Assembly: GCA_001600815.1 (NCBI GenBank)
Contig: BCKZ01000005.1
Coordinates: 805,727 to 849,354 of the forward strand
Source of the DNA: Alloascoidea hylecoeti
Lineage: Eukaryota
Reading direction: 5' to 3'
DNA: 43,628 bases
Shown here: in pieces, positions 1 to 43,628 of the stretch
How positions within the stretch are numbered: the first letter of the stretch is position 1
Layout: every line of letters begins with the position of its first letter
Translations under genes and position numbers: made by a program
Notes under the pieces: model-generated
Told to the model about the DNA's origin: nothing
Databases searched by the model: none
The model's input: only the letters and a program-made list of their open reading frames with translations

Positions 1-139
1 CAAGTGTCATTTCTAATCCTCGAAATTATTCAGCGTCAACACCATTAACTTGATTTAAGGACTAGTCTGCTTCAACATAAGCTTAAACGTGATTATTCCA
101 ATCAAACATCTGAATCTTCAAGAAAAAATAATCTAAAAA

Positions 140-639
140 ATGTCCGCCGAAAATATCGAATCTTCTTTGTCCTATGCTGCTCTCATCTTAACTGATGCTG
201 AAGTTGAGGTTACTTCTGAAAAGTTACAAGCTTTAGTCAAGGCTGCTAATATCCATATTGACAGTGTATGCATAACTATATCTCTCAAATTGAAATGTTG
301 AAATTGAATATTACTTTGGTTATGGTATATCAGTTGCTTCATGCTGATTATCATTCTAATAGTATTATCTAATTTAATAAACTTCGAACACACAACGCAC
401 CTTTTAGTATAAATTACTGACATCTATTTTAGATCTGGGCTGATATTTTTGCCAAGGCTTTAGAGGGAAAGAATCTAAAGGAACTCCTTTTCAACATTTC
501 CGCTGGTCCTGCTGTTGCTTCTGCTGGTGGTGCTTCTTCCGGAGGTGCTGCTGCCGCCGCTGAAGAAGCTGAGGAAGAAAAGGCTGAATCAGAAGCTGAA
601 GAATCGGATGATGATATGGGATTTGGTTTGTTTGATTAA
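140..639 (+). CDS. RPP1: 60S acidic ribosomal protein P1; exons 140-265 and 433-639
   Basis: Spliced product [61 protein letters not shown]...[13 protein letters not shown]. Intron 266-432 has a GTATGC donor, TACTGAC branch point and TAG acceptor (phase 0). Missed by the ORF track. Confidence 0.97.
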
Positions 640-1036
640 AATGTCTGATTTTATGTAATATATGAACATTTGAGATTTATTGTTAATGTCTATGGGGCAA
701 TATTATTGTGATGGATTATATAACTACATTGTTAATCTAACCATTTAAATCAATTACAAATGATACTAAAAGTGAAATTGTAGATTACCTATTAGTTTAA
801 TTTGTAATGTTATCCATATGTATATAAAATATCATGCTCATGAAGGGTTTTATTTTCTATAGTACTGATGATTATATTATGCAACTTTACAACTCATGAT
901 TATCATAGTGTATTGCACTTGTGTACATGTATAACTTATATTCTTTTCACCTATTCATAACATTATTTTCGAATAGAAGGAATTGCTATCTTCTTTTACA
1001 TTTATTACAGAGCTTTTCACAGAATTGTTTTGATAG

Positions 1037-1071
1037 AAATAAACCCATACATCTAGAATTTCCTAATTAGG
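1037..1071 (+). promoter_or_regulatory. Rap1-like site (AAACCCATACAT) next to an Mcm1-like site (TTTCCTAATTAGG) upstream of RPS16
   Basis: Matches the ACCCRTACAY core and the CC(A/T)6GG Mcm1 core about 200-230 bp before the RPS16 ATG. A 29/35 identical copy lies at 30513-30547. Confidence 0.6.
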
Positions 1072-1113
1072 TGGAAATGTCAGAAAGCATTCTACGATCA
1101 AAGTTATATGTTT

Positions 1114-1121
1114 TGTGACTG
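1114..1121 (+). promoter_or_regulatory. Homol-D box (TGTGACTG)
   Basis: Exact match to the CAGTCACA/TGTGACTG ribosomal-protein promoter element, about 150 bp upstream of the RPS16 ATG. Confidence 0.6.
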
Positions 1122-1269
1122 CCAAATACCATAAATGGCAACTACGTATGTGTTATATCCAGACTGTCAGCGTAAATATCAGAACCTCTGATGCTCAAAC
1201 ATCAAGGACCATACCGAAACTGAAAGCCAAAGGAAATAATTCAATTTATCAAATAATTAAAAGGTCAAA

Positions 1270-2028
1270 ATGGCTGCCCAAACATCCAGTGTTCCAAGTG
1301 TTCAGGTATGCTCAATTTAAAATAATTATGTCGTATGATTATCGTCTGTAGTTTGCTGGTTAAATGTGAATTCATGAGATTTGGATAATATTTAATGAAA
1401 TTTGGACTTAGAATGAACGAATAAAGAAGATATATAAACCAATTCATTCAACATATCAATATATTATTATTACAACAAGAGATATTCAAATTTTAGAATC
1501 AGTCTAGTATCTAGTAAATTTGTTCGATATTTACAAACCATGGTTCAACAACAACAGACTTTAAATCACACGCATATGCTAAACAGATGATGAATAATTT
1601 CGCTAACTATATTATGATAGACGTTCGGTAAGAAGAAGACAGCTACCGCCGTTGCCCATGTCAAACAGGGTTCCGGTCTCATCAAGGTCAACGGCTCACC
1701 AATCACTCTTGTTGAACCTGAAATCCTTCGATTCAAAGTCTATGAACCTCTTTTAATCGTAGGTTTAGACAAATTTGCCAATATTGATATCAGAGTTAGA
1801 GTTACTGGTGGTGGTCACGTCTCTCAAGTTTATGCTATCCGTCAAGCTATTGCGAAAGGTGTTGTCGCTTATCATCAAAAATATGTCGATGAACAATCCA
1901 AGAATGAATTAAAGAAAGCTTTTGTCAGTTATGATAGAACATTATTGATTGCTGATTCAAGAAGATCAGAACCAAAGAAATTCGGTGGTCCAGGTGCCCG
2001 TGCCCGTTACCAAAAATCTTATCGTTAA
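1270..2028 (+). CDS. RPS16: 40S ribosomal protein S16 (uS9); exons 1270-1305 and 1621-2028
   Basis: [39 protein letters not shown]...[17 protein letters not shown]...[19 protein letters not shown]. Intron 1306-1620 has GTATGC, GCTAAC and TAG. Confidence 0.98.
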
Positions 2029-2716
2029 ATCCCCCCAAGACAATATCATCATCATCATCATCATCAAACAACTTATCAGATGCAATTTGTGAAAATATAT
2101 TTGTTCATGCATATACATTATATTTTGTCCTCCTTAATTTACTATGTGGATGGCTTAGTTCACCGCTTGCTTATAACTAGAAAGTCATGTAATATGAATC
2201 CATTTCCTGTTTTATTTTGTACTCTTGATCGTAATTGTAAACTAATACTCTATTTATACTAATATCTGATTCAAGGCATTATAGTTATATTGGTGTCATA
2301 CAAAGTATAATAAAAGTAACTTAAGCTCGTAAATATTTACATGTATTAGATTCCAATTGCAATCATCTATTTCCCTGTTTTTAGAAGAAAACAAGCTTTC
2401 TTGGTGATTAAATTTACCAACTCTTCCTTCAAATCTTGGGCTTCTTTATTCTTAAGTGGCAGCTAAACTAATATTATGATTTATTATTTTCAACTCGAGA
2501 AAGTGCTGAAATCAATTGTAAGTTACTTAAGCTTTTTTCTTTTCAACTCATGTCACATTCTTGATTTATTGATAGGTTAAAATCTCGAGTCTTTGTTTTA
2601 GATAGTCAGATTTTCTATATGATTATATATACCTTCTTGTGTATTTCGTGCGTTATCTTGTGAAACAAATTTAATATATAATATTTTTATATTAAATTTG
2701 ATATACTAAAAGATAA

Positions 2717-2754
2717 ACGCGTCACGACAATTGTGTGTAGCACTGTGTACGCGT
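2717..2754. promoter_or_regulatory. Two MCB elements (ACGCGT)
   Basis: ACGCGT at 2717-2722 and 2749-2754, about 280-310 bp upstream of the ORF at 3030. Suggests MBF (G1/S) control. Confidence 0.55.
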
Positions 2755-3029
2755 GTTTTAAGACCTTATATGACTATCGCAATCATTCTTAAATACCGTA
2801 CACATAGAATTACCGAGTACAAATATTTATTTGCTATTCAAATATTCTTTTATAGGAAGACTTTTTTTTTATGTGTTTAAGTATTGTTAATTTTTATAGT
2901 TAATATTACAAATCCTGTGAGTAGTAGTAACTGCTACTTTAATTCTATCAACTTATAAACTATTTCATCTACTACAACACTACCATTTTACAACTAAAAT
3001 TTCTCCCCACTTCTTCAATTTTATAAGCC

Positions 3030-4319
3030 ATGAGTCTCATAACTGAAAATCATAAAGTACAATTAAATGCAGAGACTGACAAATTATTAGTACCCGAGCC
3101 AAATAGTGTGTCGCCGTTATTGGCGGGAAGTAATAGGAAAGCTACGCGTCGCGAACATCCTGAACAAGTCAAAAATAATTTCGCAACCAAAGAATCCAAA
3201 AATAATGATGACAGCGCTGTCACTGAAATTGAACAGAATGATAAAGAAAATGATCTCTCTATTAACTTGGACAATGATACAAGCAGGTTTAAATTTAAAG
3301 ATTACGCGCCATCAAAAGATTACCAAGTTCCTTCGAATTTAGATAATTCCAGGCTTAAAAATATTCATATCAGTGAGACGAGTAAATCTTTTAACTTGCT
3401 GTCGAAAGAACCGAAAGATTATGTATTCAATAGTCACGAAAAGACACAATCGTTAGATAATTCAGACAGGCGTATAAGTCACCATTTACCGGATGCAATT
3501 GATTTAAATGAACACAGATATATTCCAAATAATGATCAAGATGACTCGAATATCTCCCAAGAGTCATCCAATGATTTGGGTTCACAAAGTTCAAGCCAAA
3601 GTGTCGGGACAAATATAACAAACGCGAGTCCAACATTAAATGACTTTAAACAATGGCATATATTATCAGAAAATGAATTTGGTAATACAAACATAGAAGA
3701 ATTAAGGTCCACACTTCTACTTGCTAATAAATTAATACCAAGTTTAACTGATGAATTAACTAAAACGCGAAATATCGCTTCTCAATTTCAAATGCGAAAT
3801 AAGCTCCTAGTTATGGAAACAACTGAAGCAGCACAAAGATACGAAGTTGAAAATAATATAATTAAAAAAGAAGTTGAAATGCTAAGAGCTAATGCACTTC
3901 GTTTTCATCTTTATAGTAGTCAACTTAATTCTGGCAGTGTTGAAACTCAATCAGCATCATCAAACATAAACTCAATTAATGACACCTACCAGACTTCAGC
4001 AATCAACACAAGAAGAAGAAAACAATCTGACTCTGGAAAATACAAGGCTAAGCTGAAAAAGGCAAACGCTAGATTAAAGGCCTACCATCAATCTCTTAAG
4101 GAAAAGATTTCTGAAATCGCTAGATTGAAGAGTAGCATAACAAAATATAACACACCGGATCCAATCTCGCTAAGACTAGGTAATAATAGTTCTGCACCTC
4201 CTACAAGATTACAGGCCTTAGGATTCTTAGCAAATGAAGCCTTAAACGAGGCAATAAGTCGTCCACTATCATTTTCAGAAAGTCAAGAACGCTTCAAGAG
4301 GAGAAAAACCGAGGAATGA
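3030..4319 (+). CDS. Fungal coiled-coil protein of unknown function (429 aa)
   Basis: Long ORF with a disordered N-terminus, a helical core (NKLLVMETTEAAQRYEVENNIIKKEVEMLR), a second coiled coil and basic NLS-like stretches (RRRKQ, RFKRRK). Confidence 0.8.
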   Translation: MSLITENHKVQLNAETDKLLVPEPNSVSPLLAGSNRKATRREHPEQVKNNFATKESKNNDDSAVTEIEQNDKENDLSINLDNDTSRFKFKDYAPSKDYQVPSNLDNSRLKNIHISETSKSFNLLSKEPKDYVFNSHEKTQSLDNSDRRISHHLPDAIDLNEHRYIPNNDQDDSNISQESSNDLGSQSSSQSVGTNITNASPTLNDFKQWHILSENEFGNTNIEELRSTLLLANKLIPSLTDELTKTRNIASQFQMRNKLLVMETTEAAQRYEVENNIIKKEVEMLRANALRFHLYSSQLNSGSVETQSASSNINSINDTYQTSAINTRRRKQSDSGKYKAKLKKANARLKAYHQSLKEKISEIARLKSSITKYNTPDPISLRLGNNSSAPPTRLQALGFLANEALNEAISRPLSFSESQERFKRRKTEE

Positions 4320-4610
4320 TGGATAAATCAATTTTTTTGTTGTTGTTTTTATCTTATTATTTATTCTTCCTCTATTTCATGAATTTTATCTCACATTATT
4401 ATATTACCATTTCTTAACTTTTTTTTCCATTGGTAATATTAATATGTTTACAGATCTTTACTGCAAACGTAAAAGGAACTTTTCGATTCGCTATAGAATC
4501 CATTAAAAAAGATCAATTTATTTGAAAGTTTATGATAAAAGTTTAGTAAGTCCATTAATTAATACCGATAAAGAGAATGAAGGTATAAGTTATGTGTTGA
4601 GTAGAAAGTT

Positions 4611-5219
4611 TCAATTATCATCTTTGATTTCATTTTCCCGGTTTTTATCTATAGTTGTTTTTTTTAAATATGATGAGCCAAAAAAAGTTAAACAAGCAGC
4701 CAAAGCTAAGAAAAAGGGCATTGATTGCCATCTTTTTCGTTTATTAATGTCACTTTCTTTCCAAGAAATCGTGGAATTGTACGGAATTTCAGGGGCCGAA
4801 GATGTCCCGTCAGCTATGGCAGGTTTATAATCTAACACTTTCAGTGCTCCACAGTTGACATATTTTTGTAGATCTTTTCCATTCTTAGAAATGAGGTGTC
4901 GTTGTTCATCATTTAATTTCATAATGTCTGTCACTGAGATCTGTCTCTGTCTGGCCAATACACTTATTTGTTTTAATTCCTCCACTTCCGCCTCTTTTGG
5001 AATTCTAGGAGTTCCGTCATAATTCTGAAAAATATTCCCTCCATTTGGAAGAATATCCAATCTATTTCTGATTTCCCTTTCAAAACTCTCAGAGAATACA
5101 TCAAAACCTAATGATGGAAAGTGCTCTGATATGCTTGCTCTGAGTATTACAGTTGTTGAAAATGTCCTACGCCTGACTGATAATAAAGGATACCTTCGAA
5201 CCAATAACTGAATGCTCAT
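4611..5219 (-). CDS. Putative mitochondrial single-pass membrane protein (about 202 aa; upstream ATG at 5252 also possible)
   Basis: MSIQLLVRRYPLLSVRRRTFSTT resembles an Arg-rich presequence with an R-x-F-S cleavage motif. One hydrophobic helix (PFFLALAACLTFFGSSYL) near the C-terminus. Divergent from CTR9. Confidence 0.75.
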   Translation of the reverse strand: MSIQLLVRRYPLLSVRRRTFSTTVILRASISEHFPSLGFDVFSESFEREIRNRLDILPNGGNIFQNYDGTPRIPKEAEVEELKQISVLARQRQISVTDIMKLNDEQRHLISKNGKDLQKYVNCGALKVLDYKPAIADGTSSAPEIPYNSTISWKESDINKRKRWQSMPFFLALAACLTFFGSSYLKKTTIDKNRENEIKDDN

Positions 5220-5418
5220 ATTTTGTCTAGAATATATATTGGCATGATCCAAACGAAAAAGTGGTTTATATCTGAATATATACTAATTTTATGTATGGCA
5301 TTTGCTACTTGATATCCGGGTAAAAACAGCATTTGAAAAATCCCTTCACCTCAACCTCAGTTACTTTGCTAAACCACTCTTTTTTCCCCAGGTAGTCCAA
5401 CGAGCTGTGTTGTGAAAA

Positions 5419-8400
5419 ATGTCCCAAACCTCCTTGGAAATTACCTCTTCCCAGGATAGAGAGTCATCAATCCAATATTATCTTAGTGAGCCAATATCAA
5501 CAACAATCGATATTCCACTTAGAGATGATGGTGAAGTTGTCACTATCGACTTAACAGAGGAACTTCCAGAAGACCCAACAGACTTGTGTGTATTGCTTGA
5601 AAATGAGTCGGCACGAAAACAATATTGGATTGCAGTTGGTGTATGTTTTTCTCTTCTATATCTGGAGAATGACACAAGAAAGAGGGGACTAATATCTATT
5701 TTAGAATGCTTATGCCTCCCAAGGCAGGATTGACGATGCCATCGAGGTGATAAATCGTGGATTAAGGTGTAAGTACTATACGTTACTATGATACAAAAGA
5801 AGATAATTCCTAACACGATTAAATAATGTATCAGTTAATGAAGGTTCTGAGGCCGATCAACTTTCTTTTCATACAACTTTAGCTTGGTTATACCTGAAAA
5901 AGCTAAGAACAATCCCTGAAATGCTTGAAGTGTCAGCTGGACAAAAAGATAAAGCTTTCTATTTGTCACAATCCACAACTATGTCAAATTCTGCCTCAAC
6001 GATAGATAATCAATGGGACCCTAATATTCTAGCTCGTGGTGCTCTACTCCTGGCGAGAGGAGACCAAAAACAAGCTCAGGAAGCCTTCGATACCGTCTTA
6101 CGCCATTCAGGTAATAACAATTTATTGGCTCTGATGGGGAAAGCACGTATTCTCCTTACTAAAAAACAGTATAGACCCGCCTTAAAGTATTATCAAAATA
6201 TACTAACACAAAATCCCCTGATAACGCCGGATCCTAGAATTGGTATTGGCCTTTGTTTTTGGTTCCTAGGACAAAAAGATCTAGCTTTCCAGGCTTGGGA
6301 GCGGTCGCTTGAATTATATCCAGATAGTGTTACAGCTAATTTATTAGTGGGATTATTCAAATACAACAAAGCATTTTCAAAATATTCGGATACAGATCCG
6401 GAGGAATTTAAGACTAACTATAGAGATGCTTTAAGTCATATCAACATTGCTTATAAAAAAGAGTCAAACAATCCCGCTGCCTGTGTTATTTTAGCTGCTT
6501 ACATGTATTCTAAACAAAACTTTGTTTCTGTTATAAATTTATGTGAAAAGGCTTTAGCATATTCGGATTTGCCTGCAATTCAAAGTGAAGCACATTTTTG
6601 GATAGCAAGATCTTTTTACCACCAAAAGCAATTCGTTCAAGCTGAGGAATACTTTAAAAAGGCAATTGATTCAATGGGATCTGTTGAATTCAAAGCTCTT
6701 GAATCATCAAAAGGTACAGCTGATTTAAAAAATATAGTCTTATCTGAAATTGGTAGAGGACAGTCACAATTAGCTCAAGGTAATATACCAGAAGCAATAG
6801 TTTCGTTTGAAAGAACCGTGAAAAATAATCCAAAATGTTTGGAAGCTGTTTTCATATTAGGTATGCTGTATTCAAAGGGGTCAAACAATAAAAATGCAAT
6901 ACCAAAATTATTGAATTATGTTCGTCTATCCGGTGATTCAAAATCAATGCAGTTGGTTGAAATTTTACATACATTATCCCGTCTTCATGAAGGTGATAAT
7001 AACACAAAAGCATTAGATTTTTTGTCAAAGGCTGTTACAATGACACAAGAATTGGGCGTTCAAGTACCAGCAGAAGCTCAAAATAACCTCGGTGTTTTTC
7101 ATTATGATAAAGGTAATTTCGAATCCGCAAAATCTTTATTCCAGGTTGCTTATGATGATATTAAATCGAAACTTGCTAACAATAAGGATCAGGGGGACAA
7201 TAAAGATACTGAACATTATCAATCATTATTAGTTACATTAAAATTTAATCTTGCTAGGTCGGATGAAGCTGCCGGAAACATCCAAGAAGCTTGTAAACAA
7301 TATGAAGAAATACTTTCAGAAGAACCTGATTATGTTTCCGCAAGTATTCGATTATGTTATTTAGATATCTTGGACGATATTTCAACTGGTGAAGAAAAAA
7401 TTAAAAAAATACTTGATGAAGAACCAAATGACTTGGAAGTCAGATCATTATTTGGTTGGTATTTACGTCGTCAAAAAATGTTTAATCCAAAATTAATTGC
7501 TGGAAATGCAGAATCAGAGCACCATAAATCCACATTGTTAAATAATGATCATAAACATGATTGTTTCGCTTTAATTTCACTTGGTAATGTTTATTGTACA
7601 ATTGCAAGAGAAATTCGTCCGTCAACACCACCAGAATTAGAAAAGAAAAATAATTCTTACAGAAGCGGTGCTCAACTTTTCATGAAAGCACTTAATATCG
7701 ATCCACAAAATGTCTTTGCTGCTCAAGGTATTGCAATTATTCTATGTGAGACTAAACAATTTTCTGTTGCTTTAGAAATATTTAGAAAAATTAGAGAAAC
7801 ATTAAATGATGTCTCTATTTATATTAATATGGGTCATTGTCTTGTTGAGTTAAGGCAATACGCTAAAGCAATTGAATCGTATGAAATTGCTTTCAAAAGA
7901 TTCTCAAACGGTAAAGATACTAGATATTTATCATTATTAGGTAAAGCATGGTATTTACGTGGAATGGAAGAAAAAAGTTTAGAAGCTTTACAAACTGCAC
8001 TAGATTATTCAAACCAAGCATTAGAATTATCTCCAGATAATCAAGGCTTTAAATTTAATGTTGCATTTGTTCAATTTCAAATTGCTGATTCGATTAGGAA
8101 AATATCGACAGGTCATCGCACGATTGAAGATATCGAGGGGGCATCGAAAGGTTTGGAAGAAGCAATTACTTCTTTTGAAGAAATTGCAGCTTCTAAATAC
8201 CCTCCTTATGCACCAGCGGATATTAAAATGAGAGCTGATATGGCCAAAAATACAGTTCGAAAACAACTCAAATCCGCATTGAACGATCAGGAAGAATATA
8301 ATGAAAATGCCAAACATAAAATTGCGGAAGCACGTAAAATCAGAGAGAATGAAAGGGCAAAACTCGAAACTGAAAGGAGGATCAAAGAGGAAGCCGAAGC

Positions 8401-8911
8401 AAGACGACAACAGAAAATTGCTGAAGAACGTAAAAAACTACAGGAACAGGCACAGGAATGGGTTTCAAGAACTCAAGATGAATTAATGAATGAAGAAAAC
8501 GAAGAACCTAAACCAAAAAGAGGTAATGGACGCCGGGGCCAAAAGAAGGAAGATTTTATTGATTCTGATGATGGAGATGATAATAAAAGCGTTAGTTCAG
8601 AAGACAGTGCTAAAGGAACAGATGATGAACACATTGGTAATGGCGAATTTCGTAAGCACTCGAAAAAGAAGAATAGAAGACGTAAGAGCGGTCCGGTTAC
8701 TGATGCTGATCGGTCTTCAAAACGAAGAAAGCTTGTGAAAAAACAATATAGATCAGAGGAAAGAGTTGTTGATAGTGACGAGGATATGGATTCTAATGAG
8801 TTCGAGGATGGAAAAGAGAACGGCAACGGTGATGATAGTAAGAAGGAGAAGGAAGTTAATGAGGAAAAGAAGAATGGCAACTCAGACGATAACATGGATG
8901 ATCTGTTTTGA
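5419..8911 (+). CDS. CTR9: Paf1 complex TPR subunit Ctr9; exons 5419-5640, 5705-5768, 5835-8911
   Basis: N-terminal IDIPL...ELPEDPTDLCVLLENE..YWIAVG, PDPRIGIGLCFW, many TPRs, NVFAAQGIAI and a charged tail. Introns 5641-5704 (GTATGT..TAG) and 5769-5834 (GTAAGT..CCTAAC..CAG) join the ORF-track pieces in frame. Confidence 0.95.
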
Positions 8912-9091
8912 TCAAGAAGATGTGCCTCTAAAAACTCAAGGTAAACTTGGATCCGTTTTCGTATAAGAATGTAATTGATATTGAAAAATAAAAAACATAA
9001 CTATTTTAAGAACTGTGTAAGCCTTATAGATATATATCAGTATGGTATACAGCATGTAATGTACAATAATGCAAAACTAAATTTAAATCAA

Positions 9092-9740
9092 CTATTTCTT
9101 TGTAATCCATTTCACTAATTCCTTCCGCGATTCTTGAGCCGTTCTGAATACTAGACAAATATAAGTTAGTTATAAATTCCCTTGTGATGGGTAAAAATAA
9201 AAAAAATGACACTTACAGCTCTTTTCGAAGTCATCGAACAGTTCAGCGTATCGACTTTCTTGATCACTTCGTAAGTTACTAGCATAATCATAAATAGTAG
9301 CAGCTCGAGCTCTCAAAGCCTATGAAATTATTAGAAATTGACATCACATGAGTATAAAAATAGAAAGAAAAACTCACTTCACGAACAACATCTGCTAACT
9401 CACGATCTTCAAAAAGTCCTAACCACCTCTCAGCTAATTTATAAAACTGAGGCATAATTCTATGAAGATCAAGTACTGTGGCATCTGATTTTAACCAATT
9501 AATTACTGAATTACCAAGAAATTTGGGTCTTTTTATCGTCATCATAAATTCTTGAGTTGAACCTGTTAGTGTAGTTGTTGCAAGTGGTTCCGTAAGCCAC
9601 AGAGGTAGTTCTGTAACTGTTCCTTTAAAAACAGGACCTGACTGAGAATCTGTTAGAAAGCCTAAACCCTCAGCATCAAAGTTCACAGTACATTCGAGTC
9701 GTTCAAAATCAGCAGATATGTCGTCGAGATCATAATACAT
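9092..9740 (-). CDS. PSF3: GINS complex subunit Psf3; exons 9740-9378, 9319-9217, 9150-9092
   Basis: MYYDLDDI...GLGFL...ELPLWL...FYKLAERWL, continuing ALRARAATIYDYA..FDDFEKS|LFRTAQESRKELVKWITKK. Introns have GTGAGT and GTAAGT donors and TAG acceptors. Confidence 0.92.
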
Positions 9741-11912
9741 GTTGTGTGTGATTTGAAACTTCTATTCCGTTGAATAATAATAACATAGTTTATGACAAAT
9801 CAACCTCACATTGTTATGTAACACGCTATATTATTTATCACGTGAATAACTTCGGCGGAGACTTCAACCCGGGTGAAAGTATGCATAAGTTCCGGTATAG
9901 AGTATTCGATATCACTATAACAAATTGATTTATAATATGCTTATAAAAGGTATCAAACTTAGATTAGACTCAGAAGAATCTGGTAGAATTTATTATAAAT
10001 TTTATAAGCGTATGTCGTCCTTCAGAGCAGAGACCAAGTGAAATATATTTAATCTGCAGAAAGTGCACGTTTCAGCTGCTAATCAGGAGAGCGAGTCATG
10101 ACAATAGATATTCGAAAGAGCTCATATTTTCGATCCCCAAACCTTCTTGATTGTGTTGTCACGTGGACTTAATAAGCTTTATTTTATTTATATTACTTAT
10201 GAGAAAACAATTATACAATGAAATTGTGCTCTTTCTGTTACATGAAGCCCATATTTGACGTCCCTTACAGACTGTAATATAAACTAGTACAACACCATAT
10301 AGTTGGTTGGATTTGAATCTCATAACACTCAAATGGTGCTTGCACAACACTATAGAAGGATAATTATAAGATATATAGTTGTCTTATAGCTTCTAATTTG
10401 TATTTAAATCTCTGGGATATTGATGTAATTATTTGCATATGTATTCAATGAATATACAAGATCGTGAAAACTAATTATAACGTCAATGGAATTGCAATGT
10501 GCTACTTCAATTTTCTCAATAAGCCGATCCAGCAGTTGCGTACTAAAAAAGGTCACTAGAATCTATATAGCGTTGATATTTGTCGTATAGATTGGCGGGT
10601 CTTTGCTAATTAAAAGGGATCAAACCAGATCTCAGAATGGAGATCAGTAGGACTCACCACATGCCATGGCCACATTCATCGCTCTAAACATTGAAGTTAC
10701 ATCAAACGAATATTCTTTCGGTAATTATTTCTCTTTATTCAATATCTTACCAAACTTTTAATCCAAGTCAATATGGAATTTTGAGTAGTATGCTGATAAA
10801 TATTTACTCTTTTGTGGATAAACTGGTTGTAGGAACTTAAAGATTTTAATCTAAAATCCGAAATTAACCAGAAACACTCATACATACAATGTATTATATA
10901 ATTACCCTGAATCTATATTATGGCTCGGAATTTGATATATATATTTAAGCCATAAATAAAGATTAGATTGTATTGCGATTATTATACGATAATTATCTGT
11001 ACGTGTACAAGTAAACGTAAATCAATTGCGAGCTTTATAGGGTGGCAGTATGTAGGGCATAATAACTTGTTAGAATATCATTTATAATAGTGTGTTAGTA
11101 CCTCTGGGTAATCCTTTCCGTAAATAAATCGTTAGTATTCAGCTAGAAATATGAATATCGAATACTTAAAACTTATATGATGGCTATGTTTTGATGATAA
11201 TTGATCTTCATAGACCAATGTCAATTGTAATTACTATTTCAATCGCCTTTGAATTTACTTCATCTCTATATTAAGGTGTGGAGCGAATTTTGAAACATTA
11301 TTGCTGAATGGTTAATCAATATTAACATACTCAATCGTATATATACATTAAACACAATTGCAATGCAATTGACCCCGGAAATTTTGGATCACTCCAATTC
11401 ATATGAGTCCTAAGAAGACCATTGAATCATATAACTTATATATAGGACATATAAAGCATTATTATTTAGTGTATATATTATCGGTCTAATAGCATTGAAC
11501 AACGGAATTTGATCTTATCTAAAGAAATATTTGTAATAACATGAGCTAATAGATAATAAAATCACGAATAGTTATATATCTATCCTTGTTTGATTTAGAT
11601 TGACTTAAATAATTTTGTTTATAATATAAATTATATTTTGGTATTTACTTAGGAATCTTCTATATTTCCTTTTGTATAACATAATAAGAAATAAATCCGT
11701 AGTATAGGTACAACAATTGTATTGTTGTACAAGTATTGTTTAGTAAATGAAAAATCAATGAATGCAATGATTTTAAATATAAAAGACATATAAAGTGGTT
11801 TTAGACAAGGTGTTTTAAATATAGCTATATTATTAAAGAAATATAAAATAAGATCAATATCTTTTTCAGAAGTATAATTCAGAAAGTTAATTTGAAAATT
11901 TGAGTAGTGGTT

Positions 11913-14900
11913 ATGATTTGGAAAACAAACTTAAAGAGATTTTTGAGTTTGGCACTCTTTTCTCAATTGACTTCATCCGTTGTTGCATCTAATTCATCAG
12001 TAGATGATTCTGTTCTTTCGAAAATCAGCAATGCTAAATCTTCTCCATTAACAAACATAATTCCTAATAAATATATCGTTGAATATTCAGATTCTTTAGC
12101 TTCTCTATCAAAAAGATCAGATTCTGATGCAGATAATGAGTTTTATCAAACTTTAACTGATAATGGTATTGATGCCTCTGCAAATTATAACCTATCGAGT
12201 GATCTATTCCAAGGCACTTCATTAACCGTTTCGAGTAATACTTCCCTTGACGATATCAAAAAATTGGATCAAGTTAAGGAGGTCTGGCCCGTACAAGTCG
12301 TTTTCCTTAACTCATCATCGGTTGTTCTTGCCAACAACGCTACTTGGAATCCCCATGCTGTCACTGGTGTTGATAAGCTTCATGATAGATCAATTTATGG
12401 CAAAGATGTTACTATAGCTATCATTGATACTGGTGTACAATACACTCATCCGGCTCTTGGTGGTGGTATTGGCGATGGATATAAGATTGAGTATGGTTAT
12501 GATCTTGTTGGAGATGATTGGGTGTACACAGATGATGAAGTGAACCCAGATGATGATCCAATGGATTGCTTAGGACATGGAACTCATGTGGCAGGTATAA
12601 TTGGTGCGAATGCTCCTGGTTGGGATGGAGTTGCACCAAACGCAACCATTCGCTCGTACAAAATATTTGGATGCTCAGACGGTACAACAACTGAACAATT
12701 GATGGCAGCATTTGAGATGGCTTACAATGAAGGTGCAGATATAATCACGGCCTCAGTTGGTGGTAGTGGTGGATTTTCAGACTTCCCATGGGCGAAAATG
12801 GCTTCTGGAATTGTTGAAAAAGGTGTGTTTGTATCAATTGCTGCAGGTAATGGGGGAGAATATGGTCCTTATTATCCTTCGAATGGTGCGGCTGGGGATT
12901 ATGTGACAGCTGTTGCATCCGTTGAAGCAGAACAACTTATCACTTGGACAGCAACACTTAAATCATCGTCAGGAGATTCTTATGAGTTTGATTATATCAC
13001 TCAAGACGGTACAGCCTGGGAAGCTGAAGGTAGTTACCAACTTTCGGTAACTTCGACTGAAGCCTGTTTCTACAGTGGTGAAAAGTCTAGCGCAAATGCA
13101 ACCGTAATTCTTGCTAAAAGAGGAACCTGTGTTATTCAAACCCAGTATAATGATCTTATGGGATATGGCTTTAAATTTGCGCTGCTTTATAATTCATATG
13201 GCCAATCTATGAATTATCTCAGCAATCTTGGAGAATATTACTTTAATGGAGATATTCAAGGAATGGGTTTAGTTGACAAGGAAGTGGGAACATGGGCAGT
13301 TGAAGAGATAAACAATGGCAATACTATAGTAATCGAATTTGGAGATAAATCTACACCATATTCAAGATCTGCCAACTTGGAAGGATCTGGTAAAATGGAT
13401 TACTTTTCTTCTTGGGGTAATACTTATGAACATCATTTCTATCCTACAATTGCTGCACCAGGAGGTGACATTTATTCAACATATCCTACTAATGAGTATG
13501 CCATTTTGAGTGGAACAAGTATGGCAACTCCTTATATTGCTGGTGTTGCAGCATTATATTTTAATGCTAAGGGTGGTAGATCAAATTTAGGAACTTCTGC
13601 AGCAGTTGACCTTAGAACTAAATTAATATCAACTGCAAATAGTTTACAAGAATATGACTATGGTAATGATATTACAAATAATAGATCAGCTCCTTTAATT
13701 CAGCAAGGGTCAGGCTTAGTTAATGCTATTAAACTCATTGATTACAACACATCTGTCACATCAGAAGGAGCTATATCTTTGAATGATACAAGATATAGAG
13801 TTGACGAGCATACTATTACAATTAAGAATAATGGAGAAGAAACTGTCACTTATAATGTATCACATACAGGCTTTGCAACGGTTCAAGTATTTGCCAACCA
13901 AATTTTCAATACTTATTATCCGCCTGTTGATGATGTTTATGCAACCGTTTCATTATCACAAACGAAACTTTCTATTCCAGCTGGTGGAGAAGGATCTATT
14001 AATGTTACTATCACAGCGCCAAGTAGTATTGATGAATCTTTAGGGCCAGTGTTTCAAGGAAAGATTGTTTTCACAGGCTCAAACGATGAATTAGTTTCTG
14101 TTCCTTATGTCGGTAAGTTATTTCCAATAATCATTTTATTTTTCCTTTCTTTTAATTTTAACAAATAAATTAGGTGCCCAATTTGATACTTCAACAGATC
14201 GTGTTTGGGGGACATATTTCAGGCCATTATTCTATTATTACAATCAAAACGATGGTTATTTATATGGTCTGGATGATCTTCCAGATAAATCATATAACTT
14301 AACAAGCGGAGATTCACCAAGAGCTTATTTTATTGAGCCATGGGGCACAAAAGAATTATCTATTGATGTAAGTCTTATTAAAATATATAAACAAAAATTG
14401 AATTATAATTACAATATTCTAACACTTTCTAAATAGATTGTTTACGAAGATTGGAATACATCAGATTTCAAATATCCCATTTCCGAAAATAATGAAAATT
14501 ATTTAGGGCCACTTAGATCCTATCCCTATGCACTTGATGGCTCCTATACTGATTTCCCATTAACCTACTATTCCAGAAGTTTGAATTCTTATTCATATAT
14601 TCGACCATATACTTTAGCAAATGGAACAGAAATTAAAGATGGAAACTATAGAATGTTGGTTAGACATTTAAAACCATTTGGTGTTTCAAGTAATATTGAT
14701 GATTGGGAATTTGGACTTTCCGAATCATTTATTGTTGGTGCTGGATCAGGTTCGAGTTCGAATTCGAGTTCTACGACTATCACCAGCTCTAGTACTACTT
14801 CTACCATAGCTATTTCTTCGGCCAGAATCTCAAGCTCCACATATGTTCCATCTAGCTTCACCACTTCCTATGTCAGTTCATCTGTGTCAAGTTCTATCAT

Positions 14901-15870
14901 ATTATCAAGTACAGTAATTAGCTCAAATGCTAGTCCAACTTCAACGGTCATCTCTTCAGCCTATACAACTAGTCTTCCAGTGGAAACCAATAAACCTGAT
15001 GGGTTATCAGGAATAGTAAATAATGTTCGCATTAAAGACTCGGTGACTGAAGAAACAAGTTCTTCAAATCCTAAAAATAAAATATTAGTTGAAATTGATC
15101 TTAATATTCCAAATACCGTGATTGAAGGAGACACAACAGTGATTTATTTCCCAAAATCAATCACAGATCTTCCGAAAATTATAATTGAGGATGGAAATGA
15201 GAATCATATTGCAACAACCTCATTTAATTCTGATAATTCTACACTTACTTTTACTTATACTAATTATATGTCATGGCATAACGGCGTTTCTGGGACACTC
15301 TCATTTACTGCGAATTTAAAGAATAATACATCATCAGAGTATCAACCTGGTCCTTACCAATTTGAATTCATCACAAATCCAACTACTTTTTATCCTACGT
15401 ATGAATTTGTTAAAATGAGTCAAGATGAACCTACAATGACGACCGAAATTGTAAGTGGAGTTGGTGCATATATTTATATCGATATGCCGGGATCACTTAA
15501 TTGGACAACATTTACAGTAACAACCACATATAGTGAGAGTTATTTTGCAATGGATTGCGATTCTAAAGAAGTATTAGTATCGGATTCTCTTGATGTTTTT
15601 GGGTATCCTAATTCTACAACTGCAGCTTCTACTTCGGATTATTCGATATCATGCGCAATCAGAAAATTAACTTTCAAATATAATGGCGATGCAATTGATG
15701 GAGAAGTTGTAAGATTCAAAATAACTGATTTTGATTCTGTTTCGTATAATGGAAATTATGGTAATACTTTTGTTATTACAGTTACTGGACAGGATGGAGT
15801 TGTTAGCACTTATAGTATCTATCAACAAGTTTATAAAATTACTAGGATTATCAATCAACAATTATATTAG
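11913..15870 (+). CDS. Secreted S8 subtilisin (PA and Fn3-like domains) with a Ser/Thr linker and a C-terminal Als-like Ig domain pair; exons 11913-14112, 14174-14367, 14437-15870 (1275 aa)
   Basis: Signal peptide, propeptide, and catalytic motifs IIDTG, GHGTHVAG and SGTSMATP. Two GTAAGT..TAG introns (14113-14173, 14368-14436) fuse the 753-aa and 429-aa ORFs in frame. Confidence 0.92.
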
Positions 15871-16319
15871 TTAACATATAACTTCTTCTTCTATTAACCT
15901 TAATATTTCTTTTTAGTTGTATACACATATAGCTACCTTTATAGATTTCCATTTAAATAATGATAATTAAAATTTTGATACATTGAATTATACATAATTA
16001 GCTATATCCAGCATTTCAGACAAAAAAAAAAAAACATCTATAAAAGTTTTAAGAAAATAAAATACGTTAGTCTTTATAAAAAAAATCTTTTAAATTTAAT
16101 ACCCGAAAACATTATTAAAAAATCCGATTTGCAGTTGTGATTAATATGTTGCATTAGGAATGACCATAATCTTAATCATTATATTCAAGTAATAATATCT
16201 CTCATAGCTAAATAGTTTTTTTCCTCTTTAAATTTATGGTTCTGTTTTCTTTAATTTGACTAAATAATGTAATTCTTGTTGAATGATTTATTAATAGTAT
16301 TGAAGACAAAAAAAAGCAT

Positions 16320-17273
16320 TTAAGAAAATTTCCATCTATTGCCACAATTTTCACAAGTACAAAAAGTAGTTAAAGGTTCATCGGCACTTCGTGTTTGCAT
16401 TTGATAATAACTAACTTTCTTCTGTTTACACTTACCACATGTAAATCTATCAGTAACTGCTCTTTGTTCAGTTGCACCTTGTGCTTTAAATAAATTCATT
16501 TTTTCTAATTCTTCAATTTCTTTCTTTAACCCTTCAGGAGCCATTTCTTGTGCTTTCATTGTGTATAATCTTTGTGGGGTTATTTCACCTCTTAATAATT
16601 TGGATCTTAATTCAGGATTGTTTTTCTGTTTAATATTCATCACCAATGAACGCATTTTATTGCGGTAGCCGGGTTTAACACCACCTTCTTTTTGGTACAC
16701 AATGACCTCAATACCCTTTGCAGTTTCGAAAACCTGCGATGGTGAAGCGGTGGTATCCTGAACCAAAGCATCATAAAGAACCTTTAAAGAGCCATTTCTG
16801 GTTGTATTGTCATAAATTGAAGTTCTTACACCATCTTTAGTAGCAGATCTATTTGTTGCGGTTGTTGTTGTTGTCGAGGTCTTATTAGTAGCATTATTTG
16901 AGTTTGAGTGGGTTGAGTTATTATTAGTGGTGGATGCAGAAGAACGACGATGTTGTTGCTGTAAATTTGTGGTTGATGGTTGATTGGTATGATCCGAAGA
17001 TGGAGAGCTCTTTTTATGTTGATGACGATGTATGTCCTTTTCCCTCTGCACCTGATCTTTCCAAGAGCGGATGATTTTCTTAACAAGGGACGAGACTGTG
17101 GGGTTCTCATGAGTTCTGTATTTGTTTACGGCGACGCCAATCTTCGTCTCCCTCAGGATCTTCTCGGAAGGTTTTAATTGTTTTTGTAAGACTTGAAGGA
17201 TGGAGATTATCTGAGAGTCAGAAACAGCCTTTTCTAGATCGGACTTGATGGACTTGATCTCTGTTGCATCCAT
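16320..17273 (-). CDS. DST1: Transcription elongation factor TFIIS
   Basis: LRETKIGVAVN N-terminal domain and C-terminal zinc ribbon CGKCKQKKVSYYQMQTRSADEPLTTFCTCENCGNRWKFS. Confidence 0.98.
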   Translation of the reverse strand: MDATEIKSIKSDLEKAVSDSQIISILQVLQKQLKPSEKILRETKIGVAVNKYRTHENPTVSSLVKKIIRSWKDQVQREKDIHRHQHKKSSPSSDHTNQPSTTNLQQQHRRSSASTTNNNSTHSNSNNATNKTSTTTTTATNRSATKDGVRTSIYDNTTRNGSLKVLYDALVQDTTASPSQVFETAKGIEVIVYQKEGGVKPGYRNKMRSLVMNIKQKNNPELRSKLLRGEITPQRLYTMKAQEMAPEGLKKEIEELEKMNLFKAQGATEQRAVTDRFTCGKCKQKKVSYYQMQTRSADEPLTTFCTCENCGNRWKFS

Positions 17274-17761
17274 TGTGTCTACAGTGGTACACGCTAACTA
17301 AAATAGGGGACGGGGCTAAAAAATATGAAAGCTGTGAAGTTGAAAGTGGAAGCTAAAAAAAAGACATCATGCATAAATGTCGCGTGTGTGTTCGTGTTAT
17401 GCCACTTCATGCCACAAAAGGAATTCGTTACTGATGCGAAGAACAATTCGAGGTTTTCACAATATGATTCATTGCAATTCCAATTACGATTATGGTATAG
17501 GATGCTATTAATTATAAGTTAATATCGTGGATTTTATAATTATGTATTTCTGCGTAATTCTTACACAGTCAAACACATCCTTATTTAAAGTTGGGTATAA
17601 GATCTTATATTTGCAACAAATTTATCACTGCGTATTCTATAGCCAACAGCAGTCCCAAATGTACGAATTAATTTTACCTTCACCTTACGATTATATTTAG
17701 TAATTTTATACGTAAGTTATACCGTTCTTCGTGATCACTCTATAACTAATTATAAATAAAA

Positions 17762-19435
17762 CTAATTATACTCTTTCTTTTTAGAGTTTATCAGCTCTAA
17801 TACTCCATCTTTTCTGTAAAGTGGAGTCCATTTATAACAAATAGCCCCTTCCATTAAAAGACAAATTGTTAACTCCTCGTCCGATTTGCTTATATTACAA
17901 TATTGTTTCAACATATCTTCAATTGTTTTAGCACAAACATAACCAGGCAATTCATCATCTTGAGTCAGATTAGAATCATAAAATGCAGGCTTTTTCAATT
18001 TTGTATCGATCCATAACTCTGATGAATTTTTAAATTTTAAAATGAATTTAATTACAAATAAAATTTTAGGTATTGTATATAATTCATCGAATCCCTCTGG
18101 GAATATTAAATTTAAAACGAATCTATCATTACTCAGATATGTTTTCAAAACTGCAAGGAGTGACAAAATTAATAGTCTTTCTGATAATTTAGAATTCCCA
18201 TACCGTTTTGGATATATTGATGACATTATATTAATGACTTCTTCTGCTGATTCATGAAGTTCCTTTGATTTAGAATATTCATTAGTGTCATGAGAATGAT
18301 TGCCATGGGATTGTGAAAATGAATAACGACGACCCGATTTCGCACCAAATTCTGGGGCATATAAATTTGATAACCAATATGGATGTGGTGCCCCTTCAAT
18401 TGCTTCATTTAGATTTGGAATTAAGTCAATGATTGGTCCATGATATAGAAGTGGTAGATTAGGTGGTGTATAATTGCGTTCACCGAATATTTCAATCTCA
18501 AGGTTTTTATTACTTTTATTATTGCTATTGCTTTTGTTATTATTGTATTCATTATTGGTGATGTTGTCTCTATTCGAAGGTTGATATATTTGCAATATGT
18601 TTACTGATTCAAATTCATAATCATCATGAATATTGTAGTTATCACCGTGGGCCATTGAATACTTTGAATCATTTATTTTTCTTTCAAAATTAATAAAAAA
18701 ATCTGAGAGATATCTCGGCATGCAAATCTCTGTACCATTTATAACATCTGGAGTATTGGGACAACCAGTTCTTTCACAATAAATATTAACTCTTGTTGAA
18801 ATAGCTAAATCGTTATTATGTTCATTATCATTTTTTAGTTGGACACAGTTTAAAGTGCTGCATGAACTGCTTGGTGTTGAAGAATTAGTACTGATACTAT
18901 TGTTATCCTCATTTCCATCTTCCTCGTCCTCTGATTCTACTTCCAGTTCTTCTTCTGATTCTGATTCTTTACTCTGATTATGTTTATCAGCATGACATCC
19001 CTTTAAATGATGAGCTATCCTTGTACCGTATCTTATAAAAAGTTGGATCAAATATTTGGTTTCTAACTCACACTCTATAGCTCTTGAATTTGAATCTAAA
19101 TCCATTAAAACCTTCATACATTCATCATATAAATTTTCAAAATCCATATGAATCAGATTTAACTTATTTTCAAGCAAATTAATCCTTTTTTTATTATATT
19201 CAAATTCATTTTTTTTCTTCCTTCTATAAATCATTTGTGCCCTTTTCATTTGTTGACGCCTCTTTTCTGATAAATGTTCCGTTCCGGATACCCTTGGCCT
19301 TCCACTATGGTTACTTCCGGATCTTCCTATTTCTAAATATGAATCTCCTTTTTCCATTACCATCGTCGTTACTTTAGGTTGTTGATCGAGATGATTACTA
19401 ACGTAAACATTTTTATTATAATCAAATGTATTCAT
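17762..19435 (-). CDS. bZIP transcription factor (557 aa)
   Basis: Basic region EKRRQQMKRAQMIYRRKK followed by a leucine heptad repeat (INLLENKLNLIHMDFENL), acidic and Asn-rich linkers, and a helical C-terminal domain. Confidence 0.8.
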   Translation of the reverse strand: MNTFDYNKNVYVSNHLDQQPKVTTMVMEKGDSYLEIGRSGSNHSGRPRVSGTEHLSEKRRQQMKRAQMIYRRKKKNEFEYNKKRINLLENKLNLIHMDFENLYDECMKVLMDLDSNSRAIECELETKYLIQLFIRYGTRIAHHLKGCHADKHNQSKESESEEELEVESEDEEDGNEDNNSISTNSSTPSSSCSTLNCVQLKNDNEHNNDLAISTRVNIYCERTGCPNTPDVINGTEICMPRYLSDFFINFERKINDSKYSMAHGDNYNIHDDYEFESVNILQIYQPSNRDNITNNEYNNNKSNSNNKSNKNLEIEIFGERNYTPPNLPLLYHGPIIDLIPNLNEAIEGAPHPYWLSNLYAPEFGAKSGRRYSFSQSHGNHSHDTNEYSKSKELHESAEEVINIMSSIYPKRYGNSKLSERLLILSLLAVLKTYLSNDRFVLNLIFPEGFDELYTIPKILFVIKFILKFKNSSELWIDTKLKKPAFYDSNLTQDDELPGYVCAKTIEDMLKQYCNISKSDEELTICLLMEGAICYKWTPLYRKDGVLELINSKKKEYN

Positions 19436-21300
19436 AATGATGTTATCTGTAAAATTAGGTGAAAGTTCAGCGAAAATTTAAAATATTAATATAATCCGAT
19501 GTTAATAGTTCTTTTTCTCTAAAAGAACAGGTCTTTATCCTTGGTTTATATAAATATATTGTACGGGTATACCGCTTAATATTATAGTTAATATATAAAG
19601 GATATGTGGTGCTATTTTTTGAAATGATTGATTTTGGTTGAATGAATGATTTCATCCCATTGGTTTATTAAGTCTACAACTGCATTGGATTTAAAAGGCT
19701 TATAATTATTATTTATCCAGTAATTAATACGCGAATTCATGATAATGAATGATCTTTTAAAAGAAACTTTCCAATTAAACAATAACAGAGGGTAGTTGAC
19801 ATCCCTTCGGATCTATTCAAATCTGCTTAAGCTATTAAGGATATGCACCTGCCAAACCTTATAAGTATTAGGTACTGGTATAATTAATATTATAATTGTT
19901 TTATACTTGAAAATGTTCTAGATATTTTAATCATAATTAGAAGTCTAGATTTTATACATAACAGTAATAACATGAACAATACAATTATAAGGATACTATA
20001 TCTTTATGATAAAATGGAATTGGATTGAAATTCATCCAATACTTCAATATTGAAAGGATTCAATGTAAAGTTACCCTGATTGACAAATTATTTTATAATT
20101 AAGTATAAAAGAAAGTAATTTCTACATTATAGGTTGGAGGTGTAAAGCATAAATAGCTATATTTTTGTGATATTGGTATTGACTCGAAATATCGATCGTG
20201 GAGCATGACTATCATATTAAGTTCAGTTTACTGAATATTAATTAATATGAATATTACAATTATATCATAAGCATTAGCTAAGTTATAATTAATTATAAGT
20301 AAATTTAAAATCACATCTAAATGTAAAGAAAAAAAGTAGCTCTCTTATATAGCTAATATAGTACAAGTTATAATATATCCACATATGTATTAACCATAGA
20401 AATCGATATCAATATTTATATTTTGAATTAATTTAAGAGCTTAGGTCTCGCGGATCTGTTGAATGTAGTATATTATGTCGCTTTGTCCATTTGGGATGAT
20501 GAAGTTGTCGACTGGAATTGATTAAAGCTTTTGCACCTAGAAGTTAAGAAATGCAAAGGTGTTGGTAGCTGTTGCACTCATTTGTTGAATATAATTTATA
20601 ATCTATAATGAAAAAGTGGCCGCATAACCTGCGATAGTAGATTAGAAATAAAGGAAAGAGATTTTTATCTAAATATTATCTAAACTATCTATTTGAAATG
20701 AGGCAATGGTGAGTCAAATTGTGTTTCATCTTATGGTTGCTCGCTGAAGTTTAATTGAAGAAATGTAGTATATTATGTCAAATGTTGAAGAACAGAAACC
20801 TGAAATGAAATTGAAGTTTGGAGAATTAACTTTGAAGTATAAATAATTTATACAAGGACTATAGTATTTCCTATTTTAATAATAATAGGCATATCTACAT
20901 ATAATTTTTTGAGCTTATTTCGAGTCCTTTCGAAAATTCAATGTTTATTGGCTAATCTTTACTCAAGTTTGCAATTAGTGTTGCAAGTAATTATTAGATT
21001 ATTACCTTATTTTCTTTTTGTGCTTTTCCTATTTTTGTCAAAAGGGTTTCACAATTAATACTTGATAAATTTCCGGTCAAGTCAAAACATCGTTGACTTG
21101 GCTTGCTAGTACTCCAACTGATATCTATGAAATTTTTATTATTTAAGGTTCTATTATAAGACGACTATAAACTTTAATTGAACTGTATTAAGATAAATAT
21201 ATATAAAAAAAAAAGAATTAAAAGGTGTGAATTCACTCCTAAAACTTTTCGTTTAAACAAAAATATTCCCTCTTGTTTAAATTTGGCTAGTTACTTAAAG

Positions 21301-22054
21301 ATGTCGCATTATAGTAAAAATGCGTACTTAATTGAGCGGAAAAATAATGTTTTAATGGCTATAGCAGAAGTTTCATGTTCATTAGCGCTTATAGTTTTGA
21401 GAATGAAGAAAGATCAGAATGGAGTCTTTAATACAAACTGTCTTTCTTCGAATTCTGCATCTGGTGGGATTCAATTACCACCTTTACGTCGTGCCTCTAC
21501 ATCTGGTAAGATTCGATTACCACCTATAAATTATGTTTCTGCCTGTGGTAAGATTCAATTACCACCTACAAATTCACTAAATATTATCACTGGTGTTGCA
21601 CTTCTCGGATTGAAACTTGGTGATTTACAATATCTTATTGATGAGTTATGTACAATTGCTTCTTTGCTTGGTGAGCTTTCGGTCCCAACACCATACCTTA
21701 TAAGTAAGGTTGACGCTCCCACAAACTCCAATTCTATGCCTACCAACTCTAATTCTGTAATAAGAATGTCTGAGCCTTTAATTATTATCCCAAATAACTC
21801 TGGAATAGAACTACCTGAATTTGAAGATGTAACTGTAAGTCCTATTTGACTTTTCTAAATTCTCAACAACAACTAACTAAGTAAATAAGAACCCATACGG
21901 AAAAAGCGAAAATGGTAGTGCCTTTGGAAGAATGAATTTTCGTAAAAAAAAAGCTTGGAAAAGAAGAAGAACACTTGCATCTGTAGTTGAAGATATCACC
22001 GTCGAAATCAACACCGATGTGAAAATGAGGAACAATTATGGAAATCATCTTTGA
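21301..22054 (+). CDS. Orphan, probably nuclear protein (232 aa); exons 21301-21834 and 21890-22054
   Basis: ATG at 21301. Intron 21835-21889 (GTAAGT, ACTAAC, AAG) continues in frame into NPYGKSENGSAFGRMNFRKKKAWKRRRTLASVVEDITVE...GNHL*. Contains three 14-aa repeats. Confidence 0.65.
21454..21579 (+). repeat. Three 42-bp coding tandem repeats (S.SG.I.LPP)
   Basis: Units start at 21454, 21496 and 21538 and share GGT..GATTC.ATTACCACCT. Confidence 0.9.
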
Positions 22055-23222
22055 AACTATTCTATAACCAATTTTTAACTGATATGTGTTTTTTTTACCC
22101 ACGTATATATGTATATATATATTAATGGAGAGAGATGGTTGAAATTGATCTAAGAATTAATTATTTAAGTTAATATTCTAACTTATAATTTAATAAAACT
22201 AAACTTATTAGTTAATATATGAAGTTGGATAATATTAATCATTTTTATATTCTTAATAATACTTATTTATAAGCTTTTTGAGTATCCTAGGCCTTGAAAG
22301 AAAGCCTTCTGCATACCTATAGTTGAATGTGTTGTATAGCCATTTACAATTTTAAGCTTAATAAGTACTGAATAATTCAATGATGCTTCAGAAGTACTAT
22401 AAAATTAACGTTTATTAGTTTTCCTTGAAAATTTTGTAATTGAATATTAATACTCTTTAATTTTTATTTCAACCAAAAAATATTATCTCCATTAATCCCT
22501 TATCTAGCATACTGGGAATTGAAGACACAAATACAAATGTTGTACAAAAGAAAACCAAGAACCAAGTCAACCACCATCAATTTTCAGACACAACTATACT
22601 TACCAACTAGATGAAAACAGTCGTTCAATAAAAAAAGCCACGGAGATCATCCTTCAAATACTTCAAGTATACAGCTAATCAATTTCATCCACTAACGCTG
22701 ATTTTAATTCTGTTAAAACCTACAATAGCAAGAAAAATATCTCAACAACACAGCGCTTAGGTCGAAAGAGAGATTTTGATGAGTTTTGTAGGGGTTCGTG
22801 TTTATCTGATTTTTCAAATCAAGAGCAAGAACCTGAAAGAAAGTGGCATTTATAGTCCACATGTGCAAGAAGTTCCAAAGGTGGCACCCCCATCCTATCA
22901 ACTAGTTCTTTAACTTTCATGGATCCTGAACAGGAGGATATTTAATCTTGTTTTTCGGAAACTCAATCATCTTGTATTTACCTAATTGGAAGGGGAGGAT
23001 GAAATCAATACAATAATATGAACTAAATTTACAAATACAAAAGCTGGCAATATTGAACTATAGCTATAAACCTACTACTCATCATAATACCACAACATTG
23101 ATTTTGTTGGATCCAGGAATTACAAAACCGGCAACAGATATAAATTTATATCACTATAAACACTATAAATAATATTGCTAAATTATACGTAATCTCATTA
23201 TTCTGATAATCTTTATTCAATA

Positions 23223-23262
23223 TTTTCTCTTTGTAATTTTTTCTCTTTGTAATTTTTTCTCT
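23223..23262. repeat. 16-bp tandem repeat, 2.5 copies
   Basis: Unit TTTTCTCTTTGTAATT. Confidence 0.85.
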
Positions 23263-23610
23263 GGTGTGAGAACTGTTCTAAAATTAAGCGCCTTGAGTTC
23301 AGTAGATTTATTCATAAATGTTATTTTTCATTATTCCACGATTAGTTGGAAGCCACAATATTGATATCATATGATGCCTCCATGACCAAAGAAGAGTGTA
23401 GATGCTTTAAAGTGGTTATCGCAGTCTAATATGAGAATTGAGAAGTCCTATATATTCTGGAAGACTACCCCAAACTACGAAAAAGTCCCATTTTTAAATC
23501 ACTAAATCACCACCAGATATTACAAGTACAAGGCCCCTGATGAATGAGAACGATGATCAAAAAAAAAGTGTATACTCCTATATGTTAAACATAGTAGACA
23601 AGACATGAAG

Positions 23611-24063
23611 ATGTCGTATGTGAAAGTTGCTAACAAATTTGGTTTCTCATAATCAACTCTACACAATAGTTTCCACTGTAAATTATCTAGTCCAGACTTC
23701 CACTAAGAATAAAATATTTCTATGAGTTATATCCCCGAGGTGCAAGATTTAGTTTTGTGTGTGTGTAAAAATGGTTGATTGTGAGGCGCGTGAAAAAAGA
23801 TCCGTCACAAAAATTGACAAAAAGGAACCGGATAACAAAGCATTATTATTCCTCAGAATATCATATACTGGTCATTGAAATAAAGCCTACAGATTTTATA
23901 AAGGAGCCAGTACCAGTGAACTTGACGGGTATATTTTTTTAACCAAGGATCCAAAATATCTTCGCGAATGGAATACTTTACTCGAGGAAGCTTTGAAAAC
24001 AACGTCACGAAATTCCCATATTTGAACCCTTGCTAAAACAGGTATCCAATTAGGTATCCCAAA
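23611..24063 (+). mobile_element. Degenerate pogo/Fot1-family (CENP-B HTH plus DDE_1) transposase relic
   Basis: MSYVKVANKFGFS*STLHNSFHCK (Psq-type HTH) at 23611. TKDPKYLREWNTLLEEALK...SHI*TLAKTGIQLG at 23942-24063 resembles DPxxIxxWF..NIWNMDETGFQLG. Contains stops and frameshifts. Confidence 0.7.
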
Positions 24064-25360
24064 GGATGGGATCAATGATTCATGATAATGATATTAAGTA
24101 GATTCCAGTGATATCATTTGTATTAATTTATCTTTGTTGGTGGTTTCAGATGTGCGGTTGCAACAGAACAATGTTGTGGTAACTGAGTACTATGCTCTCT
24201 ACGCTATATGCTAAAACGTAGATATCTCAAAATTACTTTGTGAGCAGAATGTATTAAAATAAGAAATATCGAGCTGAGAGTATTATCAAGTTGAGATTTG
24301 AGTTTGAATTTGAGTTAAATGATGAAAACAAAGATGAAGATGGGTCCTACAAAATGTAAACACTCAAACATTTATCTTAAAAAGTGTGACTTCTCGAGAG
24401 TCTTCTGACAGCGTCTTTTTAAAATTTGATATGTATATAAGAAAAATTGAGATGGGAGGATATAACTATCTGTAAAATTTATCAGAACGCTGAGATTGTG
24501 GCTGGAGATTTGTAAGGGCCGGGTATCTATCTCACGTGGATGAGAACATTCGCTTACAATTGGAAACAAATTAATATGATTTGATAAAAAGATCATTGGG
24601 ATTGAGTTGTGTTTTATTAATTCTAAGTTATTTTACTTCTTTTAATTATAAATTTATTAACTGTTTGATAATAGAACGAAATTTAATCGGCGGACTACAA
24701 TTCCTGCTCGTAAGTTCGGGGAAAATATAATGACTATAATTAGTTATAGTGAACAGTATACATGAGTCGTGGAGAACACGAAACAAATGGACTAATCTTA
24801 CAATAAAAATGGTACCATGTATTAACCATGTAACGCATAGATCATGAGCTTGAATACCGCTCGGAATATTGGAAAAGTATGCGGAGAATTGCGTGAATTA
24901 GTTAATAAACACAATAAATTTGATCTTCCAACATTATTATAAACTTCAAATGTGCTGATCTATTGAAATTGCAAGCTTAAGTGAAAACAGTGCTCAAAAC
25001 ACCGTTAACGTTTATTGTCAAGAAATTGATATCTAAAGGATCTCCGAGCCAATGACACTTTTTCGAAGCTACTATAGGACCGTACAAGGCATTTTGCAAG
25101 CGAGCGGCCACGGATTTAATTCATCGAGGAAAAAATAGAACATTATTGGCTAAACTGCAAAAGCAATGCATTATAATTAAATAATAATATAATCTTTCAA
25201 TTTTGCTCTTAAGCTTCATGTCCGTGCCTTATGCTTTTGGAGGAGGTTATTTTATTTAAATTTGAATTTATTTCAATATTTTTATCTGCTTTAGCTTTCT
25301 TTCTTTATTTTTCCCACGTTTTTCTAATTTTTTGCTTTACATTCCGTATATTTCAATAAA

Positions 25361-27397
25361 ATGCTATTTACAGACCTCCCAACCGAAATAATTCAAAGTA
25401 TCATCAACAATTTAAATATTCATGACTTTTCAAACTTATCAAGAACTTGTAGATCATTAAATTATTACTTTTCGGATGTTGAATTTGATTCTTCATTCAA
25501 GAACGTTATTCATAATCATGAATCAACAGTTTTCCAAAAATTATCACATTCAAAATCACCATCAACGATATCATCATGTTCAGATAATAATAATAATAAT
25601 AATAAAGCAGTTCTTGAATTGGAATCTTGGAAACAGGCGTCACAACGGTTTATCAGAATACATAAAAACCTTAATGAAACATCAAATATTTCAGATCCTT
25701 GTTTATACACAGAACCATTAGAAAATGAATGGTTTGAAGATGGTGAATACTGGAACAATAATTCACCTTTGATACTTCAGAAATCAATTCCAAATTCAAA
25801 GGTTGATTCGAAATGTAATCAATTTCAGTCACAAAAAACAAAGTTTGTCGATCAATTACCAATAAACACAGATAATAGAGTTATGCTTGATAGATATCAA
25901 AACAACCGATCACGATATAGTCATAATAATGATATTGACTCTAATAATGGTTCAACACTTCTAATTGATCTATATGAAGATGTAAATAATATGATAAAAA
26001 TGGATAACAATATAAATAATGGATCCATAACTACTGAATGTAAAATTTTAAAATCAGGTGAAAATGACATTTTAAACCTTATCCCATCGTCTGAAAAAAT
26101 TCAAAATATAACATCCGCTAATGTTTTACCATTAACAACGAATATAAATGGTAATAAAGAAAATGGATACATTAATGGAGATGGCTCGGGAGCAGGAGTA
26201 ATTGTTACATCAAATATTAATAGATATAATTATTTGCCAATAAATTCAAAATTGCATACATTACATTCAATAACTTCATTATTTGATAAATCGAAACATT
26301 GGTTATTTAATAATAATCCTATTATTTATGATGGGAATGAACATTATTCAATTATGAATGACGTTGTTTATATTTTAGGTGAAGATGTATCAAAAGACGC
26401 TTATATTTATGCTTTTAAAAAAACAGATATAAACCATAATAACACACATGAAAATGACTCAAAATTACTCTGGAAAACTAAATTTTCTACAAATGGTCAT
26501 AAAATTTGGTTTGATGATATTACATGTTCTGAAAATTTTGTATTGGTTACAATGTCTTGGATTCAAGTACAAGTTCCTACAACCGGTCTTAATGAAGATT
26601 CAAATATTAATACGGCTAATGTAGACATAAATGAAAATGAAGTTGCAATTGAATTTCAATCCGATATTGATAATGAATATACAAATGAACAACATAACAA
26701 CATAATCATGGTTCTTTCAAGAACAACTGGTAAAATAATAGGTTCTTATGAAAATGAAAATAATTTTATGGATTTTAAAATTATTGATTCTCATATTTAT
26801 TGTGATAAAAAAGATAGTAATTTTGATTTATGGAATAATAAATCTGTTAAATATGAATTATTAATGAAATCATTATCTAAATTTTTTAAAAATGATTTAG
26901 ATTTTAAAACTTATAATAATAGATTTTCAACTGATTTTTTCAGTTGTGATGATCACAATAATAATAACAATGAGATTTCAATCGATGGCATAAAGTTAAA
27001 AGATGTTAATAAAAACACTATTGATATTGACAATGATTGGAAAGTTGTCGTTTCTTTGAATCAAACCCCAGAAAAATGTATAAAGAATAATTTATTATCA
27101 CAAAATGGTCATTATCTTTCAATATTTCAAACAAATCTTGATTGGTCAATAACACCACAAACAACAGATTTAGATGGATTATTACCAGAACAGTTTCAAA
27201 TTGAAACAAAAGTACAACCAAAACCTGAATATTTATTTCTTTATAATATGGAAACAGGTGATAAACGTTATTATAAAATTAAAACAAGTTTATTATCAAA
27301 AAAGCAGTTTATTTTAATTGATGAGGATTTAAATGTTATAAGTTTAAGTGATAAATATATTGACTCTATATTCGAGGAATCTTTATCTAAACTATAG
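25361..27397 (+). CDS. F-box protein (678 aa)
   Basis: N-terminal F-box FTDLPTEIIQSIINNLNIHDFSNLSRTCRSLN. The Asn-rich remainder is possibly a beta-propeller. Confidence 0.85.
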   Translation: MLFTDLPTEIIQSIINNLNIHDFSNLSRTCRSLNYYFSDVEFDSSFKNVIHNHESTVFQKLSHSKSPSTISSCSDNNNNNNKAVLELESWKQASQRFIRIHKNLNETSNISDPCLYTEPLENEWFEDGEYWNNNSPLILQKSIPNSKVDSKCNQFQSQKTKFVDQLPINTDNRVMLDRYQNNRSRYSHNNDIDSNNGSTLLIDLYEDVNNMIKMDNNINNGSITTECKILKSGENDILNLIPSSEKIQNITSANVLPLTTNINGNKENGYINGDGSGAGVIVTSNINRYNYLPINSKLHTLHSITSLFDKSKHWLFNNNPIIYDGNEHYSIMNDVVYILGEDVSKDAYIYAFKKTDINHNNTHENDSKLLWKTKFSTNGHKIWFDDITCSENFVLVTMSWIQVQVPTTGLNEDSNINTANVDINENEVAIEFQSDIDNEYTNEQHNNIIMVLSRTTGKIIGSYENENNFMDFKIIDSHIYCDKKDSNFDLWNNKSVKYELLMKSLSKFFKNDLDFKTYNNRFSTDFFSCDDHNNNNNEISIDGIKLKDVNKNTIDIDNDWKVVVSLNQTPEKCIKNNLLSQNGHYLSIFQTNLDWSITPQTTDLDGLLPEQFQIETKVQPKPEYLFLYNMETGDKRYYKIKTSLLSKKQFILIDEDLNVISLSDKYIDSIFEESLSKL

Positions 27398-27457
27398 CTA
27401 GAGATATATACACCGTTTTATAGAGAAAGGAATGGAAATATTTGCAATTTATTTTGA

Positions 27458-28347
27458 TTATTTTCTAGTTCTGGGTTTTGAAACTCCTCCTCCTCTTCCT
27501 CCTCTATTCCCACCCCTATTTGATTTCATAGCATTTTGACGCATTCGTTGTTCAATATATTCAGTTCGTTTCTTCCGTTTTTCAATTAGTGCTTGTTCTT
27601 CCATCTCAGTCATTTCAATTAATTGTTGGGTATCAAATATTGGAGCCAGAAAAGTGTTTGATACTAAATATTAAGAGTTAATTAGAATATAATATAATAT
27701 AGGCCCAATATAAGAATATTAAACATACTATTACTTTCTTTTAAAACCTCGTTTATCCTTCTATCTCTATCTTTTTCCGTCTCTTCCTTATCATTATGAT
27801 TATTATTAGTATTGGCTGTTTGTTTACTTCTGCTAGGTTGTGATTGTGGGGTCTGTTTATCATCTTTGTAATTACTTGAGGCTGGTAGATCAACTTCGTG
27901 TAATCTTCCAAGCATTACTGATTTTGAAATTTCCTTTGATGAATTAAAAACTGATTTATAATCAAAAAATGTTGATTTATTTTCATTCTGAATACTTTGT
28001 GTGGGTGTTTCTAATGAAGATGAAACTTTATCTTTATTCTTTCGTTTGATAAGTTCAGATTCTATAAACGTCTCCCTATGCTATAATTAGTAATTATCAA
28101 GATCCAAAGGAAGAGAGAAGAGTAAAAATTAAAAAATTACACACAATTCTTTATCAGTTGCTTGTTTTTTCGCTTTGGTTGAGCCAGTGGCTATTGATTT
28201 TTTCGGGTGGGTAGAGACACAAAGACCCGTAGCTGGCCTCTTTCTCCGTATAGTGGATATATAATTGATAGCTGTGTCATCGTTGGTATCACTAGAGTCT
28301 TCATCCGGTGATCTTTGTCGCCTTTTTGAAGCATTCCGCTTGCTCAT
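27458..28347 (-). CDS. Tls1/C9orf78 (Hep_59 family) splicing-associated protein; exons 28347-28141, 28080-27729, 27663-27458 (254 aa)
   Basis: Introns GTAATT..TACTAAT..TAG and GTATGT..TAG join the ORF fragments. Motifs FIESELIKRK, MLGRLHEVDL and RDRRINEVLKES match fungal Hep_59 proteins as recalled. RGG-rich tail. Confidence 0.7.
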
Positions 28348-28601
28348 TGAAGGATTTCTTGGGTTGTTTATTAAAGTGATGTGGATCTATAATTGGTAGA
28401 GAACGTGACTTATAGTGTCAGCTGCAGCTTTTTAAACAGACATTGAGGTTAGGTACATAAATTAAATAATATTATTAATCACTATACAATAAAATAACTC
28501 TTCTGTACAATCTCGTGATACTCTTTTTGGAGGTTTATACATTTTTTCTAGATTCATCATCTCCGTATACCACCCCTTCAGTCTTGTAGCTATTTGAAAA
28601 G

Positions 28602-30162
28602 ATGCGTGAAATTGTCTCCATACAGTGTGGTCAAGCAGGTCCGTTTGTATATCTTTCCACTCGGTTTTAGAAAATGAAAACTAACCCCTTGTTCTATTTG
28701 TAGGGTATGCGCATTCCATTGTGTTCTAATCTATTAGCCACCTACTAACTCCTTTAAATTTTGAAGTAACCAAGTTGCAACCTCATTCTGGACTAATATT
28801 TTAAAAGAACATAGTATTAATCTAGATGGTACTATCTCCGAAGCTGCTGCAAATGATAAAGACAGAAATTCTCGTCTTGATGTCTTTTTCACCCAGATAG
28901 AGGCAGGTTTCAACTCCCCTACAAAATATGTACCACGTTCGATCGCTGTTGACTTGGAACCTGCTACTATTGATAACATTCGTAGTGGTCCCCTTGGAGG
29001 TCTGTTTAGGCCTGATAATATGTTACACGGAGACTCTGGTGCTGGAAATTCCTGGGCCAAAGGTTTCTATACCGAAGGCGCTGAAATTATGGAAAGCGTG
29101 ATGGATGTTGTTAGGAGAGAAGCTGAGAAGACAGATGCTTTACAAGGGTTTCAATTGACTCATAGTTTAGGTGGTGGTACTGGGTCTGGATTGGGTACTT
29201 TGCTTTTAAGTAGAATACGTGAGGAGTTCCCAGATCGAATGTTATCAACTTATTCTGTTTTACCAAGTGTTATTTCTGATACAATTACTGAGCCATATAA
29301 TGCCGTCTTGTCTGTCCATCAATTGGTTGAGAATGTTGATGCTACCTTCTGTATCGATAACGAAGCTTTAAACAAAATATGTTTAAACTCTTTAAAAATA
29401 CAACAGCCAAATTTTGAAGATTATAACAATTTGATTTCAAACGTAATGTCAGGAGTAACAACTTCTCTTAGATTCCCTGGTCAATTAAATGGTGATTTAA
29501 GAAAAATGGCTGTTAATTTAGTCCCATTTCCAAGATTACATTTCTTTGCTGTTGGCTTAGCTCCTCTAGTCTCTGAAAATTCACAAGCTTTTTATTCATT
29601 ATCAGTTCCTGAATTAACTGCTCAATTGTTTAGCGCAACAAGTTGTATGGCTGATATAAACCCATTTAACGGGAGATTTTTAACAATTTCAACAATGTTC
29701 CGTGGTACGAAATTATCAATGAAAGAAGTTGAAGATAGTATTTATCGTGCCCGGGATAAATATTCCCCATATTTTGTTGATTGGATCCCAAACAATATGC
29801 AAACAACTGTTTGTAATGTCCCACCCATTGGGGCAGCCACATCTGCAACTTTTGTTGCAAACACTACTGCAATTCAAGATGTCTTCCAAAGAGTTGGAGG
29901 TCAATTTACTGCGATGTTTAGAAGACGTGCATTTTTACAATGGTATACAAATGAAGGAATGGATGAATTGGAATTTCAAGAGGCTGAAAGTAATTTAAGA
30001 GACCTTGTTGCTGAATATGAGCAATATCAAGTTGCTACTGCTGAAGATGATTACGATTATGATCAGGAAGAACATGATGAACCATTACCTGAACACGAAG
30101 GAGAGTATGGTAGTCAAGCTCAAGACGGGTCTCATGTTGATAGTGCAATTTCAAAAGCTTAA
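28602..30162 (+). CDS. TUB2: Divergent beta-tubulin; exons 28602-28638, 28704 (1 nt), 28767-30162 (477 aa)
   Basis: [66 protein letters not shown] and [14 protein letters not shown] are beta-type motifs. Confidence 0.95.
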
Positions 30163-30376
30163 TAGTAATATAAATATCTATATGGAAAAAGTATAGATTG
30201 AAAAATTAAAAATAGAAATAAATCTAACTACATGTAATTAGATGTAAAAGATTTTTAAGCTTAACATATAATTAATTTTTATATACAACTATCATTATAA
30301 TATTCTAATAGGAATTTTAATCTCGTTTTTATTAAGTTACATCTGATTAATTATAAAAAGCAATTGTAATATTGTA

Positions 30377-30722
30377 AAGTATAGTATCCCATTTAATTTG
30401 ACCATCATAACTTTGAACGAAGTTCTGGGCGACCTCTCATTTTACTATGCATAAGTATAAATTTTATCTTAACCACTCAGTTCTAATATAACTTCTTCTT
30501 TTACATAAATAAAAATAAACCCGTACACACAAAATTTCCTAATTCGGACATATTTACAACCACACAACTTAATTTAGACCATGTGGTGCACTAATGTTCG
30601 GCCACGCACAAAACGATTCATCCTGATGTTAATTTAAAATTTACTATGCATGCATAGTACTGTTCAAAACATATCTATAAAATGTTCATTATAGTCAAAT
30701 TAAATGAAGTATCAATATACTT
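30377..30722. mobile_element. MITE-like element with degenerate terminal inverted repeats of about 95 bp
   Basis: Collinear inverted blocks: CATTTAATTTGAC 30390-30402 / 30694-30706, TTTGAAC 30412-30418 / 30662-30668, TACTATGCAT 30443-30452 / 30650-30659, TAAATTTTA 30458-30466 / 30635-30643. Ends are AAGTATA / TATACTT. Confidence 0.6.
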
Positions 30723-30798
30723 ATTTATAGAGTTATAGTTATAAAAGTCAACATAATCTCATATTTATATCATTGTTAATTCTCTGTTAATATCATAA

Positions 30799-33700
30799 TC
30801 ATGATTTGACAATTCTGCAAACCAGATCATTTCCATCAACAGAATCACCTTCCTTAACCATTAGTTCACTAACAACACCGCTAACTGGAGCACTAATAAC
30901 CATTTCCATCTTCATTGCACTCAAAACAATGACGGGGTCACCCTTCTTAACATCACTACCATTATGAACTCTAACCTCAACAACAACACCAGCCATTGGT
31001 GCACCAATTTCATTTGGATTATGGGCATCAGCTTTTGGTCTTGTGATTGTTTCAACTGCTGCATGTTTATCATCTACAATAACTTTTCTCATTTCACCAT
31101 TCAATTCAAAATAAACTTCACGTTGTCCAGTTTGTTGAGATAATGCAGAAACAGCAGATAATTTAATAATTAATGTTTTACCTTTTTCAATTTCAATCCA
31201 CATCTCTTCATCGACTTCAGGTGGTGCTAAAAAGTATCGTGTTGGAATAACACTCAAATCACCATATGTTTCAATGAATGATTTATATTCTTCAAATACC
31301 TTTGGATACATATTATATGAAGCAACATCAGTATCATTAATATGTGTAAATCTACTTGTAAGATCTTTTTTAATCGCGGCAAGATCAAATGGAGCTAATG
31401 ATTTCCCTGGTCTTTCATATAATGCCTCTCTTTTATTCCTTAAAATATCTGTTCTTAATGGTTCAGGGAATCCTCCATATGGCTGTCCCATCATACCTTG
31501 GAAAAAATCGAGAACAGAAGCGGGGAAGTCTAAATTCGATGCTCTTTGACGAACCTCTTTTGCATCCAATTGATTTGACACCATAAACTGAGCTAAATCA
31601 CCAACCACTTTCGAAGTTGGTGTAACCTTCACAATATCTCCCAATAATTGATTAGCCTCAATATATGCTTTTTTAGTTTCTGCCCATTTTTCTCCCAAAC
31701 CAACTTGTTGTGCTTGAAATAATAAATTAGTTAATTGACCACCTGGAATTTCATGATCATAAACTTCTGGATCAGGGCCTTTCAAATCAGCTTCAAAGCA
31801 TGAGTATAATAATCTCATTTGTGCCCAATATGAATCAATTGCTTTAATTTGATTAGAATCTAAACCAGTTTCAATCTCCCCTTCTAATGTTGCAATTAAT
31901 GCACTGATTGATGGTTGGGAAGTCATTCCTGATAAACTATTTGATGCAGCATCAACAACATCAGCACCTGCTTTGGCACAAGCTGCCATTGAAGCAACAC
32001 CAGTACCAGCTGAATCATGTGTGTGAACGTGAATAGGTAAATTAGGATACTTCTTACGAATACTGCCAATTAATAATGTTGCAGCTCTTGGTTTTAAAGT
32101 TCCAGCCATATCTTTAATACCCAAAATATGAGTACCCATTGCAACAATTTTACCAACAGTTTCCAAGTAATAATCTAAAGTATATTTCTTGTGTTTTAAC
32201 ATATCACCTGAATAACAAACAGTAGCTTCAACAACACCACCGGCTTTTTTAACAGCATCAACACCTACTTTTAATTGTTCCAAATCATTAAGGGCATCAA
32301 ATACTCTAAAGATATCAACACCATTAATTTTTGCTTGATAAACAAAATGATCAATGGCATTATCTGGTAATGAAGAATAAGCAACTCCGTTAGCACCACG
32401 TAATAACATTTGAAATGGAATATTTGGAACAAGCTTTCGTAATTTTCGTAATCTTGACCATGGATCTTCATGTAGAAATCTTAAAGCCACATCAAATGTT
32501 GCACCACCCCAACATTCTAAGGCAAAAGCATTATTTAGGGCATGAGATGTTTGTGGAGCAATTTCAAGTAAATCTGCTGTTCTTACTCTTGTTGCTAATA
32601 AAGATTGATGTGCATCTCTCCACGTTGTATCCATAATAAGTGTTCCTTTATACTCACGTACAGCCTTTGAGAATGCTTCAGGACCTTGACTAACAAGAAT
32701 ATTTCTCCATCCAGTAGCAGAAGGTTCAGAAACATCAATTTCGGAACCAGTTAAGTTATCTGTAATTGTTGGTAAAATAGCCTCTGTTTTTAACTTAGGT
32801 AAACCAACTTGACCTTTGATTGATGATCCATTGACAACTAAATCAGCTAAATATAATAATAGTTTTGAAGCTCTATTTTGTGAAGTTAACATTTCAAATA
32901 ATTTTGGAGTATCATCAATAAATGTTGTCCAACAATTACCTCTTATAAAGGTTTCATTAGTTAATAAAGCCAATAAAAATGGGATATTTGTTTTAACACC
33001 ACGGATTCTGAATTCAATTAATGCCCTTATCATCTTTCTTCTTGCAATTTCATATGTTGCACCGGAACATGTGCATTTAACCAACATTGAATCATAATGT
33101 GGAGATATAACAGCACCTGCAAAATTATTACCACCGTCTAATCTGATTCCATTACCACCAGATGATCTATACACTTCAATTTTACCAGTATCTGGCTGGA
33201 AATTTTTTGTTGGATCCTCAGTTGTTATACGACATTGAATTGCATAACCTCTAAGATTAATTCTTTCTTGTGTAAGACCTAATTGTGGTAATGAAGCACC
33301 AGCAGCAATTTGAATTTGAGCAGCAACCAAATCAACACCAGTAATTTCTTCGGTGATCGTATGTTCAACTTGAATTCTTGGATTAATTTCAATAAAATAG
33401 TGACGATTTTGTTCATCAACTAAAAATTCAGCTGTTCCTGCATTACGGTAATTAACACTTTTCGCAAGTTTAACGGCATCTTCTAAGATAGCAGCTTGAA
33501 CATGAACTGGTAATTTTCCAGCAGGTGCTAATTCAACGACTTTCTGATGACGTCTTTGAACTGAACAATCTCTTTCATATAAATGAATACAATTCCCTTG
33601 ACCATCTGCTAACAATTGAACCTCAATATGCTTTGGTTTGTCTAAAAACCTCTCAATGAAAACAGTACCGTTTCCAAAGGCAGTTTTTGCTTCGGATGTA

Positions 33701-34323
33701 GCTCTATTAAAAGCGTCTTGAATATCATCACCTTCACGAACAACTCTCATACCTCTACCACCACCACCAAAAGCAGCTTTGATAATAACTGGATATCCAT
33801 ATTCTTTTACGAACTTATGGGCATCCTCAATTTTTTCAATAGGACCTGGTGTTCCGGGAACGACAGGAACATCATTTGCAATAGCAATTCTTCTGGCAGA
33901 TACCTTATCACCGACGGAATCAATAACATGTGCAGGTGGGCCAACCCATGAAATCCCAGCTTTTTCTACCTTTTCAGCAAATTCAGAATTTTCAGATAAA
34001 AATCCATACCCTGGATGTATCATATCAACTCCATGTTGCTTGGCAATTTTAATAATCTCATCAATTTGTAAATAGGCTTGAACGGGAGTAAATTGATTCT
34101 TTTTCCCAATAACATATGCCTCATCAGCCTTTAGTCTATGCATTGAAAGTCTATCTTCATGTGAGTATATGGCAACTGTATGAAGAGACAATTCATGGGA
34201 AGACCTGAAGATTCTAATTGCTATCTCACCTCTGTTGGCCACTAGGACCTTTGTCATGGGGCCAAGAATGGCTGAATCCGAACGGATGTGTCCAAAGGAG
34301 GGAACACCTGGAGTAGAAGTCAT
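30799..34323 (-). CDS. PYC1: Pyruvate carboxylase
   Basis: Biotin carboxylase (VANRGEIA, ERDCSVQRRHQK), carboxyltransferase (RDAHQSLLATR) and biotinyl domain (AMKM). Confidence 0.98.
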   Translation of the reverse strand: MTSTPGVPSFGHIRSDSAILGPMTKVLVANRGEIAIRIFRSSHELSLHTVAIYSHEDRLSMHRLKADEAYVIGKKNQFTPVQAYLQIDEIIKIAKQHGVDMIHPGYGFLSENSEFAEKVEKAGISWVGPPAHVIDSVGDKVSARRIAIANDVPVVPGTPGPIEKIEDAHKFVKEYGYPVIIKAAFGGGGRGMRVVREGDDIQDAFNRATSEAKTAFGNGTVFIERFLDKPKHIEVQLLADGQGNCIHLYERDCSVQRRHQKVVELAPAGKLPVHVQAAILEDAVKLAKSVNYRNAGTAEFLVDEQNRHYFIEINPRIQVEHTITEEITGVDLVAAQIQIAAGASLPQLGLTQERINLRGYAIQCRITTEDPTKNFQPDTGKIEVYRSSGGNGIRLDGGNNFAGAVISPHYDSMLVKCTCSGATYEIARRKMIRALIEFRIRGVKTNIPFLLALLTNETFIRGNCWTTFIDDTPKLFEMLTSQNRASKLLLYLADLVVNGSSIKGQVGLPKLKTEAILPTITDNLTGSEIDVSEPSATGWRNILVSQGPEAFSKAVREYKGTLIMDTTWRDAHQSLLATRVRTADLLEIAPQTSHALNNAFALECWGGATFDVALRFLHEDPWSRLRKLRKLVPNIPFQMLLRGANGVAYSSLPDNAIDHFVYQAKINGVDIFRVFDALNDLEQLKVGVDAVKKAGGVVEATVCYSGDMLKHKKYTLDYYLETVGKIVAMGTHILGIKDMAGTLKPRAATLLIGSIRKKYPNLPIHVHTHDSAGTGVASMAACAKAGADVVDAASNSLSGMTSQPSISALIATLEGEIETGLDSNQIKAIDSYWAQMRLLYSCFEADLKGPDPEVYDHEIPGGQLTNLLFQAQQVGLGEKWAETKKAYIEANQLLGDIVKVTPTSKVVGDLAQFMVSNQLDAKEVRQRASNLDFPASVLDFFQGMMGQPYGGFPEPLRTDILRNKREALYERPGKSLAPFDLAAIKKDLTSRFTHINDTDVASYNMYPKVFEEYKSFIETYGDLSVIPTRYFLAPPEVDEEMWIEIEKGKTLIIKLSAVSALSQQTGQREVYFELNGEMRKVIVDDKHAAVETITRPKADAHNPNEIGAPMAGVVVEVRVHNGSDVKKGDPVIVLSAMKMEMVISAPVSGVVSELMVKEGDSVDGNDLVCRIVKS

Positions 34324-34676
34324 TTAATAAGAAAATTGTTTTTCGATTATTTATTTTTGAGAATAACCTGATAATTTAATAAATAAAAAATTGAATGTAT
34401 AAATGAATATAAATATTTGAATAAGTGCAGACAGTTAAAAAATGTGGCGGAGGAAGAGAAAGATATAATCTTATCCAGACAAAAAGAAAGAAGCAAATTA
34501 TAAGTTTAAAGTCTGTGCAGTCGCAGTCGGCCGATTAGGCCATTTCATTTATTATGCTTGCGTATCTGTATTTCAGCCAATCATAGATGATTAAGTAAAC
34601 CCTGCGTCAGAGCTTGGATGTGCAAATGAATAATTTATTCTGTTATGCTCTTCTGGGGTATATTATAATATGATGG

Positions 34677-34694
34677 ATGACTCATATGACTCAC
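34677..34694. promoter_or_regulatory. Tandem Gcn4/AP-1 sites upstream of pyruvate carboxylase
   Basis: ATGACTCAT-ATGACTCAC about 355-370 bp upstream of the ATG. A CCAAT box (near 34577) and a CTGGGG Mig1-like site (34653) are nearby. Confidence 0.6.
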
Positions 34695-36239
34695 GGTATT
34701 TATATATTGCCAGATGGTTACATATATTAATGTAAACGTCCATAATGTACACTTCAATAAGTGTTCATCTTGGCCTGGATTATAATTATATACCCTTATA
34801 TTCACAAATATTTATATATATGAATACACATACCATGTAAATTTAGAGATTAATATGATCAGTTTGAAATAATTTAAACTGTTATAGTTATGTACCATTA
34901 ATTGTGACCCAAGGGAATACTGCATTAATTATTAATGAACAAAAGGAGCCTCCTAGAAGCAATTTGTAATTGTATCACTTTGTATGAATCTTTAATTAAA
35001 TTACTGCATGTTCACTAATATCCATTCATCTAGCATTCATATACCAGGCCTACAACTGACGTAAATATAGTATAACATAGTAGATCTAGATATTTTAAGG
35101 ATATAGCAGTTTAGACTCTAGAGGTTTGTAATTGTCTTAGAAAGAGAGAGAGAACCACTTATTATCTATAGGCCTAAGGGCCGGGTATCTATGATTTACG
35201 TGTTGTAATTGTGATTTTTGCAATCGTATTAGTTTATCAGATCCGCCCATGCGTTACTGTAACTATGAGTCGATGACTAATATTTTATAGGTTATATATA
35301 TTTAATTAATCGGAGATAAATATACTGGATGGTACTGCTATATACAAACAAAAGTTTGAACTGTTTGATATTAATTATATTTTGCAATTGAGAATTTGAG
35401 TTGTAATTAATTATGCTCCAATCAAAACCTAGCTTTATTACACGGCAAACTTTAAAACTTGATTAGATTAGACAGATTAATACTTCAATGCTCGAGCTCT
35501 ATAATATAAATTATATAAGTATAGGTAGGCCCTAGTGTTGGGCGCGGAATACGAACTACGGAAATTCTTAGGGAAAATCGAACTTTTGCTTGCTGAGATT
35601 TATGGAGAAATCTTATCAATTTTTGAAACATTATATATACTGTGAGCATGAGACCTGCTAGTATTGGAGTAGTTACCCTGCTAGTGAGCTCAATTACCCT
35701 ACATGCTCACATGGTGCATCATGTGATGTACGGAAACAACAGAAAATGTACGGACGATAAACCCCAAAATCAACGTTTCTGAAATCGTACTTATCACTAG
35801 TTAGCCCTATATTTGATTATTCTTAAAATCCGATTTAAATGATCGACATCGATGTATAGCATTGAGTACGTATCTACATTGATATCTGATCATAAATTCA
35901 AATTTCTAGATCCAAATCTTGCATGGTTAACATTTTCCATTATATATGACTTGATCGGGTTAATAGGAGGGGAATCCGATTATGAAGAATATCTTCAAAC
36001 AGTGTGGGACTCAACTTTAAACCTGTAAAACCCTCCTTATAATGAGATTTGTCAATATATACTATATAGAACTTGAAGTAAAAATGAAGCACACCCGAGA
36101 TTCGAACCGCTAACTACATAGATCTAATAAAATCTATTGATTTTCTCTGGTTTTCACCGCTGTGGGGATGCTTTTTTGGATCGAGATTGATATAAGTTTC
36201 AACCTGCTAAGAGCTGTTTTCAAACTTTAAAAAAGTAAA

Positions 36240-36311
36240 CTCCGAAACGGGGAATTGAACCCCGATCTGCCCGGTGAGAGCGGACCGTGCTAGCCATTAC
36301 ACTATTTCGGA
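36240..36311 (-). tRNA. tRNA-Glu(CUC)
   Basis: TCCGAAATAGTGTAATGGCTAGCACGGTCCGCT-CTC-ACCGGGCAGATCGGGGTTCAATTCCCCGTTTCGGAG folds as a cloverleaf, has no intron and is followed by a T6 terminator. Confidence 0.97.
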
Positions 36312-36324
36312 TTTTTATTTTTGG

Positions 36325-36706
36325 TGTGAAGTAAGCTACTAACCACTTAATAGCTTACAATAGATGTAACTCGCGGAATCAGATACAGACCACGATCAAG
36401 ATCTTAAACAGGAAAAATGTATTGAAGCTAACCCCTCTTTAAAGTGGGATTTATCTTACGTTTATATAGATAAATCCAAAAACTATTAATAGGAACAGTC
36501 CTAGAAGTAATAAACATAATAAGATATTAAATGTGCGGTAAGAATGAAATACAATTGTATATATCCCCGAACTGGCTAGTTCAAGAACTGTGGAATGTCT
36601 TTCAGGAACCAATATAAAATGTATCCAAGAAATGTTGAACGTACTCGCGAAATGATAACCAAAGGAACACCCAAAATAATGACGATGTCATGATTGTTCC
36701 TTTACA
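36325..36706 (-). repeat. 3' LTR (382 bp)
   Basis: TGTGAAGTAAGCTACT...GTTCCTTTACA; diverged direct repeat of 38302-38659. Confidence 0.93.
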
Positions 36707-36758
36707 TCCTCCTCCACTTAACTTTAAGCCCCCCGGTTCTGGGTCTCGTTTAAATTTA

Positions 36759-38221
36759 TCAATAAAAATTTTTCAGCATCATAGGGTTTCCTCTTCCAAA
36801 TGTTTGAACTTCAGATTTCACGGTTTCATTCATATGAGCATTAATTCTGTCAAATCTTTGATGCCACTTCTTAACCATACGCACATATAACCAACGCAAA
36901 ATCGATGCCTTAATATCAACACTACCACTCACAATAATAACAGTATTAGCGTTTTCTAAAGGTTTCCTTTCTAACAATGTATTTCTTAAAAAAACTCTAT
37001 CTTTCGAAGTATCATTATTTGCCGTATCCATATTCGAACTTTCCAAAACATCTTGTTCAACTTCATTTAATTCCGATTTCTTAGCTCCACAGTCGTTTGA
37101 TTTCATTTCCCCTAATTCGTTTTCGTTTGCTATTACCAGCTCTAACCCAGTTTCTTTTTGTATCAGCTCAACTAGTTCATCTTCATTTTCTAATACTTCT
37201 TCTAATTCAAATTCCTTTGTTGCATCATTAACCCTTCTCGTAGATTTAAAAACATCATCATCTAATTTACTATCTTCTTTAATCACCAAATCAAGCTCAT
37301 ATTTCTTTGACGCAATTAAACTCCAACCAACATCCTGTTGGGATTCAGGCCCAGATGTAACACCACTATCCGTTTCGAACATAATCAGCATTTATCACTT
37401 TATCTACCATATCAACCTCCTCTTGAGGGTCTGGTCTAAGATCAAAGTGTTTCCTATCATTCAATTTGGTGTTTCTACCTTCCAGATCTCCTGAAACTTC
37501 ACAGTCATAATTTAAGCTGGTGGCCATGATTTCTGCATAAATCACTTGCTGATTACTTGCACCACTTGCTAAGGGTTTCGTCAACTTGCTGTTGCAATAA
37601 CGTGTAAAATGTCCCGTTGCTCTACATTTAAAGCATCGTCTTTCTCTGACTAACAACTATCTTTCCCTTGCTGTCAAATTCACCTCTACTCTATCTAATC
37701 TTGGAGAATATTGATTAACATTGAATTGCTGCTCATTCATTCGTGGATTTGTGTCCCAAGCTTGATTATATCTCTGATTATTGCTCTCCGGCTCCCTTAG
37801 ATCCCACCGTGGCTTACCCCTTTGACGGGATGGATACATGATATTATCTATATCAATTGCCTTCCCATAAGCATCCTCTAAAGATCTCCGTTAGTACAAT
37901 TGTAATTGTAATTTGATGTTATGTTTGAGACCATTGATGAACCGATCCAATAACGCTCTCTCAGACAGGAAATTTGTTGTAGAAAGTGTCCTTAATGCCA
38001 TTTTCAAAATCTGTAAATGTGCCGAAACTTTGCGAAATATACCAATTTAATGCACGACCTGTTAAATAGAGCCCAGCATACCCAAGTTTGTTGATCTCAT
38101 CATCAACTCTTCCTAATCTGAACCTAAGTTTGATACCGTTCAACCAGGCATCTAGGTCTTCTGCAACCCGTGACCTTTCGTATGGTCTCAATTCCGGCGG
38201 TCTTAAACTAAACATTGACAT
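36759..38221 (-). pseudogene. Disrupted gag with an acidic downstream extension
   Basis: LDAWLNGIKLRF..AGLYLTGRALNWY (retrotransposon gag), DRFINGLK after a frameshift near 37960, CFKCRATGHFTRYC zinc knuckle, an in-frame TAG at 37657-37659 and a further frameshift near 37380. Confidence 0.85.
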
Positions 38222-38301
38222 GAGTTTTGACAAATACCAAATCTAGCAGATCAAACAATCATCAATCCTGTGTCTTCAGATCGTGATGCGCCGCTACCAA
38301 G

Positions 38302-38659
38302 TGTAAAGTAAGCTACTAATGACTTAATAGCTTACAATAGATGTAACTGGCGGAATCAGATAGAGACGACGAGCAAGATCTTAAACAGGAAAAATGTATT
38401 AAAGCTAACCTTTTCTCCCTATTTAAAAGTGGGATTTATCTTACGTTTATATAGATAAATTCAAAAGCTTATTAATAGAAAAGTCTCAGAAGTAATAAAG
38501 AGGTACAATGTATCCCAGCAATGAGGTAATGACCTCAAGAACTGTGACATGTGTTTCCGAACCAATATAAAATGCATTCAAGAAATGTTAAATGTACTCG
38601 CGAAATGATAACCAAAGGAACAACCAAAATAATGACGATGTCATGATTGTTCCTTTACA
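38302..38659 (-). repeat. 5' LTR (358 bp)
   Basis: TGTAAAGTAAGCTACT...GTTCCTTTACA, adjacent to the PBS. Confidence 0.93.
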
Positions 38660-40396
38660 TTTAGAGTGAATATTATTATATGATGGATATTTACAAAAAA
38701 GCTCAAGAAAATCAGAAGAGACAGTTAAAGATAACTTAAGAAGAAGAAGTTTCATAATTTATGAGTGATTTTCCCAATTTAATAGTTTCTTGTTAATCAG
38801 AAGTTGTAAGCCTTATACCGGTAAAAAAAAAAGTAATTATAAAACCGAATAAATGGGTGAGAGAATACCCAAGATCGGAAGCAATAATAAGAAAATATTA
38901 AAAAATCGTATAAGAAGAACCCAGAGGAAACACAATGGATTAGTTTGTTCTGTTTATACTACTATACGTAAAACCTATATGATTCAATCCAGTATACAAG
39001 CACACACAAAAGTGCAAACAAATCAAACATACATGTAGTTGACCATGGGTAATTATGGTAAAGTTAAAAAATTTTATGTCAATAATGAAAACATGATAAA
39101 TGCAACATTTTTGAAAAAAGCCCGACCATAAAAATGCTGAAGAGAAGGATGCTAGAATCCGACAGGGTGGAAAACAAAACATTGATTTCTTCACTTAAAT
39201 AGTTGGAAGTTGTTATTGTTGAATACTACTTAATTGGGCAGTTAGTTCACTCATGATTAGATTGATGTCCTCCGGATTTGTAAACACATAATTGCTTTAA
39301 AACTCTTGGAAAACCAATATATTTTAAGTATGTTATATCTTTCTAAATGTGATGGAATTCCTCGATATAAATTATGAAATACACAAAAACAACTAAACTT
39401 AATTTAACACTAAACTATAAAAACATATACATATGGCTTCTAGTCCTCTTTGTTATACTGTCACCTCCTCGTTATCAATAGAACAATCACCTATTCTCTA
39501 TTCTTGTATAGTCATAAATAGTAAAATAATTAATTATTTAATCTATATAAGAAGAGGCATTTCCTCATTTCTAATAAACTAAGCTTATTTTTGACTACAT
39601 TATTATTTAATTAGAATCAATATCATTTGCCAACTACAAAAAACTCTTACAGAAGTTTTATTCAGAAATTATATATAAAGCTAAAAGAGAAAATTTACTA
39701 TTTTATTTTGGTATTTGTTATTCATGATATTGTGTCTCTTTTAATTTAATAAGCCCGCATATGTCGCTAATTTACCCTCTAGGTAAGTTAGTTAACTATT
39801 GATCTGTTCACTTCTTATACTGAATAAGAGCAGAAATATAACGAATATGTATTTAATCAATTATACCAAGATATTCAATAACTGTTAAGTTATATTTCCA
39901 TCATTAGATATACATGTATTATCCGGAGGTTCACAAAAAGTATTAGGTGAGCCCTAGTCATATGATGTTATGATCACGTGGTATATATATTTTACTTGAT
40001 ATTTCATTATATCTAAATCTCTAGGGTATTGGAGAAACATTTAGCCCTCAAAAACGAACTCACTTATGCAAATAGGCGAGTTTAGTTGAATTTATGCTTA
40101 CAGATAATCAATTATACATACAACGTCTGTACACGAAGATACAAGACTTTAGAGTTCCAACATAAATTGGAAGATAAAATTAATGAGAATAACTCCGAAT
40201 TTAAATACTATTCTTGAAAACTCAATTACAGATGAAGAAATAAAAAATATCATAATTCATAAAGAAACATTATAATTCCACTTATATATATGATGCTGGT
40301 GACTATGGCGATACGGCCCCAACTTATATTAAGATCATAAGCTCAAAGAACTCAAAAAATAACAATATTAATAAAAAACACTAGTAATTGCATATT

Positions 40397-42028
40397 CTAA
40401 AAAAATATATTCAATACTTTTTCCCATACTTTTGGCTCCTCTAGTTCTTCATATTCATTATCAAGTGCTTCTAATCTACCCGTTGTTAAATCAATTTCAG
40501 AAATAGGAACAATACTGGTTCGTTTAAAAATCTTCCAGCCTATAAACAATATTATAAATATGAAAACTGATGCGTAACAAACAAAAAAATTGCTGGTACT
40601 CCATGGCATGAAGGCATAAAATCCTTGGGTTATGATGATAATTGTTAATAGAAATGTGCAAAAGTAAGTAAGGTATGGTTGGAACCTGGACTTATAGTGG
40701 AAAATTGATTTATCATATCTGCTTATTTTGTTATGCTTTAATGCATGGTAGAAACGAATATATGATATCATGAAAATTAACCACGCAATAAATCCAAATA
40801 CTGTTGTTAAATTGACTAACCAATTAAATACCTCTTCTGCCGTTGAATCTAATGTCATCAATGATAATAATCCAAATAAAGCACATATAGTAATTGAAGG
40901 ATATGGAATACCTTTCTTGGATGTCCAGGAAAGAAATTTTGGGGCCATGTCCCTTTTTGCTAAAGCATATAGTGTTCTTGTTGGGATATAAACCATAGTG
41001 TTTGCGGCACTAAAACAGGCAAGTAAAATAACAGCATTTACAATACTTGGTAGAGCATTTCCATGAGCAATATGCTTACAAGCTAAGACAAATGGACTTT
41101 TGGCCCCTGTTTGAGCATCTTCAGTAAGTGCTGATAATAAACTTTCATCTTTAGACGATAAAACTAAAGAGAAGAAGAAAACAGAGCCAACATTTGTACC
41201 AAGAATCCATACTAATACTTTTTTCATGACTGAAGGTAGAATTTTGGAAGCATTTGGAAGCTCTGCTACAGTGAGTGCAACCATTTCAATACCCTGATAA
41301 CCAAAACCAGCTGTAATCATGACAGACCAATATCCTAAGAATTTCCCAACTGGCTTATCTGTTAGATAGTTATTAAAGGGACCCGGATTTCTCCAATATC
41401 GGAATCCAATTGCTTTATGATCTGTGTTACCACCACATGTAACTATAAGGCATACGAGTATAACACCAATTGCCATGATCAATTTGATAATTGATAACCA
41501 AAATTCAATTTCACCAAACTTTTCAACATCCACCAGATTCGTAAGAAACAAGCATACCATAAATATGATAATCCAAGCCCATTCTGGTACTATACCATCA
41601 ACATCCCAATATCCAATTAATAACACCATTGCAATAATTTCTGTAGGAAAAATAATCAAGAATGAAAACGTATACGTCCAGCCTAAAGCAAATCCAAGTG
41701 ATTCGTCAACAAAACGAATGGCAAATTCAACAAAATGACCATCAATAGGTAAATAAGAACTCATTTCAGCCAATGATGTAGCCATATTATAGGAAACCAA
41801 AGACATTGTTAAGTATCCAAGTATCATACCAACTGGACCGGCTGTATTAAGCGAACTACCAGAGTTCAATAATAGACCAGTTCCTAAACAACTTCCAATT
41901 GCCATTAAAACCACATGGCGGGACTTCAATTTTCTTGCTAATTTGGCATCTCCTTGCTCCACAACATTTGTCGACTCACTGAGCTGCTTTTCGGTCAAGC
42001 TTAATTTGTCTGAAGCATTAGCCGACAT
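40397..42028 (-). CDS. Amino acid permease (APC superfamily, YAT family)
   Basis: LARKLKSRHVVLMAIGSCLGTGL, FGEIEFWLSIIK, IGFRYWRNPG and about 12 hydrophobic segments. Confidence 0.96.
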   Translation of the reverse strand: MSANASDKLSLTEKQLSESTNVVEQGDAKLARKLKSRHVVLMAIGSCLGTGLLLNSGSSLNTAGPVGMILGYLTMSLVSYNMATSLAEMSSYLPIDGHFVEFAIRFVDESLGFALGWTYTFSFLIIFPTEIIAMVLLIGYWDVDGIVPEWAWIIIFMVCLFLTNLVDVEKFGEIEFWLSIIKLIMAIGVILVCLIVTCGGNTDHKAIGFRYWRNPGPFNNYLTDKPVGKFLGYWSVMITAGFGYQGIEMVALTVAELPNASKILPSVMKKVLVWILGTNVGSVFFFSLVLSSKDESLLSALTEDAQTGAKSPFVLACKHIAHGNALPSIVNAVILLACFSAANTMVYIPTRTLYALAKRDMAPKFLSWTSKKGIPYPSITICALFGLLSLMTLDSTAEEVFNWLVNLTTVFGFIAWLIFMISYIRFYHALKHNKISRYDKSIFHYKSRFQPYLTYFCTFLLTIIIITQGFYAFMPWSTSNFFVCYASVFIFIILFIGWKIFKRTSIVPISEIDLTTGRLEALDNEYEELEEPKVWEKVLNIFF

Positions 42029-43327
42029 TTAAATCAGAAGCTTAATAGGGTTTCAAGTAAAAGAAAATTTAGAGAATTCTTTTGATAGCTGTGAAGTAAT
42101 AATACCTGTTTAATATCTATTGTAATGTGATTTTTTTTCACGAATAATAAATTATTCAATTCTTCAAGCTTAAGATCAAAAATTTGTTCAAAACTTTTTT
42201 AAAATATGTTAAAAAAAAGACTTTACTAAAAACCATATATATAGTAATTGCAAGATTAAAAATATCAATAATAATGCAAAGTTTTCGGAAGTATGCTGTT
42301 TTTTGGTATTGAAATTAGAAGAAAATATTTTAATGCACAAAAATTATTGAAACATAAAACAAAAACAGAAAAATATAAGCAATTCATGTCCAATTATCAT
42401 CGATATATCGGGTAAATTTCTAGTGATGATATATTTATGTTTATATAAATATTCACAACATGGATAAATTTTTTATTTTTGGCTTGATCATAAATGTTGA
42501 TAAAAATTATATAGAGTTTGGTTTTCACACATAGTATATGACCACATTTTTCTATTTCTTCCTAAAGGGCCTATCAATTTAAGCTTAAGATTTACAGATG
42601 TGTCGATGGGCCCGTTGGCCATGGGCCCGTTGGATACGAGGTAAAGGAGATGAGATCTCTATAATTATATAATTATAATGAGGTTACTTTTGTAAATGTA
42701 TGTACAGCCATAGCCATATATGTATGCATACTATGCAATATAATAACGGGCCTATGCAATGTTATGCATGCAACTGTAGTGATATTTTTCTGATATTAAG
42801 CCGTTCCCCGAAAGAAATTTAAAGAATTATTTATGCATCAAGTAGAACGGCGGGCTGTTAATTGAATAATAGAAAAAAAAGGATACAACCAGGTATAAAG
42901 TTAACAATATTTATTCAGATCGGGTATTAAATTACTTATAATTTTAATTAGCTATATACATGTAAATACTGGGTAATTTCCATTTTTTGAGAAGTGTGAG
43001 ATCTTGTATATATTACTATATTGGAAATGTTTTGTAGATCTATAATACACCGTTTCAATTTTAATTTCGGGGGTACATATTTGGCCACCTTTTGATTAAT
43101 GATTATCACTCACCCCTTTCACTATAGCTATAAGCTTCAGCAGTATAAATTTATAAAAGTGATAGAAAAAAAGTTATCAGTGTATTTTTCAAAAAGTAGC
43201 CTAAAATGCATATAAAGTAAAAACAATCTATTAATTTCAACAATTGCAATCTTGATCATACATAAACTTATTCTATTAATGTTATAAAACTTATGTTAAT
43301 CCATATACAATATTAATACAAAATGTA

Positions 43328-43628
43328 TCAAAAGAATATATTCAAAACCTTTTCCCAACCTTTTGATTTTATATCTTCAAAATCGTTATATTCACTTTCT
43401 AATGCCTCTAGTCTTCCTGTAGTTAAATCAATTTCCGAAATTGGAACAATATTGGTTTTTTTCCATATCTTCCAACCAATATAAAATATAACAAAAATAA
43501 TCAGTGAAGTATAACAAACAAAAAATTCATTAATACTCCATGGCATGAATGCATAAAACCCTTGTGTAAGAATAACTATTACCAAGAAAAATGCCGTAAA
43601 ATAACCGAGATAGGGTTGAAAAGGAGCC
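43328..43628 (-). CDS. Second YAT-family amino acid permease, 3' end only (runs off the window)
   Basis: APFQPYLGYFTAFFLVIVILTQGFYAFMPWS...VPISEIDLTTGRLEAL...WEKVLNIFF, closely matching the C-terminus of 40397-42028. Confidence 0.93.
   Translation of the reverse strand, partial: APFQPYLGYFTAFFLVIVILTQGFYAFMPWSINEFFVCYTSLIIFVIFYIGWKIWKKTNIVPISEIDLTTGRLEALESEYNDFEDIKSKGWEKVLNIFF

Follow-up and report, generated by a model that had tools for sequence, protein, structure and literature searches.

How is a conserved glycine codon read when two introns divide it into single bases? This question was raised by a beta-tubulin gene in a 43,628-nt stretch of Alloascoidea hylecoeti DNA (contig BCKZ01000005.1), which is referred to here as the window. 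The codon for Gly13, which belongs to the GTP-binding GQxGNQ loop, is interrupted twice, as G/G/T (slashes denote splice junctions throughout). In this study, the intervening stretch was analyzed together with an orthologous locus, public protein models and contigs from other sequencing studies. The reading preferred here, to which a probability of roughly four in five is given on the strength of the sequence comparisons, is that the gene contains a one-base internal exon between two complete small introns.

Structure of the interrupted Gly13 codon

The features of the gene are collected in Table 1. Two complete introns, both equipped with a 5' splice site, a branch site and a 3' splice site of their own, are separated by exactly one base. 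Joining the three exons gave an open coding sequence of 1434 nt for a protein of 477 amino acids, and the part encoded by exon 3 matched the Pfam domains Tubulin (1.9e-52) and Tubulin_C (3.5e-31). A first-pass annotation of this DNA had proposed that the Gly13 codon is built from three exons; its coordinates and motifs were all present in the sequence and correct to the base, and G/G/T yielded GQAGNQ in the open 477-residue frame.

Table 1. Features of the beta-tubulin gene around the Gly13 codon (window coordinates).
Feature	Position	Strand	Details
Exon 1	28602..28638	+	ATG, 12 codons and one G, the first base of Gly13
Intron 1, 65 nt	28639..28703	+	GTCCGT 28639-28644; AACTAAC 28679-28685 (ACTAAC core 28680-28685), branch A at 28684, 19 nt from the 3' end; TAG 28701-28703
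Decoy donor GTTTGT	28643..28648	+	4 nt inside intron 1; with the outer acceptor gives in-frame GQAG-P-NQ
One-base exon	28704..28704	+	G, second base of the Gly13 codon; context TAG/G/GTATGC
Intron 2, 62 nt	28705..28766	+	GTATGC 28705-28710; TACTAAC 28743-28749, branch A at 28748, 18 nt from the 3' end; AAG 28764-28766
Exon 3	28767..30162	+	begins T AAC CAA; T (third base of Gly13), then NQVATSFW... to TAA at 30160-30162; open frame of 465 codons

Alternative splice models of the same stretch were enumerated. Among single-intron models, 40 with GT/GC-AG or AT-AC ends kept the frame, and none of them yielded GQAGNQ, in agreement with the annotation's statement that no single GT-AG intron gives the right product, and the nearest canonical models either inserted a proline or deleted GNQ. 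The same annotation had stated that skipping of the G would shift the reading frame. When the outer donor was connected directly with the outer acceptor, the computed product was indeed a frameshifted peptide of 24 amino acids with an early stop; it would be non-functional, and its mRNA would probably be a target of nonsense-mediated decay.

The likelihood that the internal signals arose by chance was estimated by shuffling the interior of this stretch with its dinucleotides preserved; the signature was defined as ACTAAC, 5-45 nt, YAG or AAG, one base and GTNNG. The window produced this signature in 4 shuffles out of 20000, and the orthologous locus described below (L001) in 0 out of 20000. 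A possible origin of the pair by tandem duplication of a single intron was examined separately. The alignment score between intron 1 and intron 2 was reached by 49 of 2000 shuffles in the window and by 11 of 2000 in the ortholog, and the similarity sits mostly in the common branch site, T-run and 3' end.

The annotation had also raised the case of a base missing from the assembly, and no missing base was found in contigs from three studies. Over positions 28300-29640, the contigs of runs X1, X2 and X4 carried 0, 0 and 1 other letters, respectively, without indels, and no difference was listed within 28602-28790; all three runs are flagged as possible sources of the window, and at most one of them is not independent. 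Contigs of run X5 covered only parts of the gene, outside the intron region. An Rfam search of positions 28300-29000 with E values up to 1 gave no match; by this measure the introns host no known RNA.

The lengths of the two introns (65 and 62 nt) are close to those of other short introns in the window, namely the 58- and 66-nt introns of PSF3. Furthermore, the RPS16 intron starts with GTATGC, the same 5' splice site as in intron 2 of the beta-tubulin gene. Apart from the tubulin introns, three introns were inspected in the window; their donors are GTATGC, GTAAGT and GTGAGT, and GTCCGT is unusual beside them. One further candidate intron, at 38081-37878 on the minus strand, carries GTATGC and TACTAAC but was not accepted: the region resembles a Ty3-type gag in decay, interrupted by stops, and gave a weak Ty3_capsid match (E 0.0038) below the cutoff.

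An ortholog and the public beta-2 tubulin models

A search with an exon-1 pattern retrieved one locus (L001) in metagenome contigs and none in prokaryote genome contigs. The protein encoded at L001 shows 96% identity with Geotrichum candidum beta-2 tubulin and 64% with the protein of the window. Its layout comprises an exon 1 of 37 nt, of which 35 bases are identical to those of the window, an intron GTATGT...TAG of 69 nt at 2500-2432, a single G at position 2431, an intron GTATGA...TAG of 90 nt at 2430-2341, and then A AAC CAA. The 69-nt intron (GTATGT, AACTAACCC, TAG) aligns with intron 1 of the window, and both the AG/G/GTATG junction and the codon position are the same. The comparison of intron positions in related yeasts that the annotation had suggested gave the same layout at the same codon in L001, the single ortholog compared at the DNA level.

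The three-exon translation of L001 (452 amino acids) is exactly the protein P0127, which occurs as one uninterrupted open reading frame on 22 contigs, the longest of 1917 nt. On 180 other contigs of up to 3.8 Mb, the caller gives only P0126, the open reading frame of exon 3. The caller does not splice, as is also seen in the window's own protein (P0008), which it started at an internal TTG. P0127 is uninterrupted on short contigs and was called without splicing; therefore it very likely comes from spliced transcripts, the transcript origin of these contigs being deduced in this way. Through P0127, it is very likely that an mRNA retaining the single base exists in the Geotrichum-like ortholog. 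A separate open reading frame, P0134, which reads VVKQESQVSTAFW, fits no simple splice form of L001.

By its sequence, the gene of the window is classed as a divergent beta-tubulin of the 'beta-2' type, which is found in early-branching budding yeasts. Phylogenetic analysis placed its protein in the beta-2-type clade (that of G. candidum TBB2; 22 rows, SH-aLRT 100), on a long branch joined to the long branch of P0067, so that its exact place inside the clade is uncertain. The N-terminus of this clade reads MREIVS(I/L)QCGQAGNQ, and the protein of the window is 62-71% identical to every other beta-tubulin compared.

Public gene models of this clade disagree exactly at the site of the one-base exon. 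Among 42 public beta-2-type models with the exon-1 peptide, 10 are aberrant precisely here: eight carry insertions (I, M, I, T, N, ML, TY and YISSS), one has a deletion of GNQ and one reads through the intron. In the protein-search set, five of the 97 proteins with a visible N-terminus carry insertions, all of them of the beta-2 type, and GQ[CA]GNQ is uninterrupted in all of the 92 scored intact; this search gave no full-length protein of the window's own organism. The one- and two-residue insertions match the coding of a donor displaced by +4 or +7 nt (GT-AT, GT-AC or GT-AA plus the first base of exon 3), and this fits an outer donor and an outer acceptor whose joining falls 1 nt short of the frame. 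For the G. candidum gene itself, three conflicting models have been published, one with an extra Ile (P0125), one with an extra Met (P0045) and one without GNQ (P0121), and the Swiss-Prot entry is among them, with the extra Met. Models with extra residues or deletions in the GTP-binding loop were likewise seen in Nadsonia, Lipomyces, Dipodascopsis and Limtongia. The presence of the one-base exon layout in a Geotrichum-like relative explains why public models disagree exactly at this point.

Beyond L001, the distribution of the layout is read from such anomalies in protein models. Of the seven sequences in which the intron's 3' end is read through, six have an R or S codon (AGN) just ahead of NQ, which fits a conserved AG/N acceptor. 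In the read-through model of Lipomyces starkeyi (P0148), no stretch able to encode AG-G-GTATG was found; an internal AGM could encode AG followed directly by GTATG, and the architecture there may differ. In the Yarrowia type, the Wickerhamiella type, P0129 and P0040, all on long contigs, GQAGNQ is encoded contiguously, and the uninterrupted N-terminal open reading frame of the Yarrowia- and Wickerhamiella-type relatives fits a loss of both introns.

Other readings of the intervening stretch

Four other readings of the locus were considered. The first-pass annotation had suggested that the weak GTCCGT donor might allow the G to be skipped, as an on/off switch for tubulin. Skipping would end translation early, after 24 residues, and GTCCGT departs from the other donors seen in the window. 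However, L001 has the consensus donor GTATGT at the same place, so that the weak donor is not conserved, and introns this short would fit a mode in which the two are recognized as separate units, so that skipping should be uncommon. A regulatory switch is accordingly considered unlikely, and the suggestion was not borne out by the ortholog.

A second reading is that one intron of 127 nt with non-canonical ends is removed in a single reaction, and that no one-base exon exists. A cut at GT..AA (28639-28765), which is equivalent to TC..AG (28640-28766), gives exactly GQAGNQ and an identical mRNA; hence the mature mRNA alone cannot tell the two models apart, and P0127 in the ortholog is equally compatible with both. 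The dinucleotides that such an intron needs differ between the species (AA in the window and TA in L001), whereas the AG/G/GTATG junction and its upstream branch site, which are rare by chance, are conserved in both. In addition, we know of no mechanism by which cleavage would be displaced by one base from a canonical GT or AG. This reading is regarded as very unlikely.

A single canonical GT-AG intron, running from the GTTTGT donor at 28643 to the acceptor at 28766, was judged to be no more probable. It would mean that the real protein carries GQAG-P-NQ. The combination of this decoy donor with the outer acceptor is the kind of model on which gene predictors fall back; it is in frame and open over 478 amino acids, GTTTGT keeps G1, T2, G5 and T6 as GTCCGT does, and public models of relatives with one extra residue exist. 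Nevertheless, the uninterrupted P0127 of the ortholog has no extra residue, and the residue itself is P, I, M, T or N according to species, tracking the splice-site hexamer rather than a conserved codon. The intact loop in the 92 proteins of the search set and the contiguous GQAGNQ of the long-contig orthologs, both described above, are likewise at odds with an added residue, and this model would offer no explanation for the conserved splice signals inside the stretch.

Least probable of all is a broken N-terminus (a pseudogene, an assembly error or a downstream translation start): the long branch, the modest identity to all other beta-tubulins compared and the other tubulin-family contigs in the same runs, by which a second beta-tubulin could carry the essential function, would allow it, but exon 3 is open with full matches to both tubulin domains, exon 1 is nearly identical to that of L001, all splice signals are intact, the contigs of three studies agree without indels, and a relative with the same layout very likely expresses the spliced form.

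Splicing of the proposed one-base exon, its precedents and its probable age

With a one-base exon between two complete introns, the spliceosome would remove the two introns in two separate reactions. Few exon-side bases at a 5' splice site are contacted by U1 and U5. The 3' splice site of intron 1 would fall within these exon-side contacts of the 5' splice site of intron 2, and because of this overlap both introns could not be processed at once. Either order of removal should work, leaving ...GCAG/G/GTATGC once intron 1 is out or ...TGTAG/G/TAACC once intron 2 is out, and both one-intron products, as computed from the sequence, are canonical substrates.

Stepwise removal is familiar from recursive splicing, in which zero-length exons (ratchet points, AG/GT) in very long introns of Drosophila and vertebrates leave no base behind. 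The tubulin gene resembles such sites in that a 3' splice site is followed at once by a regenerated 5' splice site. In contrast, the tubulin introns are only 62-65 nt long, and one coding base between AG and GT is retained. Since the AG does not abut the GT and one G stands between TAG and GTATGC, classification as a recursive zero-length-exon site was rejected. The term twintron in its strict sense, toward which the annotation had leaned, was set aside as well, because neither tubulin intron lies inside the other.

In stwintrons of fungi, such as the [D1,2] and [D1,2]/[A2,3] types, an internal intron interrupts a splice signal of the external one and all of the intervening sequence is spliced out (Fekete et al. 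2017, PMC5587772). The tubulin gene would share with them two consecutive splicing reactions at one fungal site, and intron positions one base apart are involved in both. In the tubulin gene, by contrast, each intron leaves the signals of its neighbour whole and one base is kept; 28638-28767 could not be parsed as an external intron with a signal broken up by an internal one, and the product requires that one base stay.

Closer precedents are one-base exons proper, for which Arabidopsis APC11 and Fusarium CYP621A appear to be the only cases in print. In APC11, a constitutive single-nucleotide exon, the base A ('A333'), was demonstrated with GFP fusions (Guo & Liu 2015, PMC4674806). As in the tubulin gene, an internal one-base exon stands between two canonical introns and was revealed by a wrong database cDNA or gene model (PMC4674806). 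APC11 differs in being a plant gene with an A and experimental proof, whereas the present case concerns a G in a tubulin glycine codon of distant yeasts and is drawn from sequence. The CYP621A gene, which encodes a P450, has a one-nucleotide exon with SRA read support, is rarely expressed and belongs to one mould genus; its authors count it as the second case of this kind and the first from a fungus (PMC12940212, 2026). Like the tubulin gene, it is fungal and has the identical AG/G/GT context, its base restores a conserved motif and the frame, most automatic models get the site wrong, and a relative lacking introns provides a length marker (PMC12940212). The difference lies in the host, which is here a core cytoskeletal gene of budding yeasts in lineages whose proteins are 64% identical.

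A one-base exon in beta-tubulin was not found described in the literature searched, supplementary files aside. Term look-up likewise gave no mention of it in the available parts of papers on complex introns in Lipomyces, Fusarium CYP621A, Yarrowia splicing and the genomes of T. vanleenenianus and G. candidum.

The annotation had taken the arrangement as the possible record of an intron gain or sliding event. Read as a recent event, this is not supported: the same layout at the same codon position occurs in a lineage whose protein is 64% identical, which indicates that the layout is old. On these sequence grounds, the one-base exon layout is probably ancient. Tentatively, and with somewhat less confidence than doubt, it is further proposed that the exon predates the split between the window's lineage and Geotrichum, perhaps that of Lipomyces too, that its two-step splicing is obligate, and that AG/G/GT exons form a recurrent class missed by annotation. 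If so, a cytoskeletal gene would have retained a one-base exon over a very long period in organisms with strict, yeast-type splice signals, and its splicing would be recursive-like, with the spliceosome given a single exonic base to hold. Moreover, one-base exons in the AG/G/GT context, such as those of this tubulin and of Fusarium CYP621A, would make up a class that annotation systematically misses.

The tubulin case bears on how small an exon can be in budding yeasts, the group whose splicing machinery and splice signals are best known, and it does so in a host gene that is conserved, presumably well expressed and common to distant lineages. This setting makes the ability of the spliceosome to keep a single base testable. 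The one-base exon would also account for concrete database discrepancies in beta-2 tubulin models. Finally, two introns one base apart in one codon represent a co-existing state from which the loss of either intron would give an apparent one-base "intron sliding".

Layout of the gene and of its ortholog

The divergent beta-tubulin gene of the window was read as three exons, the second being a single G inside the Gly13 codon of the GTP-binding GQxGNQ loop, and the joined exons gave an open coding sequence of 1434 nt (477 aa). Exon 3 matched the Pfam domains Tubulin (1.9e-52) and Tubulin_C (3.5e-31). The branch A was located 19 nt before the end of intron 1 and 18 nt before the end of intron 2. 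The first-pass annotation had proposed this one-base exon between two introns; its coordinates and motifs were exact when checked against the sequence, and its core reading was right, with all signals present and the layout kept in an ortholog. Judged from the sequence, the feature is taken to be real.

The ortholog, a Geotrichum-like metagenome locus (L001), was the one locus retrieved with a degenerate pattern built on the exon-1 peptide, and the comparison of intron positions that the annotation had called for was run on it. The layout was the same: exon 1, intron, single G, intron and an exon 3 starting A AAC CAA. The alignment islands shared with the window were exon 1, both branch sites, the TAG-G-GTATG junction between them and the acceptor. 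Both of the two differences in exon 1 were synonymous, in a window of 32% G+C and between proteins 64% identical; this base identity may mean that exon 1 is constrained in its RNA sequence.

Features of the window and of the ortholog L001
Feature	Position	Strand	Description
RPS16 (ribosomal protein S16)	1270-2028	+	Pfam Ribosomal_S9, 6e-38; exon 1 of 12 codons, 1270-1305
RPS16 intron	1306-1620	+	315 nt; GTATGC, branch site GCTAAC, TAG
PSF3 (GINS subunit) gene	about 9080-9761	-	two short introns; splicing restores a continuous frame
PSF3 intron	9377-9320	-	58 nt; GTGAGT, CTAAT, TAG
PSF3 intron	9216-9151	-	66 nt; GTAAGT, AACTAAC, TAG
Hep_59-family gene	27685-28386	-	E 8.5e-06; just upstream of the tubulin gene
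Tubulin exon 1	28602-28638	+	ATG at 28602; 12 residues plus one extra G at the end
Tubulin intron 1	28639-28703	+	65 nt; GTCCGT, AACTAAC at 28679-28685, TAG
Tubulin one-base exon	28704	+	G, between TAG of intron 1 and GTATGC of intron 2
Tubulin intron 2	28705-28766	+	62 nt; GTATGC, TACTAAC at 28743-28749, AAG
Tubulin exon 3	28767-30162	+	starts T AAC CAA; open to TAA at 30160-30162
Pyruvate carboxylase gene	30799-34323	-	intronless, 1174 aa; adjoins the tubulin gene downstream, convergent
Decayed retrotransposon gag-like stretch	about 37560-38230	-	in-frame stops; zinc-knuckle-like motif near the end
L001 exon 1	2537-2501		37 nt; 35/37 bases identical to the window's
L001 intron 1			69 nt; GTATGT...AACTAACCC...TTTAG
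L001 one-base exon			single G
L001 intron 2			90 nt; GTATGA...TATTAAC...TTGTAG

Splice signals for comparison were drawn from the window's own genes. Judging by the RPS16 and PSF3 introns, a length near 60 nt and signals of this kind are normal in this organism, and the RPS16 donor is the same hexamer as that of tubulin intron 2; GTCCGT of tubulin intron 1 was the odd one out among the window donors inspected. The Hep_59-family gene seems to be interrupted by a short intron of ~64-69 nt (GTGTGT, TACTAAT, with the TAG at one of two AGs close together). A GTATGC...TACTAAC pair in the gag-like stretch was rejected as an intron, since it lies in decayed sequence with stops, where the Ty3_capsid match was weak (E 0.0038, below the cutoff).

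When the interior of the intervening stretch was shuffled with dinucleotides preserved, the internal signature (branch site, 5-45 nt, AG, one base, GTNNG) arose in 4/20000 shuffles for the window, and its strict form in 0/20000 for L001. A base missing from the assembly, for which a check had been advised, was sought in contigs from sequencing runs of three studies (X1, 2023; X2, 2016; X4, a wood-decay metagenome, 2020), each flagged as a possible source of the window, with at most one not independent. Over 28300-29640 these carried 0, 0 and 1 other letters with none inserted or missing, and no difference was listed at 28602-28790. No known RNA family matched the region around both introns.

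Alternative splice models and the spliced product

One rival, overlooked by the first-pass annotation, is a single intron whose ends are non-canonical (GT..AA, 28639-28765, equal to TC..AG, 28640-28766). It yields an mRNA identical to that of the one-base exon, so that only intermediates or lariats, not the mature mRNA alone, can tell the two apart. Two complete canonical signal sets with one base between them are present in the window and conserved in L001. For canonical single introns, all open-frame models with GT/GC-AG or AT-AC ends were enumerated, and 0/40 gave GQAGNQ, bearing out the earlier claim that no single GT-AG intron yields the right product. The nearest used the decoy donor GTTTGT (28643) with the outer acceptor, inserting Pro (GQAG-P-NQ, 478 aa), or joined the outer donor to the following AG (28774), deleting GNQ (474 aa). 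Early stops followed when intron 1 alone (20 aa) or intron 2 alone (22 aa) was removed, when the transcript was left unspliced (22 aa), and when the G was skipped (24 aa), the last agreeing with the frameshift foreseen for such skipping.

Translated across its three exons, L001 gave 452 aa identical at every position to P0127 of a protein collection. P0127 was called as a single unbroken ORF on 22 contigs of at most 1917 nt; from a further 180 contigs, the largest of 3.8 Mb, the same caller, which does not splice, gave only P0126, the exon-3 ORF from an internal TTG; the window's own entry, P0008, likewise starts at an internal TTG. Read most simply, the P0127 contigs would be spliced transcripts; the Geotrichum-lineage mRNA would then be exon 1, G and exon 3, and it is very likely that the correct product exists in this ortholog. 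Orthologs with an intact N-terminus and contiguous GQAGNQ on long contigs served as intronless length markers (Yarrowia type, 22.9 and 39.1 kb; P0129 and P0130, 9.2 and 11.5 kb; P0040, 5.5 kb; Wickerhamiella type). P0134, of the G. candidum TBB2 cluster, is an ORF on a 1456-nt contig. It reads VVKQESQVSTAFW, in which out-of-frame exon 1 is followed by ES and then by exon 3 in its proper frame; none of the simple L001 splice forms accounts for it, and an error or an unusual transcript may lie behind it.

The beta-2 clade and its public gene models

The window's protein is a beta-tubulin on a long branch and shares 62-71% identity with every sequence compared. Both its N-terminus and the tree (a 22-row clade, SH-aLRT 100) assign it to a distinct "beta-2" clade that stands apart from the canonical TUB2 clade and contains G. 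candidum TBB2 (96% identical to the L001 protein), Yarrowia, Nadsonia, Trichomonascus, Wickerhamiella, Tortispora and the Lipomyces family. Short contigs of X1, X2 and X4 matched only the GGGTGSG region (29134-29201, about 85%) and then diverged; they belong to other tubulin-family genes of this organism, one of which resembles a second beta-tubulin, and the long-branch gene may therefore not be the only one.

In a first protein search, 92 of 97 sequences with a visible N-terminus were intact, and all five with insertions were of beta-2 type. Among 42 beta-2-type proteins carrying the exon-1 peptide, 32 were intact and 10 aberrant at Gly13, the layout in species with aberrant models being read indirectly: +I in Nadsonia and the original G. 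candidum GenBank entry, +M in Swiss-Prot P32925, +T in one L. tetrasporus model (its others are intact), +N in Dipodascopsis uninucleata, +ML in L. starkeyi, +TY in L. kononenkoae, +YISSS in Limtongia, GNQ deleted in G. candidum CLIB 918 and intron read-through in L. starkeyi NRRL Y-11557. The one- and two-residue insertions are those that moving the donor 4 or 7 nt would produce (GGT, then AT/AC/AA plus one base), and thus what is expected when outer donor and outer acceptor are one base short of frame; the Pro model is the window's analogue. The codon before NQ was R or S (AGN) in 6 of 7 sequences reading through the intron end, which fits a conserved AG|N acceptor. The L. starkeyi read-through model held no stretch that would encode AG-G-GTATG, and therefore its junction may differ.

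Proposed splicing and relation to known one-base exons

At a 5' splice site, U1 and U5 contact bases on the exon side, and those in front of intron 2 include the acceptor of intron 1. The two introns would be removed in two separate reactions, which, given this overlap, could not take place at the same time. Either order would regenerate a canonical substrate, and joining of the outer sites would skip the G and lead to an early stop. Nothing was found to suggest that such skipping is regulated; the suggested on/off switch through the weak GTCCGT donor was thus not upheld, and the consensus GTATGT donor of the ortholog argues against donor weakness as a conserved feature.

The one-base exons of Arabidopsis APC11 (PMC4674806) and Fusarium CYP621A (PMC12940212) work in the same way, the latter in the same AG|G|GT context and with a history of wrong gene models, which the tubulin exon shares. 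A stwintron, as outlined in PMC5587772, was rejected, as no splice signal is interrupted in the tubulin gene and one base is kept; a zero-length recursive splice site was rejected since one base lies between AG and GT. A literature search found no paper on a one-base exon of this tubulin. The exon is an addition to a known but very small class, and what makes it notable is its age, its location in a core budding-yeast gene and the explanation it offers of long-standing database discrepancies.
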